IMG/VR virus record: IMGVR_UViG_3300017991_000002
Span: 1 to 64,000 of that record
Strand: one strand, 5' to 3'
Length of the DNA stretch: 64,000 nucleotides
The stretch's first letter is position 1, and every line of letters begins with the position of its first letter. The notes below the pieces were generated by a model. The model was not told the DNA's origin and made no database searches. It saw nothing but the letters and a program-made list of their open reading frames with translations. Both the position numbers and the translations under genes were made by a program. Positions 1-64,000 of this stretch are shown in pieces.

Positions 1-505
1 AATATGCTTTTCGACCGGGGTTAAATGAAATTTCATATCCACCGTAAAACTCCTTCAGTGCCAATCGAACATACCCGAGCTTTTCAAGGTCTCCCCTGGG
101 GACGGCAATGAACCTCGTACCGGTCAGCCGTTCATTTAACTTCAGGGATCGATTAATATCGTGGTAAGTTCTCATTGATTTTCTGATTTTAACGGCCGTT
201 ACCCGATCAACATTAAGATACCGACGGGCCATCTCCTTGTCACGAGACTCAGGAGGATACGTCGGCCAGTATGAGGATCTGGCAGTTGCCTGGATTCTAC
301 TGACTGGCTCCTTGATAGAGGTCAATGACTTTTTCAACAAGGAGATACCATAAATTGCCCCGGCCAATGCACTCAAGCTTCCGAAGGTTTTCAGAACCTT
401 CCGGACCACCCTCTTGGTCTTCGTGTCGGCCTTCTTCTCCTGCTTGATCCTCTGGGCTAGATCAGAATAATCTGTATATGGTATCGAGATCGATGACTCA
501 ATCAT
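1..505 (-). CDS. Partial virion-cluster protein (runs off left edge)
   Basis: Hand translation from ATG at 505: MIESSISIPYTDYSDLAQRIKQEKK..., open to position 1; Gly/Ala hydrophobic stretch followed by basic residues like its neighbours. Confidence 0.7.
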   Translation of the reverse strand, partial: MIESSISIPYTDYSDLAQRIKQEKKADTKTKRVVRKVLKTFGSLSALAGAIYGISLLKKSLTSIKEPVSRIQATARSSYWPTYPPESRDKEMARRYLNVDRVTAVKIRKSMRTYHDINRSLKLNERLTGTRFIAVPRGDLEKLGYVRLALKEFYGGYEISFNPGRKAY

Positions 506-521
506 TTGTCCTGGTATTACT

Positions 522-1166
522 TTAAGCATTTAAACCCTCTGGTAAATAAATCATCACTTTCTTTGTCATTTTCGACCGACTCAGATCCGAAGGAGTCACA
601 AACTTCTTGGGAGATTTGGTCGTAAAGTTAATATCCTTGTATGCAATGGAGATAAGATTAGAGCAAATAACAGAAAAACTATTGGGCCTTTTCTTCTCCT
701 TGAACTTTTTGTGTAATAGTTTTCTTTTTGCTTTGTGTGCCACCGTCTTGACCGTACCCCAAAGAGTTACCCGCATCCCTTTCTTGTGAGCATGCTTAAT
801 AAATTTAATGGCTTCCTTCTTCTGCTGTGGGGTAGCTCTTGGTCGTAACAACAGTACCGGACTCTTCTTAATAAAACGATTTACCGATACGATAAAGGTC
901 CCTGTTGGAATAGCGTTGAATACCTTACCCCCTCCCAAATAAAATGCCGAATGAGGAAAATACTCCTGCTGTGGTAATGATAGTGTATATGACCACCTGC
1001 CTGGCCCTTTAAAACCTCGATACTTGGCCATAGTTCTCGTATTTATTATATCCCCCGGTTTCATGGCACTAATAAACTCCTCCGGATCGTGGGTTATGGG
1101 CACACGTTCAGGTATTCTGGGCTTTAAGGCAAATTCACTCAATACTGCTTCTTGTATACTGGCCAT
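522..1166 (-). CDS. Permuted papain-like NlpC/P60 (YiiX/YebB-like) hydrolase
   Basis: PGDII, HSAFYLGGGKV (His first), CSNLISIAY (Cys later) and VTPSDL motifs in permuted order. Confidence 0.75.
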   Translation of the reverse strand: MASIQEAVLSEFALKPRIPERVPITHDPEEFISAMKPGDIINTRTMAKYRGFKGPGRWSYTLSLPQQEYFPHSAFYLGGGKVFNAIPTGTFIVSVNRFIKKSPVLLLRPRATPQQKKEAIKFIKHAHKKGMRVTLWGTVKTVAHKAKRKLLHKKFKEKKRPNSFSVICSNLISIAYKDINFTTKSPKKFVTPSDLSRSKMTKKVMIYLPEGLNA

Positions 1167-1167
1167 G

Positions 1168-2019
1168 TTATCCCTTCATTCTGTCCTGAAGCATTGAAAT
1201 GCGATGACCAAGTCCTTCCCATTTTCTTACTGACTTGTCCGCATCATGAAACACCTTATCTGCTGTTTTAAACTCTGCTTGCCACTTCTTTTCACTTTCC
1301 GTATCTCCCTTTCTATGGGACATCTTAATGAAGTCCTGGGCAACCTTCTTTGCCCTTTCCGCTTCCATCCTAATACCGTTAGCCTCCATTGCATGATCTA
1401 CCACAGAGTCCATCATATTTTTTACACGACTCATAGTCTCGGGCTCGTCTCGGGCTGCGGCCGCACGCCTACGGTACTGACCAATCTCGGCCGCAGTAAG
1501 GTAAAGATCCATTATAAATTTATATGCCTTCCATATTTCACTTAAGGCTAAAGCCAAAAAAACAGCAGGTATAATCTTCCTCCCGAATTCATACCGGTTA
1601 ATATCCCTGAGACGCTTAGGATCGACAAATCTTCCTTGGTGGTCAACATAAACATAGGGCTTTCCCCGAGATTTCCATTTTTTATACACAAAGGAGGCTG
1701 CCCCTACCGAAGCTCCGATAAGAGACCCCATCAGATACCCTAACAGTCCAAACGCAAGAGCACCCACCCCAACCATCCCAACGCCGCTTCTGACTTTGGA
1801 AAGATTAACTATGGCCCGGCGGCCTGTGAGCATACGCTCTTTCGGGACAGTGCTTCTCGGTCTTTCTTGTCCTATAGCTGTAAGAGTTCCTAGGGCTGCA
1901 CCGACTCCTGCACCGATCTTCAGTCCTTTTACACTTCCCTTACCCAGGCCAACCGCAATTGATCTTGTTAGTGTCGGAACCACCACTTTCCCTTTACGGA
2001 TTTTGGGGTAATGGTACAC
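1168..2019 (-). CDS. Basic protein with Gly/Ala-rich hydrophobic segments, putative virion/ejection protein
   Basis: 283 aa; several Gly-zipper-like segments followed by Lys/Arg clusters. Confidence 0.55.
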   Translation of the reverse strand: MYHYPKIRKGKVVVPTLTRSIAVGLGKGSVKGLKIGAGVGAALGTLTAIGQERPRSTVPKERMLTGRRAIVNLSKVRSGVGMVGVGALAFGLLGYLMGSLIGASVGAASFVYKKWKSRGKPYVYVDHQGRFVDPKRLRDINRYEFGRKIIPAVFLALALSEIWKAYKFIMDLYLTAAEIGQYRRRAAAARDEPETMSRVKNMMDSVVDHAMEANGIRMEAERAKKVAQDFIKMSHRKGDTESEKKWQAEFKTADKVFHDADKSVRKWEGLGHRISMLQDRMKG

Positions 2020-2047
2020 AAGCCGTAGCTTCTCTTCCCGTGCCTTC

Positions 2048-2662
2048 TTATGCTTGGGCTCTTAACTTTATGGCCTTAACAGAAGGAGCAATCCCGGTCG
2101 CTGATGGTCGCATTAAGGCACCCATCACCAACGAACCGTATCGATCCCTCCAATCCTTACCAAACCATCCCTTGTAACGATTGGCGGCAATCGGTCTCTC
2201 TATCCTACCCTTCAACTTACCCGAAAAGGCAGCAGTATATGCAGCCTCGGAAACTCTCCCCAATGTATAGTCAACAAAATTACTGGACATTTTATCCAAT
2301 AATGCAGGCTTCGAGAGCAGGGACATAAGCCCAGGACTTGATAACCCCGAATCTTTAAAGTCCTTCAACTCATCTTTATACATAGAAACGGCAAGGTTAT
2401 CCGGGACAAGGCCACTTATATTTTTCTTCACCACCTTGATCCTTGAGGATCTTGCAAGGGCAGACTTAACGGTTATCTTCCTCGGCCCAACCAACTTACG
2501 GGCCTCTTCAACAGCAATGTCCCACGTCCTCTTCAGGATCTGGTCAATAAGATCGATCATCTGGGCACGGGTCTTGGCGGCTCTATGTTTTCGATACCAA
2601 CCCCTTATCAGCTCGAATTCCGTTCTTTTTTTAGACTTCTTTGCTGCTTCCTGCAGGTTCAT
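2048..2662 (-). CDS. Hypothetical virion-cluster protein
   Basis: 204 aa; N-terminus MNLQE-AA; start overlaps the upstream stop. Confidence 0.6.
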   Translation of the reverse strand: MNLQEAAKKSKKRTEFELIRGWYRKHRAAKTRAQMIDLIDQILKRTWDIAVEEARKLVGPRKITVKSALARSSRIKVVKKNISGLVPDNLAVSMYKDELKDFKDSGLSSPGLMSLLSKPALLDKMSSNFVDYTLGRVSEAAYTAAFSGKLKGRIERPIAANRYKGWFGKDWRDRYGSLVMGALMRPSATGIAPSVKAIKLRAQA

Positions 2663-3276
2663 TACTTATGCTTCTCCCAATACTCTTCGCCTTCCTTCTC
2701 CATCTTATCGAGCCGGGTGTAATAGTCCGGCAGTTCCATCAAATGTGCCTTGGCGATCGCCTTTGAGATAGTGGGATTATCGTGGTGTTCCTTCTTCTCC
2801 ACCTCAATCCCTCGCTTAAGTTCCCGGGCATCAAACTTCCTATCTGGAACATCAGCATGTTTCAAGTCCGAGGCCCGGACGATAGGATCAACATCTTCTT
2901 CCTCTTCGTCCTCTTCCATGCTACCGGCCTTTACAAGCTTGTGGGCAATTTTGTAGACGAACTCCTCGGCCGTCTCCGGATCAATACCATTCTCCACCGC
3001 AAAATTATGGAACTCTTTATCCGATGGCTCAGGATGTGAAGCAATATACTTAATAATCGCTTTTGCCTGATCAGGGGAGACATCCTCATACATGGGAGTA
3101 CGGAAGCCGCCGGGAACCTTATTAAACCTCAGGGCGGAAGCCCGTAGACTTCGAGCAGACCCACCATCGGTTCCTCGCTCCGGGGTTGCCCACATTCCTT
3201 TCCGTTTTTTATATTCCTGCGGGGACTCGAAGCGTCCTGCACCGGACTCGAGTACCGCTTCTCTGATTGAAGCCAT
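2662..3276 (-). CDS. DUF5661-like domain protein
   Basis: C-terminal ELKRGIEVEKKEH...AIAKAHLMELPDYYTRL; N-terminus MASIRE-AVLE. Confidence 0.7.
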   Translation of the reverse strand: MASIREAVLESGAGRFESPQEYKKRKGMWATPERGTDGGSARSLRASALRFNKVPGGFRTPMYEDVSPDQAKAIIKYIASHPEPSDKEFHNFAVENGIDPETAEEFVYKIAHKLVKAGSMEEDEEEEDVDPIVRASDLKHADVPDRKFDARELKRGIEVEKKEHHDNPTISKAIAKAHLMELPDYYTRLDKMEKEGEEYWEKHK

Positions 3277-3381
3277 GTGTTACTCCTTTTTCGTGATGAC
3301 ACACCAATACCGACTCCTTCGTTGGAGCTCGGCATGTGTTCCAACTCGTCCCGACCGCATCGATGACATAATGTCACCCCC

Positions 3382-4284
3382 TTAGAAGCTAAAGGGTTCT
3401 AATGCAGTTGGGGCACTTATTTTTGGTCCACTCGGATACTTTCCGACATTCCTTCCATGGCGAGATGGGGAAACGTTCGAACTGGCGGGCTTCCCGATCG
3501 GCATCTTATCGATCCCGAGGTCCTGAATTGCCATCTGGGCCAGCAACTTGGCGGCACGATCGATAGCAATGCCGGACTTGGCCATCTCAACAGCATGGGT
3601 AATCTTCCGGATCTTCATCGGGTTTCGGATGATTGCCTTGATTGTGTTTCTGACTTCCGCCGGGCTGATGTACATTCCTCGCCGTATTGACTCCTTCAAG
3701 ACAGTGGCAGTAGCGGCTTGCAGCATCTCCCTCGAGTGCCTGGCCTTGAACCACTTAACACCTGCAGCAACCATGGTAGCACCCAGGACCGCAACGAGCG
3801 GTTTCAGCGTCTTGGTAATGTCTGCGATCGGTATCATCCCCCTCTTGAACTTCGAGTCGACTGTTTTAGCAGCAGTAGCCCCTGTTTTGAAATACTCCTC
3901 CGGTCCCATTACCCTGGCCTCTTGTAAACCACCGTTCCTGCGAATGATCCTCCATTGCTCGAGAATAACAGCCCGAGGGTCAGCACTGGAAAGTCTCACC
4001 TTCACCGGTTCATCATCTGCTTCCGCCAGGTAGAGTCCAAAGAGGGAGGCAACGCCTTCTTCATCGATCACTACACAATCCGACAGTAATTGGTCACCGT
4101 CGCCTTCATAAAAGTCCAATAGAAAGAAAAACTCATCCTCGGACAGCCCGCCGTCTACCCCCTCAGCCTCCTCAATGGGGGTCTTGAAGGGGAAGACAAG
4201 GCCGGCACGTTCACCGTGGACGAGATACTCCCCAATGGATCCGATCATGGCGTCGGAAAGATCTACTGGAGTTCTGATCATCAC
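3382..4284 (-). CDS. Putative virion protein, acidic N-half and basic C-half
   Basis: 300 aa; charge switches at GGLQE-AR. Confidence 0.6.
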   Translation of the reverse strand: MMIRTPVDLSDAMIGSIGEYLVHGERAGLVFPFKTPIEEAEGVDGGLSEDEFFFLLDFYEGDGDQLLSDCVVIDEEGVASLFGLYLAEADDEPVKVRLSSADPRAVILEQWRIIRRNGGLQEARVMGPEEYFKTGATAAKTVDSKFKRGMIPIADITKTLKPLVAVLGATMVAAGVKWFKARHSREMLQAATATVLKESIRRGMYISPAEVRNTIKAIIRNPMKIRKITHAVEMAKSGIAIDRAAKLLAQMAIQDLGIDKMPIGKPASSNVSPSRHGRNVGKYPSGPKISAPTALEPFSF

Positions 4285-4352
4285 GTACTCCTTGGTAATT
4301 TTATATAGTCCCGCGGCGGGCCCGGCAATCGGGCCCTGATTTCATTCCGCGT

Positions 4353-5996
4353 TTACTTCCGGGCTTCTTTCTCTGCTTTCTTCTTCGCGCGTCGTTTCTT
4401 TAAAGCTTTGACTCCTTTGTATGCACCTAATCCGGCAGCAAGACCAGCAGCGGCCGTTCCTATGCGAGCTGTTCTTTGCATTTTGGCATAGTCCTTGTCC
4501 GGTATACCAGCCATATAGGACTTTGTCGCAAAACTACCTGCTTTCCTTGCCTGCTTCCGAGTAAGGCCGGATTTCCTAGCCTTCATTTCTGCATCCACAC
4601 CGGTTTTCACGGCTGCCTTATAATGCCCCTTCTGCCTCTTGTACTCTTGCCCGGCTTTAAATGCCTTCTCTCGCGCCTTTTGGCCTATTTTGAAAGCAAG
4701 GTCTTTTTCCTCGAGGTCGTCTTCTTCAACGTCCCCGATACCGAGAATAGCATCTGCCACTTCAGAAGCATCAAGCTCACCAGCAGCAATCCCTTCAATA
4801 ATTCCTTCAGCGGTGCCGAGTATCTCAGCATCCTCCTCAGCGGCCTCAACCATCTCCATGTAATCATAGAGCTGGGTGGCCTCTTCTTCGGTCAACCCAT
4901 CAACGAAAACGTCGACCTGGCTATCCGGTACCTGCATCAGGTTTTCAAACAATTCGAAGATGAGGTCTTCGCTCATGTTTTCTTCACTTTTACCAGACTC
5001 CCTAGCACCAAGCTCCGCACCCTTCTGAAAACCCTTCTGAAATTGTTTCTGAAGAGACCAAGGTCCTTTCTTACCTTTTCTTGTATAAAGGGACTTAGAG
5101 ACACCAGGTTCCTTGGATAGAAGTTTCTTGTATCTCGGGATGGTGTCTTGTTTTGCCTGGTACTTAGCGCCAACACCTACCAATTTCTTGGCCAGCTTCT
5201 TGGGGGCCCCGACTTCCCTACCCATCCTCGTCAAGGTTTGGTGCATCTTCTCCCCAGATTTCTGACCCCGAAATCCCGTAATACCCATTCTCTGTTTCAT
5301 TTTCCTGGCACCCATACCACGAGCCTTCTTATAAAGCTCCATCTTTCGTTCCTTGGAGACCTCTTCAATTGCGCCTTCGCAGAACGGACACACCAGGAAG
5401 TCACCATCGTCATCTTCAAGCAGGAGACCGTCGACGTCGACAAAGGACTCATTGCAGTGTGGACATTCAATAACATCTTCCTGCTGGGATTTTTTGGCTT
5501 TGCGTCGTTTGTACAGCTTCCGAGCCAGTGCAGCCGCGGCAATACCGGCACCAATACCGGCAGCAGTTTTTGGATGGGCTTTGATGGCCCCGCCAGCCTT
5601 ACCTGCAGTCTCTCCGGTTTTACCGAGAAACTCAGCAGCTTTCCGTTTCCGTTCATAACTCCGCATGCGTTTAACATCGGGGTCTACATACTCGTCCAAC
5701 TCGAGTGTACTTTCACAATAAGGACACTCGTAGTACTGTCCCTCATCGTCTTCATAGAGCTGGACATCTTCTTCGTTAAATTCTTGTTCACAAAATGGAC
5801 ATTCGATAATCATTGATCGTTCCTCCATATTTAAAGTAAAAGGTTTCCCTTCTTGTTCTCCTTCTTGTGCGGGTTCGAGTCCTCGTTTCTTTGCAGTAGC
5901 ATAGAAAACTTGTTTTCCTTTCTTGTTTCCATACTGCCGGATCATACTCCGAAGGACATCCTCCCCTCTTCCTTTGTAGTATTTTGAGATTGGCAT
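4353..5996 (-). CDS. Modular virion polyprotein with two acidic C4 Zn-ribbons and basic segments
   Basis: CPFC..CPYC and CPHC..CPFC modules alternate with Lys/Arg-rich segments. Confidence 0.65.
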   Translation of the reverse strand: MPISKYYKGRGEDVLRSMIRQYGNKKGKQVFYATAKKRGLEPAQEGEQEGKPFTLNMEERSMIIECPFCEQEFNEEDVQLYEDDEGQYYECPYCESTLELDEYVDPDVKRMRSYERKRKAAEFLGKTGETAGKAGGAIKAHPKTAAGIGAGIAAAALARKLYKRRKAKKSQQEDVIECPHCNESFVDVDGLLLEDDDGDFLVCPFCEGAIEEVSKERKMELYKKARGMGARKMKQRMGITGFRGQKSGEKMHQTLTRMGREVGAPKKLAKKLVGVGAKYQAKQDTIPRYKKLLSKEPGVSKSLYTRKGKKGPWSLQKQFQKGFQKGAELGARESGKSEENMSEDLIFELFENLMQVPDSQVDVFVDGLTEEEATQLYDYMEMVEAAEEDAEILGTAEGIIEGIAAGELDASEVADAILGIGDVEEDDLEEKDLAFKIGQKAREKAFKAGQEYKRQKGHYKAAVKTGVDAEMKARKSGLTRKQARKAGSFATKSYMAGIPDKDYAKMQRTARIGTAAAGLAAGLGAYKGVKALKKRRAKKKAEKEARK

Positions 5997-6002
5997 TGTT
6001 CC

Positions 6003-6839
6003 TTACCCTGTCCTTTCAATCGATTGTATCTTTGAATCGGGAATCTTGTCAACCGATGGGTATGATTTACTCCGTGCACGATGGGTTGTCACAAAGTATC
6101 CCGTTCCATCTTTCTTGACTGAAACTCCCGAGAATCGTTTCCGTTGTTCCGGCATAAGATTAACATAATAATTACCGTGCCGGTCAGTATTTCCCTTTTC
6201 CTGGAGAGAGATAATGCTCTCTTTTAGCTTTCTCTTTCTCAGCTTCCCCATCCTACCCCGATATTGGACATATCTATAACCCCAAGCCGGAATACTAAGC
6301 AACGCACCCGCGGCTGCAGCAGTTTTTGGGTCTACATGGTAGTGCCCATAAGGCATTCCATGCTTTCGCAATTGCTTCTGCACCTGAGCCGTTGATAATC
6401 CAGCTGCTGCTCCACCGGTCATATAACCTACCAGGGAAGGAGGTCCTTCACCTATTTTCCTGCCTCGTAGTTTCCTGGCCACTGATGAGCCTACATCATA
6501 GCCAAGTCCTGCAGCGAGAGAACCAGTTCCAGCAATTGCACCCGCAGAAGCACCGTGCTTTGCCATATGTTTTGCCATTACTTTGGGATCAGTATTTCCT
6601 CCATACATGTATGAGGGGGCCGATCCGATTGCAGCAGCAGAAAGACCATGCTCACCGGCACGTTTTACTCTATACTGTAACTGTCGACCCGCCCTTCGGA
6701 GAATTGATCGTTCATATAAAAGATCTTCTTTTAACTTCTTCTTGAAAGATGGATCCCTCTTGACCGCAGCCGCGACTCGTTCAAATCGTACTAAGCTAGG
6801 ACTATAATCTATATCCATTCTATTACTCCTCATGTCCAC
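6003..6839 (-). CDS. Putative virion protein with conserved phage C-terminal domain
   Basis: Ends GVSVKKDGTGYFVTTHRARSKSYPSVDKIPDSKIQSIERTG; Gly/Ala-rich middle. Confidence 0.6.
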   Translation of the reverse strand: MDMRSNRMDIDYSPSLVRFERVAAAVKRDPSFKKKLKEDLLYERSILRRAGRQLQYRVKRAGEHGLSAAAIGSAPSYMYGGNTDPKVMAKHMAKHGASAGAIAGTGSLAAGLGYDVGSSVARKLRGRKIGEGPPSLVGYMTGGAAAGLSTAQVQKQLRKHGMPYGHYHVDPKTAAAAGALLSIPAWGYRYVQYRGRMGKLRKRKLKESIISLQEKGNTDRHGNYYVNLMPEQRKRFSGVSVKKDGTGYFVTTHRARSKSYPSVDKIPDSKIQSIERTG

Positions 6840-7321
6840 GTTGTTCCGGAGCCATAGTTCTCTTCAGGTTCCCGAGCGTTCTTTCCAACCTCTGCACGAG
6901 GACCCATTACCCTATACTTAGGCTTCCTCATCCTTTCATATAATAAAGCAGCCTCTCGAATGCTCATTCCTTCATTTTTTGTTTTCTCTGCTTTTACAAC
7001 AATCTTCTTGGCCCAAGAATAACCGGGATTTCCTCCCCAAAGGAGCCAGGACACATAAGACTTACTCGGTGGATCAGTCGTATGCTTGTCCTTGAAGGCA
7101 CTGTGTCGGTCAAAGAAGGCCTTCATCCGTTTGACCGTTTCCAGGCTCAGGGCATCGCCGTTCTTAATATTGACTGCACGTTGAACGCCTGAGCCAATCC
7201 CTTCGGCTGCAGCTTGCTTCACTGACAGTCCACCCTTGCCGCCGGACTTCTTTCGAAGTTCCAGGCCGCGGGCCGCTGCTTTCCTGGCTGCTGGTGGTGG
7301 AATGTATCCCATATTACTCAC
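6830..7321 (-). CDS. Phage head-associated domain protein (SWLLWGG motif)
   Basis: AARGLELR...LSLETVKRMKAFFDRH...VSWLLWGGNPGYSWAKKIV, a domain I recognise from phage head morphogenesis/protease-linked proteins. Confidence 0.65.
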   Translation of the reverse strand: MSNMGYIPPPAARKAAARGLELRKKSGGKGGLSVKQAAAEGIGSGVQRAVNIKNGDALSLETVKRMKAFFDRHSAFKDKHTTDPPSKSYVSWLLWGGNPGYSWAKKIVVKAEKTKNEGMSIREAALLYERMRKPKYRVMGPRAEVGKNAREPEENYGSGTTWT

Positions 7322-9464
7322 CTTTTGGCTTCTTGGTTCCCCGCCAATCCCATTTCGTTTTCAGCTCAATAATATCAAAAGGAGAAAACCCGAGGTTCAG
7401 CAAACGAGCATAGCCAAAGGACAATGCATCCTCCGGAGAAAGTCCGTGCTTTGACAACAGGTCAACGATCCTGGAACGATTAACCCCACCGGCATTGGCC
7501 GATTCAAACATTGCTTCATCAAGATTTACGGATGCCTCCGCAACCAGCATATCAATATACTCATTAATGTCTTCAATATGGCTCAGATCCTCTTCCACTT
7601 TTCCAATGGAACGAAGGGCAACATCCTTGGACACATTGAAGTTTTCCATCAATTCCCGGACAGCAATCGCAAGGATTTCCCGGTCAGCGTCTTCTTCGAT
7701 CGGTTCACCCTTAATGACTGCCTCTACTCGGGGATACAGGGTCGATACCAGCTCGTAGTGAGCCTCCTTGACCTCCCGTTCCTTCAGGCCCTCCAACATG
7801 GAGAAATCAACGCCATTGAGCACCTCGTCGATCGCTTTGGTCAGTCCGCCAGGCTTAAGATCATAATCACGCTTTAACCGTTCCGCCAATTGTCGACCAA
7901 TGACCCGTTTATGGACCGAGTCAGCGACCGGTCCTGTCTTCCGGAAGAACTTGGCCTTCTTGCGATAATCTACACCGGAACCCCGGGCCTGGGGATTGTA
8001 CCGCTGCATCATCACTTCGCCGGAACGGGCAGCACCTGCAGCGGGCCTATATTCTGACAAGTCAGCTTCCTTCACGTACTGATTACCCTTGCCCATTGAC
8101 GGCTTCGGGGTCATCTCAATGCTTCTTCGATCCGCAGCAAGCGTCCTACGCTCGTCGCCAGTTGTTGCCGTTGAGCCGGAAGCTCCAGTCACCGCAATCC
8201 TGGTTCCTTGATTGTCAATCGGGGCATTACGATCTTTTAACATGGCCGGATCAATTCGACGAACACCGTGGGCTTCTGATATCTTGGCTTTTTTGGCTTT
8301 GCGCTTGGCCAAAAGTTCTTTAGCCTTCTTATAAGCTACAGCACCGGTAATACCGGCCCCCGCTAAAGCGGCTCCTTTTCCAATACGGAAATCTTTTCCT
8401 TTAGTTGGAGCATCCTTTGTTACAGTCACAGTTGCTGAGGGTAAACCTATTCCCTTAGCTGATACAGGCTTAGGAGGCCTACGCAGACCTTTGATCGCTT
8501 GCCCGGCCTTAAACCCGATCTCTCCAGCCTTCAACCTGGTCTTCAGGAGAGGTGAATCTGGACTATACGTCTTCTCGTCCAAATCGTCCTTCTCCATAAC
8601 CTTAACCCTCTTCTTGATCTTGGGCTTTCCCTTCGGCAATCCTGCACGAGGATCCGGTGCATTGTGTGGAAACACGAAGCCGACGCCGGGTTGTTCACTC
8701 AGGCTTTTGGAGACGATCATTTTTCGCTCGGGGCTGAGCTCTTCCAACCCTCCCTTCTCGCCCATATACCCGGGTTCTGCTTTCCAGAAGCGTCGTTTCT
8801 TGGCGCTGGTTCGATCACCGGCTGGCGGAAGTCCCTTACCATGGAAGTCAACCTCGTGGGTCATCGTCGTGTCCTTACCGGAAAGCATTCCGGTGGGGGC
8901 TTCGTCGACATCATCTTCTCGAACATCTTTTCCAGCTTTTGCTTGCTGTATGTTCTTGACGAACTTGGCATGGAGGCGTTTCTCCTTCTCCACTCCAAAG
9001 TCTCTTTTACCGATCCGCTCCGCATGTCTCACGAATTTCGAGCCGATCTCTGACTCCATAAGGGTCCCTTTCTTACCGGCCTCTTCCTTGTCATCCTTCT
9101 CGTCCTTCTGCTTATTATAAACTGCCAATGCTCTCCTATAATCGGACCGAAAGTCCTCCTCAAGAGACTGGCCGCATACTTCTTTGATTTGTTGCTTCAA
9201 TAATTCTCGACTGGTCATGTTTTCACCTACCGTCTTCCCACCTTTCAGTCTACCAGGGGCAACTCCAGTTCCCTGGATACCGTCCGGGGTATGTTTTGTA
9301 TGTTCACGGGCATTCAATGACCCGACGTTTGCTTTTCCGACCCTTCCAAGCGCTCCAGCCTCCGCCACGGTCGCTGTCTTTATCTTCTTCAGCTTCGGAC
9401 GTCTGAACTCCTTACTGGCAGAAACCCAAGCCTTTCCGGAAATGCCGCGGAGTGATTCCTTCAT
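7314..9464 (-). CDS. Large basic/acidic virion polyprotein
   Basis: 716 aa low-complexity mosaic with many L/I/V-x-E sites. Confidence 0.65.
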   Translation of the reverse strand: MKESLRGISGKAWVSASKEFRRPKLKKIKTATVAEAGALGRVGKANVGSLNAREHTKHTPDGIQGTGVAPGRLKGGKTVGENMTSRELLKQQIKEVCGQSLEEDFRSDYRRALAVYNKQKDEKDDKEEAGKKGTLMESEIGSKFVRHAERIGKRDFGVEKEKRLHAKFVKNIQQAKAGKDVREDDVDEAPTGMLSGKDTTMTHEVDFHGKGLPPAGDRTSAKKRRFWKAEPGYMGEKGGLEELSPERKMIVSKSLSEQPGVGFVFPHNAPDPRAGLPKGKPKIKKRVKVMEKDDLDEKTYSPDSPLLKTRLKAGEIGFKAGQAIKGLRRPPKPVSAKGIGLPSATVTVTKDAPTKGKDFRIGKGAALAGAGITGAVAYKKAKELLAKRKAKKAKISEAHGVRRIDPAMLKDRNAPIDNQGTRIAVTGASGSTATTGDERRTLAADRRSIEMTPKPSMGKGNQYVKEADLSEYRPAAGAARSGEVMMQRYNPQARGSGVDYRKKAKFFRKTGPVADSVHKRVIGRQLAERLKRDYDLKPGGLTKAIDEVLNGVDFSMLEGLKEREVKEAHYELVSTLYPRVEAVIKGEPIEEDADREILAIAVRELMENFNVSKDVALRSIGKVEEDLSHIEDINEYIDMLVAEASVNLDEAMFESANAGGVNRSRIVDLLSKHGLSPEDALSFGYARLLNLGFSPFDIIELKTKWDWRGTKKPKGE

Positions 9465-9466
9465 GG

Positions 9467-11095
9467 TTACGACTCCTCCTGGCCGGCCAGCTCTTTCTTC
9501 TTTCTCTTCAGCAGCCGTTTCAATTTTACCTTGACGGGAATCCCCCTTGGCCCTCTTCCCTTACCAAACGCCTCTCCTCGGCCTTCTCCCTTGGAACGGA
9601 TATTTTTGCCGGGAGTCTTACAGGTAATCTCATCCCCCGAGACGACAAAGTCAGCACCGGATGGGACACCGATCGGTCCTTCTCCCTTCCCGAAGGCTTC
9701 CCCTCGACCTTTTCCCTTGGATCTGATCTTCTCACCGGGGGTCTTGCACTTGGCTTCTTCGATATCCTCATACCGCTGTCGCCTGGCCATGATCATGCGC
9801 TGAATGATTTGACTTTTATAATTCTCTCGTTCCCGGGGGGTGAATTCGCGTTTACTCCTCTTCTCCATAGACGAAACCATGTTGTTCGCCGTCTTCTCGT
9901 ACCGATCGCGTAATACTGCGGGGATCTGGTAGCCAAGGTCAGAGATCGCTACCCCTGGAGGACTCTGGGGCATCCCGTAGTCAATATTTCGCCCGTCGTC
10001 TCCATACTCATGAATCTGTCCGGATCCATACTTCGAAAGGTAATCCGCCATCTGGTAACCAACACCTTCCGGATTCTGTGTCAGGTCAGCAACCCTTGGA
10101 CGCTTCTGGGCGGAAACCTTTTTTCGGCGATGCATCTGGTAAGAGTGCATCACGGGTGTCGTCACGAAGCCTTCAGTATTGCTCATCCATTCTTTTTCTT
10201 CGTGATTGATATCATCAGCCACGAGGGATTTATTCTTGTGCGGCTTCTTCATGGGTTCATAATGGGTGAGAAGCTTCTTGGACACTTGGATGTTCTCGCG
10301 GTGACCGGCAGGCATAAGGTAACTGGCATGCTGCCCTTTTCGGGGAGATTGCTTCCTGTCTTCAACTTCATTGAGTTCATGTCGGGAATAATCCTGGTCA
10401 GTGGGCTGCGATTTCCCAGCTGCTTCACTGAGGTCGATATCCGACAACCTAGGGTACCCTGGTCCAGGAAGTACCCCTCCCCCTACCGTGAAAGTCTGAC
10501 CCCGGGGGTTGGTAAGTACTACATCATATCCCCTATAAGGTGGCATACCCCTGCATACCATCTCCATAATCCAATGTGATCCATCTGACCCATCAAGATC
10601 GAATGCAGAGACGAGACCATTAATTGGCTCGATATCATAGAAGTACCCACTCGCACCCCCCATAACCTGGGTTACCCCCTCCAACAAGGTGGTACTCTGT
10701 ATACCATGTTTATGGGGTACAGGTACCTGGAAAGTATACCCCCGGGTACCAAGATCTTCGACCGAGTGTAAAACTTTCCGGTGCGAGGACATCTTCCTGA
10801 CGACATCCTCCGCAAGAACTTTTCCTGCTATCTTTGGTGACGCTTCTTTGATCCGATTAATCTTGCTCCTCACTGCATGCTCCCTGAGGGAAGACTGGAT
10901 AACCTGAGCAGCAAGACCATAAGAGACCGACTTCCCCGTAAACTCCTCCAGGATCACCCTAGAGGCGGTATCCGAGAACTCCCCGCAGGCGTTTCCGTCT
11001 GATCCGAAGATACCATGGTGGAGAGTCGCCTCATAAATGAGATCGAAGGCGCTGTCTCGGTCAAAGAACTCGTAACTTCCACTATTGTTTATCAT
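9467..11095 (-). CDS. Putative virion protein with duplicated C-terminal CKTPG..RSKG.GRG repeat
   Basis: 542 aa; RBS AGGGAG upstream of ATG at 11095. Confidence 0.65.
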   Translation of the reverse strand: MINNSGSYEFFDRDSAFDLIYEATLHHGIFGSDGNACGEFSDTASRVILEEFTGKSVSYGLAAQVIQSSLREHAVRSKINRIKEASPKIAGKVLAEDVVRKMSSHRKVLHSVEDLGTRGYTFQVPVPHKHGIQSTTLLEGVTQVMGGASGYFYDIEPINGLVSAFDLDGSDGSHWIMEMVCRGMPPYRGYDVVLTNPRGQTFTVGGGVLPGPGYPRLSDIDLSEAAGKSQPTDQDYSRHELNEVEDRKQSPRKGQHASYLMPAGHRENIQVSKKLLTHYEPMKKPHKNKSLVADDINHEEKEWMSNTEGFVTTPVMHSYQMHRRKKVSAQKRPRVADLTQNPEGVGYQMADYLSKYGSGQIHEYGDDGRNIDYGMPQSPPGVAISDLGYQIPAVLRDRYEKTANNMVSSMEKRSKREFTPRERENYKSQIIQRMIMARRQRYEDIEEAKCKTPGEKIRSKGKGRGEAFGKGEGPIGVPSGADFVVSGDEITCKTPGKNIRSKGEGRGEAFGKGRGPRGIPVKVKLKRLLKRKKKELAGQEES

Positions 11096-11184
11096 CTTAA
11101 ACTCCCTTGAACAATGCTAAACTCCCAACGGGAGCGTCTTTTTACCTAATCTACCCATTTAGGGGCCAAATTGTCATCAATGTC

Positions 11185-11660
11185 CAACAAAGTACCCACC
11201 TCATACCCCCTTTTACGTACCTTGATACGGTACTTGTTAGTATACAAGTTCCAACTTCTTTGTATACTGATAGGGTACTTCCCCTATATCAAGTTACATC
11301 TTCTTGAATATCGCACAAGAATGAAACCACACAGCAGACGATCAATCCTTCCCCAATTCAACATGTCGTACCCTCACATAGGACATACCCCCTATCAGTA
11401 CCCTATAAAGTACCCATACAGATACCCTACTTGTTAGTATACAAGTTCCAACTTCTTGGTATACTGATGGGGTACTTCCCCTATATCAAACACCAACTCG
11501 TCATTTTTTGAGGAAGATCCAGCCAAGATGACTCAAAATTCAACAACATAGTATACAGTATGGGTACTTCCTAGCATACAAGTGCTGACTTCCTGGTATA
11601 CAGATAGGGTACTTGTTGGTATACTGATAGGGTACTTCCCTTATATCAAGTTACATAAAT
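11185..11660. repeat. Iteron-like GGTACTT repeat region with a 62-bp direct repeat
   Basis: 11231-11292 and 11428-11489 match at 60/62; partial third copy at about 11609-11656; six GGTACTT plus inverted AGTACC copies. Confidence 0.85.
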
Positions 11661-11710
11661 AATAAATATCAGCACCATTCGTGTAAAAATTAGGGTTTAT
11701 TTTTCCCTTG

Positions 11711-11734
11711 CAAATACCCCTAAAGGGGTATTTG
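11711..11734. repeat. Perfect palindrome
   Basis: CAAATACCCCT-AA-AGGGGTATTTG (11-bp arms). Confidence 0.8.
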
Positions 11735-11752
11735 GGGAACAGGCGGTTGGAG

Positions 11753-11790
11753 ACAAAAAAAGCCCCCAAGGATTTCTCCCTGGGGGCCTA
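11753..11790 (-). terminator. Rho-independent terminator ending the early region
   Basis: Minus strand GCCCCCAGGG-AGAAA-TCCTTGGGGGC followed by T7. Confidence 0.8.
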
Positions 11791-11848
11791 GACCTTACGT
11801 TGGGTTGAACATGAAACCTACCGTTGGACTTATGCAACAATAGGGGAG

Positions 11849-11971
11849 TTATTCTTCTTGAATTCCTCGAGCAGCTTCATATTCAGCAAAAAGAATTCTT
11901 TCATTTTCTGCTGCTTCGAGTATCTCTCTTGCAATCTGTAATGCCTCAGCTCGTGATATAATAAGGGTCAT
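11849..11971 (-). CDS. Small acidic hypothetical protein (40 aa)
   Basis: Hand translation MTLIISRAEALQIAREILEAAENERILFAEYEAARGIQEE; starts 1 nt after the upstream stop. Confidence 0.6.
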   Translation of the reverse strand: MTLIISRAEALQIAREILEAAENERILFAEYEAARGIQEE

Positions 11972-11972
11972 A

Positions 11973-12176
11973 TTAAAAATCCATCAGGTCGATCGGATAG
12001 TTCTCCATCTCATATTTCTCGATAATGATAGCCAAGTGCTCGAGACGGTTCGCCTCATCAGTTCCCTCTTCGGGATCCAGATCAATAAGCGCCTCTATTT
12101 CTCTAAGGGCTTCTTCGTATTGCTCTTCTGTCTCTATCCTATCCATCTCTTCGGGCTCATAATGAATTCCTTCCAC
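11973..12176 (-). CDS. HigA antitoxin N-terminal-domain-only protein
   Basis: IETEEQYEEALREIEAL...EEGTDEANRLEHLAIIIEKYE..YPI resembles HigA N-terminal helices; no HTH. Confidence 0.65.
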   Translation of the reverse strand: MEGIHYEPEEMDRIETEEQYEEALREIEALIDLDPEEGTDEANRLEHLAIIIEKYEMENYPIDLMDF

Positions 12177-12210
12177 CTCATTGGTGCTCTCTCTCTCTTT
12201 CTATACCAGG

Positions 12211-12239
12211 ATTATAGCTTCTTGTCCTCCTGTTGTCAA
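12211..12239 (-). promoter_or_regulatory. Perfect sigma70 promoter
   Basis: TTGACA-17 nt-TATAAT on the minus strand upstream of 11973..12176. Confidence 0.85.
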
Positions 12240-12244
12240 GACAA

Positions 12245-12284
12245 GAAAAAACCCACCGTGGGTTTCTTCCCCGCGGTGGGTTAA
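12245..12284 (-). terminator. Rho-independent terminator
   Basis: CCCACCGCGGG-GAAGAAA-CCCACGGTGGG followed by T6. Confidence 0.8.
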
Positions 12285-12321
12285 TTAAGGAGATTTCTGA
12301 ACATCACCATTCAACACTTTT

Positions 12322-12350
12322 AATATAGGAACAGTGGTTCTGGTTGTCAA
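12322..12350 (-). promoter_or_regulatory. sigma70 promoter
   Basis: TTGACA-17 nt-TATATT on the minus strand. Confidence 0.7.
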
Positions 12351-12664
12351 GAATTCAATCGAAGTTTTCGATAACTTTCTCTCTTATTAAATGTGGGCCA
12401 GACGGTCGGTCTTGCCAGCTCTGCATCCTTGGGGTCTGTCGTGGACGTTGTTTGTGGGCGGAACATTTCCTGGGCTGCCTCCCAGCCGTTGTAGGCCATT
12501 ACCATTCGAACGAAGTAGTCGGGACGATCCTCGGGGAAAAAGTCTACTGGGGGGCCGAAGGAGTCCACCCACCAGGACACAAATTCCCGGGTAAAGACGA
12601 CGGACGGAAACCAGCTGGGAAGGTCCTCCGTGTTGAGCATTTCTTTCAGGGTTTCAGTGTTCAT
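12347..12664 (-). CDS. Hypothetical protein, RKLR-type tag
   Basis: Ends YRKLRLNS. Confidence 0.7.
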   Translation of the reverse strand: MNTETLKEMLNTEDLPSWFPSVVFTREFVSWWVDSFGPPVDFFPEDRPDYFVRMVMAYNGWEAAQEMFRPQTTSTTDPKDAELARPTVWPTFNKRESYRKLRLNS

Positions 12665-13020
12665 TTCTTCACCCTCAGCTTTCTGTAGAGCTTCACAGGT
12701 TTTCTTTCCTCCTGTTCCTCCATCTTCATCTTGAGTTCTTCATACTTCTGTTTCAGGGCATCTATTTGCCTTCGTAATACCTTCTGATCGATCTCATTCG
12801 CAGACTCTTCTGCGGCAGCCTGCGCCAATAACTCTTCCGCCTCGGGCCCGTGCAGATTAACCATGCGAGGTTCCAGAACAAATCGAGTTATGGCCTGCGA
12901 CTGGCTACGCCGTCGTTCTAGTTCCACCCGGCACTCGTAGCACACGGTCACCCCAACGATCATTTCAGGTTGGCTCAATGCACCGCCGCACTCGGAGCAG
13001 CTGTTCCCTTCCACACTCAT
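12661..13020 (-). CDS. C4 zinc-finger (TraR/DksA-like spacing) protein, tagged
   Basis: CSECG...VTVCYECR; ends YRKLRVKK. Confidence 0.65.
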   Translation of the reverse strand: MSVEGNSCSECGGALSQPEMIVGVTVCYECRVELERRRSQSQAITRFVLEPRMVNLHGPEAEELLAQAAAEESANEIDQKVLRRQIDALKQKYEELKMKMEEQEERKPVKLYRKLRVKK

Positions 13021-13319
13021 TTGAGCATCCTCAGCTTTCTTTTGTGAGGTAAGTTGTCTCTTATTGGTTCTACGGTCTTGGATGGGATCCCGCCGTTTCT
13101 GTACTTTCGCAGGCGTTCCAGGATATTCCTGAGTTCTTCATTGGCCGCTTGCTGACCCCAGGCCGCTGTATCCCCATGTTCAAGGAGTTCCTGGACAAGG
13201 CGCTCTCCTATCCTTATTCGATCGATTACCATCCTCTCGAACGCGGCGAGGTTGTACAGGTCCATCAATCCCCCCTCAATGTCTTCCATGATGCCAATTA
13301 TTCTTCCAAGCTCTAACAC
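13017..13319 (-). CDS. Hypothetical protein, tagged
   Basis: Ends KRKLRMLK. Confidence 0.7.
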   Translation of the reverse strand: MLELGRIIGIMEDIEGGLMDLYNLAAFERMVIDRIRIGERLVQELLEHGDTAAWGQQAANEELRNILERLRKYRNGGIPSKTVEPIRDNLPHKRKLRMLK

Positions 13320-13348
13320 CTTTTACGTTCTCCTACCTACTTCGTGAC

Positions 13349-13888
13349 TTATTCCAATCTTTCGAACACGGAAAAGATCCTAATTCGATTATTAAAGCCG
13401 CAGAGAACCCCTACCGCTGCTACGAACTTTGTTGACATTTCCTTCGGAGGGGAGGGAAGAATGTAGTGGATCATCCCAACCCTGCTTCCAGGCTCCACGG
13501 CATTGAGCATGTTCTTCAGCAATGCATTTGGCTTTGGGTAGGCCTCTCGTCCGACCTCGTAGTTCTCTGCATCCTCTGCACTGTATGGCGGGTCCGCCAG
13601 CATTGCCTTGAAGCCCGGGGGCAGCGGTTCCCTTGCATCCCGCAGGTAGTCTGGCCCGGTGGCCGGGTCGAGGTCTAGTGTTTTGTCCAGGGGACCAAAG
13701 CCCCCACGGTAAGGATAGTACCTCGCCATGCCGCCGCAGACATGGAGGACTGGGTCGTGGATGGATACCCCGAGCAATGCCCGGGCACGTTCTGGGAAGC
13801 CACCCAGGTAGGCACCGTAATACTTCCTACCGTCCTTCAACTTTGCCCGGGCAAGAATCCACATATCAGTTATTGGCCTGTAGCTCAT
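13349..13888 (-). CDS. Putative N6-adenine DNA methyltransferase
   Basis: VLHVCGG SAM-binding-like motif and LADPPY catalytic motif. Confidence 0.7.
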   Translation of the reverse strand: MSYRPITDMWILARAKLKDGRKYYGAYLGGFPERARALLGVSIHDPVLHVCGGMARYYPYRGGFGPLDKTLDLDPATGPDYLRDAREPLPPGFKAMLADPPYSAEDAENYEVGREAYPKPNALLKNMLNAVEPGSRVGMIHYILPSPPKEMSTKFVAAVGVLCGFNNRIRIFSVFERLE

Positions 13889-14169
13889 TTTGTCCTCCTT
13901 ACTCTCAACTTTCTATAAGGTTTGCAGGATTTTTTGGTCTTCTTGGACCGCAGGGGTCTTTCCTGCCGTTCATCATTCATCTCTTTCCTGAGCTCCCTTT
14001 TCATCGCCTCGTAAAAGCCAGCCATATCAGGCTCCTCCCCATAAAAATAGCGGCGGCAATTGGTACACATAGTCACCCCGGACGCCCGTTCGTACTCATT
14101 CAGATCGTCCCCGCACTCGGAGCACCGGTGGCTCTCCTCCTCGAACATCGTGTCGACTGCAATGCTCAT
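13885..14169 (-). CDS. C4 zinc-finger protein, tagged (paralog of 12661..13020)
   Basis: CSECG...GVTMCTNCR; ends YRKLRVRRTK. Confidence 0.65.
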   Translation of the reverse strand: MSIAVDTMFEEESHRCSECGDDLNEYERASGVTMCTNCRRYFYGEEPDMAGFYEAMKRELRKEMNDERQERPLRSKKTKKSCKPYRKLRVRRTK

Positions 14170-14471
14170 CGGTCCCCCATATTGAGTCTTCTTCCCGGAC
14201 GCCGGTGTTCTTCCTCACTCAGTTCAGGATGTTCAATTTCCTCCAGTTCTGAAAGGTCTATCCCAAACTCTTCCAGGAGCGGACAGTCCTCATAATTGCA
14301 CGGTGTGCGGGCATGTCTACATCGAGTAGTGTAGTTGGGATTCCTTGGCTGGGTCTCTAACTCTGCTGTAACATAGGTGGTATGTATGCCAACCGTTGCG
14401 TACGGACAAATCCCTTTGGAGTCAGCCATTCTTTCAACAAAATCAACAATCTTTCTTACATTCGGTTTCAT
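14166..14471 (-). CDS. Cys-rich hypothetical protein, tagged
   Basis: KGICPY..C..C..CPL; ends GRRLNMGDR; paralog of 35395..35628. Confidence 0.65.
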   Translation of the reverse strand: MKPNVRKIVDFVERMADSKGICPYATVGIHTTYVTAELETQPRNPNYTTRCRHARTPCNYEDCPLLEEFGIDLSELEEIEHPELSEEEHRRPGRRLNMGDR

Positions 14472-15031
14472 CTATTTAACCTCAGCTTTCTTTTGTAGTC
14501 CTTGGGCGCGGGGGTAGGAGTACAGAAGGTCCCTATTCTACGAAGGATTTCTTCAACTGCTGCTCGTACTCGTTCCTCCAACCGCTCTTGGGTATCCCTC
14601 AGGGAGGTTTCGAGGTCGAGGTCTTTTGATTCTCTTGTTCCCATGGATGTTGTCCACAGCCGGATTGCTCCATACCGGGTATAGGGAACCATTGGGACAA
14701 AGCGGACCCACGGGCTACGGCAGTTCGACGGGGTAGAGGACCGGGAGATTTGATCAATCTCATCGAGGAGTTCTGAGATAGTATCGTTACTGATCTCGAC
14801 ACAAAAGAGGTAGATCTTACCATCACTACCTTGGAATGCTGTATGTACCGCGATCACCGCTCCCAGAAACCTCTCGACGATGCTGTCGAGACTCTCAAAT
14901 TCCCTACACCTTCCTATGCAGGGACGTCGGTAGAAGCAATCGGACTGATGTCGCATATGGATTACAGTAAGGCCGGCTTCTCTCAAGGTATTAATAATGT
15001 TTGGGAGTCTTACCATTTTTGGGGTTTTCAT
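14468..15031 (-). CDS. Hypothetical protein, tagged
   Basis: Ends YKRKLRLNR. Confidence 0.7.
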   Translation of the reverse strand: MKTPKMVRLPNIINTLREAGLTVIHMRHQSDCFYRRPCIGRCREFESLDSIVERFLGAVIAVHTAFQGSDGKIYLFCVEISNDTISELLDEIDQISRSSTPSNCRSPWVRFVPMVPYTRYGAIRLWTTSMGTRESKDLDLETSLRDTQERLEERVRAAVEEILRRIGTFCTPTPAPKDYKRKLRLNR

Positions 15032-15549
15032 TTTCTTTCCCTTGTTTGAACGTTCAGTTTTCTTGTCAGCTTTGTTGGATTTTCAAGCTGGTGGATCCTT
15101 CTTCTTACCGTAATAAGATTGCGGGAGAGCAGATTGATCTCTTCTATGCAATGTTCATACGAAATGTACTCGGTTGTTGAGGGATACTTAAGGCATTCAT
15201 TCGCATCGTCTACCGCTTCCTTTAGCTTCTCAAGGATTTGGACTTCTTGAAGATATAACTCTTGCAGCCTTTTACTATTACCGAACGTCTTGCACGAGAG
15301 CTTATTGTTCCATCGACCCAATTGTCGGACCCGCTGCTCCAGTATTGCTTTCTTGCCTTCTTCACGGATAAGTTCCTCTCCCCAATTATTGAGGGTTTGC
15401 GGGGTTTCATTTTGTCGTGATTGCATAGGTTCTCCAGATCTTCCAGTCCCACAGTTTGCTTCCTGGTACCGGGCTAAAAATTGACGATACTTCTCGCACG
15501 TTCGATCGATTATTCGTGGGTAATATAAGTTCCTCATAATCGTTCCCAT
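15028..15549 (-). CDS. Coiled-coil hypothetical protein, tagged
   Basis: Ends TRKLNVQTRERK. Confidence 0.7.
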   Translation of the reverse strand: MGTIMRNLYYPRIIDRTCEKYRQFLARYQEANCGTGRSGEPMQSRQNETPQTLNNWGEELIREEGKKAILEQRVRQLGRWNNKLSCKTFGNSKRLQELYLQEVQILEKLKEAVDDANECLKYPSTTEYISYEHCIEEINLLSRNLITVRRRIHQLENPTKLTRKLNVQTRERK

Positions 15550-15626
15550 TATTTTTCCTTTTTAACGTTCAACGGGCCGCCTCTTTGACGTCGCGGACAA
15601 AACTTCCCATGCATACACTCCTTTGC

Positions 15627-15923
15627 TCATGCTCCTTGTCCTGTGTCTTCAATGCCCGGCAGGTGGGCATAAATATCAACCACTCCATCCATCACAACAT
15701 ACCTGCCGGCACCTAATCCCTCATGGGCGGCCCGTGCATCGAGTAGGTCTCTGAGGATTGAAATCTGCATAAGAGCATTGCTGGCCTCGATCCTTACAAT
15801 ATCATCATACTCGTAGTTAGCCTCAAGGATCTCCTGTGCCTCCTGAATCAGCCTTGCACAGGCCCTGAGTCGCTGCGCGCACCTTGTATGGTTAACTTTT
15901 TTCATGATCTTCCTCTTCCACAA
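15627..15923 (-). CDS. Hypothetical protein
   Basis: Tiles in the minus-strand operon. Confidence 0.6.
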   Translation of the reverse strand: MWKRKIMKKVNHTRCAQRLRACARLIQEAQEILEANYEYDDIVRIEASNALMQISILRDLLDARAAHEGLGAGRYVVMDGVVDIYAHLPGIEDTGQGA

Positions 15924-16134
15924 CTACCCACGAAAACATCATATCCAATCGCAGTGTATCACTCTTTGGGTTGTCGAGCAAGTCTACGAAACCTACCTCT
16001 TTCACAGCTTCCATCATTAAAAACACCAGCTCAGCTTCTGCTGCCAGACCCTGGAGTTTTCTGATCATGTTAATTTGTCCCACCGGTATCAATACTGTCA
16101 CTGGTTCTTTCTTATCACCTATCATTTTTGACAC
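15892..16134 (-). CDS. Hypothetical protein
   Basis: Tiles in the operon. Confidence 0.55.
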   Translation of the reverse strand: MSKMIGDKKEPVTVLIPVGQINMIRKLQGLAAEAELVFLMMEAVKEVGFVDLLDNPKSDTLRLDMMFSWVVVEEEDHEKS

Positions 16135-16546
16135 GTAGCCTCCTTACATACTTTGATGGCAGCTTGGGCTCTGGGCCTCTAGAGAGCTCATCAATCCTCT
16201 CAGCTATGCTCTTCTTGATCATTTTTAAATTATTGTACTCATTAAGTAGATTGACCTTCAAAGAGTACTCCAGACCAATCCGATCACGGGCGCTGACCTG
16301 ATCAATCCTCTCATACTTGTCAATAAGAGCATGAATTCTCCTGACAGAATCTCGTTGGGAGTTGTGAAGGATTGCAAGGATAAAATCATATGAAGCCTCT
16401 GATTTCTTTATCTCCTTTACAATATCTGCAACTGTAAAATCCAATTGAATTGTGCTCATATTTTCCTCCCCATCACCCGCCATGCCCAAAATGAAACTCA
16501 TGCACCAGCTGAGTTGGGTCATTGTCTTACCTGTTTGGACTAACAA
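16115..16546 (-). CDS. Hypothetical protein, tagged
   Basis: Ends VRRLRVKNDR; true start probably at the downstream MSTIQ. Confidence 0.6.
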   Translation of the reverse strand: MLVQTGKTMTQLSWCMSFILGMAGDGEENMSTIQLDFTVADIVKEIKKSEASYDFILAILHNSQRDSVRRIHALIDKYERIDQVSARDRIGLEYSLKVNLLNEYNNLKMIKKSIAERIDELSRGPEPKLPSKYVRRLRVKNDR

Positions 16547-16868
16547 TCTTCAACTTCCTCTTAAAGTCTACTGGTTGGGCTGGCTCCTTTTTCTCCCCAA
16601 ACTCTTGAATCCTCTTCCCGATGTTATGGTGAATATTTTCCAACTCCAGTCGACTGGCAACCATTATCGCTCTCAGTGCATGGAAGTCCCCAATCTCCCC
16701 GCTACGGCTACATTGTTTATATTCCCTGACTGCGGACTCTAATTTACAGGCCCAATAGTGTTGTTCATCAAACAGACTACTAAGATCCGGGTCAAAGAGT
16801 AAAGAACTCCTATCTTCACATAGTTTTACTGCCTCGTCAACTTCCCTCATAATGTTCATTATGATCAC
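16527..16868 (-). CDS. Hypothetical protein, tagged
   Basis: Ends FKRKLKIVSPNR. Confidence 0.65.
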   Translation of the reverse strand: MIIMNIMREVDEAVKLCEDRSSLLFDPDLSSLFDEQHYWACKLESAVREYKQCSRSGEIGDFHALRAIMVASRLELENIHHNIGKRIQEFGEKKEPAQPVDFKRKLKIVSPNR

Positions 16869-16883
16869 CTCTTTTTCGTATCT

Positions 16884-17044
16884 TCAGTCAGGGGACTTTC
16901 CATTAATACTCAAAGTCGGTCTTACCTTCAGCTTCCTGTGCTTGTATTTCCTGGTCTATCTTTCACTTTTATAATCCTTCCCGCCTCTTCGAGTAGGGAC
17001 ATATAGTCTTTGAGCTCAAGTGCCCTCTTATATGCCTTAAACAT
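16884..17044 (-). pseudogene. Frameshifted small tagged ORF
   Basis: MFKAYKRALELKDYMSLLEEAGRIIKVKDR, then one nt short of the frame encoding RKYKHRKLKVRPTLSINGKSPD. Confidence 0.45.
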
Positions 17045-17381
17045 TTGGCAACCTCAATCTTCTACAAGACGCCCTGGATTTTCTTGGCCTCTTACCAGCC
17101 TTCTCTAGTTCCCATTCCTTGGCCCGTTCCGAGGCCATGCGCTTGGTTTCCCTGCACAACTCTGCAATGTCCATAATTGTGTCAAGTCGATACTGAAGGA
17201 TAGGATCCGACGGGTTCCTTCCCGACCTCTCATATCGATTGGAAGCCCTCTCGATCTCTTCAATAAGATTTTTCCTCTCGTTGTCATACCATGAAAGAAG
17301 ATGAGCCAGCTCAGGATCAAATGTTCCAGCCATTGTAGCTTCCCGTATAATGTCTGCTGCTTCTTTTAATCGATCAGTCAT
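17037..17381 (-). CDS. Hypothetical protein, tagged
   Basis: Ends CRRLRLPNV. Confidence 0.7.
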   Translation of the reverse strand: MTDRLKEAADIIREATMAGTFDPELAHLLSWYDNERKNLIEEIERASNRYERSGRNPSDPILQYRLDTIMDIAELCRETKRMASERAKEWELEKAGKRPRKSRASCRRLRLPNV

Positions 17382-17404
17382 TCAGGACACCTGCTTTCAA
17401 CGCC

Positions 17405-17833
17405 TCACTCGTTTAATTCAGGAAAGAGGTGAGCCACTCTGCCGATAGAATCCCGACCCGAGTCCGGCATCCTTCCCTCCTCCAATGCCTTCTTCGTCTC
17501 CTCCGGGATAACCTTTATATCAATCGAGTCCACAAAAATATTGATCTCTGGAATTCCACTATCATTACCGGACACCGTTGTCTCCGGATCTTCCTGCACC
17601 ATGTAAAATACTGAACCGCTGGAAAACGGCTGCTTTGCAATCTCCTCAACTTGCCGCGGTACCGACAACTTCCCAAAGTCAAAAGAGCATTCCTTCGGTG
17701 GCCGGGGTTCCAGGAAGTTGCCAACGTAATTCAACTCCTCTTTAAAGTAGTCAAGGATCTCCTGTTCGGTCCCTGAAATTATCAAATCTTTTTTAATCGC
17801 CATAATTTTCCTTCCTTTCGGTTTTCGGGCCAT
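17405..17833 (-). CDS. Hypothetical protein
   Basis: Tiles in the operon. Confidence 0.6.
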   Translation of the reverse strand: MARKPKGRKIMAIKKDLIISGTEQEILDYFKEELNYVGNFLEPRPPKECSFDFGKLSVPRQVEEIAKQPFSSGSVFYMVQEDPETTVSGNDSGIPEINIFVDSIDIKVIPEETKKALEEGRMPDSGRDSIGRVAHLFPELNE

Positions 17834-17877
17834 TTATCAGGCCAAAATGGCCCACAAATGGCTCATTTGGGTCATTT

Positions 17878-18144
17878 TTACTCTTTATTGAAAAGTCGAG
17901 CAAGGTGTCCTTTTCTTTCTTCCATTGCTTTATCAAGATCCAGCAATCTTAGCCATCGCTCTATCCTCTCCTCATCCATCTGACGAATCTCCTGCACAAG
18001 CTCCTTGGCTGTAATTGACAGATCCTCATGAATTCTCGCCCTCATCTTCATCGGTGCCCTTTGTTCTGTGTCTACTACGGACAAAATCAGAGATAACGTA
18101 GGTCTACTCATGGTCGTCCTCCTTAGGGTCGGTAGCATCCTCAA
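17878..18144 (-). CDS. Hypothetical protein
   Basis: Likely starts at the internal MSRPTL. Confidence 0.55.
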   Translation of the reverse strand: MRMLPTLRRTTMSRPTLSLILSVVDTEQRAPMKMRARIHEDLSITAKELVQEIRQMDEERIERWLRLLDLDKAMEERKGHLARLFNKE

Positions 18145-18325
18145 ATTCGAGACAGGTCCCGGTTATCGGCCCTCCAACCGGACGACGCTCCCCCGCGGAA
18201 AGCATACAAAGAAATATTTCCGGATGACCAACCAAATGTGCTCCGTGCTTACACATATCGCAAGTTTTACCAAGACGTATATTTTCCTCGAGTCTCCAGT
18301 CCATTATGTCAACCTCCTTGACCAT
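18104..18325 (-). CDS. Small Cys-rich protein
   Basis: CDMCKH..C..C pattern. Confidence 0.55.
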   Translation of the reverse strand: MVKEVDIMDWRLEENIRLGKTCDMCKHGAHLVGHPEIFLCMLSAGERRPVGGPITGTCLEFEDATDPKEDDHE

Positions 18326-18395
18326 GACCTTATCAGACTCACTACTGTGACAAATGATTTGGCTCGTCTGCTCATTTATTCCCCCTAAAAAATAA

Positions 18396-18526
18396 GAGGT
18401 GGGCCGGGCGCTACTCCGGCTGGCTTAAAAGGCCTCAGCCTCGGGTTACATCACGTATAGTCCCGTCAAGGACGACCCCGATATTCTGCGACGGCTTAGC
18501 GTGTCTGCTTTCCACGCCGCCACCTC
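18396..18526 (-). ncRNA. tRNA-like structured RNA (non-canonical)
   Basis: 7-bp terminal stem GAGGUGG/CCACCUC; D-like arm GCGUG-GAAAGCAGA-CACGC; T-like arm GCCGG-AGUAGCGC-CCGGC; enlarged middle region. Confidence 0.6.
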
Positions 18527-18857
18527 ATAATATTTCAGTAACCTTACCATATACCCGTTTCGTCCATCCATTGATCCTGCCATGATTATTTCCTATTAGG
18601 CAGCCTCTTTTGTCGTTCTTGGCCTTTACCAGATGGGTATAGAAGTTGCCCTTGACCTTACAATAAACAATGTCCCCAACCTCAACTTCCTCCCAAGTTG
18701 CCGGGGAGAGCTTCACCGGCTGCCGAGACTTCAGGATCGGGGTCATAGAGTTTCCGGGTTCCTTGGAAACAACGATCTCACCTGCTAACAATTTTTGTGC
18801 TTTGATATTATTCATTAGGTTTTTATAACCCTCCCGTGTCCTCGAGATCTTCTTCAA
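18525..18857 (-). CDS. Peptidase S24/S26-like protein
   Basis: GNSMTP (Ser motif) and VGDIVYCKV..FYTHLVK. Confidence 0.65.
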   Translation of the reverse strand: MKKISRTREGYKNLMNNIKAQKLLAGEIVVSKEPGNSMTPILKSRQPVKLSPATWEEVEVGDIVYCKVKGNFYTHLVKAKNDKRGCLIGNNHGRINGWTKRVYGKVTEIL

Positions 18858-18859
18858 TG

Positions 18860-19042
18860 TCAGGGCAAAAAACCATCAACAATTTCGGCATTTTCAAACG
18901 GCCTGAATTTTCTCGCCTCAGCCAATGCCGCAAGTGCATCTTTGATATTGTCATAATTCTTCGCGTTCTCTTCGACAGTGGTTCGCGGTGGATCGCCTTC
19001 GCCATCGGCAATCCACACCCCTTTTTCTAATAATACTTTCAT
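18860..19042 (-). CDS. Hypothetical protein
   Basis: Tiles in the operon. Confidence 0.6.
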   Translation of the reverse strand: MKVLLEKGVWIADGEGDPPRTTVEENAKNYDNIKDALAALAEARKFRPFENAEIVDGFLP

Positions 19043-19043
19043 C

Positions 19044-19514
19044 TTATTTCCCGCTTTCTTTACATTTTTCAGGAGTGCTGAAAATATCCCCTACCACCTT
19101 ATGAAGAACATTCGTTCCACTCCGCAGTATGTCTTCCGACACAATATACGGGCCCAGTAGGTAATATTTAAACGCCGACTGCTTCTGATTATATCGAACC
19201 AATCTCAGCCCTTTATCAGTCTCAACAATATCCCCCTCATAAATACGAAGTCCTCGCCATGTATTCTCTTCCTGTCCCTTTCTTTGTTCCTCAGTCGCCT
19301 CATCCCACGAGGTGGCATCATATTGTCCAATGAACTGCATCAAGATAACATGCTGGAGCATACTGTCTGGCTCTTGATCACCCAGGATGACGGGATCTCC
19401 ATCTTCGTTAACAACAAATACTCCCAGGTCATCAAAAAAGACATCATAAACCATCTCTTTGTCTTTTGTAAGCCATGCCCGATATAGATGATCTCTTGGC
19501 TCCAATGTTTCCAT
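19044..19514 (-). CDS. YopX-family protein
   Basis: YRAWL...MQFIG...IYEGDIV...VVGDIF. Confidence 0.75.
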   Translation of the reverse strand: METLEPRDHLYRAWLTKDKEMVYDVFFDDLGVFVVNEDGDPVILGDQEPDSMLQHVILMQFIGQYDATSWDEATEEQRKGQEENTWRGLRIYEGDIVETDKGLRLVRYNQKQSAFKYYLLGPYIVSEDILRSGTNVLHKVVGDIFSTPEKCKESGK

Positions 19515-19517
19515 GGT

Positions 19518-19952
19518 CTAGCCCTCCCCTCCCGACATCCTCAGTTTTCTGGGATTACGCTTAATTCCTTCCGGCACAGGTCTACCCTCCAACCATCCCG
19601 CCTCTTTTGCAACCTTCCTGGCCTTTTCCATATCTTCAAATACCACCATTTCCACCTTTACTACTGCCCTCCCATTACTCCTATAATCAAGGTCTGGAAA
19701 AATAACCTGCCTCACTCTCCAAGATTCAATACCGGGGCCTCTTACGTCAAAATTACAAGATCTTGGAGGGATCTCTGGCCTATTCCCATCCATGATCTCA
19801 TTTCCGTGATCATCATACAGCGTTATCCTCAGATCAGCCAAGCTGACCTCGACCGTCTCTATGACCGGAAGTGTCTCTGTCTTCAGGCAAGGCAGTCTGG
19901 CCGTATAAGCTAAAGACCCCTCAAAAACCCCGTTGATGGTGGTCGTTGTCAT
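19518..19952 (-). CDS. Hypothetical protein, tagged
   Basis: Ends PRKLRMSGGEG. Confidence 0.65.
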   Translation of the reverse strand: MTTTTINGVFEGSLAYTARLPCLKTETLPVIETVEVSLADLRITLYDDHGNEIMDGNRPEIPPRSCNFDVRGPGIESWRVRQVIFPDLDYRSNGRAVVKVEMVVFEDMEKARKVAKEAGWLEGRPVPEGIKRNPRKLRMSGGEG

Positions 19953-20935
19953 TCTCCAAGCCTCCGGGGGATGACGGCAGGTAGGCTTCGTCTTCCGGGG
20001 TCTACAACATTTGGAAGAACGGGGGAAGAGACCAAATCCTCTATTGAATAGTTCTTGACCTTGCTGATATATTTTATCGTTTTAACTGGGTACCATAACA
20101 ACTGCACCGTTCCCTTATCCCCATTTGAGCTGAGACGAACCCCATGGATATATACCAGCCCGTTTTCCTTGGCCTTTTTAGTTGGCTCATATCTCTTGTT
20201 TCCGTGAGTATCTTTCACGTTTTTCTGAAGACCTATATTGGTCAACAGCCTGTTTACACATCTGGATCGATGCCACGAAGACATCGATTCAAAGTGACGG
20301 AACCACAAACCAAAATCGGTCACATTAAGGGCAGTATTGTCAGGATAAGTCTCTGCCAGAGGGCCGTTTGAGGAAAAATAGTCGATATAGACGGTTTCGC
20401 CTGTCGACCGCTGAACCTCTCTGGCCACTGCCTGTTTTTCATCCGATGTAAGTTTTCTATCCCTAGAATACCTGGCAATTCTCATTTCATGTTTGAGAAT
20501 CTCATAGACTTCCTTTCTTCTGCGAGCAAATTCCTGCAGACTTTTGGGAGGCTTCTTCATCTCTGGGAGGGCATCGTGTTTGATTTTCTGCAACTCTTCC
20601 TCAGCATCAATCAGGTACTGCCGAACGGCCTTTCCCGTTTCCGTCTTCTCGAGCTGGGCAAAATGCTTCGCTTGATTGAGGGTGATAGTGTATTCTATTG
20701 CCTTTGAGCCACCACCCATGTTCTCACGTTTGATAATTTTATCAAATGTGAAAAAGTCTTTCCCTTCAACAAGTTCTAAATCTCTGATCCGATTTTTGAC
20801 CCAATTGGAAAACTCTTGTTTCGATCCCAATGCTTCCCACAATGATCGGGCATCAACTCCCAACTTTTCCTCATCGCCAAAGTTATAGTTCTTAACTTCA
20901 ACCTTCTGAAACTTCTGTAAACTCTCTTGTGTCAT
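19949..20935 (-). CDS. AntA/AntB-family antirepressor-like DNA-binding protein
   Basis: VDARSLWEALGSKQEFSNWVKNRI..EGKDF..EYTITLNQAKHFAQLEKTETGKAVRQYLI. Confidence 0.8.
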   Translation of the reverse strand: MTQESLQKFQKVEVKNYNFGDEEKLGVDARSLWEALGSKQEFSNWVKNRIRDLELVEGKDFFTFDKIIKRENMGGGSKAIEYTITLNQAKHFAQLEKTETGKAVRQYLIDAEEELQKIKHDALPEMKKPPKSLQEFARRRKEVYEILKHEMRIARYSRDRKLTSDEKQAVAREVQRSTGETVYIDYFSSNGPLAETYPDNTALNVTDFGLWFRHFESMSSWHRSRCVNRLLTNIGLQKNVKDTHGNKRYEPTKKAKENGLVYIHGVRLSSNGDKGTVQLLWYPVKTIKYISKVKNYSIEDLVSSPVLPNVVDPGRRSLPAVIPRRLGE

Positions 20936-20976
20936 AGTTCTTCCTTTCTTTAGGGTTTTTTACCTATCCTGGACAC

Positions 20977-21258
20977 TCAGGATTTATCTTTATGAATCCT
21001 AACAGTTTTTACTGCATCAAGGAGACATCGAAGATCCATTTCGATAAGGTCCTTGGTACGTCCACATTCTTCCTTGTCTCTCTCAGTCTGAGCCAACTCC
21101 ACTACCTCAACCCAATGAAGGACCCTTTTAATAAGTCTCTGTACTGCATTGTCCAACAAATCCTTAACGTAGTCGAGACGATAACCATAATGTATGGGTC
21201 GCTCGGTCTCAATATCGATCGTCACCGTAAATTTCGTTGTCCCTCTTTTCACCATCAA
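20977..21258 (-). CDS. Hypothetical protein
   Basis: Tiles in the operon. Confidence 0.55.
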   Translation of the reverse strand: MMVKRGTTKFTVTIDIETERPIHYGYRLDYVKDLLDNAVQRLIKRVLHWVEVVELAQTERDKEECGRTKDLIEMDLRCLLDAVKTVRIHKDKS

Positions 21259-21425
21259 TCATCCTCCCCATCATCCAATGGAAATACATCCCCAGCCAGC
21301 ACCTGAATTAAGACAATTACCGTAAGGAATGCCGAAACGAAACCAAGAACCGGCCGGCCCCATAAAAAGGACAACAAGGTAGAGAAACATCCAAGGAAGA
21401 CAACAAATCTTTCAGTCAACGTCAT
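21255..21425 (-). CDS. Small two-TM membrane protein (56 aa)
   Basis: Hand translation MTLTERFVVFLGCFSTLLSFLWGRPVLGFVSAFLTVIVLIQVLAG...; fills the gap with overlaps at both ends. Confidence 0.55.
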   Translation of the reverse strand: MTLTERFVVFLGCFSTLLSFLWGRPVLGFVSAFLTVIVLIQVLAGDVFPLDDGEDD

Positions 21426-21777
21426 TTCCAATCTCCTCTACAGACATGATCATATTTGGTGGAACATGTTTTACTGGGATCTCCCCTTTTGCTACGATTG
21501 GGATATCTATTACGTAGACATAACCGGATCCGTCCAACTTTCCCCAACCGAGCTCCAGCCTCACATTACTCTCAAAATTCGACCCGGTCCTAGCATAGCC
21601 CAATGCCTCCTCAAACTTATCCGTCAGGTAGACAAACATGCACTCGCGTTTACGCCTGATGTGATCATCTATTTCAGAATTAAGCCCCTCGCACTTCAAG
21701 AGGTCAGTCTGACAAGGTTTCAGGCCCTCAGCGAATATAACTTCCGGCTTTACTTTTGTTCCATGGTAAAATATCAT
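21412..21777 (-). CDS. ADP-ribosyltransferase-fold protein
   Basis: FYHGT, GLKP, VYLTD..EEALGYA and GYVYVID strands typical of ART/Tpt1-like folds. Confidence 0.6.
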   Translation of the reverse strand: MIFYHGTKVKPEVIFAEGLKPCQTDLLKCEGLNSEIDDHIRRKRECMFVYLTDKFEEALGYARTGSNFESNVRLELGWGKLDGSGYVYVIDIPIVAKGEIPVKHVPPNMIMSVEEIGNDVD

Positions 21778-22277
21778 TACGTCTTCCCCTTACCTTGTAT
21801 CCTAAGCCTCCTCTTGAACACCGTGGGACAAACAACGCCCTCTCCTGCAATAAAAAATTCCTTGTTAATGATCGATAAATCGTCGACATTAATCCTAACA
21901 GACTTTATCATATTTGATAACGTCATCCCATGGCAAGTGGGAGCCATCATCACCCCCAAAACATGCGAGCAATACCGTTCCCGAACTATGTTCGTTGCCT
22001 TCAAGACAAAAGATTTGTACATCACGTACACTCCCTCCTCTACCTCCAATGCCTCTTTGCCTTTCAGGAATCCCTCGTTTACTATCTCAAGGTCATTAAT
22101 ACCGAAAAACTCACACATCCAAAATCCATCTTCTGTATACCACTCACATAAAGCAGATTCTGATACAACCTCTGAACGTGGCCAGCAGTAATTCTCGGAT
22201 ATATTGCAGACTTTCATGACAACATTATTTGCTTTATGCATGACATACATGCCTCTTTTAATCTTAACTTCTTTCAT
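21777..22277 (-). CDS. Internally duplicated hypothetical protein, tagged
   Basis: Two G.YVM.K..V.K halves; ends FKRRLRIQGKGKT. Confidence 0.65.
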   Translation of the reverse strand: MKEVKIKRGMYVMHKANNVVMKVCNISENYCWPRSEVVSESALCEWYTEDGFWMCEFFGINDLEIVNEGFLKGKEALEVEEGVYVMYKSFVLKATNIVRERYCSHVLGVMMAPTCHGMTLSNMIKSVRINVDDLSIINKEFFIAGEGVVCPTVFKRRLRIQGKGKT

Positions 22278-22286
22278 TTAAGGGCC

Positions 22287-22634
22287 TCAAAATTTAACAC
22301 CATGCTTTGGTTCCCTTGTCTTGTTGTACTTCATCTTCCAGTCAACTTGCCTCTGAATGTCGACCCCCAAAGCCCCACATAGGTCAAACGTTCGAATCAA
22401 AACGTCGGCCAATTCATCTTCGAAAGTATCCTTTTCCTCTATCCCAAATCTCTCTTCCCTGAGCGCATCACAAGCCTCAGCCAACTCTGAGACGATCAAC
22501 ATCAGCTTGGAGTTATAGTAATGAAGACACCCCCGGTCCTTATGCCAAGGAGGAATGTCATCCCAAAACTTCTTCTCCTTGGCTGTTGCGTAGCATTTTT
22601 TACAGTAGTCATTCAGATCCATGTGACTCTCCAT
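22287..22634 (-). CDS. MazG-like nucleotide pyrophosphohydrolase
   Basis: LIVSELAEACDALR...EDELADVLIRTFDL. Confidence 0.8.
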   Translation of the reverse strand: MESHMDLNDYCKKCYATAKEKKFWDDIPPWHKDRGCLHYYNSKLMLIVSELAEACDALREERFGIEEKDTFEDELADVLIRTFDLCGALGVDIQRQVDWKMKYNKTREPKHGVKF

Positions 22635-23028
22635 TTTTATTGTATTTAAACATCATCTCAAAAGGAGCCACCACGGGCTTAAATCTGGGCATCTCTATCC
22701 AGTAACACAATTCATCCGGCGGTATGTGGCCAGGAACACGAAGTTTCCGCTGCGGTTTTGGTTTCTTCGCAGCCACGAGGGAAAATTCATCCGTAAAACA
22801 GTAACCTTTCTCCCAAAATTCAGCTATTGCACGCTTTAACTCACATATGAGCATCACTTCTCCTCTTAAGCAAACTGTGCAAGGAAAGGCATAACGAGAT
22901 AAAAAGCAACCATGACTCCCGATATGTATGCCAGAGTTACCCTGGAAGGTTCCACCAGAAGAACAAGCAAGAACCCGATCATTACCCCGCCTATAAGATG
23001 ATACAGGGTAGAAATTAAATAACCCCAC
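22609..23028 (-). CDS. Hypothetical protein with internal RKLRV
   Basis: Real start probably at MLICEL (about 22854); the 5' extension overlaps 22866..23066. Confidence 0.5.
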   Translation of the reverse strand: MGLFNFYPVSSYRRGNDRVLACSSGGTFQGNSGIHIGSHGCFLSRYAFPCTVCLRGEVMLICELKRAIAEFWEKGYCFTDEFSLVAAKKPKPQRKLRVPGHIPPDELCYWIEMPRFKPVVAPFEMMFKYNKNGESHGSE

Positions 23029-23066
23029 TGATCTCTCGTAGATAGTTTTTCTTTGATAAATATCAT
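22866..23066 (-). CDS. Small membrane protein
   Basis: Two hydrophobic helices. Confidence 0.55.
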   Translation of the reverse strand: MIFIKEKLSTRDQWGYLISTLYHLIGGVMIGFLLVLLVEPSRVTLAYISGVMVAFYLVMPFLAQFA

Positions 23067-23416
23067 TATTTATGTAACCTCAACTTTCTTTTAAACTCCG
23101 CAGGCTCCACGGTCTCCGTCTCATTATCCTGGGTTTCCCATTGCCACGTCGCTGGGGCTCCTACTATAGGAGGGGGCATTGAACCGGTTTCCCAGGTTAT
23201 TACCACATTACGTGACACCACACCAGTTCGTCCGAACCTATTTTTGGCTATGTAGACATTATGATCCGGGCCGGTGATCATTACAACTTCCGCCTGGTGG
23301 AAAGAGCTCATCGGTATCCCGGTCAAAGCCTCACGAACCTCTTCCGCAGTTGTGACCACCGTCTCGGATCTGACAATCATCATGGACACCTGCGTATAAG
23401 TAAATTGATTTGACAT
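23066..23416 (-). CDS. Protein with DnaB C-terminal-like fragment, tagged
   Basis: AEVVMIT..VYIAKNRFGRTG; ends FKRKLRLHK. Confidence 0.5.
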   Translation of the reverse strand: MSNQFTYTQVSMMIVRSETVVTTAEEVREALTGIPMSSFHQAEVVMITGPDHNVYIAKNRFGRTGVVSRNVVITWETGSMPPPIVGAPATWQWETQDNETETVEPAEFKRKLRLHK

Positions 23417-23417
23417 G

Positions 23418-23825
23418 CTATTCTACTTTCTTGGAATCACACTCCATAATTTCATGTTTGGCATCTTCCGGATATTTTTTGATGAGATTCTTCATTCTTT
23501 CTTTCTCTTCTTTCTCCTTATCTTTCCTATTCTTTCTCTCTTGTCTGCTCTTCGCACTCTTTCTCTTTAATATAATCCTATCCACCATTTCTTGATCCGC
23601 CTCAAACTTATCCGTCACATCAGTCACTACCAGTATCTCATCCACCTCCCGATCATCACCATTCTCCTCCACAGGAATTTCTTGACTTGCTTTAATCTCC
23701 GTAAGAAAGTCAATAACCTCCTCCTCAGTGTCCATCTCCTCGTACTCTGACCACGTCCTTCTGCAGCACCCGCAATAATAACCATTCCCTTGAGTATAAT
23801 TGACCCTAAATTTCTTTTCTTGCAT
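23418..23825 (-). CDS. Hypothetical protein
   Basis: GGAGG RBS; directly downstream of the conserved promoter motif. Confidence 0.7.
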   Translation of the reverse strand: MQEKKFRVNYTQGNGYYCGCCRRTWSEYEEMDTEEEVIDFLTEIKASQEIPVEENGDDREVDEILVVTDVTDKFEADQEMVDRIILKRKSAKSRQERKNRKDKEKEEKERMKNLIKKYPEDAKHEIMECDSKKVE

Positions 23826-23839
23826 AAGAACACCTCCTT

Positions 23840-23882
23840 CTACTATACTTATACGTTTCTGGAACGAAAAAAGGAAAAGTTT
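23840..23882 (-). promoter_or_regulatory. Conserved phage promoter motif
   Basis: T-tract followed by CCAGAAACGTATAAGTATAGTAG on the minus strand. Confidence 0.75.
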
Positions 23883-23903
23883 TTTGACTGATTACTCGGG
23901 GGA

Positions 23904-24335
23904 CTACTTATCTTGCTTCTTCGTGGGGATTGGGATAGGTCGGATTCGCAGCTTTCTGGTAATTCTCCTCTCTGATACTTCCAAATCATCAGAGTAACCC
24001 CTTTCCAACTGCTCGAGTACCCACTTCAGGGTATTGATCGATGACTCATAAACTTCACAGGAGAGTTTGTCCCTTGGGAGTAATCCCTGCCTCTTCCTCA
24101 TTTCCCTAATCTCTTCATATATAGACTCGACAATCGTCGGGCTATTGCATTCTCTGTGTGTTCCATGTTCTATTTCATTTTTAATGAAGACTGCAACAGT
24201 CTCGAGGAATTCATCCATAGTAGAATCTCTGGAACATTCCACAGGCACTAAGAGACAAGAGTCCAGGGCATATCGAACAATCCATTTTAAATCATTCTTT
24301 GACAAGAAGCCTAAATAGCTCATAGACACCTCCAC
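23904..24335 (-). CDS. Hypothetical protein, tagged
   Basis: Ends TRKLRIRPIPIPTKKQDK. Confidence 0.65.
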   Translation of the reverse strand: MEVSMSYLGFLSKNDLKWIVRYALDSCLLVPVECSRDSTMDEFLETVAVFIKNEIEHGTHRECNSPTIVESIYEEIREMRKRQGLLPRDKLSCEVYESSINTLKWVLEQLERGYSDDLEVSERRITRKLRIRPIPIPTKKQDK

Positions 24336-25777
24336 ACATTATCATCAACGACCTTGACCAACTCCGAAGGCATATCTTCCGACTCACTCAACTCTTTCAT
24401 TACCTTGCCCGCTATCTTCAGCCGTTGATCTTTCCATTTTCCAGACAATGCTCTCTGGACACAGATATCCATAAACTGGGCAGGGGTCCTTCCTTGTCCT
24501 GCCCTAGCCATCTTATCTACTTCTTCTTCAGGAAGCTCGGGTATGATGTGCTTGACCATTTTTAAGCAATCCTCGTACGTAAACTCTCCGAGCTCATAAA
24601 TGGCATCGACCCGTCCAGGCCTGGAGCTGACTCCTGAATCTTCGTCAATGGTCCCAATGGCCGGATCGACTTTATCGATGTTATTCGTCGTAATGAATAG
24701 TAATATGCCGTCCGATCGACTCACCCCATCAATACAGTTGAGGAATGTATCGAAGGAAAGGGGACGGGACATTATAGTGTTCCCCTTTACAATATTCTCC
24801 CTTCCATGAAACACAGAGTCGATATCCTCGACCAAAAAGATACAGGGAGCCCTGCGAGACCTGTCATTCCAAGTGGTCACAAATTCCTGATCATCAAATG
24901 TGGAGAGATGAAAACTGAAGATGGGAAGATCAAACTTCTCCCCAAGGTAACGAATAACCATGGATTTTCCACAACCAGGCTTCCCGTGCAACAGAAACCC
25001 ACGACGCCACAGTATCCCGCGTTCCCGATACCACTTTTTACCTTCATACCACATATTAACCGCGCCTGCCAAACGTTCCACCTGCTCCGTCAATATAATA
25101 GAAGAGCTGGCTGATGTTCTCGTATCCTTTCCTCGCCCCAATTGGTCAGGCCTCCAGCCAAGGTATCGTATATGACTATTTCTCATGTAATCGGTCACAT
25201 CATAATCTCTCACTGTAGAAGGGGCCTCATTTTCCGTCTTGTTCATCCTTTCATAAACAGCCTCTCCAAACAGATCAATGACGGAAAAACGACTACTGAA
25301 TCCGTTCTCCTTTCTTTCCTCGTTAAAGTTCTTCAACCCCTCAACAATGATTCGCTCAATATCAACTTGCCCTCTTATGTATGTCACGGTCATTGACTTG
25401 CCGTTCATCTCATTAGGATTGTAGTCCTCCGTGTTATTTGTTACTGATCGCTTTATTATTACAGATTTCCAAGGTCTTTTACCCAGGCAAAAAACAGGGT
25501 CTGTCGTCAAGAGCAGCTCCCCGGAGACCAACTCAACTCTGTCGATCGGACGGACAAAAACACTTTGACCAATAAACCATCGCAAACCGATCCTGACCGG
25601 CTTAAATTCCCGATAAATCTGAGCTATGGTCGACATAGTCAGTGACGTAGAATTCTTTACTTCAATCGTCACAAAGATTATTGAATAGAGCTTAAAAAAT
25701 ATTGTCTTAATATGTCCCCAGGTACTGGCCACAATAGCGGCCAAAGCACCAAGACCAACTATTTGTGCTCCTTCCAT
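24320..25777 (-). CDS. BCS1-like AAA+ ATPase with N-terminal membrane anchor
   Basis: WYRERGILWRRGFLLHGKPGCGKS, FLVEDID, LNCIDGV, FITTN, RPGRVD. Confidence 0.85.
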   Translation of the reverse strand: MEGAQIVGLGALAAIVASTWGHIKTIFFKLYSIIFVTIEVKNSTSLTMSTIAQIYREFKPVRIGLRWFIGQSVFVRPIDRVELVSGELLLTTDPVFCLGKRPWKSVIIKRSVTNNTEDYNPNEMNGKSMTVTYIRGQVDIERIIVEGLKNFNEERKENGFSSRFSVIDLFGEAVYERMNKTENEAPSTVRDYDVTDYMRNSHIRYLGWRPDQLGRGKDTRTSASSSIILTEQVERLAGAVNMWYEGKKWYRERGILWRRGFLLHGKPGCGKSMVIRYLGEKFDLPIFSFHLSTFDDQEFVTTWNDRSRRAPCIFLVEDIDSVFHGRENIVKGNTIMSRPLSFDTFLNCIDGVSRSDGILLFITTNNIDKVDPAIGTIDEDSGVSSRPGRVDAIYELGEFTYEDCLKMVKHIIPELPEEEVDKMARAGQGRTPAQFMDICVQRALSGKWKDQRLKIAGKVMKELSESEDMPSELVKVVDDNVWRCL

Positions 25778-25801
25778 GGTAAATCCTTTCTTTCGTTCGG
25801 G

Positions 25802-26176
25802 TTAAAGACCTTTTATCCTTAACTGATTTTGCCTAGCGAGCCACTCCCTACCATGTCGTGTTCTTTTAAGATTGCCAGTCGACTTATCCCTGACAAGCAT
25901 ACCCTTGACAGGAGTGTCGTTGCTTATGGGAAGTGGACAATCGTCTGGTATCTCGTACACAGCCCTGTAAGAATGTTTCTCCGTCGTATGCAGGGTTCTT
26001 CCAGTAATCCCACACCGTTGTATACTGGACATTGCCTCCCCGCTAAAATGAGGGCACTGTGAACACTCTTTGACATAAACGACGGCCTTTCTCGTTTTTC
26101 CCATGGAACCATTATACCTCACTGGGGCTCGACAACATGATCCTCTCGACCTGATCAACTTCACAGCCGAACACAT
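25802..26176 (-). CDS. Cys-rich hypothetical protein
   Basis: CSQCPHF..C..PDDCPLP; true start probably at MGKTRK. Confidence 0.55.
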   Translation of the reverse strand: MCSAVKLIRSRGSCCRAPVRYNGSMGKTRKAVVYVKECSQCPHFSGEAMSSIQRCGITGRTLHTTEKHSYRAVYEIPDDCPLPISNDTPVKGMLVRDKSTGNLKRTRHGREWLARQNQLRIKGL

Positions 26177-26411
26177 CGGTCAGCAACTCTACATCGATCG
26201 GTCCTCCATACTCCCGAGAGAATAGAACAACGAGATTACTCAGTTCCCGATCCTCATACCTTCTTTGCTGCTGGAAGTGCTCTTCCTTTAAATCATCAAA
26301 TATCTCCTTCGAAATATTACCCAAGGCAAAGTCGAGTTGATAACCCAGAAAATCCATGCGCTCCCTCATTGTGTCTACAATTATTCGAAGCAAGGCATCA
26401 AATCCGTTCAT
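26112..26411 (-). CDS. Hypothetical protein
   Basis: Tiles in the operon. Confidence 0.6.
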   Translation of the reverse strand: MNGFDALLRIIVDTMRERMDFLGYQLDFALGNISKEIFDDLKEEHFQQQRRYEDRELSNLVVLFSREYGGPIDVELLTDVFGCEVDQVERIMLSSPSEV

Positions 26412-27520
26412 TATCCATCCTCCTTGAAACTTGTTACCATATTCACCTTAGAGTTCAAGGTCATGTTCTGTATTATATCATTCAGCTCCTGGCCCTTCCT
26501 AAGACGAAACAGTATTGACCCCACCGGGGTATCTTTAACTTTGAAAGCAAATTCCCTCTGATCTTTAATATCCTTTGTCGACAACCACAATCCTTCGACG
26601 TAGCCAAGCATTCTGTGATACGCCAACTCAAAAGGCAAAAAGAACTTCCTGTCCTCGGGAAAATAACTGAGATACTCCTCATGATCATTTCCCAGGATCA
26701 ACAAGATGATCCTCTTGGGGGACAGGGCATTCTCGCCCCGAAGATGAGCAACCGCCAAATATGATGGATTCTTTACTTTAAGTCTCCAGTCCATTCTCAA
26801 TTTTGGATCAGCGATTCGGCAAACGTATCCCTCGTCGAGAGCATGTAGATCATTCATACTCTTCAATGCCTCATCGAAGGAATTGAAGTAATACTTTCTC
26901 GGGTATTTGAATGCATAATCAAGCCGATTATATTCTTTCCAATCATACTCCCCGGATTCCCTGTCCCTTACCGCAAGAAGATAAATTTCCGTCTCAGTAT
27001 AAGGCTTTACTACCCGTGACTCAGGGGACACCAGTTCAAATATGTAGGTATAGTGCTCTTTTGCTTTCAAAGCGCAATTGAAAACCACATCCAATCCCTC
27101 TTTAATTGCCTCGGACACCAGCTCTGAGAAGGTCTTCTTGTTCAAGTGGGTCTCACCCTCCGCAAATGCCATTCTTCTCGTTGCCGCACACCACTTATCT
27201 CCGTCATGGTAGACATTAATCAAAGACCCGTCCAGCTTCTCCGTAACCTCTGCCCTGGTAATATCAAACTCATCAGTGTCCGGGTCCTCCCCATAATTCC
27301 AAAACCGATCGAAGCTCCGACAAAGGACACGATAGTCCGGCAAGGAAAGGATTAGTCCCCGACATTCCATCACCATGGGGTCAAATCGACAATGATGGGA
27401 GTCAATCATATGATAATTCAAAACAACTCGATCGTCGTATTTATTGATGACAATCCCAAATTTCTCCTCTAAGGACTCAAGGGAATTTTCTTTAAGGTAT
27501 TCCTGAACAAGCATTGTCAC
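26411..27520 (-). CDS. T4 Rnl1-like RNA ligase
   Basis: ECRGLIL, FDRFWNYGE, motif I EKLDGSLI, FELVSP, EGYV, KVKNPSYL. Confidence 0.88.
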   Translation of the reverse strand: MTMLVQEYLKENSLESLEEKFGIVINKYDDRVVLNYHMIDSHHCRFDPMVMECRGLILSLPDYRVLCRSFDRFWNYGEDPDTDEFDITRAEVTEKLDGSLINVYHDGDKWCAATRRMAFAEGETHLNKKTFSELVSEAIKEGLDVVFNCALKAKEHYTYIFELVSPESRVVKPYTETEIYLLAVRDRESGEYDWKEYNRLDYAFKYPRKYYFNSFDEALKSMNDLHALDEGYVCRIADPKLRMDWRLKVKNPSYLAVAHLRGENALSPKRIILLILGNDHEEYLSYFPEDRKFFLPFELAYHRMLGYVEGLWLSTKDIKDQREFAFKVKDTPVGSILFRLRKGQELNDIIQNMTLNSKVNMVTSFKEDG

Positions 27521-27804
27521 AATCGACCTCTCTTTCTTTTCACTCTTCTGCTCATCCGATGCTTACAGTCTCCCGGGTGCTTCTTTCGCCATTTAATATA
27601 TGACTTCATCTTATCAGTCTTTAGGAGTTTACTAAGACTCATACCCGATAACTCTTTATTACTAAACAACATATGTATCTGCTGGGAACAGGTAAAGCAA
27701 CATCTGATGGTCTCACCCTTACTCCCTCCTTTTGATTTAGGGGTTACATGATGTTTGTGCAAATCGGACGTTTCAAGACCGCATATGGAACAACAGTCAC
27801 TCAT
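27517..27804 (-). CDS. HNH endonuclease
   Basis: CSICG..HKHHVTPKSKGG..CCFTCSQQIH. Confidence 0.8.
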   Translation of the reverse strand: MSDCCSICGLETSDLHKHHVTPKSKGGSKGETIRCCFTCSQQIHMLFSNKELSGMSLSKLLKTDKMKSYIKWRKKHPGDCKHRMSRRVKRKRGRL

Positions 27805-28075
27805 TCACCATTCCTCCAAGACGCAGACGACGGCAGGGAGTACTTGCCTCTTCCTTCAGAGATTCGTTCCACAGTCTCCGTGCCGATGACCAATGCCTCT
27901 TGGATCCCATAAAGAACAAAGTTATAGCATCCCGAAGATTCTCAACTGCTTCCTCCTCATCGATCCCTAATGTATACAGATCAAGCTCTGGACAACGAAT
28001 AATGATATGATCATCCTTCTTCTTGAATTCATAATAAACATCGACCCTTACCTCAAGAAGCCCTTTAACTGTCAC
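27797..28075 (-). CDS. HicB-like antitoxin domain protein, tagged
   Basis: IIRCPELDLYTLGIDEEEAVENLRDAITLF; ends CRRLRLGGMVNE. Confidence 0.65.
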   Translation of the reverse strand: MTVKGLLEVRVDVYYEFKKKDDHIIIRCPELDLYTLGIDEEEAVENLRDAITLFFMGSKRHWSSARRLWNESLKEEASTPCRRLRLGGMVNE

Positions 28076-28080
28076 CGTAT

Positions 28081-28578
28081 TCAGTTCTCCTTATGTGGCC
28101 GCGAGCGCAAAGAGATGCCTTCCAACAAAGAAATGAAATACTCCACCTCTTTTCTCCAACGTCTTCTATCCAGCCATAAAATATATCGAAGTCTTCTACA
28201 CTCGGTCATTAGCTGTATCTCGGTATCAAATTTATCTTCCATGGGCCTGAGGAGGAGGTCAACGACCTTCTCCAGAGAAAGTGATGATCTGAAGGAGAAG
28301 TGAGCTTTTTTCTTCAAATGCCCTCCTACGTGACCCGTGCAGCATGCAGTGGTTACAATAAAATCAAAGGAATTTATCTTTCTGAGGTAGGGGATAAAGT
28401 ACTTATCCACTTCCCCTTCCTTGATTTCCGTCTCCAAAGACAACGTTCGATATTCTTTCTCCTCGGGGGTCAAAAGATTACCGATGAAATCGCCCAACTG
28501 TGCCGGGGGATCTCTATCAAGAAATGCTTTAAGGGTCTTTACCGGATCCCTTGGGGGTAGGTCTTGAATAATATCCAT
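28081..28578 (-). CDS. TYW3-like domain protein
   Basis: EVDKYFIPYLRKINSFDFIVTTACCTGH resembles the TYW3/Taw3 N-terminal D..I..L...IN....TTSSCSG motif. Confidence 0.55.
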   Translation of the reverse strand: MDIIQDLPPRDPVKTLKAFLDRDPPAQLGDFIGNLLTPEEKEYRTLSLETEIKEGEVDKYFIPYLRKINSFDFIVTTACCTGHVGGHLKKKAHFSFRSSLSLEKVVDLLLRPMEDKFDTEIQLMTECRRLRYILWLDRRRWRKEVEYFISLLEGISLRSRPHKEN

Positions 28579-28589
28579 AACTTCCCTTT

Positions 28590-29072
28590 CTAAGAAATAA
28601 TGATACCCCTGGCTTGGGCACGAAGCATCTGCGTCACCTCCGCTGAGTTGCTTATTGTCCCCGCAGAGTCAATAATAACAAGTTTACCATTTACCCGATC
28701 AATATTCTGACGAATATTTTTCAAGGTGAGAGGTTGTGGATCAGCCCCGGTCGAATGAAGACCGGCTATTCTCTGATTCAAGAATATCAACTCAACATCA
28801 TACGGGTAGGCCAATTTTATGGCCTTCCACAAAGTAGTATTCCCGGAACCAATACCCATATACAGATTTATAGGGCTCCTCCCGTAGGGCATCACGTTCC
28901 GTATCCAATAGCTGATCAGATAGATCATATGACGCTGGCACGTATTAAGGTGCATGCCATCAAGATGAGACTCGATAGCGTCAAAAGACAAACCCTCCGT
29001 AATAGGGGGACACTTTTCCGTATCTGGAATCTCCCTTATATACGCTCTACTTGTCTTCATCTTTCTCCTCAT
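28590..29072 (-). CDS. Degenerate P-loop/helicase-like protein
   Basis: LNTCQ Q-motif-like and MGIGSGNTT (Walker A Lys absent). Confidence 0.45.
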   Translation of the reverse strand: MRRKMKTSRAYIREIPDTEKCPPITEGLSFDAIESHLDGMHLNTCQRHMIYLISYWIRNVMPYGRSPINLYMGIGSGNTTLWKAIKLAYPYDVELIFLNQRIAGLHSTGADPQPLTLKNIRQNIDRVNGKLVIIDSAGTISNSAEVTQMLRAQARGIIIS

Positions 29073-29460
29073 TTTGGCGGGATATCTCCTTCAAGGCCTT
29101 CACGTACCAAATATTGTCAATATCCTCATCAGTGATCTTATGAAGTTGATCCTCGTCTTCAATCGGAGTCCACCAGCTCTCACACCCGAAAATAATGGTC
29201 TTCAGGTCAAACACATAAATTGCAGGATTATGATGACCGTGAGTAATCTCCATCGTCCCCTTGTCAGATATGCTGTACCCAAAAGAAAGAGCAATATCAC
29301 CAATATAAAGACCAAGAAAGGTCTTACCTTCGTAATTCTCCGCACAGGGTCGAATACTAACAAACTTCCCCAGGTGTCCACTGGATATAACGGGCTTCTC
29401 CCATACATGGGTTTCTGGGTGTAAATCTACGCTTTTAATTTTGGCTGGCAATTTCTTCAT
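29047..29460 (-). CDS. Hypothetical protein
   Basis: Tiles in the operon. Confidence 0.65.
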   Translation of the reverse strand: MKKLPAKIKSVDLHPETHVWEKPVISSGHLGKFVSIRPCAENYEGKTFLGLYIGDIALSFGYSISDKGTMEITHGHHNPAIYVFDLKTIIFGCESWWTPIEDEDQLHKITDEDIDNIWYVKALKEISRQNEEKDEDK

Positions 29461-29474
29461 TTTTACTTCCTTTC

Positions 29475-29999
29475 TTAAATTAATCTTAGGATTCGTTTCG
29501 CTCTTTTATCAAATATGGGCCGTCTGGGCCTTGTGAATGTATCAGACCTATTCACCGGCCAACTGACGGCCTCTATTCTTACATGGTACCGACCGTGCAT
29601 AATAACCAGGTATCTTTCCCCTGCCTCTTCCCAGGATGTCTCTGTGGGGTGAATAAAGACATCGACATTAAAAATCTCACATGAATCTCGAAGTGATCTG
29701 ACATTTTCATCGGTAACACAAATTTTCAAGGGCTGCATCGTGTAGACATGACTCTGTGAGCCTCGATGGAAGAACAGCTCACCACACTGATTAAGCGGAG
29801 ACTCTTTCAAGGCTGGATCATGCGGTCGACCATATAGATCTTGAGGCATGCCTTTGTGTGTTCCAGTGCGTAAAAGACCCCTCGTCGGTATAGCCGGCGA
29901 CTCTATTAGACCGTTCATATGAGCAAACTTTTTCACCCTATAATCTATTTCAGCAGATGCTTCCCAACCGTAACTCTTCCCATAGCCATCAAAATTCAT
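29475..29999 (-). CDS. Hypothetical protein, tag variant
   Basis: Ends AKRILRLI. Confidence 0.6.
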   Translation of the reverse strand: MNFDGYGKSYGWEASAEIDYRVKKFAHMNGLIESPAIPTRGLLRTGTHKGMPQDLYGRPHDPALKESPLNQCGELFFHRGSQSHVYTMQPLKICVTDENVRSLRDSCEIFNVDVFIHPTETSWEEAGERYLVIMHGRYHVRIEAVSWPVNRSDTFTRPRRPIFDKRAKRILRLI

Positions 30000-30484
30000 T
30001 TTTGGATCCTCAACTTCCTAATATGTCTAAAGGCCTTAGGTGGTTTTGACTCCACTTTACGAACCAGAACTTCGCTTGGTGGTTCTTTGTCGGAAAACCT
30101 ACTTCTCAAATGAAAAATTTCACCTGTTGGTCCCAGCATTGGTTGGACATTAATCAACTGGGGGGTGATCCTAAAAAAGGCCCGGTCGGCGATGGCCGAT
30201 TCTTCAGTATTGCAAACAGTCGCTTCCGGATTAGCGGGAGTATCTTGGGACGAAAACATTTCCGACTGAACCATAGACGTCAAGTCAACTTCAGTCCTCG
30301 ATCTATTTCGTCTTATAAGATCCAAAAATGCCTCTATAAGAGCACCTTCCTCATTATGACGAGCACGTCTCTCGTCCATCCTCTTTTTAATCCACCGAAT
30401 CATCAACTTTGCCCTTAATAAGACAGATAACTCCTCTCGCAGCCCCGAGCCAATTATGCCTAGACAAACTCCAATAATCATCAA
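29996..30484 (-). CDS. Hypothetical protein with N-terminal hydrophobic segment, tagged
   Basis: Ends IRKLRIQK. Confidence 0.6.
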   Translation of the reverse strand: MMIIGVCLGIIGSGLREELSVLLRAKLMIRWIKKRMDERRARHNEEGALIEAFLDLIRRNRSRTEVDLTSMVQSEMFSSQDTPANPEATVCNTEESAIADRAFFRITPQLINVQPMLGPTGEIFHLRSRFSDKEPPSEVLVRKVESKPPKAFRHIRKLRIQK

Positions 30485-30896
30485 ACCTGATTGGCAACGA
30501 TGTCGAATCTTCCCTCCTCTTTATGTACCCATGGAAGAACTGACTGGCTAATATCTTGGCTACTGCCCCCTCCGAGCTGCTATGCTCACGAGGAACTCCA
30601 TCCCTATACTCATGGATCGTATTAAGATATCCATGGATATCACCCAAGTGGTCTGTCAACTCCTCCTCAATACGATTAAGCTCCTCTGCATATTCCTTGG
30701 ATCCCTTCTCTGCTCTGATTTCATATTCCTCATCCTCACCAAGGGCACTCCAGCAAGCACCATTATAAGCATCCCAACCAATAAACAAGACATTCGGCCT
30801 CCCCTCAAAAAACTCATTATCTCCCTCGATATCGGTTTCAAGGATGAGTCCCAAATCCTTAATAAGCATTCCGGGTTCAATGTCCTTATACTTCAT
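30387..30896 (-). CDS. Hypothetical protein
   Basis: Tiles in the operon; overlaps the next gene. Confidence 0.55.
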   Translation of the reverse strand: MKYKDIEPGMLIKDLGLILETDIEGDNEFFEGRPNVLFIGWDAYNGACWSALGEDEEYEIRAEKGSKEYAEELNRIEEELTDHLGDIHGYLNTIHEYRDGVPREHSSSEGAVAKILASQFFHGYIKRREDSTSLPIRFDDYWSLSRHNWLGAARGVICLIKGKVDDSVD

Positions 30897-31371
30897 AGAA
30901 AGGCCTCTCCTTCTTTATTTCATTGATAATGGCCCCTATATCATCCTCACTACCCAAATTACAGATAGGGATATTATTCATCTCCGCCAGGGTGATAGCA
31001 TACCTAGTGCCCCCCACCTTATGTCCTTTAAGGGTCCAGCAAAGGACAAAATCCGAGGGAGTCTCCAGATCTTTTCCCATAACCTGGTACATATTTCTGG
31101 CGAGAAGATCTCTCACATAAGTTCTCATAGAATTAATATTTATCGAACTGCCCTGCTCTTTATTAAGCCCCTCAATAACCCGATTTAGCATATTAAAGGC
31201 CGCACGATCGTTTGCAACATCATAAGGGCGCCATATTTCCTTCTGACCCTTGGCCCCTCCAGAACGAAGAAGGTATCCCTTCCCTGCAAGAATCTCGGCT
31301 ATCCCTCGCATACAATCACACACATGAGACGGGGTAAGCCTACTCCCTATTCCTGTATAGATTTTGTTCAC
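30886..31371 (-). CDS. SLOG/DprA-like protein
   Basis: YTGIGSR..GYLLRSGGAKG..SDFVLCWT..GGTRYAI. Confidence 0.65.
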   Translation of the reverse strand: MNKIYTGIGSRLTPSHVCDCMRGIAEILAGKGYLLRSGGAKGQKEIWRPYDVANDRAAFNMLNRVIEGLNKEQGSSININSMRTYVRDLLARNMYQVMGKDLETPSDFVLCWTLKGHKVGGTRYAITLAEMNNIPICNLGSEDDIGAIINEIKKERPFYEV

Positions 31372-31372
31372 T

Positions 31373-31837
31373 TTAATCTCCCCTCCCCGGTAACTTACAA
31401 AGCCTCAATTTTCTTTTGTGTTTTATCTCCTCCACTACCTGTCGTTGGGGTCGAGTGATGCCACATTCATTCAGTCCAAGCCTTTGCCGCTCAGCCTCAG
31501 TCAGACCATACGTCACTATATCCTCAAAAGTAGTCGCAACCTGCGAATCTCCTCCTTCTTGTCACCCCCATCCGGTATAATCACACCAAGCACGCAACGA
31601 AACATACCTACCATCTTTTAGCTGGAAGACTCCAATCCAAGTGTCCCCGTCATTCTCTCCCTCCTCCAGGGCAAGAATAAACATGACGTCCTCTCTGGTA
31701 TAAGAATCGGTTGACACATTATCATCTACAATCACTGCCTGGGGACCATGATTATGACCTCTTTGGCATACCGTGGGTGAGGCATATTTAAAAGCTTCCT
31801 CCCAATCATAAGTATCAAGCATCTCCAGCATAATCAC
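31373..31837 (-). CDS. Candidate selenoprotein (in-frame UGA at 31562-31564), tagged
   Basis: WCDYTGWG-UGA-QEGGDSQVATTFEDIVTYGLTEAERQRLG..KRKLRLCKLPGRGD (154 aa with readthrough); SECIS-like hairpin 11 nt after the UGA. Confidence 0.6.
31521..31561 (-). promoter_or_regulatory. Bacterial SECIS-like hairpin
   Basis: UGA-CAAGAAGGAGG-AG-AU-UCGC-AGGUU-GCGA-CU, the same geometry as E. coli fdhF SECIS as I recall it. Confidence 0.55.
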
Positions 31838-32064
31838 CTCTCCTCTTCGGATCGGACATTAAGTCGTCTTCCCGGCCTCTTAGTGACCGGATCCTCAGAA
31901 TCCCCCTGATTTATCTCCTCTTCAAGCATCCCAATAGTGGATCTTATCTCCGATGTCCATAAATCCAGGTCACCCCCCGGTATGTCAAAAGGGGAAAGGA
32001 ACGACTCTAACTTAGTCAGCTGCCTTTTAAGAATCTTCACCAATATTTCAACATTTCGGCCCAT
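31834..32064 (-). CDS. Hypothetical protein, tagged
   Basis: Ends GRRLNVRSEEER. Confidence 0.65.
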   Translation of the reverse strand: MGRNVEILVKILKRQLTKLESFLSPFDIPGGDLDLWTSEIRSTIGMLEEEINQGDSEDPVTKRPGRRLNVRSEEER

Positions 32065-32066
32065 CT

Positions 32067-32354
32067 TTACTTACTCAACCTTAGTTTCCTGCTTGGTTTA
32101 AACTTCTGCGGTGTCAATTTTTCCTCCTTCCTATAACTTGCCCCGCCGTGAAATACCTCCACCTTCTTGAGTTCAAAGGCCACAATATGGACTTCCCCTT
32201 TCAGGAGGCTATGGTGTCCTGCATAGAGGGAAGCACTTTTCTTATTGTTGAACAAAGTAGCCTTCTCCAATTCGTCCGTAAATACATTTCCATACTCGCC
32301 TGTACTTCTCGTCAGCCATAATCCTCCATTATTACGGACGGCATATTGCCTCAT
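32067..32354 (-). CDS. Hypothetical protein, tagged
   Basis: Ends SRKLRLSK. Confidence 0.7.
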   Translation of the reverse strand: MRQYAVRNNGGLWLTRSTGEYGNVFTDELEKATLFNNKKSASLYAGHHSLLKGEVHIVAFELKKVEVFHGGASYRKEEKLTPQKFKPSRKLRLSK

Positions 32355-32560
32355 CTCTGCATCCTCAACTTTCTGACAGAATAGACTCTTTTTGGGGGAG
32401 CCCTATCAAATGCAGCATTATAGTCCACTCGAAGTGTGAACTCCTCCGGATAATCAAGAATATGACCACCCGGGACATCAAAACGTACACCTTCTTCAGT
32501 ACGAGATAGACGTTCCAATATCTCATTAACCTTCGATACTGCCAATCGATTTTCCATCAC
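32351..32560 (-). CDS. Hypothetical protein, tagged
   Basis: Ends VRKLRMQR. Confidence 0.65.
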   Translation of the reverse strand: MMENRLAVSKVNEILERLSRTEEGVRFDVPGGHILDYPEEFTLRVDYNAAFDRAPPKRVYSVRKLRMQR

Positions 32561-32970
32561 TTAACCTTCAGCTTTCTCTTCTTACCTTCCTTTTCAGTTT
32601 TAGGATCTTCCCAGGGCATAAACCTGGCGGAGGGGAAAAGGAACGTAACGAATGAGTCCTCATCAAAAAAGACTCCAAGTTTAAGGTCAAGATCCTCATT
32701 GTAGGCAAAATTATCCACTTCTTCCGTCGCTTTTACCGGGGGATCCAGAATTTCAACAACGATTGCCGGGCTACCTTCCCCCGGATGTTTCTTAATCCGA
32801 AGACCGGGCTTCCACTGCACAATATCTCCTACACTAAATTCATGCCTTTCGTTAAGAACTTGAACAGCCTTTCTTAAATCCTCCGCGGAATACTCAAAAA
32901 CATTCTCTTCCCTCTCCTCCGAAATGGCACTCAATATGTCCGACATATTCATGTTACACCTTCCTTCCAT
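32557..32970 (-). CDS. Hypothetical protein, tagged
   Basis: FSVGDIVQWKPG; ends KRKLKVK. Confidence 0.7.
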   Translation of the reverse strand: MEGRCNMNMSDILSAISEEREENVFEYSAEDLRKAVQVLNERHEFSVGDIVQWKPGLRIKKHPGEGSPAIVVEILDPPVKATEEVDNFAYNEDLDLKLGVFFDEDSFVTFLFPSARFMPWEDPKTEKEGKKRKLKVK

Positions 32971-33247
32971 TTGATTCTTTGACCTGGGCCTTCAACCCAA
33001 GAGCGTTAAGTATGTCAATAAAAGTCCGGAACCTTGTCTCGTCCGGGCTATTCAAAAATCTGGAGACTGTTGATTCGCTTCTTCCTGACATTCTCGCCAG
33101 GTCTTTTTTGGAGATATTCCTGGACTCCATGATTTCACAAATGGCTTCCGTGATTTCCATACACGACTCCCCTATAGCAGACAGCCTGGCAAACTCCGGG
33201 TCGCTTTTCAGTAATTTCGCTCTATAGTCTCTTAGGGTCTTCATCAT
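32954..33247 (-). CDS. XRE-family HTH protein (antitoxin/regulator-like)
   Basis: ISKKDLARMSGRSESTVSRFLN..RFRTFIDILNALG. Confidence 0.8.
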   Translation of the reverse strand: MMKTLRDYRAKLLKSDPEFARLSAIGESCMEITEAICEIMESRNISKKDLARMSGRSESTVSRFLNSPDETRFRTFIDILNALGLKAQVKESNGRKV

Positions 33248-33675
33248 CCCACTTCATCCTTTTTATCTTCTTCTTGGGGAACATCCTCCAACTTTCCAGT
33301 AACCGGCATCACCTCAAAAACGCCTTTGTATTCATTATAAAGTCTTTCCGCCCGACGCTTTACTTGAGGATCGACATCGTTAAGTGTATGCGCCAGTTTC
33401 TTTGCACCCAGCCATTCAAGGTAGAGGTCACTGTTCCTTGAATTCTTTCCCTCTTTCCTTTTTCGATTCTCCTCCATATCTCTCAATATTTCCTCGTCCG
33501 TCATCATCAAGTAATAGAGGGGGATAGCCTCCTCCTCATATTGACCATTTACATCTTTGAAGACAACCACAATTTCCCGGTCAATACGGAAACCAGAAAA
33601 ATCACTGATATTACATACAGTATGCAAAAGATCCTTAACCTTTTTCTGTACCTTCAACGTTTCGTCTACGAGCAT
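33244..33675 (-). CDS. Hypothetical protein
   Basis: AAGGAG RBS. Confidence 0.65.
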   Translation of the reverse strand: MLVDETLKVQKKVKDLLHTVCNISDFSGFRIDREIVVVFKDVNGQYEEEAIPLYYLMMTDEEILRDMEENRKRKEGKNSRNSDLYLEWLGAKKLAHTLNDVDPQVKRRAERLYNEYKGVFEVMPVTGKLEDVPQEEDKKDEVG

Positions 33676-33727
33676 GATCCACTCCTTTCTTGGTATTATT
33701 TAATGATTGACAGAGGTATACATTAAA

Positions 33728-33769
33728 CAAAAAAATGGAACCAAGTCCGGCTGAGGATACCGGACTCGA
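33728..33769 (-). terminator. Probable terminator hairpin
   Basis: GAGTCCGG-TATCCTCAG-CCGGACTT, then GGTTCCA and T7. Confidence 0.55.
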
Positions 33770-33875
33770 TTCCCGGAGGTGTAACTGTGTGACTACGTCC
33801 ACTGTCTCAGCAGTGAATATATTAGGAGGGGCACAAAGTCCGCAACCTCGTAGCCTATGCTCAGTATAAACCATC

Positions 33876-34196
33876 CTAGCCCACCTTGTCAATCCTTAGT
33901 CTTCTTTTTACTCTCCCCGAACTATACATATCCTCATCGAAAAATACCAAAGCAGCTGCTTCCCAAGGATACTTCGCAGCTCCTCTATAAACCCATTCCG
34001 TCTTACTCTTTTCCCATATAAAGAGAAGGGATACAGGTACGAGGCCTATAACCTCGCTCTCAACGTAACACTTTCTTACTTGATAAACAACATCTTTGAC
34101 ATGATCAACCCTAAAGTATCCCCATTGCTGACATTCCCACCCGAGACTGGTCATTTTTTCTGATTCACTGTTTGACATTTCTTCGCTTTCTGTCAT
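33876..34196 (-). CDS. Hypothetical protein, tagged
   Basis: Ends KRRLRIDKVG. Confidence 0.65.
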   Translation of the reverse strand: MTESEEMSNSESEKMTSLGWECQQWGYFRVDHVKDVVYQVRKCYVESEVIGLVPVSLLFIWEKSKTEWVYRGAAKYPWEAAALVFFDEDMYSSGRVKRRLRIDKVG

Positions 34197-34420
34197 TTTT
34201 TATTTATCCTTAACTTGCGAAACGTTTTTGCTGGAGGACACTGCTCTTTATTTTCCACCCTTGTCACCCACAAGGAAGGGCTCTCTGCACCGACAAGGTG
34301 CATAAACCGCAAAAGACCCAAACTGGACTTCATATTATCGAGAGTCTCCAGAGATTTAATATAATCCTCAAGATCTCCCTTGATGTCCCCAAACGACAGT
34401 TGATTATTACTATTTGACAT
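34193..34420 (-). CDS. Hypothetical protein, tagged
   Basis: Ends FRKLRINKK. Confidence 0.65.
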   Translation of the reverse strand: MSNSNNQLSFGDIKGDLEDYIKSLETLDNMKSSLGLLRFMHLVGAESPSLWVTRVENKEQCPPAKTFRKLRINKK

Positions 34421-34733
34421 TTGATTTCCTCATCCTCAACTTTCTTACTGTTCTCTTTTCCATTCTTTCCTCTATATTATCAATCAGATTCTCCAACTCA
34501 ATCCTCACCCATTGCAACACTTTCAGCCTGGCCATATCGGCCGAATATTCCGAAGCATTCTGAGAAGCCAGATGATCTATTTCTTCCTCCTGCTCACATA
34601 TCTTGTCCACCAGCTCTAAGATTTTCACTTCATATTTTCTTCTGACATGGCCAAAGTCAGACAGGTCATCCGGCAAATCACATATCACTCTCCACTCCCC
34701 TGCTGTCAGATCTACTTTTTTACGATCCACCAT
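34410..34733 (-). CDS. Coiled-coil hypothetical protein, tagged
   Basis: Ends VRKLRMRKSNVK. Confidence 0.7.
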   Translation of the reverse strand: MVDRKKVDLTAGEWRVICDLPDDLSDFGHVRRKYEVKILELVDKICEQEEEIDHLASQNASEYSADMARLKVLQWVRIELENLIDNIEERMEKRTVRKLRMRKSNVK

Positions 34734-35394
34734 TTGGAATCCTCAGCTTTCTGCTCATTCTGTTTGTGCCCGTCCCTTCCTGCCCCGGATCTTCTTCATT
34801 TGGGAGGACAACTTGAAATTTATGATTAACTTTCATAAATACCTGTCCTCCTGCTTCATTAATACGACTCATAAAATCGGGCAACGAAGTACCAGCATAA
34901 ATAGAAACCTTAGGTCCTGCAACATAATCCGGGGTAGCAAGCCATGGAACTCCACCCTTATTTATAATCTCTACCGAATAGGGACTATTACGATAACCTT
35001 CGTCTGGGGTATCCAAATTCCCCGTAAAAAATACGCTGATAATATCCCACGCCTTCCTACCTTCCTTCCTATCATGGTCACCATACTCATAAGGTGCACC
35101 GGCATTATGCTCATACGGAGCGTCATTCCAATCATCCCCCCACTGTTCTAACAGTGGCTGGGTTGTGAAATAAGCCCTATAGTCTTCAACATAGCAGAGT
35201 TTATAAGTATGCAAAAGGGAGGCGGTTCGATCATCATCCCGAACAATCCAATCATCCCTTGTCAGTAGATCAATTTCAGACTCGCCTTCATCCACCTCTA
35301 TCCCCAAATCCATATTATCCCCTAATACGAACCACTCCTTCGATTGAGGAAGTTTGAATGGCTTACCTGTCCCTATGGCCTCATAAATGTTCAT
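34720..35394 (-). CDS. Two-domain phage protein, tagged
   Basis: N-terminal MNIYEA..GKPFK..DDWIV domain plus QWGDDWNDAPYEHNAG domain; ends SRKLRIPNGGS. Confidence 0.7.
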   Translation of the reverse strand: MNIYEAIGTGKPFKLPQSKEWFVLGDNMDLGIEVDEGESEIDLLTRDDWIVRDDDRTASLLHTYKLCYVEDYRAYFTTQPLLEQWGDDWNDAPYEHNAGAPYEYGDHDRKEGRKAWDIISVFFTGNLDTPDEGYRNSPYSVEIINKGGVPWLATPDYVAGPKVSIYAGTSLPDFMSRINEAGGQVFMKVNHKFQVVLPNEEDPGQEGTGTNRMSRKLRIPNGGS

Positions 35395-35628
35395 TCAGTC
35401 CTCCAACGGTGTCAACTCAAACTCCTGAAAAAGGGGACAATGTAGACGGCAACATTTTTGGCTCGAGGTGCATCCGTGAAAGCACTTGGCCGCCCCCTCA
35501 AATTTGATACCCTTCTCCAGACTACCTGCTAGGCTCCTAACCTCAAAATCGGAATAAGGGCACCTACCTTTATTGGCAACCATATTTATAAGGAAGTCAA
35601 TTAACTTTCTATCCCTTTCTGTTTTCAT
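35395..35628 (-). CDS. Cys-rich protein, untagged paralog of 14166..14471
   Basis: KGRCPY..C..C..CPLFQEF. Confidence 0.6.
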   Translation of the reverse strand: MKTERDRKLIDFLINMVANKGRCPYSDFEVRSLAGSLEKGIKFEGAAKCFHGCTSSQKCCRLHCPLFQEFELTPLED

Positions 35629-36014
35629 AAAATCCCTTTCATTTTCCCATAATCCCTGGCATTCTTTGAATACCCCTGATTAGCTGTAATCCAAGAACCC
35701 AACCAATCCCACTCATCAAGGACAAAGTTACGAAACTCTTCAGCAGTAAGGCTTATGACCTTTTCCTCAGTCCACTCGAGCATACCGATCACCTGATCAT
35801 AAATACTTGTCTTGTCCTCAGGAACAGTAAGCCCAAAGATCAAACGCTCCACTTTGCCCTCCTCAAGGCTATTAAGCTTCTCAATAATTTTCTCTTTTGC
35901 CTTCTGGATATAGCCGGCCCTCGCCTCAAGATACATACTACGATGATTATCCCGGTTATCTTTGAGCTTGACCAACAATTTATCTTTCTCGATCTTGGTT
36001 TTCATTTCTATCAT
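35625..36014 (-). CDS. Hypothetical protein
   Basis: GGGAGG RBS downstream of the promoter motif. Confidence 0.7.
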   Translation of the reverse strand: MIEMKTKIEKDKLLVKLKDNRDNHRSMYLEARAGYIQKAKEKIIEKLNSLEEGKVERLIFGLTVPEDKTSIYDQVIGMLEWTEEKVISLTAEEFRNFVLDEWDWLGSWITANQGYSKNARDYGKMKGIL

Positions 36015-36041
36015 GGATCCTCCCTTCGATTAAACTTTCCT

Positions 36042-36085
36042 CTATTATACTTATACGCCTGTGAAGACAAAAAAGTAAAAGAAAA
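36042..36085 (-). promoter_or_regulatory. Conserved phage promoter motif (variant)
   Basis: TTTACTTTTTT...CGTATAAGTATAATAG. Confidence 0.7.
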
Positions 36086-36105
36086 TGTAGATAGAATACC
36101 GATTT

Positions 36106-36399
36106 TTAGTTGACTGTGTCTTCTCTATTCTTTTTCAGGTACTCCGCAGCCATCTTACACTCTCCTTCAATCTGGTCGACTTTATCCTGGCCAATAACAT
36201 TAGCAATTCTCTTCTTCAGTTCGATCAACCTCTCTTCCTGCATCTTTTTGTACCTGCCATGGAATCCGGACTCCCTCAGCTTTTCGATCGCCCACCTCTT
36301 CATAAGATCCGGAATTTCACCATCCCCCATATTCCCATGTACGGCCAAAATCAACAGCCACTCAACCGGCATATACACAGACACCTTTCTTTCCATCAT
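36106..36399 (-). CDS. Hypothetical protein
   Basis: Tiles in the operon. Confidence 0.6.
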   Translation of the reverse strand: MMERKVSVYMPVEWLLILAVHGNMGDGEIPDLMKRWAIEKLRESGFHGRYKKMQEERLIELKKRIANVIGQDKVDQIEGECKMAAEYLKKNREDTVN

Positions 36400-36653
36400 A
36401 ATCTCAATCTCCTTTTACTTCTTACAGAGTCCACAAGAATAGACTTTGAATTTTGGACATCATCCCCCTTTATCTCCCAATCATCAGCAAGGGCATCCGC
36501 AGCATCCAAATGCGCATTTTCCAACAGTTCCAGACTACCGTCCTCCAAGACAGCATGGAATTCACCATCTTTATACACATGCCACTTGTCCCCGGTTCCT
36601 CAAGCCTCTCTTTTGAAGGGACAACCACTCAGGGCCGCTTCTCTAAAATTCAT
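36396..36653 (-). CDS. Small tagged protein with in-frame TGA (pseudogene, readthrough, or shorter GTG start at 36578)
   Basis: MNFREAALSGCPFKREA-TGA-GTGDKWHVY..DALADDWEI..KRRLRL; same family as the N-terminus of 34720..35394. Confidence 0.5.
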
Positions 36654-36861
36654 TCCCTATCCTCAACTTTCTCCCTACTTCCTTACTACCTACCTTGAGA
36701 TTACTCAACATTTCTATTTCGTCCAAACTATCAAGAACATATCTCAGGGTACCATGAACATAACTAAGGCCTATTCGATCAATACCATATCCTGCCATTT
36801 GTGCCTGTGCTTCATCCATCCGCCCTTGAAGCCATTCAGCCAAAACTTCTTTTTTAATCAC
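36643..36861 (-). CDS. Tandem paralog 1, tagged
   Basis: MIKKEVLAEWL..; ends GRKLRIGNEF. Confidence 0.7.
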   Translation of the reverse strand: MIKKEVLAEWLQGRMDEAQAQMAGYGIDRIGLSYVHGTLRYVLDSLDEIEMLSNLKVGSKEVGRKLRIGNEF

Positions 36862-37082
36862 TTTAGTACCTTCAACTTCCTTTTAAATCCTTTAACGTTT
36901 CCTTCGGCCACTTTGTCTTCACTTAAAGCCTTTATATCATCTATATGATGAAGAATATAAGTGAAGACTGTCTTATTCCGAAGAGCCATCACCTTCTCAA
37001 AATAAGACCCCACCTTCGCCACCTCCTCAAGCTTTTCTATCTCACTCTCAAGCCACTCTATAAGAGATTCTTCCTTGATCAT
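36858..37082 (-). CDS. Tandem paralog 2, tagged
   Basis: MIKEESLIEWL..; ends FKRKLKVLK. Confidence 0.7.
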   Translation of the reverse strand: MIKEESLIEWLESEIEKLEEVAKVGSYFEKVMALRNKTVFTYILHHIDDIKALSEDKVAEGNVKGFKRKLKVLK

Positions 37083-37318
37083 TTGGGTACTCTTAATTTC
37101 CTTTTATACTCAAATATGACAGGAACATCCTTCTTGTCTTCTTCCAATTCGGTCAAAATTTTCATTATGCTGTCTATCTCATCCTTCATGACCGTGACAT
37201 GATAAACATTAGTGAATCCACTTTGGAGTAGTGCCTTCTTGACCGTATCTTTCAATAGAACCAATCGATCCTGAAGATAAGACTCAAACTCCTCCCGAGA
37301 TCCAAACTTTACCGACAT
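37079..37318 (-). CDS. Tandem paralog 3, tagged
   Basis: SREEFESYL..; ends YKRKLRVPK. Confidence 0.65.
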   Translation of the reverse strand: MSVKFGSREEFESYLQDRLVLLKDTVKKALLQSGFTNVYHVTVMKDEIDSIMKILTELEEDKKDVPVIFEYKRKLRVPK

Positions 37319-37550
37319 TCAATTTCCTCTCCTTTGAAGCCTTCCTCGATTCTCTATAGACCGATCTTCTCTTAATAGACTCCCCCTCGATATATAAATG
37401 ATCCCACTTCTGAAATATGGCTATGGTTTCATCATACTTCAATGATGATACAGTCAAGAGGCCGCCGGTCGTAACCTTATAAAGGACCTCTCCGAACACC
37501 CACTCATCTCCGCCAACCACAACAACAAGCCCTTTTCGCCTATCATCCAT
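37284..37550 (-). CDS. Hypothetical protein, tagged
   Basis: Ends ERKLNVGKVWISGGV. Confidence 0.6.
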   Translation of the reverse strand: MDDRRKGLVVVVGGDEWVFGEVLYKVTTGGLLTVSSLKYDETIAIFQKWDHLYIEGESIKRRSVYRESRKASKERKLNVGKVWISGGV

Positions 37551-37551
37551 G

Positions 37552-37947
37552 TCAATCCCTCTCCACTATCTCACCTTGGACGGCCTCATATTCATCCTCA
37601 CTTAACCACATAAAAGACTGAACAACACCGGGGTCATCGAAGTCTTTAAAACCCTCTACTCGAAGGCCAAGACTGTCACCACAAAGAACCCTCGTAATCG
37701 TGGCAATTAATGACAAAAACGATACTCCCTCGTCATCTTTGTCATAACGAGCAATTCCAAGCTCCGGATATTTTTTCTCAAGCTCTCGGAGTTCGTTGAC
37801 CTTTTCTTCGAAGGGTATAACCTTGTTCAAGTCATCGTAGGACACAGTCCTGATTTTAAGCATCTCATTCAATATATCGAGAAGCCTTTCCTTCCTTTCA
37901 TCTAGATACATGTATGGATTCACTATATTTCTCCTTTCCAAGAACAA
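37552..37947 (-). CDS. Hypothetical protein
   Basis: Tiles in the operon. Confidence 0.65.
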   Translation of the reverse strand: MFLERRNIVNPYMYLDERKERLLDILNEMLKIRTVSYDDLNKVIPFEEKVNELRELEKKYPELGIARYDKDDEGVSFLSLIATITRVLCGDSLGLRVEGFKDFDDPGVVQSFMWLSEDEYEAVQGEIVERD

Positions 37948-37971
37948 ACTGTGGTTATATCGTCTACCGGG

Positions 37972-38307
37972 CTATTCCCCGACAACATCCAAACCCGCTA
38001 TAATCAAGTGTCTCACCGCCCCTTCCGCATCAAAATCATGATAAAGACGAAGCATCCTGACCTGAATAAGGCCGATGGTCAAATAAAAAACGTTTCCCGC
38101 CACACGAAGTCCTATTCTCCAATCATTCGCGGACGGCTCTACATTCACAAGGGAAACATGATCAGGCAACGTTTCCTTCGCAATTTTGGTCACCATAACA
38201 AAGCTTGGGTCATCAAACCATTCTCCCTTGTCACAGATGTACTCACCAACACTGCCGGATCTCGACACCTCCATAAGTTCCTTAGCATCAACCATCACAT
38301 TCATCAT
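37972..38307 (-). CDS. Hypothetical protein
   Basis: Tiles in the operon. Confidence 0.6.
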   Translation of the reverse strand: MMNVMVDAKELMEVSRSGSVGEYICDKGEWFDDPSFVMVTKIAKETLPDHVSLVNVEPSANDWRIGLRVAGNVFYLTIGLIQVRMLRLYHDFDAEGAVRHLIIAGLDVVGE

Positions 38308-38557
38308 TATCCTCCCTATTCTTGGACAGTCTTAACTTTCTGGTTATGGGTCCAAGACTTCTTATTTCTTCTTCTTTCACCTCACCGTTCGATGTCATCA
38401 AAGAATAGATTGTGTCCCTCATGAAACCTATCATTATTTCCCGTTTATTACTCTCCTCCTTCGAATCATTGGATGATTTACTACAACTTTCCCTGATCGC
38501 CTCTTCATATTTCAACAACAACCTCCACATGCTATTCTTACCTTCCAATGTCACCAC
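38288..38557 (-). CDS. Hypothetical protein, tagged
   Basis: TRKLRLSK near the C-terminus. Confidence 0.6.
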   Translation of the reverse strand: MVTLEGKNSMWRLLLKYEEAIRESCSKSSNDSKEESNKREIMIGFMRDTIYSLMTSNGEVKEEEIRSLGPITRKLRLSKNREDNDECDG

Positions 38558-38567
38558 CTCCCCTTCC

Positions 38568-38864
38568 TCATTTGGGCAATCTCAACTTCCTGTAAAATTT
38601 TTGATTATTGCATTTTTGGGGTTTCGAAGCAAGAGCTATATCCATCAACAGGGAATTTCCAGGCCACAAATTAACCTCAACCATCGTCGCATCCTCCCTA
38701 TAAAAACAGGAAACACTTGCATCGATATCATATCTGGCACTAAGCATATCAGCTATTACCTCTTCCATGGCCACGAGAAGAGTGGTATCCTTCACTTCAT
38801 ATCTGAATAATGATACAATAGATTCGACTGACTCAGACACCTCATTCATATAATTATCCACCAA
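38568..38864 (-). CDS. Hypothetical protein, tagged
   Basis: Ends YRKLRLPK. Confidence 0.65.
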   Translation of the reverse strand: MVDNYMNEVSESVESIVSLFRYEVKDTTLLVAMEEVIADMLSARYDIDASVSCFYREDATMVEVNLWPGNSLLMDIALASKPQKCNNQKFYRKLRLPK

Positions 38865-38867
38865 CCA

Positions 38868-39380
38868 TCACCTCCGTACTCTCAGCCTTCTTGCCGGCCT
38901 CTTTCCTAACTCCCCCACATAAACTGGCTTATCCGCCTGAGATGCCTCTTTTAATAACCGAATAACCTCGTCATACGCCTCTATTCTCCCTTGCATAACA
39001 GCTGAAGATGTCCTCCCTCCGGATAAAAGCTCCTGCCTAGCCCCTTCCCGAACTTCCGATATTGTTATTATAATTTCACCTCTATTAATTAAATGATGGT
39101 TGTCTGCACTCCCTTTATCCAGAAGGATAAGATGCCTCATAAGTTTACTCACTTCTTTTACAGACATTCCGGTCTTCAACAAAGACTTCCTGATAATCTG
39201 TATTACTTCAAGAACATCATCAGAGGGAACCTTATCAATAACACCAAGAGCCTTCATTATAGTAACTTTGACCTCAGGCCATACAAAGTCCTGCTCAATC
39301 AGCCACATAAGATAATTGGGATCAACCTGGGCAACCTTTTCAATCTCCTTGCCCTTATATTTACCAAACAAAAGACGCAT
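38868..39380 (-). CDS. DUF3820/ExoX-C-like N-terminal domain protein, tagged
   Basis: LLFGKYKGKEIEKV..DPNYLMWL; ends ARRLRVRR. Confidence 0.65.
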   Translation of the reverse strand: MRLLFGKYKGKEIEKVAQVDPNYLMWLIEQDFVWPEVKVTIMKALGVIDKVPSDDVLEVIQIIRKSLLKTGMSVKEVSKLMRHLILLDKGSADNHHLINRGEIIITISEVREGARQELLSGGRTSSAVMQGRIEAYDEVIRLLKEASQADKPVYVGELGKRPARRLRVRR

Positions 39381-39383
39381 AAT

Positions 39384-39647
39384 TTACCATTCCAAGGATC
39401 CAGCACGAATACATATCAGACCGAACAGACAGGCAACACACAAGTCGGCCAACTCCCCCTCAAAGTCCTCCACAGGACCCCTAACAGCCTCGGCCAACTC
39501 ATAAAACTCTTCAGACACGGCACCGAACACTTCATGCCTGCTGGAGAATGTCCCGTAACCTTTTCTCGAGAGTTCAGTATCCAAAGCCTCGACCAAAAAA
39601 TCTATCCCTTTGGTAACCTCATTATCGGTTATCTGTCTCCTCATCAT
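39384..39647 (-). CDS. MazG-like fold protein
   Basis: SRHEVFGAVSEEFYELAEAV..GELADLCVAC. Confidence 0.6.
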   Translation of the reverse strand: MMRRQITDNEVTKGIDFLVEALDTELSRKGYGTFSSRHEVFGAVSEEFYELAEAVRGPVEDFEGELADLCVACLFGLICIRAGSLEW

Positions 39648-39887
39648 TTAACCTCTTCTTCTCAAATGAACGGGAATATCTCCCCGAAGGTGAACTCCAC
39701 TGTTGACTTCTCCTGCAATGGCAAAGAAATTACGCCTAGGGATGATAACCATGGATGTATTATCCTCAAGACTACCTCTCCTCTTAAAGATATTTATTCT
39801 GGTTACCTTATTCCCTCTCCTAAGATATTCCTCTGTTGCCATTTTGATGTCGTCTCTTGTAATTGACATAGAAGCCTCTCTTTCCAT
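39648..39887 (-). CDS. Hypothetical protein
   Basis: DDIKMATEEYLRRGNKVTRI. Confidence 0.55.
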   Translation of the reverse strand: MEREASMSITRDDIKMATEEYLRRGNKVTRINIFKRRGSLEDNTSMVIIPRRNFFAIAGEVNSGVHLRGDIPVHLRRRG

Positions 39888-39889
39888 AA

Positions 39890-40216
39890 TTACTGTAATC
39901 TCAACTTTCTAGAAGGTCTCATTTCTTCTTCACCTTTACATTGGGGACTGAAATCTCCCGCTAGGGAAGATATAATCTTACGCTTTATCCTCAAACAATT
40001 ATCCCTGTCAACAATATTCATTTTGAGGAGTTGAACCATTATCTTCTCAACAAGAGCCTCAAGACAAAGCATTTCCTTGTCCCCGATCATCGCAAATTCC
40101 TGGGCATCCTTCCAGAATGCCCTAAGCCAATAGCTGTCCACACCTATTACTTTATGACCCTCCTCTTCCAGCAACTCTGGAAACCTAATACCTATGTATT
40201 CTTCGAATGATGACAT
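39890..40216 (-). CDS. Hypothetical protein, tagged
   Basis: Ends SRKLRLQ. Confidence 0.65.
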   Translation of the reverse strand: MSSFEEYIGIRFPELLEEEGHKVIGVDSYWLRAFWKDAQEFAMIGDKEMLCLEALVEKIMVQLLKMNIVDRDNCLRIKRKIISSLAGDFSPQCKGEEEMRPSRKLRLQ

Positions 40217-40530
40217 GCATTTATTTTCCTTTTAGAATTCCTGTTATCGACACCTTTGTTCTTTTTTATTAATTTATCAGAAACCGACCTGAGTTCCTGC
40301 AATCTTTTCAATCTATAATGCTCATGGACTAAGTTCATCAATCTACCTCTTTCCTCGGACACTGTTCCCACATCAAAACTCAGCCCCTTTACTGCCCCGT
40401 TATGGTCAACAGATATACCGGTCCCCGTGTGAGTAGCCGTCACCACATAAAACTCACCAGCTGCTCCCTTATTTAGCTCCCAATCCTCCGGGTTATTTTC
40501 AAGTGAGTGTATCACAGAGCAGATAAACAT
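40192..40530 (-). CDS. Hypothetical protein
   Basis: Tiles in the operon; degenerate KRKIN near the end. Confidence 0.55.
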   Translation of the reverse strand: MFICSVIHSLENNPEDWELNKGAAGEFYVVTATHTGTGISVDHNGAVKGLSFDVGTVSEERGRLMNLVHEHYRLKRLQELRSVSDKLIKKNKGVDNRNSKRKINACHHSKNT

Positions 40531-41098
40531 CCGATCCCCTTCCTCTCTTCCTTTCTCTTCCTTTCTCGTCCCTTATTTCCCCACGTACCTGTTTATCGAC
40601 ATTTTCAAGGGTGGTCCGAGAGATATCCAATCCAAGGAGTTCATGACTCGGGGGTCTTACTCTGGTCATCTTCTTCCCCCTTCCCATTCTCAGCCTGCGA
40701 AACAGGCGTTTCGGTTTCTCTTCCTCTCTCCCGTCCTCAATTTCCTCTTCTTGACGACGCACAGCCTCCCTGTTCACTTCATCAACCCACTCTTTCAGAA
40801 CCCTAAACACCTCTAACCGATACTCCTTCGGAAGAGTCACCCCCGGGATCTGGGCTGCTGCTATTACAATCTCCCTTGATCTATTACAGATATAGTCCAA
40901 TGCCCAACTACTCCAGACCATGATAATCCCAGGCCACACTAATAGATCCATTTCAAGGTCGGAACCAACCCATATGAGGCTTATAACTTGAAACAAAAGA
41001 GTGGTGAGAAATAGTGTGTAAGCTACCACACTGTAAAGCCTTCTTACCTTTTCACCTTTATCGAGTTCTCTTTTTATTATACCAAGCCATGTGTCCAT
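40499..41098 (-). CDS. Membrane protein with internal RRLRM
   Basis: Two TM helices. Confidence 0.6.
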   Translation of the reverse strand: MDTWLGIIKRELDKGEKVRRLYSVVAYTLFLTTLLFQVISLIWVGSDLEMDLLVWPGIIMVWSSWALDYICNRSREIVIAAAQIPGVTLPKEYRLEVFRVLKEWVDEVNREAVRRQEEEIEDGREEEKPKRLFRRLRMGRGKKMTRVRPPSHELLGLDISRTTLENVDKQVRGEIRDEKGRERKRGRGSDVYLLCDTLT

Positions 41099-41520
41099 TA
41101 CACCCTCAGCCTCCTTGTGGTCCCCCCAGAATCCCTACTATCTTCCCCTAAAGAATTACGGACGTCAACCATAAGGCGCTTTACCTTGCGAAAAAAGCAA
41201 TCGACGCAAAGGTCTCCATCCTTGCTATATACGAAAGAGATCGTTACACCGATACTAAGGACACCTTTAGTCTCAACCGTCACAGTATACCCTCCCCCAG
41301 AGACGGTTACCTCATCATCTGACACCTTCTCCCGTAGGAGTTGTATAGCTTGCTCTCTGTTCCCTCTTCGATCTTCAATCTCTTTCCCACAATCATCACA
41401 TTTATACGTGACTACTTTCATTTCCGCCAACCTTTTCTCATTTCTTTGGTACTTCTCTCCTTCACAATGGGGGTTAGCATTTTTATCTTTTCCAAAGAAT
41501 CCCTGTCTCTCCCCCACCAC
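41098..41520 (-). CDS. Zn-binding hypothetical protein, tagged
   Basis: CDDCG..DLCVDC; ends TRRLRV; start probably at MKVVTY. Confidence 0.65.
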   Translation of the reverse strand: MVGERQGFFGKDKNANPHCEGEKYQRNEKRLAEMKVVTYKCDDCGKEIEDRRGNREQAIQLLREKVSDDEVTVSGGGYTVTVETKGVLSIGVTISFVYSKDGDLCVDCFFRKVKRLMVDVRNSLGEDSRDSGGTTRRLRV

Positions 41521-41690
41521 GAAAGAAGCTCATCTGGGTCCAACGGACTCGATGTTAATATCCCGCCCAACTGATCATAATGACGATCACACAATCCAAG
41601 CGAGCCATCCAACACCTGCCAAGCGGCCAACGACTGACACCCAGGATGACTACATTTAAGTTTTTCATCAGACATGCTCATTAGAAACAC
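41418..41690 (-). CDS. Small Cys-rich protein
   Basis: CSHPGC..LCDRH; follows the promoter motif. Confidence 0.55.
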   Translation of the reverse strand: MFLMSMSDEKLKCSHPGCQSLAAWQVLDGSLGLCDRHYDQLGGILTSSPLDPDELLSWWGRDRDSLEKIKMLTPIVKERSTKEMRKGWRK

Positions 41691-41696
41691 CTCTCT

Positions 41697-41738
41697 CTAC
41701 TATACTTATACGTTTGTGGCGAGGATAAAGAAAATTTT
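41697..41738 (-). promoter_or_regulatory. Conserved phage promoter motif
   Basis: AAACGTATAAGTATAGTAG with upstream TTTTCTTT. Confidence 0.75.
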
Positions 41739-42187
41739 TATTCATTTATTCTCAACTTTCTTCCCCTCTGCTGGGTAGGTTCAGAATGAGTCGCCTCTCT
41801 GTTTCTGCTTACCCACCCCATGCTTATCAGAAATAGCAAAACATCAGACCGGAGTATAACCTCTGAATAGGCATGAAACGTGTGTAATTTCGTCCCATCC
41901 CACACCTGACCAATAAACATTGGACCATCAATTCTATCACTACTATGCCCAAAATACACCTTCTTTATCGATCCCTTGAAGATGGCAATCCCTAACTCCT
42001 GTACAGTATATGCAGGATAGTACCTCAGGCCTTCATACTGAGTACCGAGACATCCCATCTTCACAAGATCGGGACTCCCCATACCTTCGGGCGGGTGTTT
42101 CCACAAAAACAAGGTCTCATGTTCATACCCGGCTTCAAATATCTTCTGTGAAGTATGGAAGGACGTTAAAATATTCTGGAATTTCAC
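41738..42187 (-). CDS. Hypothetical protein, tagged
   Basis: YPAYTVQELG; ends GRKLRINE. Confidence 0.7.
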   Translation of the reverse strand: MKFQNILTSFHTSQKIFEAGYEHETLFLWKHPPEGMGSPDLVKMGCLGTQYEGLRYYPAYTVQELGIAIFKGSIKKVYFGHSSDRIDGPMFIGQVWDGTKLHTFHAYSEVILRSDVLLFLISMGWVSRNREATHSEPTQQRGRKLRINE

Positions 42188-42483
42188 TACCGTCTCCTAA
42201 CTCTCTTACCTGCAGCACTTCTCCCTGATAATATCTGTCTTTTAGCCTTTTCATAAGCAATATGGCCGTCATCGATTGCCTTAAGAAAGTCTCTCTTCGG
42301 TACCATTCGATCTCCTTCGCTCAACCCACCTTCTAGGACTATAAAATGCATCTCTACTCTAACCACTTTACAGTCCCCCATCTCTGGGATGGTAAAAACC
42401 TGACCCTCCCGAACGACATTCCCATTAGGGGTCCTAACCTCCTTCGGGGGTATTCTCAGCTTCCTTCTTTCTTTCTCTTTCAC
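42187..42483 (-). CDS. Hypothetical protein with N-terminal RKLRI
   Basis: MKEKERRKLRIPP. Confidence 0.6.
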   Translation of the reverse strand: MKEKERRKLRIPPKEVRTPNGNVVREGQVFTIPEMGDCKVVRVEMHFIVLEGGLSEGDRMVPKRDFLKAIDDGHIAYEKAKRQILSGRSAAGKRVRRR

Positions 42484-42486
42484 AGC

Positions 42487-42909
42487 CTATCTCCAAACAC
42501 AAACGAGTATCTCCACCTCAACATTCTTGAATAAGTCATGAATCATTTCCCTGACTTTTGGCCACTGCAAACGATCGAGTCCACATCCTATCTTCGGCAT
42601 GGCCACTTTCTCTATACCTTCATCCACAATAATATCCCTCATAATCTCCAGGGGTTTATGCAGGGAGGTATATGTCGGCTTCCCACAACTTCTTCGTTTT
42701 GTTATAAGGTTAAAGACACGATCCACCAGAATACAGGTCGGATGAACAGGGGACTCCCTACTGCTTTTTATCTTCTCCCGAAGACCAAATTTCTTTCTCA
42801 TCGGGACGGCAATCCCCTTACCCATCCCAAGATCGCTGGCAATACAGTGGGCCAAATAAAAATCCTCTGGTACAGTAAAGATATCTCTCTTCTCCTCCCT
42901 GTAGTACAT
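42487..42909 (-). CDS. Macrodomain (TARG1/DarG-like) ADP-ribosyl hydrolase
   Basis: DIF..LAHCIASDLGMGKGIA..FNLITK..KPTY..AMPKIGCGLDRLQW. Confidence 0.88.
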   Translation of the reverse strand: MYYREEKRDIFTVPEDFYLAHCIASDLGMGKGIAVPMRKKFGLREKIKSSRESPVHPTCILVDRVFNLITKRRSCGKPTYTSLHKPLEIMRDIIVDEGIEKVAMPKIGCGLDRLQWPKVREMIHDLFKNVEVEILVCVWR

Positions 42910-43151
42910 CAGTCCTTCTCCTTAAAATGGCTCTTTAGGGCCTCAAATAGGAGCTTCCAGAATCGCTCTTTTTGACGGGGAAAACCTTCTACCGAAGAAG
43001 AAAAAGATAATCCGTCATCATCATAAAAACGACAAACATAGTCCCCTTTCTCTAAAGTCCCCTTTCCCGTATTGATAATATGGGCCTCGCCGATCCTCCT
43101 CCTATTATCCTCATTCCCGAACGGTACTATCTCTACATATGCTCTCAACAT
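42909..43151 (-). CDS. Hypothetical protein
   Basis: MLRAYVEIVPFG. Confidence 0.65.
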   Translation of the reverse strand: MLRAYVEIVPFGNEDNRRRIGEAHIINTGKGTLEKGDYVCRFYDDDGLSFSSSVEGFPRQKERFWKLLFEALKSHFKEKD

Positions 43152-43161
43152 ACAAAACCCC

Positions 43162-43812
43162 CTATTTAATCCTTAATTTTCTGTAATACCTTTTTCCCTC
43201 AGGCTTCCTGCCCTGTATTTCATACAACATTACAACACACATCCAAGAGGCATCAAAAAACTTTCCAGGAATCATACTGTGAAGATGATTCTCGCTTATC
43301 CCTGACAGGTTAAAGAGATGATTACTAAACTCCCTAGCCCTCATTACTGTCAATTCGGAGACTTTTATGGTTATTCTGCAAAACGAGGGATTCATGCTGC
43401 TGGATGCCCTCCACACAGAAGATTGGGTTTGCCATTTTGGCACAGGACTAAGGCCCACTTTCCCGACCCATTCAGTGGATGTTCTCTCCTTCCCTATTCG
43501 ATACCTAGGATATCTATACTCAATAACCTGCTCTCCCCTCGTCACCACATAAGGTCTCCATTGCTCCTTGCACCTCAAGACATCCCCAACTACAGGGAAG
43601 AGGCCCCTCCCCCAATACTCCCCATTTATCTTTAAAAAGTTAAATTTCCCATTACTACTTAACGAAAACTCATAAGGAATACTTTCACCGGAGGCATTAG
43701 GAACAACAGGCCGGATCAAAGCACCCGTCGTGGAGAACCCCTTACTCTCTAAAAGCTCCACAGCCTTTATGATCTCCCACTCCCTCAAATTTACATACCC
43801 TAAAGCCAACAT
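43162..43812 (-). CDS. ASCH-like/morphogenetic-type protein, tagged
   Basis: GDVLRCKEQW..WRASSSMN..RITIKV; ends YRKLRIK. Confidence 0.55.
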   Translation of the reverse strand: MLALGYVNLREWEIIKAVELLESKGFSTTGALIRPVVPNASGESIPYEFSLSSNGKFNFLKINGEYWGRGLFPVVGDVLRCKEQWRPYVVTRGEQVIEYRYPRYRIGKERTSTEWVGKVGLSPVPKWQTQSSVWRASSSMNPSFCRITIKVSELTVMRAREFSNHLFNLSGISENHLHSMIPGKFFDASWMCVVMLYEIQGRKPEGKRYYRKLRIK

Positions 43813-44249
43813 TACTTCTCCTTAAGTTCATCTCTTATCTTCATAAGGATCTTTCCAAGTTCATTTCTTCCCTCCCCAGTTCTCTCATCGACACCCCAAA
43901 AAACATCGTGCCACCAATTACCTTCTACCAGTTCCCTGTCACCAGTGTTAAGGAGCTTATACTTCATAAAATTCCTACTGAACTTTTGTCGGACCAGGTC
44001 CTCCATAATCCCGACCTTAACATCTTCCCAATCCTCCCTTAAAGTAACCCTTCGCCCTATTCTCTTGGCCGAGCCGGGATCCTGCGATGACCGTATCTTC
44101 GCTCTTTCTTTCTCACTTAACGTCTTTGCCGCCTGGAACGCATGCTCCACAGTTCTATATACCTTCCCCTCGAACACAACATCCGTCCGATAGTAATTGG
44201 ACAGATATCTAAACTTCCCCACAAACATCCTTATAGGATCAGTCTTCAT
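43812..44249 (-). CDS. NADAR (YbiA-like) family protein
   Basis: LSNYY..VEHAFQAAK..AKRIGR..REDWE..KF..LLNTGDRELVEG..DVFWG..GRNELGKILM. Confidence 0.9.
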   Translation of the reverse strand: MKTDPIRMFVGKFRYLSNYYRTDVVFEGKVYRTVEHAFQAAKTLSEKERAKIRSSQDPGSAKRIGRRVTLREDWEDVKVGIMEDLVRQKFSRNFMKYKLLNTGDRELVEGNWWHDVFWGVDERTGEGRNELGKILMKIRDELKEK

Positions 44250-44571
44250 AATATTCCTCCGTTGTCATAAACCTCTGTCGAAAGCTTTCCCTAAAGCACT
44301 TCCATGAGCAAAATTTTCCTGTCTCATCGTTTATCCACGCCTCTTCCAATTTCACACCACAATATGTACATGATCCCCTCTCAAAAGGCAGCCTCATCTT
44401 TCGAACGACAGAGGCTATATACCGCGCATCTTCCTCCGGAATATCATACAAAACAGAATACATCAGATCCATTACCTCGTCCACCGACAGCAACCTTACA
44501 TTACGCCCCTCGCTGTTTTTAAACTTAGGAACCACTTTCAATGCCCTCTCCCTGTGTTTACGATCTCTCAT
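44239..44571 (-). CDS. Hypothetical protein with C-terminal Zn motif
   Basis: CTYCG..FCSWKC. Confidence 0.6.
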   Translation of the reverse strand: MRDRKHRERALKVVPKFKNSEGRNVRLLSVDEVMDLMYSVLYDIPEEDARYIASVVRKMRLPFERGSCTYCGVKLEEAWINDETGKFCSWKCFRESFRQRFMTTEEYYED

Positions 44572-44574
44572 CTC

Positions 44575-45144
44575 TTATCCTCCGGACCCGCTGGGAATCC
44601 TCAACTTCCTTACCTTTATAACCTTTTTTGTTTCACCCTTCTCAGTTTCCTTCGGATTTGATGAGGTATAATAATAACCTCCTTCCAACAGCACCCTCAC
44701 CCGGGGACCACCAATATGTCGCATATGATAGTCTACCAAAAGCCCCCCAAGGTATTCAGTGGGAGGACTTTCCACATCTATCCTTGTAATCGAAAGATAA
44801 TGGACATTTTGTCCGGTATTGACAAAGACCCCTGTATCCTGACTCTTACAATAAAAAAACCCCTCAGAGTGTCCCCCGTCTGTGCACCGAATATAGGAGT
44901 CCTCAAAATCACCCCACGGAGGGTTCCTCTTCTCCATTTTAGAGAGGAAAAACTTAATAAGGTCATCCTCACAGATCCTTACCTCTACCTCAACCTGTGA
45001 AAACCCTGGGATCCCCGCACCTTGAATAAATACAACACACCTACCCCATGAGAGGTCCTGATGTGTTCCAAAGTCAATAGAGGATATTTGGTAGGAGTTG
45101 CCGGGAGCGAAGAAGATCCGCTCCGCGGGAAGATTTCTTTCCAT
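44575..45144 (-). CDS. Hypothetical protein, tagged
   Basis: Ends VRKLRIPSGSGG. Confidence 0.65.
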   Translation of the reverse strand: MERNLPAERIFFAPGNSYQISSIDFGTHQDLSWGRCVVFIQGAGIPGFSQVEVEVRICEDDLIKFFLSKMEKRNPPWGDFEDSYIRCTDGGHSEGFFYCKSQDTGVFVNTGQNVHYLSITRIDVESPPTEYLGGLLVDYHMRHIGGPRVRVLLEGGYYYTSSNPKETEKGETKKVIKVRKLRIPSGSGG

Positions 45145-45207
45145 TTTCGCGTTCCTTTCTCATCGTATAAAAAACAGAGTGATCATCTTGCAGATTCACA
45201 CTAATCT

Positions 45208-45250
45208 CTACTATACTTATACGTTTCTGGAACGAAAAAGGAAAAGTTTA
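45208..45250 (-). promoter_or_regulatory. Conserved phage promoter motif
   Basis: Near-identical (one-base indel) to 23840-23882. Confidence 0.8.
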
Positions 45251-45943
45251 TTCTTTTTTTGCTTCTTTTTCAGCTTCTTGCTGTGTTTCTTTTTGGAGTT
45301 CCGAGGCTTCAACAAGGCCTATAACCTCGGTGGATAGCTTGGCCTTCTCCGCCAGGGAGGTTCTTTCCTTTAAAGACATCCCATCGGGATTGGATATAAG
45401 ATACTCAACCACACCAACCGATTCCATCTTGATCTTCTTATGATCCTCTTCCTTGTTCCACTCCAAAACCTCATCAATTCTTTCTTTCGTCGGAAGTCCC
45501 ATTATCCTATTCAGCGCTTTCTGATACTCCATCACCCGATCAAAGGATTCCTGGAGAGATGAGTCATCCATAACACCAGAGCGTTCAAGAAGATCCATCG
45601 TTGCCTCCAGACGAGACAGCATATATTGTGTCAAACCCTTGAGCATGGAATACTGTTCAATAAGGACATCAGCCGTGCTCTTCGTCTTTCCTTCAACAAA
45701 CTTGATCTGTTTATCCATTTCCTTCAATTTATTCTCAAACTCGAGCCGTGTCGGCGGCGTATGAAAGCGCTTTATTCTCTTAAGACTCTCCTCGGAAGAT
45801 TTCTTCCCAGAAGGCTGAGGTTCTGGAGGGTCTACCTCATCCAGAGCCTCTTTAATCTCTCTGGCGGTTGACTTCGCCTCCAATTCAACAACTTTATCAG
45901 ACTCATCTATCAGCTTAGAAATTTTCTCGTCTACATCTTTCAT
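45248..45943 (-). CDS. Charged coiled-coil protein, possibly head/scaffold related
   Basis: 231 aa, Glu/Lys-rich. Confidence 0.6.
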   Translation of the reverse strand: MKDVDEKISKLIDESDKVVELEAKSTAREIKEALDEVDPPEPQPSGKKSSEESLKRIKRFHTPPTRLEFENKLKEMDKQIKFVEGKTKSTADVLIEQYSMLKGLTQYMLSRLEATMDLLERSGVMDDSSLQESFDRVMEYQKALNRIMGLPTKERIDEVLEWNKEEDHKKIKMESVGVVEYLISNPDGMSLKERTSLAEKAKLSTEVIGLVEASELQKETQQEAEKEAKKE

Positions 45944-45955
45944 CGTATCTCCAAT

Positions 45956-46189
45956 CTATGATATCCATTTACCTGCTTTAGGGTCCCATCTCCGTCTTTT
46001 TTTGGGGAGCTCAAATGCGGACATCCCTTTCTGTCTTCCCGCAAGCCTCCGAATAACCGGGCTTTCCCTGTGAATCGTCTCTGGGTCAAACAAACGGCCA
46101 AGCTTAAACTCAAGAATACCTTCAGCAGCTTCAGCCGGAGTAATGTCCTGACTCACAACACTATCAATATACTCATGTATCTCTTTCAT
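45956..46189 (-). CDS. Small protein with acidic leader and basic cargo
   Basis: IDSVVSQDITPAEAAEGILE followed by a basic tail. Confidence 0.6.
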   Translation of the reverse strand: MKEIHEYIDSVVSQDITPAEAAEGILEFKLGRLFDPETIHRESPVIRRLAGRQKGMSAFELPKKRRRWDPKAGKWIS

Positions 46190-46252
46190 CTTCTGAAATC
46201 CTCCTGATTTTTATCACTATTGGCCTATAATACCACAAATAAGCCTATCTTT

Positions 46253-46825
46253 TCAAATGTTTATAATTCCCCTTCCTTTCAACTCATAAAAGATAGTTTT
46301 AAGGGCAAAAACATCAGAGTGGGCTGTATGAGCATCTTCCATGTCCTCATTCAAGGCACACTTGAACAATTCTCCAAGCTTCGGCCACTTATAGCCTCTA
46401 CCTCTTCCCCGCTTGGGAAGCTGACAAAACTCAGTAAGCTCACGCATCGTACAGTATTTCGGTATCGAATCAAAGGACTTAATAGCCTTCCCCAGGCCAA
46501 CCTTATAAAGCTCCTGCCTGATTATTTCTGCATCGAATTCGATATTATGCGCAATAACATAATCCGCTATCATACAATGCATTAAAAAAGTCTTCAGGGC
46601 CACGATAGTAGGAACCCCTACCCTCTCTGCATAAGCAGTAGTTATTCCGTGAATGTTCGTGGCAGATCCCGGGATCGTCCACCCAACCGGCTTGATAATC
46701 ATACTCATTGAGGCCATCTCCTCAGCCTCTTCATTGGCCAATAAAGAAGCCAACTGTACCATCTCGTGGTGCTCGTGCTCTAGAAGTCCACAGCTTTCTA
46801 TATCAAAAAACAGATACGTCTTCAC
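46253..46825 (-). CDS. DEDDh 3'-5' exonuclease (DnaQ-like)
   Basis: FFDIESCGL, AHNIEFD, AHTAHSDV. Confidence 0.88.
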   Translation of the reverse strand: MKTYLFFDIESCGLLEHEHHEMVQLASLLANEEAEEMASMSMIIKPVGWTIPGSATNIHGITTAYAERVGVPTIVALKTFLMHCMIADYVIAHNIEFDAEIIRQELYKVGLGKAIKSFDSIPKYCTMRELTEFCQLPKRGRGRGYKWPKLGELFKCALNEDMEDAHTAHSDVFALKTIFYELKGRGIINI

Positions 46826-46851
46826 AACAGCTCTCTCTTTCTAGAAGAACT

Positions 46852-47340
46852 TCACCGTGGGGTTCTTCTTACCCACCTATATGACAAAACCCTCTCTATC
46901 GGAAAGGGCATCACATTAAACTGGTTATTCTGATTTCCCCCCAGGATATAAACAAACTGCCTGCTTCCGTCAAGACCTATGAAAAGACCGACATGGCCAT
47001 AAGGGCTATCGGGAGAAATCCTCCACAAGACAACAACACAACCGAGGCGAGGCTCAGGAATATCAGTCCCCCATACCAACCAAGAACGAGCATTGGGGAG
47101 ACCTGTACCCCCACACCCGGACTCCCTCATAATTAAATTCAACGCAGCAGAGCACCAAGGAATCTCATCATTCGGCTCCATTCCTACAGACAGCAGATAT
47201 TCATCAATCTGAGGATTGCTCTCCGGTCCTGGTATCTCCGTTACCCCATAATGACGGAATGCCACTTCCAGCCAAGGAGGAACTATCAAAGATCTCATCG
47301 TCGTCACAATTTCCTTCCCCATACTTAACCAACGTCTCAT
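46852..47340 (-). CDS. TIGR02594-family NlpC/P60-like peptidoglycan hydrolase
   Basis: PWLEVA..EIPG..NPQI..DEIPWCSAALN..ARSWL..GHVGLF..LGGNQ. Confidence 0.85.
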   Translation of the reverse strand: MRRWLSMGKEIVTTMRSLIVPPWLEVAFRHYGVTEIPGPESNPQIDEYLLSVGMEPNDEIPWCSAALNLIMRESGCGGTGLPNARSWLVWGTDIPEPRLGCVVVLWRISPDSPYGHVGLFIGLDGSRQFVYILGGNQNNQFNVMPFPIERVLSYRWVRRTPR

Positions 47341-47479
47341 ACCACCACGTGTTCACATAAGTGGCCCCTCTGAAAGGCTGCCAGCCTTCTTGCAACAGGG
47401 CTCTGACCTTCTTACAAAGGTCATCGTCCCCTTCAGGACTGATAACAACTTTGTAATCAACTATCCGCTTCCTCATCAT
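47204..47479 (-). CDS. DUF1737-like small protein
   Basis: YKVV..LCKKVRALLQEGWQPFRG; overlaps the neighbouring gene. Confidence 0.5.
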   Translation of the reverse strand: MMRKRIVDYKVVISPEGDDDLCKKVRALLQEGWQPFRGATYVNTWWYETLVKYGEGNCDDDEIFDSSSLAGSGIPSLWGNGDTRTGEQSSD

Positions 47480-47612
47480 CCTTTTCTTCCCTCACCACCG
47501 CATCCTTAGGGGTCTTAAACTCCCGAATAGGCCTATCGCTCATTCTAAGGGTTGTGGGACCAGGTCTGACTTCATTAATTTTCATCATTTAATACCTCTC
47601 CCCTCAATCTCC

Positions 47613-48125
47613 CTATTGATGTGTCAGCACCTGAGCACCTATGCCATATTTTCCACTTTTCTTTCTATATTCATGTCCCCTCTCTCTCGATGCGGCAACC
47701 TTCATCGACTTAAGAAGTCCAGGCCGTTTCACTCCCTTGGTCCGTTTAATTGCCTTCTGCATGATCGGCTTCATTTCCTTTTTATATGCTGTCTTGAATT
47801 CACGCTTCAGTAGCTGTTTCCTCCTTTTGTGGGCTTCGGCAGCGGGCCAAACTGGCCTCGGATCATTTCTTCCCATCTTTTTACCTTGTAATTCAGTCCG
47901 CCAGTAATCTATATGGCGTCTGGCGTCTTCTTTTGCCCGCTTTCGAACCTCTGGATCCTTCATGCGTTCCCGCACCTTTTTACGTGCCCAAGCAAGTGCC
48001 TCTTTCTTACTCTTAAACTTGGCCTCTAATAGTTCATCAATCACGTCAGATGGAGGGTACCCATCGAGGACTGCTTCAATCATCTCTTGCGTTCTTGATA
48101 GTTCAAGTTTTTTGTCCATTCCCAT
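47613..48125 (-). CDS. Protein with acidic leader and very basic cargo
   Basis: IEAVLDGYPPSDVIDELLE-AKFKSK... Confidence 0.65.
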   Translation of the reverse strand: MGMDKKLELSRTQEMIEAVLDGYPPSDVIDELLEAKFKSKKEALAWARKKVRERMKDPEVRKRAKEDARRHIDYWRTELQGKKMGRNDPRPVWPAAEAHKRRKQLLKREFKTAYKKEMKPIMQKAIKRTKGVKRPGLLKSMKVAASRERGHEYRKKSGKYGIGAQVLTHQ

Positions 48126-48170
48126 ACTCCTGGTTCTGCCTTCCCTGGGAAGGTTACGTTTTCCCCGTAA

Positions 48171-48407
48171 TCAACTATCTTCTTTCTCATCTTCTCTTTC
48201 TTCCCTCACCACCACCTGCAACGCCTGCAACTGGGTCATGAAAGCTTCTACCTCTACCCACGGCTTTGTCTTAAGATAAGAGAACAGAGACCTCAGCAAT
48301 GCAGCAGGGATAATGAAATTTGTTTCATCCATCTTACTCATCTTCTCTCCCGAAGAATATTTCTTCAATCTTGTCCTCAAAAACTCCGACAGCATCTCCC
48401 CACTCAT
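48171..48407 (-). CDS. Hypothetical protein
   Basis: LFSYLKTKPWVEVEAFM; likely starts at MDETNF. Confidence 0.55.
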   Translation of the reverse strand: MSGEMLSEFLRTRLKKYSSGEKMSKMDETNFIIPAALLRSLFSYLKTKPWVEVEAFMTQLQALQVVVREEREDEKEDS

Positions 48408-49053
48408 CTTTATCGTCCATTACGGACGTTAAGTACCTGATACTGCCATAAAGCTTAATAGAGTCTTCGCCTCTTGCAATGATAAGGGTAAACATATTGA
48501 CCCCGAATTCATGCTCGGTGTTGAACACAATATCCTCGTCCTTATACAAGGCGTTAAGACTTTTCAATAACTTGCCCAAGGCGCTTCTCGCCTCATTTTT
48601 GTATTTCACTATCTTCTGATTAAACCATTCTTTCAGTTTAATCAACCCCTTCTTCATCCCAGCCACGACCCACTCAATACATAGGTCAATAATAATCGAG
48701 GCATAAGGTATTTGAGATGATATCCCTACCTTGGCCAAAATAACCGCAACGTTCGCAGCGGCCAGCAATTTCTTCAGGAACCCGCCAGACGCCAGATTAA
48801 CCAATGCTTCCGTGATCCCATGGCCAAACTCAACCCCCTTATCCTTGATAACGGCAATTATCTCTTCCTTGCTATGCTTGACTATACCATCATTGTTGAG
48901 ATCAACCTTTGATACGTTCTCCGCCACCAATACACAAATATCCCACAGATCCGACAGTATATTCGAACTTTGCCCCCTAAAAAAGGTCATAGCTGTGTTG
49001 ACAAATTCATCCTTACATTCCTGACCAGTGGTCAGGGAGATTGCTGTAGTCAT
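48334..49053 (-). CDS. Hypothetical protein
   Basis: 239 aa with a hydrophobic middle. Confidence 0.6.
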   Translation of the reverse strand: MTTAISLTTGQECKDEFVNTAMTFFRGQSSNILSDLWDICVLVAENVSKVDLNNDGIVKHSKEEIIAVIKDKGVEFGHGITEALVNLASGGFLKKLLAAANVAVILAKVGISSQIPYASIIIDLCIEWVVAGMKKGLIKLKEWFNQKIVKYKNEARSALGKLLKSLNALYKDEDIVFNTEHEFGVNMFTLIIARGEDSIKLYGSIRYLTSVMDDKDEWGDAVGVFEDKIEEIFFGREDE

Positions 49054-49745
49054 TTTCCTGACTCCTTCGATAGTATTTTTAGCTTGCGCCCTCGCAAATG
49101 ATCAGACGGGACAGTTCCTTTTGTCCTCAAGCTTCTGATACAATTATCGATGATTTTACGAAATGAGTCAAGTGAAATATCCTGATTCATGTAAGAATCT
49201 CTAAAAGGATACTTATACCACTGGATGCCAAATCCGGTTGGATTGTAATGAAAATTATCTTTCACCAGATAACAATCTGACTTATGACCTTCATGCCCAA
49301 AGATGACAGCATACTGCCGGATGATTACCTGCCTTCTCTCCTCAAGATCGCACGTACACTTCACTGCACAGCCATGCCACCAATCATCTCCTTCGGTGCT
49401 AAAACCATATTCACTATAAAGGATCCTCATTTGAGCGAGCCAATTTTCCACATGGGACAGGCCTCTAAAGGAGTCATCTATCCTCCTATACTTGGTGTGG
49501 AAACAATGTGCACGATGTGCAAGATCTTGATAAGACCGATGACCGTCATCAACATTATTCCAACCACACGTGCAGTCACCCCACCAATAAGGAAAAATCC
49601 AGAAAGTATCGTTCTCAAATTCATCTTGATAATCAATGCCGGTCACAGGCCACAGCCTTTGAAACTCCTCCTCCCAGCCCTTCCCCCGTGGAATTGATAT
49701 CTCCCCTCGAGAGTTCCCGAGGAGGACGTTTCCAAGATCCGTCAT
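49050..49745 (-). CDS. Cys/His-rich phage protein, tagged
   Basis: PYWWGDCTCG..FGIQWYKYPFRDSYMN; ends GRKLKILSKESGK. Confidence 0.7.
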   Translation of the reverse strand: MTDLGNVLLGNSRGEISIPRGKGWEEEFQRLWPVTGIDYQDEFENDTFWIFPYWWGDCTCGWNNVDDGHRSYQDLAHRAHCFHTKYRRIDDSFRGLSHVENWLAQMRILYSEYGFSTEGDDWWHGCAVKCTCDLEERRQVIIRQYAVIFGHEGHKSDCYLVKDNFHYNPTGFGIQWYKYPFRDSYMNQDISLDSFRKIIDNCIRSLRTKGTVPSDHLRGRKLKILSKESGK

Positions 49746-50296
49746 TTTCTGATCCTTAACTTTCGAAATAATTTTTTCTTTTTCCTTAGGAGTCCAGAAG
49801 TCATTTGCGGAGACATATGAAAGTTCTCAATAAAGGCGACATTGTCACTTGAAGGGGACATACTTATATTGACATTGAAAATATCCATATTCTCAACAAT
49901 ATTGGATTCGTTAACATTAACCGTTCCACAAATACTAAACCCAAACCGTGCTCCATTCCTCGCCATGGCAGTAATCTGGTCACCGCAGGGGGTATTAAGC
50001 ACCCGCACCGTACATCTTACCTTGCCGGAGACCTCCAGGACTAATTCTTCGACCCGATGAGATGTTCTGCAAAGAGGAAGAGTTCTAAAACCGGCCTCCT
50101 CCCCATGGGTAAAAGCCCCAAACTCCTCCCGCATTGAAGATACAGCCCTCTCCAGGACATCTCTCGGATACACACGACCGTTGCCATCGACCCTATCAGC
50201 TTCCAGATTCAGGTACCCTGTCAGTCGACCTTCCCTCTCGCTCATAAATAATCTTCCTCTCCTCACGACAAATCCCGGAGTGGCATATCGTCCCAT
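49742..50296 (-). CDS. Degenerate T4 gp21-like prohead protease, tagged
   Basis: NGRVYPRDVLERAV..TSHRV..VLNTPCG..GFSICG; ends FRKLRIRK. Confidence 0.65.
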   Translation of the reverse strand: MGRYATPGFVVRRGRLFMSEREGRLTGYLNLEADRVDGNGRVYPRDVLERAVSSMREEFGAFTHGEEAGFRTLPLCRTSHRVEELVLEVSGKVRCTVRVLNTPCGDQITAMARNGARFGFSICGTVNVNESNIVENMDIFNVNISMSPSSDNVAFIENFHMSPQMTSGLLRKKKKLFRKLRIRK

Positions 50297-50543
50297 ACTT
50301 CCTACAAATCAAAAAGGTAGCCCCCGGTAATGGGCCTTCACAGCAAGGACAGTGAACATCCGGAACGCACACCCTATCTTCCTTACAAGCAATCATCTGC
50401 CTGCGGAATGACCCATGCCTTACTTTATAATTAAGAAAACTCTCGCTCACAACATTCCTCCCCGACACTGGAAGGGCTTCCAGTGGAGCGATGGTTCTCC
50501 TCCCCCTCAGAAGAATGGAGCCGAAGCGTTCGTGAAATACCAT
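50196..50543 (-). CDS. Small Cys-rich protein (real start uncertain)
   Basis: CPCC..C..C..C in the C-half. Confidence 0.4.
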   Translation of the reverse strand: MVFHERFGSILLRGRRTIAPLEALPVSGRNVVSESFLNYKVRHGSFRRQMIACKEDRVCVPDVHCPCCEGPLPGATFLICRKYGTICHSGICREERKIIYEREGRSTDRVPESGS

Positions 50544-50946
50544 CCCTCCGTCTCTCTACCCTGAGCATACCATCATGTGGCACATCGCCATTCTCATCAA
50601 TACCCCAATAGGTCTCCATAAAATCAGCCAAAGCACAGGAAATAGAAACTGTACGACGTTCTAAATCTCCCATCGACTCAAGCCTTCTCATAAGAATATG
50701 GAGCTTTTCTTTCAGCCTCCTATGTTCAAACACCGCCCTATCCTTTTCTCTGATGACCTGATGTACCTTCTTTTGATGATCCCTGTGGGAATCAACTAAC
50801 AACCTTTCGGCATCTTTAGCCCTCATTTGATACAGTGTATAGTTCCCCTCAAAAAACTTCCTGGCGGCCCTTTGCTGTAAACCATACGATATGGACGCCG
50901 CGCTAACAGCGATCAGAAATACTACCAGAAAAGAAACCATTGGCAC
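50431..50946 (-). CDS. Membrane-anchored coiled-coil protein
   Basis: N-terminal TM helix. Confidence 0.55.
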   Translation of the reverse strand: MPMVSFLVVFLIAVSAASISYGLQQRAARKFFEGNYTLYQMRAKDAERLLVDSHRDHQKKVHQVIREKDRAVFEHRRLKEKLHILMRRLESMGDLERRTVSISCALADFMETYWGIDENGDVPHDGMLRVERRRDGISRTLRLHSSEGEENHRSTGSPSSVGEECCEREFS

Positions 50947-51370
50947 ACTCCTCTCTAGAATAAACAGGCCCTACTCTCAACTTCCTAACCGGCACTGTGA
51001 CCGATTGTAGCGCCGGTTCTGGTGTAATAACATTCCTGCCGGAGTTGAGGATAGTAACCACTTCGTCCTCCCCACGTGTTTCCCGCCGTTCAGGGTTTCG
51101 AGGTAACTGAAGTGACTCAAGCGACGGAACATACATCATCCCGAGTTTCATCTCCTCGTAAAGTACCTCCATAATGGATCCTTTTCTGAGAGGAGGAAAA
51201 AACAAAAGGAAATTGGAGTCTCTTACGAAATAAGGACCCTTATATGTACGACCATCTGGCAAATCCTTCCCATCAATGGTAATAACCACCTCCCCCTTAA
51301 TGGGAGAGGGTAACCACAACCTATCTACTTCCGCTGCGATTTCATACGTTATTAGTCTCAATTCCGACAT
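50903..51370 (-). CDS. Beta-rich structural-like fragment, tagged
   Basis: VVITIDG..Y..LLFFPPLRKGSIMEVLY; VRKLRVGP near the end. Confidence 0.55.
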   Translation of the reverse strand: MSELRLITYEIAAEVDRLWLPSPIKGEVVITIDGKDLPDGRTYKGPYFVRDSNFLLFFPPLRKGSIMEVLYEEMKLGMMYVPSLESLQLPRNPERRETRGEDEVVTILNSGRNVITPEPALQSVTVPVRKLRVGPVYSREECANGFFSGSISDRC

Positions 51371-52025
51371 TCTGCACCTTTAGCTTTCTTATACCGACCC
51401 CGGAAATCTTCATTTTTTCTATTCTTCCCTTCTCCAGAGTTTCCGCCTGTTTAATAATGTTCATTTCGTTTTTGGGGAGACAAATATCCACTCCAAGGAG
51501 TTCATATTCGGAGATGACCTTTACCTGATCAACCGCCCCAGCATACCCGTGAAGACTCGTCCTAAAAGGACAATTACCCAATAAAAGCCCCTGAAGTGTC
51601 CTGCTCCTCTCCGACAGGTCATCCACATTCATGTCGGCCATGACAATGTCCTCATCGTTAATCCAGAGCTTTACAAGGGTATGCGTTGTCGGTTCACGAT
51701 GCTCAGCCCGATGAGTATTGGATGTTTCAACATCAAAGATACAACACCTTGGATGTACATCTTCAACAACTTTTATAGCCTTCTCTATCTCTTCCCGGGG
51801 ATATATATACCCTGAAGAAGTAGGGGCACCAACTGGAATAACTCCGGCAGTTACAACAACTACTTTCCTCCCCTTCATGATATATTCCCAAATCTTCGGT
51901 TCTGGTATCTTCATAATAATACCTGCGCTTTCCTTAAATTCATGGGGCATTCTTTGAAGGGCCAGTAACATCGATAGACTGAGAGAAGGTAATGTTGCCC
52001 GCATTTCCCGAAATGATATTGACAT
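51342..52025 (-). CDS. Second degenerate gp21-like prohead protease, tagged
   Basis: SGYIYPREEIEKAI..THTLVKL..TSLHG..LLGVD; ends IRKLKVQNVGIETNNV. Confidence 0.5.
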   Translation of the reverse strand: MSISFREMRATLPSLSLSMLLALQRMPHEFKESAGIIMKIPEPKIWEYIMKGRKVVVVTAGVIPVGAPTSSGYIYPREEIEKAIKVVEDVHPRCCIFDVETSNTHRAEHREPTTHTLVKLWINDEDIVMADMNVDDLSERSRTLQGLLLGNCPFRTSLHGYAGAVDQVKVISEYELLGVDICLPKNEMNIIKQAETLEKGRIEKMKISGVGIRKLKVQNVGIETNNV

Positions 52026-52182
52026 ACAATGGTCTCCTTCTGAGGACTACCTTCCACAACCAGGGCCAAAATCGGACGTGGTATACCACATTGATCGTTA
52101 CCGGTTTATCCCAGCGGTTATTATACAAGGTAAATGGCCGATCCACAACAGTAAAGTTATCTGGTAAGTTTACCGGCATCAT
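51940..52182 (-). CDS. Hypothetical protein
   Basis: Overlapping start/stop with its neighbour. Confidence 0.45.
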   Translation of the reverse strand: MMPVNLPDNFTVVDRPFTLYNNRWDKPVTINVVYHVRFWPWLWKVVLRRRPLYVNIISGNAGNITFSQSIDVTGPSKNAP

Positions 52183-52397
52183 TTATTCCAAGTTTCGTCC
52201 TCGATCATATCGAGGAATTTATCACTCTCAACAACCTTAATCGGGATACCCCTGGCCATCTTCTTTATCTTCTTCAAACCCAAAGGTTCCTTTCCTGAGG
52301 CAACATTCGTTTCGACATAGGACTGATACCATCGTTTTCCCTTCTCATCAGGCGAAGACAAAATTCTCCTGACAGCTTTCTCTTTTCGTTCGCTCAT
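52179..52397 (-). CDS. Hypothetical protein
   Basis: Follows the promoter motif. Confidence 0.6.
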   Translation of the reverse strand: MSERKEKAVRRILSSPDEKGKRWYQSYVETNVASGKEPLGLKKIKKMARGIPIKVVESDKFLDMIEDETWNK

Positions 52398-52432
52398 CCT
52401 TTACCCCTTTCCTTGTTTTCTGTGTTATCTTC

Positions 52433-52475
52433 CTACTATACTTATACGTTTCTGAACAGAAAAAAGAAAAAGAAT
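52433..52475 (-). promoter_or_regulatory. Conserved phage promoter motif
   Basis: CAGAAACGTATAAGTATAGTAG with upstream T-tract. Confidence 0.75.
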
Positions 52476-52679
52476 TTACTGAGGAGAGGGAAAATTTCCG
52501 GTTATGATCCCTTCTGCGTAGTCTTGGATATTTGTTGTTCCTTTTCTTTTTCTACACTCTGTACAAATCCTAAAGGAAATTTGTCCTTCATCTGCAGAGA
52601 ATGTTTTAAATTCCCAAGTGTCTTCAATAAGGACTTTTCTCTGACAGGACTGACAGGTTACGAGGGTATTCAAGCTCAT
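52476..52679 (-). CDS. Small Zn-ribbon protein
   Basis: CQSCQ..ICTECR; AGGAGG RBS. Confidence 0.7.
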   Translation of the reverse strand: MSLNTLVTCQSCQRKVLIEDTWEFKTFSADEGQISFRICTECRKRKGTTNIQDYAEGIITGNFPSPQ

Positions 52680-52849
52680 CTTTTCCTCCTTTGAAAAAAT
52701 TGCGGTATCATTACTAATGACCCCAATTGTGATGAAGCTATTTCTTCAGTACATATTGTGGTCATATTAATGTGACAGAAATCGGGCACTTACTTTGAAC
52801 CAATCACTCTGTTTTATTATAGTATTTACATCAGGAGTATTCAAGGTAA

Positions 52850-53570
52850 TCTGTTTCAACAAAAGACTCTTTTTCTTTTGTTGAGCTGCCTCCTAAGTGG
52901 TCTTAAAAACGTGATGGCGCTATTACTTATAGCGTCGCAGAGGTAAAATCTGTGGATAACTCCAGAAACCTCTTCAGTCATATGAAGTTAACACGACTTT
53001 AGTTTCATTAAATAAACGTAAAAAAATAAAAAATAATCAAAAATAACGTAAAAACCCCCTTTTTCGCCTTTAAACGGTTATTTTTTATTTTTTCGGGGGG
53101 TATTTATTATTTATAGGGTATTTTCAACTTGTTGGGTATCTGTATAGGTACTTGTTAGTATACAAGTTCCAACTTCTTGGTATACCGATGGGGTACTTGT
53201 CGGATCCCAATGCCTCTAAATCTTGGGTCCTCAGATTCGACTTGACCCCTATCAAGTTCCGACTTTAGGGTAACCTGATATGGTACTTGTATGGTATCTG
53301 TATAGGTACTTCCCCGGGTAGTGATATGGTACTTGTATGGGGGAGGTGTAGGTACTTGTCGGTACTTCGGTGACATGTATGGTTTTTCGGGTCAAAAAGT
53401 CATCAAGTTCCGACTTTATGGCATGGGCAGGTATGGGCAGGTGTGGGCAGGTTTGGTACTGCCTAATGTGTATCAAGTATCAACAAGTTGACATTTGTAT
53501 GGGTACTTGTTGGTATACTGACTAGGTACTTGTCAGGTAGTTGATGGGGTACTTGTCTGGGAGGGTGTGA
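52850..53570. repeat. Origin-like intergenic region at the strand switch
   Basis: About ten GGTACTT; 50-bp copy of the 11.4-kb repeat (53149-53198); AT-rich 16-bp inverted repeat (53021-53036/53078-53093); DnaA-box-like TGTGGATAA at 52951. Confidence 0.75.
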
Positions 53571-53782
53571 TAACTTTATGGTCTCCGAATACCATAAAAG
53601 TGAAAAATCGAAAAAAGAAAAAATTTTTTTGATTGCCCCTGGAAAAGGCAATCAAATCGACCCAAAATCGGTAGAATGGGGGTGGGACTGAGATTAGATA
53701 GCTTTTTTATTATTCTTCGTGGTTTTTCGGATAAAGTTCTTTATGAAACTTCATTGTTTTTTGTGAACCTAAAGGAGGAAAA

Positions 53783-54511
53783 ATGAACAAACTCACTGAG
53801 AAGGAAGCGAAACAGATATTCAATCTCCTGCAGACTGACCTGTTTTACATGGCAGAGATAGCAAGACTGTTCAGGGTTTCGACGGAGATGATTCGTCAGA
53901 TTGCGGATGGTCTGGCTTGGAAATCGGTGACGGGAGGAGTGGTCACTAACCCCCACAAAAAATTGTATGAGGCTTTTGGGGAGTTTAAGACTTTGCAGGA
54001 GTGGTCGGAAGATCCGCGATTGACGACGACACGTTCCTCCTTCTTCCAATCTGTTAGGGACGGGTACAGGATTGAGATCTCTCTGGTAGGGATTGTCGAA
54101 TTCAAAGCGAGTAAGAGACTTCAGAAAATCAAACTCCTGAGACAGAAGGGATTTAAAGATAAGGATATTGCTGTCTCCCTGGAAACAGTCCCATCAGGTA
54201 TTTACAGAGCCGCCAACAATCATCAAACAGGGTCCGGCAGCAGGTCGATATTGAGGGAAGCCTTTGGAGAGAAGAAGACTGCAAGCCAATGGTCCAAGGA
54301 TCCCAGATGTAAGGTTAGCTACCTTTCCCTTAATAAGAGATTAAAAAATGGTTGGGGTTTGGAGGAAGCTTTACTAACCCCCCTTCCCGTAGGAGATCGA
54401 GTTCCAGTGGAGTTCCATTGCATGAGGCCTTTGGTGAGTCAAAGACTGCGGCTGAGTGGTCTAGGGATAGTAGATGCAGGGTTCCCTACTACACTTTATG
54501 CTCAAGACTGA
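53783..54511 (+). CDS. HTH plus homing-endonuclease-type DNA-binding repeat protein (N-part)
   Basis: N-terminal HTH (MAEIARLFRVSTEMIRQI); two EAFGE.KT..EWS.DPR..RL..GW..EEAL.TP repeats. Confidence 0.7.
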   Translation: MNKLTEKEAKQIFNLLQTDLFYMAEIARLFRVSTEMIRQIADGLAWKSVTGGVVTNPHKKLYEAFGEFKTLQEWSEDPRLTTTRSSFFQSVRDGYRIEISLVGIVEFKASKRLQKIKLLRQKGFKDKDIAVSLETVPSGIYRAANNHQTGSGSRSILREAFGEKKTASQWSKDPRCKVSYLSLNKRLKNGWGLEEALLTPLPVGDRVPVEFHCMRPLVSQRLRLSGLGIVDAGFPTTLYAQD

Positions 54512-54744
54512 GGGGAGGTTGGGATACTGAGGATGCTCTTCTGTCCCCGGGCCGGGGGAGAGGATCAGAAGGAACTCTATACGAGGCCTTTGGAGTCAAG
54601 AAGACTATAATTGCCTGGTCAAAAGACCAGAGGTGTGTTGTTAAGTATTGCACGCTTACTTACAGATTACGGACCGGCTGGGATATAAAGGACGCCCTTA
54701 TGACACCCCCAGGAGGAAGACATGCTCAATGTAAAAGCGATTGA
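54352..54744 (+). CDS. C-terminal repeats of the same protein, -1 frame after a C6 tract
   Basis: Two more EAFG..KT...WS.D.RC repeats; no good start of its own. Confidence 0.6.
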   Translation: MGFGGSFTNPPSRRRSSSSGVPLHEAFGESKTAAEWSRDSRCRVPYYTLCSRLRGGWDTEDALLSPGRGRGSEGTLYEAFGVKKTIIAWSKDQRCVVKYCTLTYRLRTGWDIKDALMTPPGGRHAQCKSD

Positions 54745-54940
54745 CAACACTGTGGTTATTACCGGCGGTCGTTTCTCCGACCTGCCGGAGAGGAAGGTTG
54801 TCCTATCAAAAGAGGAAGCACTGCACGTCTCCATAGATACATGGAGGCATCGGCTGCCGGAATTCTCCTACGTATGCCCCTGTACTTTATGTAAAATTTC
54901 TCGAGAGGCAAAGAAACTTATAACCAGGGAGGAGTCATGA
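54722..54940 (+). CDS. Hypothetical protein
   Basis: Tiles in the plus-strand operon. Confidence 0.6.
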   Translation: MLNVKAIDNTVVITGGRFSDLPERKVVLSKEEALHVSIDTWRHRLPEFSYVCPCTLCKISREAKKLITREES

Positions 54941-55269
54941 ACTTCGATACAATTTTCATTATTTCCAGCCTGCTCTATGCAGCTGTGATAGTTATTGTCT
55001 TTTTGCTGGGCTATAAGACAGGCCAAAGAGACGAGAATCAGGACAGCAGGGAAGTGCTTACAATGCTCAGGTCAGTAGTGGATGCTGCAGAGGGAGATCT
55101 TCACGAATCCTGTGACCAGCTTCTGATGGATGCCAGGGTGTTGATTGCGGAGAGGGAAGGATCGATTACCAGTGATCCTCCTCGAATATGTACATCCCTT
55201 GGAAGATTTCTTATGTACCGGGGTGGTGAATGGATTGAATTACCCGGAAGGGAGGTGAGGTCAATTTGA
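54937..55269 (+). CDS. Membrane-anchored hypothetical protein
   Basis: N-terminal TM helix; GGAG RBS. Confidence 0.65.
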   Translation: MNFDTIFIISSLLYAAVIVIVFLLGYKTGQRDENQDSREVLTMLRSVVDAAEGDLHESCDQLLMDARVLIAEREGSITSDPPRICTSLGRFLMYRGGEWIELPGREVRSI

Positions 55270-55359
55270 AAGATGTTGTGATTTTCGGTATTATATGCGG
55301 GATACTCACAGTAGCCGTATTCCTGTGGGCCTACCCCTGGAGAAGAAAGGGAGACTAAG

Positions 55360-55878
55360 ATGAGTGGATGGGTTCCTTTAATTTTAACGGTTTCATTGGT
55401 GATTTTTCTGTTCATTATTGTTAGCATCGCTACCTCTTATTCCATCAGAAGGCATGAGTCTGTTCAGAAAGAGGTTATTCGAGCAATAAGGGCCAGAGAA
55501 AAGTATATCGATATCCTCGATCATGTATATGGCCAGGAAGAGTTTGATGACGAGGAAGTCATTTATCTTCTTCCCTGTAAGAGCAGAAACGGTAGTAATG
55601 GGTTTTTTGTGCGGGCAGTTGAGGGGAAGAGCCGTGATAAGGTAAATTATTTTCTTGGCCTCGGTAAGGAACATTGGATACCAATAAGCCGGGGTCTTTA
55701 TGAGGAGTTTAGGAGAGAGTCGGCAAAAAACTTTTACCTCTTCATTGATGGAAGGATGGACAGCCGTGAAAAAGAAATGCAAGATCTGTGGGAAAATGGT
55801 TCCACGAAACTACCTGGTGAGTCACCAGAGTTATCACAAGAAGAAACGTCAGACGGATCCACGCAGCAAGAAATCTAA
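55360..55878 (+). CDS. Membrane-anchored hypothetical protein
   Basis: N-terminal TM helix. Confidence 0.7.
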   Translation: MSGWVPLILTVSLVIFLFIIVSIATSYSIRRHESVQKEVIRAIRAREKYIDILDHVYGQEEFDDEEVIYLLPCKSRNGSNGFFVRAVEGKSRDKVNYFLGLGKEHWIPISRGLYEEFRRESAKNFYLFIDGRMDSREKEMQDLWENGSTKLPGESPELSQEETSDGSTQQEI

Positions 55879-55879
55879 C

Positions 55880-56545
55880 CCCAAGTCATCTTGATCACGA
55901 TTACTGGGAGTGCCTCTGACGAGGCCCCAGGGTCGGGGGGGAGATGACACTAACCCAAGACTGGCTATGCTGTAGAGTGCATCAGTTATGCTTCTGCGGA
56001 TCGGCCAGTCTGAAGGGCTACGCTGCTAAAGAGCCACGGGGTATGATTTGATTCCATCGGTCTTGTAAGAAGACTTAATGTCCAAGCTGTGGTGCTGATG
56101 TTCCACACCGGGTGACGGTGTCTCTAAGGACGATGATTGAGGGTCATATCCGACAAAGCAGTGAAGGGAGGTGTAGTATGCGTTCGGGCCTCGGCTGTCG
56201 GGGGTTGGCGATGGGAACAAGACCCAGACAGGTGGTAGTCGTCAGGTGAGCGGGACTTTTAGCCGATCCTGATCATTGCCCATTTGCTCATGACCAGGGA
56301 TCTTGTAATCCAGAACCAACAAAAACTGCCGGTCGAGATGAAAATAGGTTTGAAAACGATCTGGGTGCCAGTTCGAGGAGCCAGCTTAGACAGAAGGCCT
56401 CCGAACAAAAGACACGCGTATGCTAATCTTTTCCAGAGATAAGTGTATCCCGCTTGAGCATGCCGACATTTCGAACCGCCAAATCCGGACTATCTTTTTT
56501 GAGAATTTCTGATCCACACCAGCCCCGGGCACCATGCCCGGGGCC
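55880..56545 (+). ncRNA. Candidate large structured ncRNA
   Basis: About 650 nt without a convincing gene; many local hairpins plus long-range and crossing helices. Confidence 0.5.
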
Positions 56546-56570
56546 CTACGCGAAGGAAGAGAGGTATAGA

Positions 56571-56798
56571 ATGGCTCATACATACTGCAAGGTATGCGCA
56601 CTGCCTTACGATTCACTTATTGGCAGAGACTGTCCCCATTGTCGAGAGCGTACCCAAAGAAGACTTGACAAAGAGGATGAAGACCAAGCCTGGATTGAAG
56701 ATAGTTTAAACCTTCTACATCAAAAACTTGATCGGCTGCTGTCACTTGTAGATAAGGACGCAGGGCCAATCAAGAGGAAGGGGGAATTGTACTTATAA
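56571..56798 (+). CDS. Small Zn-ribbon protein
   Basis: MAHTYCKVC..DCPHC; RBS favours ATG 56571 over 56454. Confidence 0.65.
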   Translation: MAHTYCKVCALPYDSLIGRDCPHCRERTQRRLDKEDEDQAWIEDSLNLLHQKLDRLLSLVDKDAGPIKRKGELYL

Positions 56799-56811
56799 TG
56801 AACTCACACTT

Positions 56812-57180
56812 TTGGTGGACCATACGAAGGTGGTGGCACCTTCCGCACATGATGGCAATGACTTGTCGACCAGAGCACCCCAGGAAGTATTTATCATGCT
56901 CCTTATTGTATTTGCCCTGTTTGTAACTGCCGCGGCTGTGCACAATACTTGGGGTATGTGTGGTGATTTAACTGTGTGTATTAAGGATGGGGAGGTTACA
57001 GTTTTCGAGGGGATAAATTATTGGGATTTCTTTAACAGAAAAAACTGCCTAAGCATAAACACGGGCGAGTGGACAACTATCTATATCCCCTGGGAGGAGA
57101 TAGAAAGAGTTGAGTTTATGATAACGGAGTGGGATGATGAGGACTTTAAGAAATCACAGAGTAAAATTCCTGGGGAGTGA
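56812..57180 (+). CDS. Membrane/secreted hypothetical protein
   Basis: Hydrophobic segment MLLIVFALFVTAAAV. Confidence 0.55.
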   Translation: MVDHTKVVAPSAHDGNDLSTRAPQEVFIMLLIVFALFVTAAAVHNTWGMCGDLTVCIKDGEVTVFEGINYWDFFNRKNCLSINTGEWTTIYIPWEEIERVEFMITEWDDEDFKKSQSKIPGE

Positions 57181-57204
57181 TCGACAGGACAGAGAGGAGA
57201 GATT

Positions 57205-57399
57205 ATGAATGGCTCAGAATTGAATGTTCAAACATGGGGATTATCCCAATCACGGGAAACCAGGCAAGAGACACTCAGTTCTATTTTTGAGGAGTGGGAT
57301 AGCCCAGGTAATCAATTCAGGGTACCAATCGGCGGTTACTTGTATAATGAGGGGTCATATAGAAGCTTGCCCCCCTGCATACTTCATGAGGAGTTATGA
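57205..57399 (+). CDS. Hypothetical protein
   Basis: GAGGAG RBS. Confidence 0.5.
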   Translation: MNGSELNVQTWGLSQSRETRQETLSSIFEEWDSPGNQFRVPIGGYLYNEGSYRSLPPCILHEEL

Positions 57400-57575
57400 G
57401 CTCGGTCCTCAATCCAATCACCATCCTCCTTGTTCTTTTATTTGTTTACGCAATCTGTCTGACGGTTGAGCACCTACGGACAGTCTGCGACAGATTAAGG
57501 AGAGATATATCTATTATTAAAGACGAACGTTTATTAGTCCTTTTACGAAAGAAAGGGGAGAAACAATGTCGCTGA
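57396..57575 (+). CDS. Small membrane protein (59 aa)
   Basis: Hand translation MSSVLNPITILLVLLFVYAICLTVEHLR... Confidence 0.5.
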   Translation: MSSVLNPITILLVLLFVYAICLTVEHLRTVCDRLRRDISIIKDERLLVLLRKKGEKQCR

Positions 57576-58141
57576 CTATCAATGAATTCAAGAAAATGAT
57601 CGTTAACAGGGAAGAGCCTGCTTGGCTCTCCAGTGTTGCAAAAGAAGCACGAAGACGTCATCATGAACGAAGCCGTGAAAGGAGACAGTTTCAGAAGATG
57701 CGTGGTGGACGGACAACAATGTGCAAGAAAGTGGAAGAGATGGTTTACCGTAACGGCTTTTCTCATATGTCCGTCGGACACATCTTTCACTGTGCCCACT
57801 GTAAAGATCGATTTACTGGACCGGAGTCGTTGTGTTCCCTGTTTGATGAGGTATTCAAGCGCGAACGGTATGGCTTAAAAAGGATTCACAGGAAACAGGA
57901 TATTCAGTTAGTCAACGATCACGTCGAGAAGTGTGCCAGGTGCTGGAGGATTCGGCAGGAGACCCTTGAAGAGGAGGCACATGATTGTCTTCGTTTCCGG
58001 GAGCTGCTCGAGTATGCCCTCCAAGATCCCGGTTGGCTGGAGACTCGATACGAAGACGTAAAATGGTTCTTCGAGCACAAGAACATTAAGTGTGGCAAGT
58101 GCCATCGTCTATTTAATGATATTTTACCGGATTATAAATGA
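57566..58141 (+). CDS. Cys/His-rich hypothetical protein
   Basis: CAHC, CARC, CGKCH. Confidence 0.7.
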   Translation: MSLTINEFKKMIVNREEPAWLSSVAKEARRRHHERSRERRQFQKMRGGRTTMCKKVEEMVYRNGFSHMSVGHIFHCAHCKDRFTGPESLCSLFDEVFKRERYGLKRIHRKQDIQLVNDHVEKCARCWRIRQETLEEEAHDCLRFRELLEYALQDPGWLETRYEDVKWFFEHKNIKCGKCHRLFNDILPDYK

Positions 58142-58314
58142 TTATTTCTGAGTTTGAGGACGAATTCGGAAACCCTCTCTTTAATATTGAAGTAAACCTC
58201 GAAGTGTTGGAAAGGAGGACCAAAGGCTTGGAGGATATTCTCAAGAGCATTCGAAAAAGCATTGAGGGGTTAAAGGAACTAAAGCAGAAGGTTTCCGAGG
58301 AAGGAGTCATATGA
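58138..58314 (+). CDS. Small coiled-coil protein (58 aa)
   Basis: Hand translation MIISEFEDEFGNPLFNIEV...; ATGA overlap. Confidence 0.55.
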   Translation: MIISEFEDEFGNPLFNIEVNLEVLERRTKGLEDILKSIRKSIEGLKELKQKVSEEGVI

Positions 58315-58321
58315 GCAGAAA

Positions 58322-58361
58322 TTTTTACTTTTTCTGTCCCAGAAACGTATAAGTATTATAG
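58322..58361 (+). promoter_or_regulatory. Conserved phage promoter motif
   Basis: TTTTACTTTTT..AGAAACGTATAAGTATTATAG followed by RBS AAGGAG. Confidence 0.75.
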
Positions 58362-58375
58362 AAAGGAGAATTGCG

Positions 58376-58828
58376 ATGCACATTTTGTATGATCAGGACG
58401 GAACCAAGTGCTTGTTCCACCACGAGAATGCTGAGGTGGAGTTGATACACAACGGCACGGTGATTATTGGCGGTAGTATTTTCAATGTTGACGTGTTAAA
58501 CATCCTACGCCAGAATGATATGTTGGAAAGGTTGGCAATGCATGCTGCCGACATCAAGGGTTGGCTGGACATTTTGGGATACTCCGTATTGTCCAAGTCA
58601 GATCAGGGACTTGTTCCGGATCAAAGTATCATCATCAACTGTGGTCATGACTACAAGGTCAGGACCAGGGTAAGAATGAAGGATAACATTATTATATTCA
58701 CACAGGAAGAATTCAACGTGGATACGAACAGATGGGAGGAGGTGGAGTTATATCGGGAGGATTTTGGCACGTTGAGGAAAGTAGTTACTTTCTTCGAAAC
58801 TTTTAACACGGCTTCACAGGAGGTGTAA
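58376..58828 (+). CDS. Hypothetical protein
   Basis: First gene after the promoter. Confidence 0.7.
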   Translation: MHILYDQDGTKCLFHHENAEVELIHNGTVIIGGSIFNVDVLNILRQNDMLERLAMHAADIKGWLDILGYSVLSKSDQGLVPDQSIIINCGHDYKVRTRVRMKDNIIIFTQEEFNVDTNRWEEVELYREDFGTLRKVVTFFETFNTASQEV

Positions 58829-58829
58829 T

Positions 58830-61375
58830 TTGCCGGAAAACAAAGCGGAAATAAAGGATACATATCAACGATTCTTCGATTACATGAATGCCGGATATCC
58901 TCTTATCTGGATCCAGACACAGGAGGATGCCCGCGTCATTTCTGAAATATCCCGACATGATAAGGATGAGACGCAGTGGTATGTCTGGGATATTGCCGCC
59001 GGCTTTCGTCAGCTAATCGAGAATGCTCAGGCAGAGGAGATGGAAGACCCAACTGGTCCGATTAAGAAGATTGAATCCCTTCCTGATCGGTCGGTAGTGT
59101 TCTTAAAGGACTTTCATCTTTTCATCACCAACCCGACCGTCTTTCGAATGATGAAGAACCTGATCCCTGTATTGGAGACAACGGAGAAGCATTTAGTGGT
59201 TATTTCCCCCACCGACAAAATGCCGATAGAGATCGAGACGGACTTCGTAATATGGGATTTTCCACTTCCCGATAGGGACGAGCTCGTAAATGAGGCAAAG
59301 AAACTGGCGGAGGATAACGACCTCACAAACATCAATGAGGAGTATGCTGCCTCTGCCGCCGGAATGGGATTAAATCCGGCCAGGAACGCTTTCTCCTTGT
59401 CCTTGGTTACCAGGGGAGGTAAGCTCGATCGTGAGCTTATTGAGGAGCAGAAGAAGGACAACATTCGAAGAGTGGAAGGACTCGAGTGGTTTCCGGTCGT
59501 TGAGGAGAAGGAAGTCGGGGGACTCGACAATATGAAAGATTACTTCAAATCACGTTGTCGAGGATTTACCGATCCGAAGCTTCCACTGCCGAAGGGAGTT
59601 CTGCTTGTTGGTCTTCCCGGCGCCGGCAAGTCGTTGTCTGCCAAGATGGCGGCACATATTTTCCAGACACCGCTCATCAGGTTCGATCTTGGGTCTCTGA
59701 AGGGATCCCTGGTTGGTGAGACGGAGAGCAAGACTCGTAAGGCACTGCAAGTGATCGATGCAAACGCACCGTTGGTGGTGTGGGTGGATGAAAAGTCGAT
59801 CTTGTCCACCTTAAATCCCGTGAACTGCTGGGACACTGAAACAGGTAGTGCTGTCAGCTATCAGCAGCCAAGCCTTGGGAGGAATTCCTTGGAAGGTTCA
59901 GAGGTCAGAGCATACCGTCCAGAACGGACGATGAAGCTCGTAGGGTCCAAGAGGACTCGAAGCGCGGGACAGATAGTTGACTTTTTTGATTAACCTGCTA
60001 TAGTATTAGAAAAGGTTCTTCTAATATTGACTAAAGCAGGAGGTTTTGAAATGTGGTCCAAGAAGTATGATGAATGTGTAAAATGTGGTTCCTCTGAGAG
60101 AAAGCATGTAGGCAGGGGTCTATGTTCCCTTTGTTACTCAAGAGACTGGGGAAATAAAAATGCTGACAAGCTTCGGAAACAACGGCATGAATGGTACATA
60201 AGAAGTGGGGGGAAGAATAGAGCCAGAATATTAAGGGAAGAGCGTTATTATGCAGGTAAAAGGAATCACATTCTGGAGCGAGATGGTTATAAGTGCGTCA
60301 AGTGTGGAGAAGATAGGGTAAGTCAATTGATTGTGCATCATGGAGACGGGAGTGGCAGGGGATCTAAAGAGCACAATAATGAAGACGATAATCTTGTAAC
60401 TTGGTGCCGAAGTTGCCATGCGAGACATCATAGTCCTCATAGAGGTAGGATATACAAGCCAGCTGGGTGGTCAGCTTGTTATTCAGCATGTATTGAATGC
60501 GGAACTACGGAGAGGCCACACGGTAGTAAAGGTTTGTGTAAGACCTGCTATGCCCGTAAGCTAAGAGCTGGTAAGGGTTATATGTGGACAGGATGGTCTT
60601 TTCATTATGAACACTGTATAGACTGTGGGACCACAGAAGTGAAACATCATTCGAAGGGTCTATGCACACGTTGCTATGATAAAAAGCGGCGTGAGGAGGC
60701 CAGAATGAAACGTCAACTATCTGATGATATGATCCGAACTCATGCGAAAGTATGAGAGGTTAATCGGACTCGGATTGACCGTAACATATAAATCCTTGTA
60801 TTTAAAGGGTTTTGGAGATCGAAAAAGCATTGGGAGGAGTGATGTCTTCGTCCAGATCAGACGCTGGAACAACCAGTAATATGTTCTCGGCACTGCTGAC
60901 GTGGATGCAGGAGTCTACGAAACCGCACTTCATCGTGGCAACGTGCAATGAAATTAGTGAATTGCTCGAGATCTCACAAGGTGCCCTCCTCCGTCGGTTT
61001 GATGATATCTTCTTCGTCGATCTTCCCACCCAGAAAGAGCGGGAAGAGATTATCAAGATTATGAACGAGCGGTATGGGACGAAGATACCGGTTAAGATGG
61101 CAAACGATATGCCGAATTGGACAGGTGCCGAAATAGAGCGCTTTGCCAGGGACTTGCTCTTCTGCAATGCCAAGACAAAGGCTGAGATGGATGAGGTCAA
61201 GGACGGAATTCGGTTGATTTACAACCAAAACCAGAATATAATTGAAACACTAAGACGGTGGGCGAAGGTTAACGCTCGCCGAGCGAATGCGTATCTGCCA
61301 GAGGAAGATGCCAGCGCTTCTGATAAGAAGTCGAAACGATCCTTGAGGTATCCCTCACAAACAACCAATGTGTAA
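58830..61375 (+). CDS. Ycf46-like AAA+ ATPase, spliced: join(58830..59789,60815..61375), 506 aa
   Basis: Walker A GLPGAGKS; splicing restores Walker B WVD|EIEKA..SDAGT..LLTWMQE; RRFD; WTGAEIE. Confidence 0.88.
59977..60004 (+). promoter_or_regulatory. Intron-internal sigma70-like promoter
   Basis: TTGACT-16 nt-TATAGT with TG extension. Confidence 0.55.
60051..60755 (+). CDS. Intron-encoded HNH homing endonuclease with three Zn-finger-like repeats
   Basis: CVKCG..VHH.D..N..DNLVTWCRSCHARHH; three C..CG...H..KGLC..CY repeats; AGGAGG RBS before ATG 60051. Confidence 0.85.
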   Translation: MWSKKYDECVKCGSSERKHVGRGLCSLCYSRDWGNKNADKLRKQRHEWYIRSGGKNRARILREERYYAGKRNHILERDGYKCVKCGEDRVSQLIVHHGDGSGRGSKEHNNEDDNLVTWCRSCHARHHSPHRGRIYKPAGWSACYSACIECGTTERPHGSKGLCKTCYARKLRAGKGYMWTGWSFHYEHCIDCGTTEVKHHSKGLCTRCYDKKRREEARMKRQLSDDMIRTHAKV

Positions 61376-61391
61376 CCAGGAGGTAAGGTAA

Positions 61392-61754
61392 ATGAGTCAT
61401 ACATCAGATATCAATCTGAAAATAAATTCTATTGAGGCTCTCCGCAGAGTTTGCGACAAGCTCGGTTGGGAGATGAACGAGAATGGTTCTGCTACTTTCT
61501 ATGATGGAAAGAAACGGGACGGTATCACCGTCAAGCTTCCGGGCTGGAGGTATGCCGTCGTTATCAATCGTGAGGAGGGGAAGGTCCTCTTCGACAACTA
61601 CAATGGTAGTTGGGGGAACATTAAACATCTGAATAAGTTAAAGGCACACTACGCGATCGAGTATGGAAAGATCCAAGCTCGAAGGATGGGATACACAACC
61701 GTGTATCAGGAAAACAATGAGGGCGAACTTGTCCTCACGGTTAACGTAGAATAG
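61392..61754 (+). CDS. DUF1257 (Ycf35-like) protein
   Basis: MSH..I..I.S.EALRRVCDKLGW..FDNY.G.WG..LKAHYAIE; typical neighbour of Ycf46-like genes. Confidence 0.8.
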   Translation: MSHTSDINLKINSIEALRRVCDKLGWEMNENGSATFYDGKKRDGITVKLPGWRYAVVINREEGKVLFDNYNGSWGNIKHLNKLKAHYAIEYGKIQARRMGYTTVYQENNEGELVLTVNVE

Positions 61755-61765
61755 AGAGGTGTACG

Positions 61766-61960
61766 ATGGGAAAAAAGATCATTATCTCTGCCAACGAAAA
61801 CACCGGTGATATCAATGTGACAACAGAGGGATTTAAAGGGGCCCAATGTCTTAAGGCCTCGAAATTCCTCGAGGAGGGTCTTGGTGGCGGTAAGATGACA
61901 AAGACCGCTGAATTTTACGAGGCCGAAAAGTTCGATGAGCATGTCCAGCTCAATACCTAA
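61766..61960 (+). CDS. DUF2997 protein
   Basis: G.INVTTEGFKGAQCLKASKFLEEGLG..KTAEFY. Confidence 0.8.
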   Translation: MGKKIIISANENTGDINVTTEGFKGAQCLKASKFLEEGLGGGKMTKTAEFYEAEKFDEHVQLNT

Positions 61961-62141
61961 GAATAAACTCATAATATCTGTCGGCCTGTGGGATCCTGAC
62001 CGTGTCAGGATCCGCACCGACGGGTGCGTTGACCCGGAAACGATCCTTGCGATCTGCCCTGAGGACGAGCAATTCAAGAAATGGGTAAACAAGAATCGTC
62101 CGGAGGAAGGTATGTTCTTTAGTACCCACCTATGTGGTTAA
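61935..62141 (+). CDS. Hypothetical protein
   Basis: Overlaps the upstream gene. Confidence 0.5.
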   Translation: MSMSSSIPKNKLIISVGLWDPDRVRIRTDGCVDPETILAICPEDEQFKKWVNKNRPEEGMFFSTHLCG

Positions 62142-62232
62142 CAGTACTATCAGGCCCACTGTCTGTGGGCCTCGCAATAATCATTTATTTTTCTTTATTT
62201 GAATCACTGTTCTCTACGGAAGGAGGTACTCC

Positions 62233-62841
62233 ATGGCCTTCAAGTTCGACATTATCTTGAAGCCAAAGAAGAGAGGTAACTGGCGTCCTGAAGTTATTAT
62301 TACTCTGGAAATCCTGGCTCCGGCATTTCCACACAGGCCTTACGTACCACGATTACACATAGTCTCAATAAATATGAAGGACTTTATTGAGAAAGGGATA
62401 AGGCCTGAAGAGGCAGAATGGTTTTGGCCTGTTACACACGAAAAGCCCTTCAAAATAATTTCACGAGATAAGTGGTTCCTTGATCTCAGCGACCTTGCAA
62501 GGGATTCTTCTGATAATCTGAAGGAGGATTGCACCCATGCTTTTCATGATAGTCCAAAGAGGGGCGTGGAGGCTGCTTATCCCTTAACGGGAGGAGACAT
62601 AGGTCCCGGTGGATTTCTTGAGGTAAACTATAGACACGATCTACATTTATTTCTGCCGTGGAGGCCGGGAATCAGGCCGGACTATTCAGACTATATGGCC
62701 AGGTTTGAAAATGCAGGTCGCTGGTTTGCTGAAAGATTAAAGGACGGCGAAGATAGCGGACAAAACGATGAGATGATTATCTCTGTAACCTCTGCGAGAA
62801 AAAAGTCGAGGGAGCAGGGTGTCAGGAAATTACGCTTTTGA
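62233..62841 (+). CDS. Hypothetical protein, tagged
   Basis: AGGAGG RBS; ends VRKLRF. Confidence 0.75.
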   Translation: MAFKFDIILKPKKRGNWRPEVIITLEILAPAFPHRPYVPRLHIVSINMKDFIEKGIRPEEAEWFWPVTHEKPFKIISRDKWFLDLSDLARDSSDNLKEDCTHAFHDSPKRGVEAAYPLTGGDIGPGGFLEVNYRHDLHLFLPWRPGIRPDYSDYMARFENAGRWFAERLKDGEDSGQNDEMIISVTSARKKSREQGVRKLRF

Positions 62842-62844
62842 ATC

Positions 62845-63340
62845 TTTGATTACAGGGGGTGAAAATTGCGGCATAAGGATACTATAGCCGAAGCTGGCTC
62901 GCCCGCGACCGATCCCTTTCAGAAGAAAGGGCAAATCGGGGAGTTGCACCATAAGGTGCGCCTGCGGAGGAGGAACCGAGAGGATTCTACGGTGGGGCAA
63001 GCGCCGGCCATGCCTGACCAGAGGTCCTATCGCACATTCTTGGGGATGCCTCGGGTGACTCGACAGAAAATAGAATCGAGGCCCAACTTATAAGAGGATT
63101 ATAATAGGATGAACGAAAAAGGAGACCGTGTTCAGTGTGCGAGCTTTATTATCATACTTGGGGATTCCATAGGCTAAGAAGCAGGGATTGATCCTACTCT
63201 TAGAGGATTCCGTTTCAATCTCGGTGGAGCTCAGGGTGGCCACCTTTAAAAACCCCTTGAGGTGGCGGGTGTGGTGAGGAAAGGACTAACCCATAACGGA
63301 GTGTGCAGATGCTGCTCTTACAAAAGGGGTTTTTTATTTC
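62845..63340 (+). ncRNA. Candidate structured ncRNA with partial tmRNA-like motifs
   Basis: Multiple hairpins, a pk1-like pseudoknot at 63223-63255 and an alternative 11-bp helix 63248-63258/63324-63334. Confidence 0.4.
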
Positions 63341-63404
63341 CGCACAAATATAGTGGTCATTATGGCCACTTGAAATATACCCAACCTTTTCAGAAAGGAT
63401 TCAA

Positions 63405-63569
63405 GTGAGAAAGAATCAACGCTGTCCGGGGTGTGGTCGTCGGTACAAAAAATCCCACGACGATCGAGAAAAGAAGTATACGAAGGAATGCTTGTCTTAC
63501 AAGGAATACAAGGCAGCAGCTGCAAAAATTCGAGAAGCAAGAAATATAACCACCAAATCATCTTCGTAG
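63405..63569 (+). CDS. Small basic protein (54 aa)
   Basis: Hand translation MRKNQRCPGCGRRYKKSHDDREKKYTKECLSYKEYKAAAAKIRE... Confidence 0.5.
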   Translation: MRKNQRCPGCGRRYKKSHDDREKKYTKECLSYKEYKAAAAKIREARNITTKSSS

Positions 63570-63579
63570 GAGGTGTCAC

Positions 63580-64000
63580 TTGAAGAAGAAGTTCAAAGAA
63601 GTACCCGTCGAATTACTCAGAAAAGTTTGTCCGACCGATATCATGAAATTCAAGACCACCGATGATATCGAACCGTCGTCCAATATCCTTGGCCAAAAAC
63701 GTGCCGTCGATGCTTTAAATATGGGCATTGAGATGAAAGGGAAGGGATTCAATATATTTATCACCGGCGCGCCAGGGACCGGAAGAAGGGAGATGGTTAA
63801 ATCATTTCTCGGGGGCTTGGAGGAGCAGAAGAAGGAGTTTCACGATATATGCTACGTGAACAACTTCCAGAATGAAGACATGCCTACCTTGCTTGCCCTG
63901 CCTAAGGGGCATGGTGTTGAATTGAAGATGGATATGGAGAACCTGACGGAAACAGTTATCCGGAGCACTCCCTCGATTCTTGAAAGTGATGAATACAGGG
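63580..64000 (+). CDS. Lon-like (LonC/AAA_32-type) ATP-dependent protease, partial
   Basis: Hand translation from TTG 63580: FKTTDDIEP..ILGQKRAVDALNMGI..GFNIFITGAPGTGR..DICYVNNFQN..LALPKGHG..LESDEY; AGGAGG RBS. Confidence 0.85.
   Translation, partial: MKKKFKEVPVELLRKVCPTDIMKFKTTDDIEPSSNILGQKRAVDALNMGIEMKGKGFNIFITGAPGTGRREMVKSFLGGLEEQKKEFHDICYVNNFQNEDMPTLLALPKGHGVELKMDMENLTETVIRSTPSILESDEYR

What the first reader, a model, noticed from the sequence alone, without database searches (positions are those of the whole stretch)
55880..56545. Candidate large, pseudoknotted ncRNA of about 600 nt
Seen: no credible CDS. Local stems GACUGGC/GCCAGUC (55959/56004) and ACACCG/CGGUGU (56105/56116). Long-range helices GUUCGG-GCCU/AGGC-CCGAAC (56182/56395), CUGUC/GACAG and ACCCAGA/UCUGGGU (56222/56360). 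A crossing helix GAGCGGGA/UCCCGCUU (56248/56448). An 8-bp closing hairpin near 56523. Known: phages carry large ornate RNAs such as GOLLD and ROOL; I cannot match this to a named family. Inference: a new or divergent large RNA.
Basis: partly seen in the sequence, partly recalled or inferred. Interest (0 to 1): 0.65.

Follow-up and report, generated by a model that had tools for sequence, protein, structure and literature searches.

The report
Orphan hairpin-rich noncoding phage region
A 692-base gene-free, GC-rich stretch in the early-gene block of a novel 205-kb sediment phage folds on one strand into a row of unusually stable hairpins, so it is probably a structured RNA, but the proposed long-range pseudoknot is no better than chance and no relatives exist to prove the fold.

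Summary
The window is the first 64 kb of a 205,367-bp IMG/VR phage genome with terminal repeats, from a sediment metagenome. Positions 55879-56570 are non-coding: codon-usage scores are negative in all six frames, and no protein family or decayed paralogue matches. The stretch is 52.6% GC against 45.1% for the genome.

The + strand folds about 25 kcal/mol better than dinucleotide shuffles (z -3.9, 0 of 60). The - strand gives z -1.35, and twelve coding controls give +0.7 to -1.6.

The signal sits in local hairpins: 55885-55948, 55954-56017, 56039-56151, 56229-56286, 56419-56447 and 56522-56544. Helices of 8 bp or more are expected about 64 times by chance.

Rfam gives nothing. That includes ROOL, GOLLD and the group I and II intron models, although the same genome carries detectable group I introns.

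The three neighbouring proteins tested (172, 75 and 122 aa) are singletons in billions of sequences, and no DNA homologue was found, so covariation cannot be tested. No RNA data exist.

Verdict: a probable orphan structured RNA segment of an early transcript. It is not shown to be a large ornate RNA.

The parts
55266..55294 (+). Sigma-70-like promoter (TTGAAA, 17-nt spacer, TATTAT; 10 of 12 matches) upstream of the 172-aa gene. It is the likely start of the transcript that runs into the non-coding stretch.
   Evidence: This is a consensus match only. No terminator-like site lies between it and 56522.
55360..55878 (+). Upstream gene, 172 aa, with an N-terminal hydrophobic helix. Orphan protein.
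   Evidence: No Pfam or PHROG family. Only itself among 5.8 billion proteins. Positive codon score.
55879..56570 (+). The non-coding stretch itself: 692 nt, 52.6% GC.
   Evidence: MFE z -3.94 on the + strand against -1.35 on the - strand. No Rfam hit.
55885..55948 (+). SL1: 64-nt extended hairpin with four stacked helices of 8, 4, 5 and 5 bp. It starts 7 nt after the upstream stop codon.
   Evidence: Pair probabilities 0.96-1.00. Together with SL2, z -4.31 on + and -2.8 on -.
55954..56017 (+). SL2: 64-nt extended hairpin (3, 9, 8 and 4 bp).
   Evidence: P 0.89-0.99. Its 64-nt window (-30.7 kcal/mol) is in the top 0.1% of the genome.
56039..56151 (+). D3: 113-nt irregular long hairpin, closed by a 10-bp helix with three G-U pairs.
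   Evidence: P about 0.8. z -1.87 on + against -0.34 on -.
56165..56249 (+). Very strong Shine-Dalgarno site (AGGGAGGUG, 4-nt spacer) followed by an ATG at 56178 and a 23-codon ORF that ends at TGA 56247-56249. This is a possible micro-ORF or leader peptide.
   Evidence: SD duplex energy -12.3 kcal/mol, stronger than 90% of 257 confident genes of this genome. The codon score is poor. Translation is not shown.
56229..56286 (+). D4: 58-nt hairpin (5, 4, 6 and 3 bp, five G-U pairs).
   Evidence: P 0.93-0.99. z -2.6 on + against +0.22 on -.
56419..56447 (+). SL5: 29-nt hairpin (6 and 5 bp).
   Evidence: P 0.85-0.96. The 56410-56550 segment has z -3.38 on + against -0.8 on -.
56522..56544 (+). SL6: perfect 10-bp GC hairpin with a 3-nt loop and no U tract after it. 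It is a likely 3' boundary, processing or stabilising hairpin, 27 nt before the next start codon.
   Evidence: strongest of only seven such hairpins in 205 kb. The same palindrome occurs in 50 unrelated, high-GC viral contigs, so it is generic.
56542..56560 (+). 19-nt word identical to one in the distant relative G004 (32% terminase identity). In both phages it lies just upstream of a start codon and includes the ribosome-binding purine run.
   Evidence: It is unique in the own genome. Nothing around it aligns. Its meaning is unexplained.
56571..56798 (+). Downstream gene, 75 aa, a CxxC...CxxC zinc-ribbon-like orphan with its own ribosome-binding site.
   Evidence: Cys_rich_CPXG, E 8.8e-5, below the curated cut-off. 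SD -8.1 kcal/mol. Only itself among 1.84 billion representatives.

Best explanation
The stretch 55879-56570 is a non-coding, structured RNA segment read on the + strand as part of the phage's rightward (probably early) transcription unit.

It is most likely transcribed from the promoter-like site at 55266-55294, through the 172-aa gene. It then folds into a series of independent extended hairpins: SL1, SL2, D3, D4, SL5 and the terminal GC hairpin SL6.

I infer that these hairpins act at the RNA level. They could be processing or nuclease-blocking structures that delimit and stabilise transcript segments, or that release a stable RNA. They could also set how much transcription and translation reaches the downstream zinc-ribbon gene. 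A short ORF with an exceptionally strong ribosome-binding site sits in the unstructured middle.

Shown: the absence of coding signal, the GC enrichment, the strand-specific excess stability, and the position and robustness of the hairpins.

Inferred: transcription, the RNA's ends, and any function.
For: - Non-coding in all frames.
- No decayed paralogue or homing-endonuclease remnant.
- GC is 52.6% against 45.1% for the genome, whereas the other ORF-free gaps are 33-47% GC.
- MFE z is -3.94 (0 of 60 shuffles as stable). Twelve sense-strand coding windows of equal length give +0.73 to -1.64.
- The effect is strand-specific: the - strand gives z -1.35. Each hairpin domain is better on + (-4.31/-2.8, -1.87/-0.34, -2.6/+0.22, -3.38/-0.8). 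About 18 of 110 high-probability pairs are G-U (counted).
- The hairpins have pair probabilities of 0.8-1.0. SL2 and SL6 are in the top 0.1% of 64-nt windows genome-wide.
- All neighbouring genes are on the + strand, downstream of the strand switch near 53 kb. A promoter-like site lies upstream, and no terminator-like site lies before SL6.
- Two independent assemblies of the source reads agree base for base.
Against: - No homologue exists, so there is no evidence of conservation or covariation.
- No RNA run holds the sequence.
- Other intergenic gaps of this phage and of relative G004 also fold 2-4 sd better than shuffles. Excess hairpins are therefore a general property of these non-coding gaps.
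- The central 270 nt show no excess structure.
- Local 200-nt z-scores inside the region are matched by some coding windows nearby.
- GC of 52.6% is within the range of some coding kilobases of this genome.
Confidence: 0.45

Rival explanations
1. Non-functional spacer. This would be the remains of one or more lost genes, or of a lost mobile element, in a fast-evolving orphan-gene region, with incidental hairpins and one terminator-like stem.
For: All flanking genes are singletons, so the region turns over fast. Nothing shows conservation. Other gaps reach similar z-scores. The middle third is unstructured. The gap length (692 nt) is close to that of the two 729-nt HNH endonuclease genes of this window.
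Against: No residual similarity to any own protein, to HNH_3 or to Pfam families. No frame has a significant deficit of stops. The stability is + strand-specific, with many G-U pairs, which neutral decay does not predict. The rest of this genome is densely packed with ORFs.
Confidence: 0.25
2. A single large, ornate, pseudoknotted RNA of about 600 nt with a global tertiary fold, analogous to GOLLD or ROOL.
For: Its length, GC enrichment and phage setting resemble those RNAs. The whole-region z is -3.94. There is a slight excess of helices of 9 bp or more (36 against 23.7 +/- 5.3).
Against: There is no ROOL or GOLLD model hit even at E<=10. The proposed long-range and crossing helices have P<0.7, conflict with high-probability local hairpins, and lie in the segment with z -0.7. 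Chance alone gives about 64 helices of 8 bp or more. This genome has no tRNA genes; by my recollection of the literature, ROOL and GOLLD are often found next to them.
Confidence: 0.12
3. The stretch carries one or more very small protein genes. The best candidate is the 23-codon ORF at 56178-56249. The flanking hairpins would be its regulatory leader and trailer.
For: The SD duplex energy is -12.3 kcal/mol with a 4-nt spacer before the ATG, stronger than 90% of confident genes. The ORF lies in the unstructured part.
Against: The codon usage is atypical (negative score). At 23 residues there are no detectable relatives. It accounts for 72 of the 692 nt only. A purine-rich SD-like word can occur in a structured RNA.
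Confidence: 0.12
4. A self-splicing intron (group I or II), possibly one that has lost its endonuclease gene.
For: This phage is rich in introns. It has an Rfam-validated group I intron at genome position 171885-172165, a second weaker hit, and an HNH-bearing intron that splits the AAA ATPase gene 3 kb downstream. The Rfam model missed that last intron, so a missing hit is not proof.
Against: No RF00028, group II D5/D6 or D1-D4 hit at E<=10. None of the P, Q or R core words that the genome's own introns share exactly is present. There is no local similarity to the AAA intron. The flanks are two separate ORFs, the upstream one with its own stop and the downstream one with its own ribosome-binding site, and no known gene is interrupted.
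Confidence: 0.03

Closest known systems
ROOL (RF03087) and GOLLD (RF02032), large ornate RNAs of phages and prophages
   Same: Several hundred nucleotides long, non-coding, carried by a phage, richer in GC and structure than the surroundings, and of unknown function.
   Different: The covariance models give no match. There are no adjacent tRNA genes. There is no support for a global multi-junction or pseudoknotted fold, and the structure signal is confined to serial local hairpins. No family of homologues exists.
Intercistronic RNase III processing hairpins of the phage T7 early transcript (comparison from established knowledge)
   Same: Irregular hairpins of 50-65 nt with internal loops, lying between cistrons of a phage early polycistronic transcript. 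They act on one strand only and have no U tract.
   Different: As I recall, T7 has one hairpin per junction. Here six domains are strung over 692 nt. No cleavage or RNase III dependence has been tested, and the host is unknown.
Group I introns of the same genome (RF00028 hit at genome 171885-172165; HNH-bearing intron in the AAA ATPase gene at window 59790-60814)
   Same: Structured, GC-richer non-coding RNA inside the same phage. They show that the phage tolerates sizeable RNA elements.
   Different: The candidate lacks the P, Q and R core words, lacks a model hit, and does not interrupt a recognisable gene.

Membership tests
ROOL RNA (Rfam RF03087) | Match to the family covariance model (574 positions, gathering score 99.1 bits) | tested here: not met
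   No match at E<=10 in the whole genome. No match in targeted cmscans of the region.
GOLLD RNA (Rfam RF02032) | Match to the family covariance model (416 positions, gathering score 150 bits) | tested here: not met
   No match at E<=10. None.
Group I intron | Conserved catalytic core (P3-P8, with the P/Q/R/S sequence elements) recognised by RF00028 | tested here: not met
   RF00028 finds two other places in this genome but not this one at E<=10. The Q and R words shared exactly by the genome's own introns are absent from 55879-56570.
Group I intron | Interrupts a gene whose exons join into a continuous conserved reading frame | tested here: inconclusive
   The flanking ORFs are orphans, so a joined product cannot be compared with an uninterrupted homologue. 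The upstream ORF has its own stop and the downstream ORF its own ribosome-binding site.
Group II intron | Domain V/VI and D1-D4 motifs (Rfam models in the full Rfam scan; RF01998 tested by name) | tested here: not met
   No hit at E<=10.
Structured non-coding RNA (generic) | Thermodynamic stability beyond dinucleotide-shuffled controls, on one strand | tested here: met
   z -3.94 on + against -1.35 on -. Coding controls give +0.73 to -1.64. Caveat: other gaps also score -2.4 to -3.9.
Structured non-coding RNA (generic) | Compensatory base changes across homologues | not testable with these tools
   No homologue was found in the phage records, IMG/VR, JGI metagenomes or GTDB genomes, nor through the three neighbouring proteins tested.
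Structured non-coding RNA (generic) | Transcribed as a discrete RNA | not testable with these tools
   Only the source DNA run holds the sequence, and no RNA run does.

The most novel reading that the evidence does not exclude
The stretch encodes the founding member of a new class of large phage RNA. It would be a multi-hairpin RNA of about 650 nt, made early in infection by a deeply divergent jumbo phage. It would have a function of its own, for example as a decoy or scaffold against host defence or nucleases, rather than acting only as a spacer or processing signal.
Probability: 0.12. Interest if true: 0.7.

Novelty: new member of a known kind. Interest (0 to 1): 0.33.

Why it matters
Large structured RNAs of phages such as GOLLD and ROOL are rare, and their functions are still unknown. 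Another unrelated example, in a phage lineage with almost no sequenced relatives, would widen that class.

As it stands the case rests on one sequence. It is a reasonable target for RNA-seq or structure probing, but it is not yet a discovery.

The work also showed two practical points:
- Hand-picked long-range helices in a 700-nt sequence carry no weight without shuffled controls.
- Coding windows alone are a misleading control, because the other intergenic gaps of the same genome fold almost as well.

Tried and rejected
- **Rfam.** The whole window at gathering thresholds gave nothing. Three targeted scans with relaxed filters at E<=10 gave only noise, such as snoRNA or lncRNA fragments and the GC hairpin.
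- **Protein coding.** I checked stop maps, Pfam on all internal ORFs and a codon-usage model, all under the standard code; no other genetic code was applied. Rejected.
- **Decayed paralogue or homing endonuclease.** tblastn of every own ORF against the stretch and a six-frame HNH_3 search found nothing beyond chance.
- **Repeats, iterons, DGR-like or CRISPR-like copies.** None.
- **tRNA or tmRNA.** None in the window or the genome.
- **Homologues through neighbouring proteins.** The 172-aa, 122-aa and 75-aa proteins are singletons. The AAA ATPase and the DNA polymerase found no close relative in IMG/VR.
- **Homologues through phage relatives.** A terminase search found 15 IMG/VR records and one 54-kb Logan contig. 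None holds similar DNA by BLAST or nhmmer. The one complete relative, G004, shares only core genes.
- **Exact-word scans** of IMG/VR, JGI metagenomes and GTDB genomes with SL1, SL2 and SL6 words and the 19-mer returned only the source contig, unrelated high-GC coding hits, or generic GC palindromes. A terminase scan of GTDB genomes found nothing.
- **Reads.** Only contigs of the source sample were available. They show no variants and there is no RNA.
- **Similarity to the AAA-gene intron.** None.
- **Not done.** I did not build a single-sequence covariance model, because no candidate target sequences remained to search.

Full report
**Context.** The window is bases 1-64000 of a 205,367-bp IMG/VR virus record with direct terminal repeats, rated complete. 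Only one public run, a sediment metagenome that is probably its source, holds the sequence, and no RNA run does. Genes run on the - strand up to about 52.7 kb and on the + strand from about 53.3 kb, and the cumulative GC skew turns there. The phage is deeply divergent. Its DNA polymerase is 26-29% identical to those of SPO1-like Bacillus phages. Its terminase has only a handful of relatives, the closest (68%, 57% and 53% identity) on fragments. The one complete relative, G004 (163,760 bp), shares only core replication and structural genes.

**The observation.** The stretch between the stop codon of a 172-aa orphan gene (55360-55878) and the start codon of a 75-aa zinc-ribbon-like orphan gene (56571-56798) is 692 nt long. 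It is non-coding:
- Stop codons are spread over all six frames.
- The six internal ORFs of 40-76 aa match no Pfam family at E<=1.
- A codon-usage log-odds model trained on 62 long ORFs of this genome is negative in every frame from 55800 to 56550. The neighbouring genes score +8 to +17 bits per 150 nt.
- No own protein, including the two HNH endonucleases, leaves a detectable remnant there.

The stretch is 52.6% GC in a 45.1% GC genome. The other ORF-free gaps of the genome are 33-47% GC.

**Is the structure more than chance?** For the whole stretch, yes.
- The + strand MFE is -254 kcal/mol against -228.6 +/- 6.5 for 60 dinucleotide shuffles (z -3.94, none as low).
- Twelve sense-strand coding windows of the same length give z +0.73 to -1.64.
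- The effect is strand-specific. The - strand gives z -1.35. Each structured sub-domain is better on the + strand: 55880-56020 gives -4.31 against -2.8, 56035-56155 gives -1.87 against -0.34, 56225-56290 gives -2.6 against +0.22, and 56410-56550 gives -3.38 against -0.8.
- This fits the roughly 18 G-U pairs among 110 high-probability pairs. It argues for an RNA, or single-strand, feature rather than DNA palindromes.

Two cautions apply. First, other ORF-free gaps of this phage (11438-12035, 52695-53154) and of G004 also fold 2-4 sd better than shuffles, though on both strands and at low GC. Second, 200-nt windows inside the region are only modestly unusual, and some coding windows nearby match them.

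**Which structure?** Base-pair probabilities single out six local domains:
- SL1, 55885-55948
- SL2, 55954-56017
- D3, 56039-56151
- D4, 56229-56286
- SL5, 56419-56447
- SL6, 56522-56544, a perfect 10-bp GC stem

SL6 is the strongest of only seven such hairpins in the genome, and it has no U tract. SL2 and SL6 are in the top 0.1% of 64-nt windows genome-wide.

The pseudoknot's 5' arm lies inside D4. The segment that holds them (56150-56420) folds no better than shuffles (z -0.71). Uninterrupted helices of 8 bp or more number 80, against 64 +/- 9.5 in shuffles, so naming a few of them is not evidence. The anatomy is a string of extended hairpins around an unstructured centre, not a demonstrated ornate fold.

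**Known families.**
- Rfam release 15 gives nothing at gathering thresholds in the window, and only noise at E<=10 in three targeted scans.
- The ROOL and GOLLD models give nothing in the whole genome.
- The group I model finds two places elsewhere in this genome: 171885-172165 at 64 bits with a classical P, Q, R, S core, and 170228-170433 at 30 bits. It does not find the candidate.
- That model also misses a clear group I intron 3 kb downstream, so I searched for the Q and R core words that the genome's introns share exactly. They occur only at those introns, not in the candidate. The candidate also has no local similarity to the nearby intron.

I therefore reject the intron reading, short of an RT-PCR test.

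**Homologues.** I found none.
- The three neighbouring proteins tested are singletons in 5.8 billion proteins (172 aa and 122 aa) and in 1.84 billion representatives (75 aa).
- blastn against 50,697 phage records is empty.
- Fifteen IMG/VR relatives found through the terminase, the whole of G004, a 54-kb Logan relative and 50 loci sharing the SL6 palindrome show no similarity by BLAST or nhmmer.
- Exact-word scans of IMG/VR, JGI metagenomes and GTDB genomes found nothing relevant.
- Contigs of the source run confirm the sequence base for base but show no variants.

Covariation, the decisive test, therefore cannot be run with the data available.

**Mechanism.** What follows is inference.
- A good sigma-70-like promoter sits at 55266-55294. 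No terminator-like site follows before SL6.
- The stretch is therefore most likely transcribed with the 172-aa gene, as part of the rightward early unit.
- The serial, irregular 60-110-nt hairpins without U tracts resemble intercistronic processing or nuclease-blocking structures of phage early transcripts (T7 RNase III sites, from general knowledge).
- They could delimit a stable RNA running from about 55885 to 56544.
- SL6 ends 27 nt before the next start codon, so it may also tune read-through and translation of the zinc-ribbon gene.
- In the unstructured centre, an SD site of -12.3 kcal/mol precedes a 23-codon ORF (56178-56249). That is stronger than 90% of this genome's confident genes. 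The ORF may be a leader or micro-peptide, though its codon usage is poor.

My estimates:
- Structured RNA segment of the early transcript: 0.45.
- Non-functional remnant: 0.25.
- True large ornate RNA: 0.12.
- Mainly a micro-ORF locus: 0.12.
- Intron: 0.03.

**Verdict.** This is a genuine, unusual, GC-rich, hairpin-rich non-coding stretch in an orphan phage, and it is worth an RNA-seq or probing experiment. The specific claim of a 600-nt pseudoknotted RNA rests on helices that chance explains. Without homologues or expression data, the finding is a candidate, not a discovery.

Noticed in passing
window 58830-61375 (intron about 59790-60814; HNH ORF 60027-60755): The AAA+ ATPase gene is split exactly inside its Walker B motif...VVWVD | EIEKALGG... 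An intervening sequence of about 1,025 nt follows a U and ends in G. It carries an HNH endonuclease ORF. It also holds the same Q word (ATCAGCAGCCAAG at 59860) and nearly the same R word (59895) as the genome's Rfam-validated group I intron. It is a group I intron that Rfam RF00028 fails to report even at E<=10.
   Followed up: partly
genome G000:C1:171885-172165 (- strand) and 170228-170433 (- strand), outside the window; loci L041 and L042: A bona fide ORF-less group I intron (64.2 bits, above the cut-off) and a second weaker hit (29.6 bits) lie in the structural-gene block near the head maturation protease. The phage is unusually rich in introns.
   Followed up: partly
genome G000:C1, about 76560-76870 (+ strand), outside the window: P-like and R-like group I core words (1-2 mismatches) lie 300 nt apart. 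This could be a further intron.
   Followed up: no
window 56542-56560 and G004:C1:114797-114815 (L023 1501-1519): A 19-nt exact identity (GGCCCTACGCGAAGGAAGA) links two phages whose terminases are only 32% identical. In both it lies directly upstream of a start codon. In G004 it is about 25 nt downstream of a TTGACA, 17-nt spacer, TATTCT promoter. Nothing else around it aligns, and the downstream proteins are unrelated. It could be a shared translation-initiation or regulator-binding site. Two further metagenome hits are unrelated high-GC coding sequences.
   Followed up: partly
window 11438-12035: This is a second long ORF-free gap, about 600-880 nt at 40% GC. It folds better than shuffles on both strands (z -3.3 and -3.9). 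It has no Rfam hit and no tRNA, and its nature is unknown.
   Followed up: partly
window 52695-53154: This AT-rich (33% GC) ORF-free gap lies at the strand switch and the cumulative GC-skew minimum, with z -3.5 and -2.5. It is probably a divergent promoter region, an origin, or both.
   Followed up: no
window 53783-54511: A second, free-standing HNH endonuclease gene of 242 aa, the same length as the intron-borne one, lies 1.4 kb upstream of the candidate.
   Followed up: no
window 56798-56865: A 159-nt, low-depth contig of the source run is 88% identical to the start of the 122-aa gene but has a different upstream sequence. A related phage with a different gene order is therefore present in the same sample.
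   Followed up: no
window 26411-27520 (- strand) and 19949-20935 (- strand): An RNA ligase of the T4 Rnl/tail-fibre-attachment type and an Ant-like anti-repressor are encoded in the leftward block. The genome carries no tRNA genes, whereas relative G004 carries 12.
   Followed up: no

What the first reader, a model, noticed from the sequence alone, without database searches (positions are those of the whole stretch)
58830..61375. Group I intron inserted in the Walker B motif of a Ycf46-like AAA gene
Seen: splice junctions can be set exactly (exon GAT 59789 | intron 59790-60814 | GAG 60815), supported by P1 with the U-G pair, an 8-bp P10, a variant P7 and P9. Splicing restores WVDEIEKA in frame. 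Known: phage group I introns mostly target nucleotide-metabolism, polymerase and structural genes at conserved motifs. Inference: an unusual target gene, suggesting this uncharacterised ATPase is conserved and important to the phage.
Basis: partly seen in the sequence, partly recalled or inferred. Interest (0 to 1): 0.65.

Follow-up and report, generated by a model that had tools for sequence, protein, structure and literature searches.

The report
Group I intron splitting phage ATPase gene
A self-splicing (group I) intron carrying its own HNH homing-endonuclease gene interrupts the ATP-hydrolysis motif of an AAA+ ATPase gene in a 205-kb uncultured phage; the call is correct and standard RNA-family scans miss it, but it is an ordinary member of a well-known class of mobile element.

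Summary
The AAA+ gene is split at 59789|60815. The joined exons align without a gap to uninterrupted homologues (VVWVD|EIEKALGG), and one phage protein profile runs from position 371 to 372 across the join. The 1025-nt insert is a group I intron. It has a 7-bp P1 with a U·G pair at the 5' splice site and a terminal G at 60814. An 8-bp P10 abuts P1. The P, Q, R and S core elements are present, and P3, P7, P8 and P9 covary with related phage introns.

Rfam never detects the element. The P7 3' strand, J8/7 and P9 lie inside the last 14 codons of the HNH gene (60712-60756), because that gene sits in the P8 loop. A model of this 3' core, built only from other phages' introns, finds it as the single significant hit in the window (31.8 bits, E 4e-6).

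Related introns with the same guide sequence interrupt the Walker B codons of other AAA genes. One has the same junction and a homologous HNH gene.

Splicing itself is inferred, not shown. Verdict: a real group I intron, probably subgroup IA, and a new member of a known kind. Interest is modest.

The parts
58830..59789 (+). Exon 1 of the AAA+ ATPase: N-terminal domain, Walker A (GLPGAGKS), and Walker B up to the Asp codon GAT
   Evidence: Pfam AAA profile positions 1-64. PHROG 8638 positions 28-371. Aligns to homologues. Gene callers extend it to a 387-aa read-through into the intron (P0001).
59790..60814 (+). Group I intron, 1025 nt
59783..59810 (+). P1: exon GGUGGAU 59783-89 paired with the internal guide GUCCACC 59804-10, with U59789·G59804. 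The P1 loop holds the P10 strand UCGAUCUU 59796-803.
   Evidence: The same guide and the target GUGGAU| occur in L132, L135, L136, L144, L145 and L147.
59816..59822 (+). P3 5' strand UCCCGUG, paired with 59963-59969 CGCGGGA
   Evidence: Present in the MFE. Four of its seven positions covary among 8 introns.
59825..59867 (+). P4 (CUGCUG 59825-30 with CAGCAG 59862-67) enclosing P5/P5a (59832-59860, exact pairing ambiguous). Contains the P and Q elements.
59873..59892 (+). P6: CC/GG, a tandem U-U internal loop, GGGA/UUCC, and a GGAA loop
   Evidence: Comparative reading against ZC08, L002, L132, L139 and L145. The MFE offers a different pairing.
59893..59907 (+). J6/7 and P7 5' strand (the R element AAGGUUCAGAGGUCA): G59901, bulged A59902, GGUCA 59903-07
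59916..59958 (+). P7.1 (CGUCC-AGAAC-GGACG, 59916-30) and P7.2 (GGGUCC-AAGA-GGACUC, 59943-58), lying between P7 and P3'
   Evidence: MFE. Corresponds to the 56-nt insertion at the same model position in the Rfam alignment of ZC08.
59963..59969 (+). P3 3' strand CGCGGGA
59970..59981 (+). P8 5' strand CAGAUAGUUGAC, paired with 60712-60723
   Evidence: 12 perfect pairs. All seven relatives compared have a P8 that starts at or within one base of P3' and ends at the J8/7 GAUAU motif; P8' abuts AUGAUAU in L136, L145, L135, L144 and L139.
59977..60004 (+). Sigma-70-like promoter TTGACT-16-TATAGT inside L8, upstream of the HNH gene (a consensus match only)
   Evidence: 10 of 12 matches, with TG before the -10 hexamer.
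60051..60755 (+). HNH homing-endonuclease gene in the P8 loop. ATG at 60051 follows AGGAGG 60039-44. Three CxxC...CxxC zinc-ribbon repeats flank the HNH core. The last 14 codons overlap P8', J8/7, P7' and P9.
   Evidence: PHROGs HNH families, E 4.6e-10. Pfam HNH E 0.004, below its cut-off. 37% identical to the intron ORF of L136.
60712..60723 (+). P8 3' strand GUCAACUAUCUG
60724..60735 (+). J8/7 (AUGAUA) and P7 3' strand UGAUCC (the S element)
   Evidence: Model R2 hit at 60718-60764, 31.8 bits, E 4.3e-6. P7 covariation.
60739..60756 (+). P9: CUCAUGC-GAAA-GUAUGAG. The HNH stop codon lies in its 3' strand.
60758..60812 (+). Peripheral P9.1 (GGUUAAUC-GGACUCG-GAUUGACC, 60758-80), conserved GUAACAUA, and P9.2 (AAAUCCUU-GUAUUUA-AAGGGUUU, 60790-812)
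   Evidence: L136 has a covarying P9.1 followed by GUAACAUA.
60814..60814 (+). Terminal guanosine (omega-G) at the 3' splice site
   Evidence: Exon 2 begins at 60815, as P10 and the protein alignments require.
60815..61375 (+). Exon 2 of the AAA+ ATPase: Walker B Glu, then EIEKALGG, sensor 1, arginine finger, lid and C-terminal tail
   Evidence: Pfam AAA positions 74-130. PHROG 8638 positions 372-554. Alignment.

Best explanation
Bases 59790-60814 are a mobile group I intron, probably subgroup IA, inserted between the Asp and Glu codons of the Walker B motif of a classic-clade AAA+ ATPase gene.

Proposed mechanism, inferred from structure:
1. In the pre-mRNA the guide GUCCACC pairs with the exon end GGUGGAU to form P1, with U59789·G59804 at the splice site.
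2. The core helices P3-P8 and P4-P6 fold. This includes a 12-bp P8 that closes over the 730-nt loop holding the HNH gene.
3. An external guanosine bound in P7 attacks after U59789.
4. The adjoining guide bases UCGAUCUU then hold the start of exon 2 (P10). G60814 enters the G site and the exons are ligated, giving ...VVWVD-EIEKALGG...

The HNH protein is presumably made from unspliced or excised RNA, possibly from its own promoter. It would cut or nick intronless alleles near GUGGAU|GAGAUCGAAAA in co-infecting relatives, so that repair copies the intron in.

Shown here: the split gene, exact junction restoration, the helices, and homology and covariation with validated introns. Inferred: catalysis, subgroup, endonuclease activity and homing.
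For: 1. The junction is exact at the protein level. The joined exons align without a gap to intronless homologues. PHROG 8638 runs 371|372 across the join. Pfam AAA is split 1-64 / 74-130.
2. P1 with U·G, a contiguous 8-bp P10 and a terminal G are all present.
3. Bases 59860-59965 are 82.6% identical to Pseudomonas phage ZC08 DNA. That ZC08 element scores 88.9 bits against Rfam Intron_gpI.
4. The P, Q, R and S elements occur in order at only one place in the 64 kb.
5. Across 8 related introns, P3 covaries at 4 positions and P7 at 4 positions. The window has GGUCA/UGAUC where the others have GACUA/UAGUC or GACCA/UGGUC. P8 and P9 differ completely in sequence yet always pair.
6. The unconstrained fold of the ORF-deleted RNA recovers P3, P4, P7.1, P7.2, P8, P9, P9.1 and P9.2. 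The two halves give z-scores of -2.78 and -3.57.
7. A covariance model of J8/7-P7'-P9, built from 21 other phage introns, gives one significant hit in the window at 60718-60764 (31.8 bits, E 4.3e-6). The next best is 10.9 bits.
8. L136 has the same junction (GTG GAT|GAG ATT GAA AAG GCA), a 37%-identical HNH ORF in L8 and the same P3'-P8...P8'-AUGAUAU layout.
Against: - Rfam RF00028 finds nothing here, even at E<=10 on the isolated 5' core. I attribute this to the 730-nt L8 insert, the P7.1/P7.2 insert and the variant P7. I could not test that, because an ORF-deleted sequence cannot be given to that tool.
- P7 has a G·U pair where relatives have A-U.
- The P5 and P6 pairings are not uniquely defined.
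- There is no P2.
- No RNA data are available, so splicing is not demonstrated.
- The sequence-only profile of the S/P9 region was not significant window-wide (E 0.6).
Confidence: 0.88

Rival explanations
1. A decayed intron, or a bare endonuclease insertion, that no longer splices. The ATPase would then be made as two polypeptides that assemble, or be inactive. The two products would be the 387-aa read-through of exon 1 and a C-terminal piece starting at the TTG at 60812 or the ATG at 60842. This would be a 'gene in pieces' like nrdA of phage Aeh1.
For: Rfam does not recognise the element. Gene callers report a 387-aa product (P0001). GGAGG at 60833-37 precedes the ATG at 60842. The ZC08 paper (PMC5418858) discusses such split genes.
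Against: Every core helix is intact and supported by compensatory changes, including the G-C pair and bulged A of P7. P1 and P10 template the join to the base. The break falls inside the beta-sheet core of the AAA fold, between the Walker B Asp and Glu, where two separate chains are unlikely to work. The GGAGG is simply the conserved Gly-Gly codons also present in intronless homologues.
Confidence: 0.07
2. A group I intron with a different core arrangement. P8 would be 59985-96 paired with 60757-68, and P7' would be UUGACC at 60775-80. Under this model the whole HNH ORF lies in L8 and does not overlap the core.
For: There is a 12-pair complementarity (10 Watson-Crick plus 2 G·U) between 59985-96 and 60757-68, and GGUCAG can pair with UUGACC (by eye).
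Against: Both segments are better explained as the local hairpin P9.1, which is present in the MFE and covaries with L136. The CM hit and the J8/7 consensus AUGAUAU place P7' at 60730-35. This model would leave 15 nt between P3' and P8, unlike all relatives.
Confidence: 0.03
3. An assembly chimera or a pseudogene.
For: The contig is a metagenome assembly.
Against: The same sequence is held as two public records, the IMG/VR record UViG_3300017991_000002 and the JGI contig Ga0180433_10000036. Their lengths are nearly the same (205,367 and 205,369 nt), so they may be one assembly. Both exons are open and conserved. Independent samples show the same architecture in related genes (L136/L141, L138/L145, L132).
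Confidence: 0.02

Closest known systems
Group I intron in the RNA polymerase subunit 2 gene of Pseudomonas phage ZC08 (Schitoviridae), L001:2911-3176
   Same: It is 82.6% identical over the P4'-P6-P7-P7.1 core. It has the same P/Q/R/S elements, P7.1/P7.2 inserts and a GAAA-capped P9, and it scores 88.9 bits against Rfam. It also sits directly after a catalytic Asp codon (..SVHD).
   Different: The host gene differs. ZC08 has a P2 and a canonical P7 (GACUA/UAGUC). Its endonuclease (HNH_3-like, 209 aa) lies after P9 rather than in L8. The published description treats it only as a homing-endonuclease insertion (PMC5418858).
Metagenomic intron L136/L141 (Ga0116123) in another AAA gene
   Same: Same guide GUCCAC and same junction GUG GAU|GAG AUY GAA AAR GCA (Walker B D|E). 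It has a homologous HNH gene (37% identity, E 4e-33) in L8, the same P3'-P8 / P8'-AUGAUAU layout, and P9.1 followed by GUAACAUA.
   Different: It has a canonical P7, a shorter P8 (7 bp), no P7.1, no P9.2 and no evident P10. The endonuclease has two zinc ribbons rather than three. The host protein differs downstream of the junction.
Phage group I introns with HNH endonucleases, such as the Bacillus phage SPO1/SP82 DNA polymerase introns (I-HmuI/II) and the IA2 intron of cyanophage Pf-WMP3 DNA polymerase (I-PfoP3I, PMC3428280), and the T4 td, nrdB and nrdD introns
   Same: Each is a self-splicing intron plus an endonuclease gene in a peripheral loop, inserted at a highly conserved catalytic motif of an essential phage gene. 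The endonuclease gene's 3' end can overlap core structure. This comparison rests on my own knowledge and on the abstract of PMC3428280.
   Different: The target here is an AAA+ ATPase of unknown role rather than a nucleotide-metabolism or polymerase gene. No sequence comparison with those introns was made here.
Group I introns of jumbo gut ('Jug') phages (PMC12880540)
   Same: [quoted passage not shown] Splicing was confirmed by metatranscriptome reads for 37 of 76 predicted introns in three genomes.
   Different: Those introns average about 206 nt and were found with subtype covariance models. This one is 1025 nt, carries its endonuclease inside P8 and escapes the Rfam model.

Membership tests
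Group I intron | P1 helix between the exon end and an internal guide, with U·G at the 5' splice site | tested here: met
   GGUGGAU 59783-89 pairs with GUCCACC 59804-10, with U59789·G59804.
Group I intron | Terminal guanosine at the 3' splice site, with the 3' exon aligned on the guide (P10) | tested here: met
   G60814 is terminal. The 8-bp P10 (59796-803 with 60815-22) is contiguous with P1.
Group I intron | Conserved core: P3-P8 and P4-P6 domains with P, Q, R and S elements in order | tested here: met
   The elements are at 59823, 59860, 59897 and 60726, the only such cluster in the window. The helices appear in the MFE. Covariation in P3, P7, P8 and P9 is shown.
Group I intron | Guanosine-binding P7 with a conserved G-C pair and a bulged nucleotide | tested here: met
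   G59901-C60735, bulged A59902 and G59903-C60734 occupy the same positions as in ZC08 and six other introns. The mapping to the G site rests on established knowledge of the Tetrahymena and Azoarcus introns. Binding itself is not testable here.
Group I intron | Score at or above the Rfam RF00028 gathering threshold | tested here: not met
   No hit at the gathering threshold or at E<=10. Close relatives score 56-111 bits. The likely causes are the 730-nt L8 insert and the P7.1/P7.2 insert. An ORF-deleted sequence could not be submitted.
Group I intron | Independent model of J8/7-P7'-P9 built from other introns | tested here: met
   Model R2 gives 31.8 bits, E 4.3e-6 at 60718-60764. It is the unique significant hit.
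Group I intron | GTP-dependent self-splicing | not testable with these tools
   Needs in vitro transcription and splicing, or RNA reads.
Subgroup IA | Extra helices P7.1/P7.2 between P7 and P3' | tested here: met
   Hairpins at 59916-30 and 59943-58. ZC08 has a 56-nt insertion at that model position. No subgroup-specific models were available, so IA1, IA2 and IA3 cannot be told apart.
HNH homing endonuclease | HNH catalytic motif | tested here: met
   PHROGs HNH families, E 4.6e-10. The motif reads HHGDG...NLVTWCRSCHARHH. Pfam HNH scores 17.7 bits against a cut-off of 21.4. NCBIfam finds an IscB-like HNH at E 1.5e-7.
HNH homing endonuclease | Cleaves the intronless allele at or near the insertion site | not testable with these tools
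   Intronless alleles exist (P0003, L148, L150). Cleavage needs an assay.
AAA+ ATPase, classic clade | Walker A, Walker B (hhhhDE) and second region of homology, matching Pfam AAA | tested here: met
   PF00004 matches across both exons. Intact P0003 scores E 1.1e-21. CDC48, PAN and FtsH are the best NCBIfam matches, all far below their cut-offs.
Ycf46 | Orthology to cyanobacterial or plastid Ycf46 | not tested
   The only support is JGI's generic label 'SpoVK/Ycf46/Vps4 family' on distant homologues. No Ycf46-specific model or sequence was compared.

The most novel reading that the evidence does not exclude
This may be an intron lineage, defined by the guide GUCCAC, that moves by guide-directed reverse splicing as well as by endonuclease homing. 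Related introns sit after GUGGAU in unrelated genes, such as a tail-like gene in L135. Within one AAA family they occupy two sites 4 nt apart: after GUG GAU| (V-D) in the window and L136, and after G UGG AU| (W-I) in L132 and L145. In each case the site tracks where the exon spells GUGGAU. Intronless alleles carry GUGGAU only at the W-I site.
Probability: 0.15. Interest if true: 0.6.

Novelty: new member of a known kind. Interest (0 to 1): 0.35.

Why it matters
- **Annotation.** Public gene calls give a truncated 387-aa ATPase, a stray HNH gene and an orphan 187-aa ORF. The real product is a 506-aa AAA+ ATPase.
- **Method.** An intron with its endonuclease in P8, extra P7.1/P7.2 helices and a variant P7 is invisible to Rfam even at permissive thresholds. 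Intron counts in phage metagenomes are therefore underestimates. Split conserved motifs combined with family-specific half-models can recover such cases.
- **Biology.** Repeated invasion of the Walker B codons marks this ATPase, which sits in a conserved AAA / 120-aa ORF / DUF2997 module, as conserved among co-infecting phages. This says nothing yet about what the ATPase does.

Tried and rejected
- **Rfam.** I scanned the whole window, 59700-60900, 59775-60035 and 59783-59971. Intron_gpI never appeared.
- **First P8/P7' model.** My first hand model (P8 = 59985-96 with 60757-68, P7' = 60775-80) was dropped. A second idea, that the S-like GAUAGUUGAC at 59972-81 is P7', was also dropped. That segment is the P8 5' strand, perfectly complementary to 60712-23.
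- **3'-core models.** The sequence-only nhmmer profile of the S/P9 region gave E 0.6 at the right place and E 0.1 at an unrelated site, 40888. No Q or R element lies near 40888, so that hit is chance. Model R1, built from a mis-registered alignment, had no base pairs and was not used.
- **Relatives in viral contigs.** Searches with the ATPase and with the HNH protein returned only the source contig.
- **Intronless allele DNA.** DNA of the closest intronless allele (P0003) could not be fetched.
- **Hairpin over the HNH ribosome-binding site.** The hairpin 59994-60040 is not better than shuffled sequence (z -1.13).
- **Literature.** A search for introns in Walker B motifs returned only irrelevant mitochondrial papers.
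- **Cryptic 5' splice site.** The upstream GGUGGU at 59774-79 can pair with the guide, but it puts U opposite U rather than U·G, so it is not a competent splice site.
Full report
**The gene is split**

The ORF at 58830-59993 carries an N-terminal domain, Walker A (GLPGAGKS) and the start of Walker B (VVWVD), then runs on into unrelated sequence. A second ORF (60812-61375) begins EIEKALGG. Pfam AAA matches profile positions 1-64 in the first piece and 74-130 in the second. PHROG 8638 matches positions 28-371 and then 372-554.

I joined 58830-59789 to 60815-61375 in a script. The result is a 506-residue product with no internal stop. It aligns without any gap at the join to uninterrupted homologues of 470-550 residues. 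The closest is P0003 (503 aa, 64% identity), which reads VVWIDEIEKSLGGVMSSSRSDAGTTSNMF. P0003 has the same neighbours as the window gene: a 145-aa ORF upstream, then a 120-aa ORF and a DUF2997 ORF downstream. It is therefore an intronless allele in a related phage.

The window is the start of a 205-kb IMG/VR contig, also held as Ga0180433_10000036.

**Splice-site signals**

- The exon end GGUGGAU (59783-89) pairs with GUCCACC (59804-10). The last exon base, U59789, lies opposite G59804.
- The eight guide bases just upstream, UCGAUCUU (59796-803), pair with the first eight exon-2 bases, GAGAUCGA (60815-22).
- P1 and P10 are therefore contiguous on the guide and template the ligation of 59789 to 60815.
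- The last intron base is G60814.
- Bases 59790 and 60815 are both G, so a +1 shift of both sites would give the same mRNA. Only the stated sites have U·G at -1.

**Why it is a group I intron although Rfam is silent**

Rfam gives nothing in the window at the gathering threshold, and nothing for Intron_gpI at E<=10 on three sub-ranges.

However, blastn found 82.6% identity between 59860-59965 and an unannotated stretch of Pseudomonas phage ZC08. That stretch lies just after an RNA polymerase ORF ending ..SVHD. It scores 88.9 bits against Rfam Intron_gpI across the full model, with a 56-nt insertion between P7 and P3'.

A motif taken from the shared core (GCAGCCAAGC...GGTTCAGAG) occurs in more than 120 viral contigs. 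Of the 20 loci I scanned with Rfam, 14 carry at least one Intron_gpI hit, scoring 56-111 bits.

In the window, the classical P, Q, R and S elements occur together and in order only once, at 59823, 59860, 59897 and 60726.

**The core structure, revised**

- After P1 there is no P2.
- P3 is UCCCGUG (59816-22) paired with CGCGGGA (59963-69).
- P4 is CUGCUG paired with CAGCAG.
- P6 is a GGAA-capped stem with a tandem U-U loop shared with ZC08.
- The R element supplies the P7 5' strand: G59901, bulged A59902, then GGUCA.
- Two hairpins, P7.1 and P7.2, follow before P3'. This is the hallmark of subgroup IA.
- Directly after P3', CAGAUAGUUGAC (59970-81) is perfectly complementary to GUCAACUAUCUG (60712-23). 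This 12-bp P8 has a loop containing the HNH gene. By my arithmetic, a perfect 12-mer partner somewhere in about 850 nt is expected about 5e-5 times.
- P8' is followed by AUGAUA (J8/7) and UGAUCC (P7'), then CUCAUGC-GAAA-GUAUGAG (P9), then P9.1 and P9.2, then U and G60814.
- The last 14 codons of the endonuclease gene and its stop codon therefore encode P8', J8/7, P7' and P9.

An unconstrained fold of the RNA, with the L8 interior replaced by GAAA, returns P3, P4, P7.1, P7.2, P8, P9, P9.1 and P9.2. The two halves fold better than shuffles, with z-scores of -2.78 and -3.57.

**Comparative support**

A scan for the guide plus J1/3 plus P3/P4 pattern found further relatives in viral and JGI metagenome contigs. 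For eight introns I tabulated the helices and checked every pair.

- P3 keeps pairing while four positions change on both sides.
- P7 keeps the G-C pair and the bulge while four positions covary. The window has G·U, U-A and C-G where most others have A-U, C-G and U-A. Position 1 alternates between G-C and A-U.
- P8 and P9 share no sequence across the set, yet always pair.
- P8 starts at or within one base of P3' in every relative, and it is always followed by the J8/7 motif (AUGAUAU, UGAUGAUAU or AAGAUAU).

As an independent test, I built a covariance model of J8/7-P7'-P9 from 21 other phage introns, none from this contig. I ran it unfiltered over both strands of the window. The only significant hit is 60718-60764 (31.8 bits, E 4.3e-6); the next best is 10.9 bits.

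**The same lineage in other AAA genes**

- **L136/L141** carry an AAA-type gene reading ..ACIVFVD|EIEKAFGG. The DNA junction is the same (GTG GAT|GAG ATT GAA AAG GCA). An HNH gene 37% identical to the window's lies in L8, and P9.1 followed by GUAACAUA is conserved.
- **L132** is a 65%-identical orthologue. It is interrupted in Walker B by a related intron, but after G TGG AT, 4 nt upstream. The contig ends inside P7.2.
- **L145/L138** are a 28%-identical family member. They carry a 344-nt ORF-less relative at that upstream site. The joined exons there read WIGEVEKG, with Gly in place of the Walker B Asp, which I cannot explain.
- **Intronless alleles L148 and L150** read GTG TGG ATY GAY GAG.
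- The guide GUCCAC is also found after GUGGAU in a tail-like gene (L135) and in other genes.

**The endonuclease**

ATG 60051 is preceded by AGGAGG. The protein (234 aa) matches HNH families in PHROGs (E 4.6e-10) and, weakly, in Pfam. It has three CxxC...CxxC zinc-ribbon repeats.

A near-consensus sigma-70-type promoter (TTGACT-16-TATAGT, 59977-60004) lies in L8. It is only a consensus match. The hairpin covering the ribosome-binding site is not significant.

**Comparison with what is known**

The architecture is a self-splicing intron, an HNH gene in a peripheral loop, and insertion at a catalytic motif. That is the textbook phage group I intron. Recent work reports thousands of group I introns in jumbo phages interrupting many genes (PMC12880540). 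I found no report of one in this ATPase family or in a Walker B motif.

The ZC08 relative was published only as an endonuclease insertion (PMC5418858).

The 'Ycf46-like' label rests only on generic COG-style names of distant homologues. The protein is a classic-clade AAA+ ATPase of unknown role.

**Verdict**

The finding is correct in substance. The helix map is revised and the Rfam miss is documented. It is a new member of a known kind, with modest interest. Splicing and homing remain to be shown experimentally.

Noticed in passing
L001:1909-4064 (Pseudomonas phage ZC08, NC_048639.1 about 48701-50856): The RNA polymerase subunit 2 gene is interrupted straight after ..SVHD, the catalytic Asp of the T7-like motif C, by an Rfam-validated group I intron (2911-3176). 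A 209-aa HNH_3-like ORF sits after P9. Exon 2 seems to resume near 3883 (..FAVHPNNALD). The record annotates none of this, and the paper calls it an endonuclease insertion.
   Followed up: partly
L001:4115-6058: A second split gene in ZC08: a 66-aa Walker A piece, an HNH gene (4438-5061) and a 250-aa piece starting near Walker B (LILLDEF). There is no Rfam intron hit. It could be another unrecognised intron or a true gene in pieces.
   Followed up: no
window 59985-59996 and 60757-60768: UUUGAUUAACCU in the P8 loop can pair (10 Watson-Crick plus 2 G·U) with the 5' strand of P9.1. This would be a pseudoknot, or an alternative fold that competes with P9.1. No explanation yet.
   Followed up: partly
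window 59977-60004: A sigma-70-like promoter TTGACT-16-TATAGT (10 of 12 matches, TG before the -10 hexamer) lies inside the intron. It overlaps the P8 5' strand, 47 nt upstream of the HNH start codon. It may allow endonuclease expression independent of the host gene.
   Followed up: partly
window 60051-60755: The HNH protein carries three near-identical CxxC-x10/11-CxxC zinc-ribbon repeats (CVKCG..CSLC, CIECG..CKTC, CIDCG..CTRC), one before and two after the HNH core. The L136 homologue has two.
   Followed up: partly
L145:1380-1860 and L138 (oriented as): A 344-nt ORF-less relative of the intron sits 4 nt upstream in a distant member of the same ATPase family. The inferred spliced product reads WIGEVEKG, so the Walker B Asp is replaced by Gly. 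Either the gene is decaying or the 3' splice site is not where P9 and the frame suggest.
   Followed up: partly
L010 (IMGVR GVMAG-M-3300020716-5) 1412-6486; L019 148-1763: Dense runs of group I introns: eight Rfam hits within about 5 kb of a giant-virus MAG contig, and four within 1.7 kb of another viral contig.
   Followed up: no
window 61392-61960; L150 3922-4507: The ATPase gene is followed by a ~120-aa ORF (117-120 aa) and a DUF2997 ORF (Pfam E 1.1e-7). The contigs of P0003 and P0007 show the same order. This is a conserved three-gene module of unknown function.
   Followed up: partly
window 58830-59993: Public protein collections hold a 387-aa gene call (P0001) that reads from exon 1 through the intron's P1-P7.2 region. 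The tail VNCW..QQPSLG is translated ribozyme core. The same artefact appears in P0002.
   Followed up: yes
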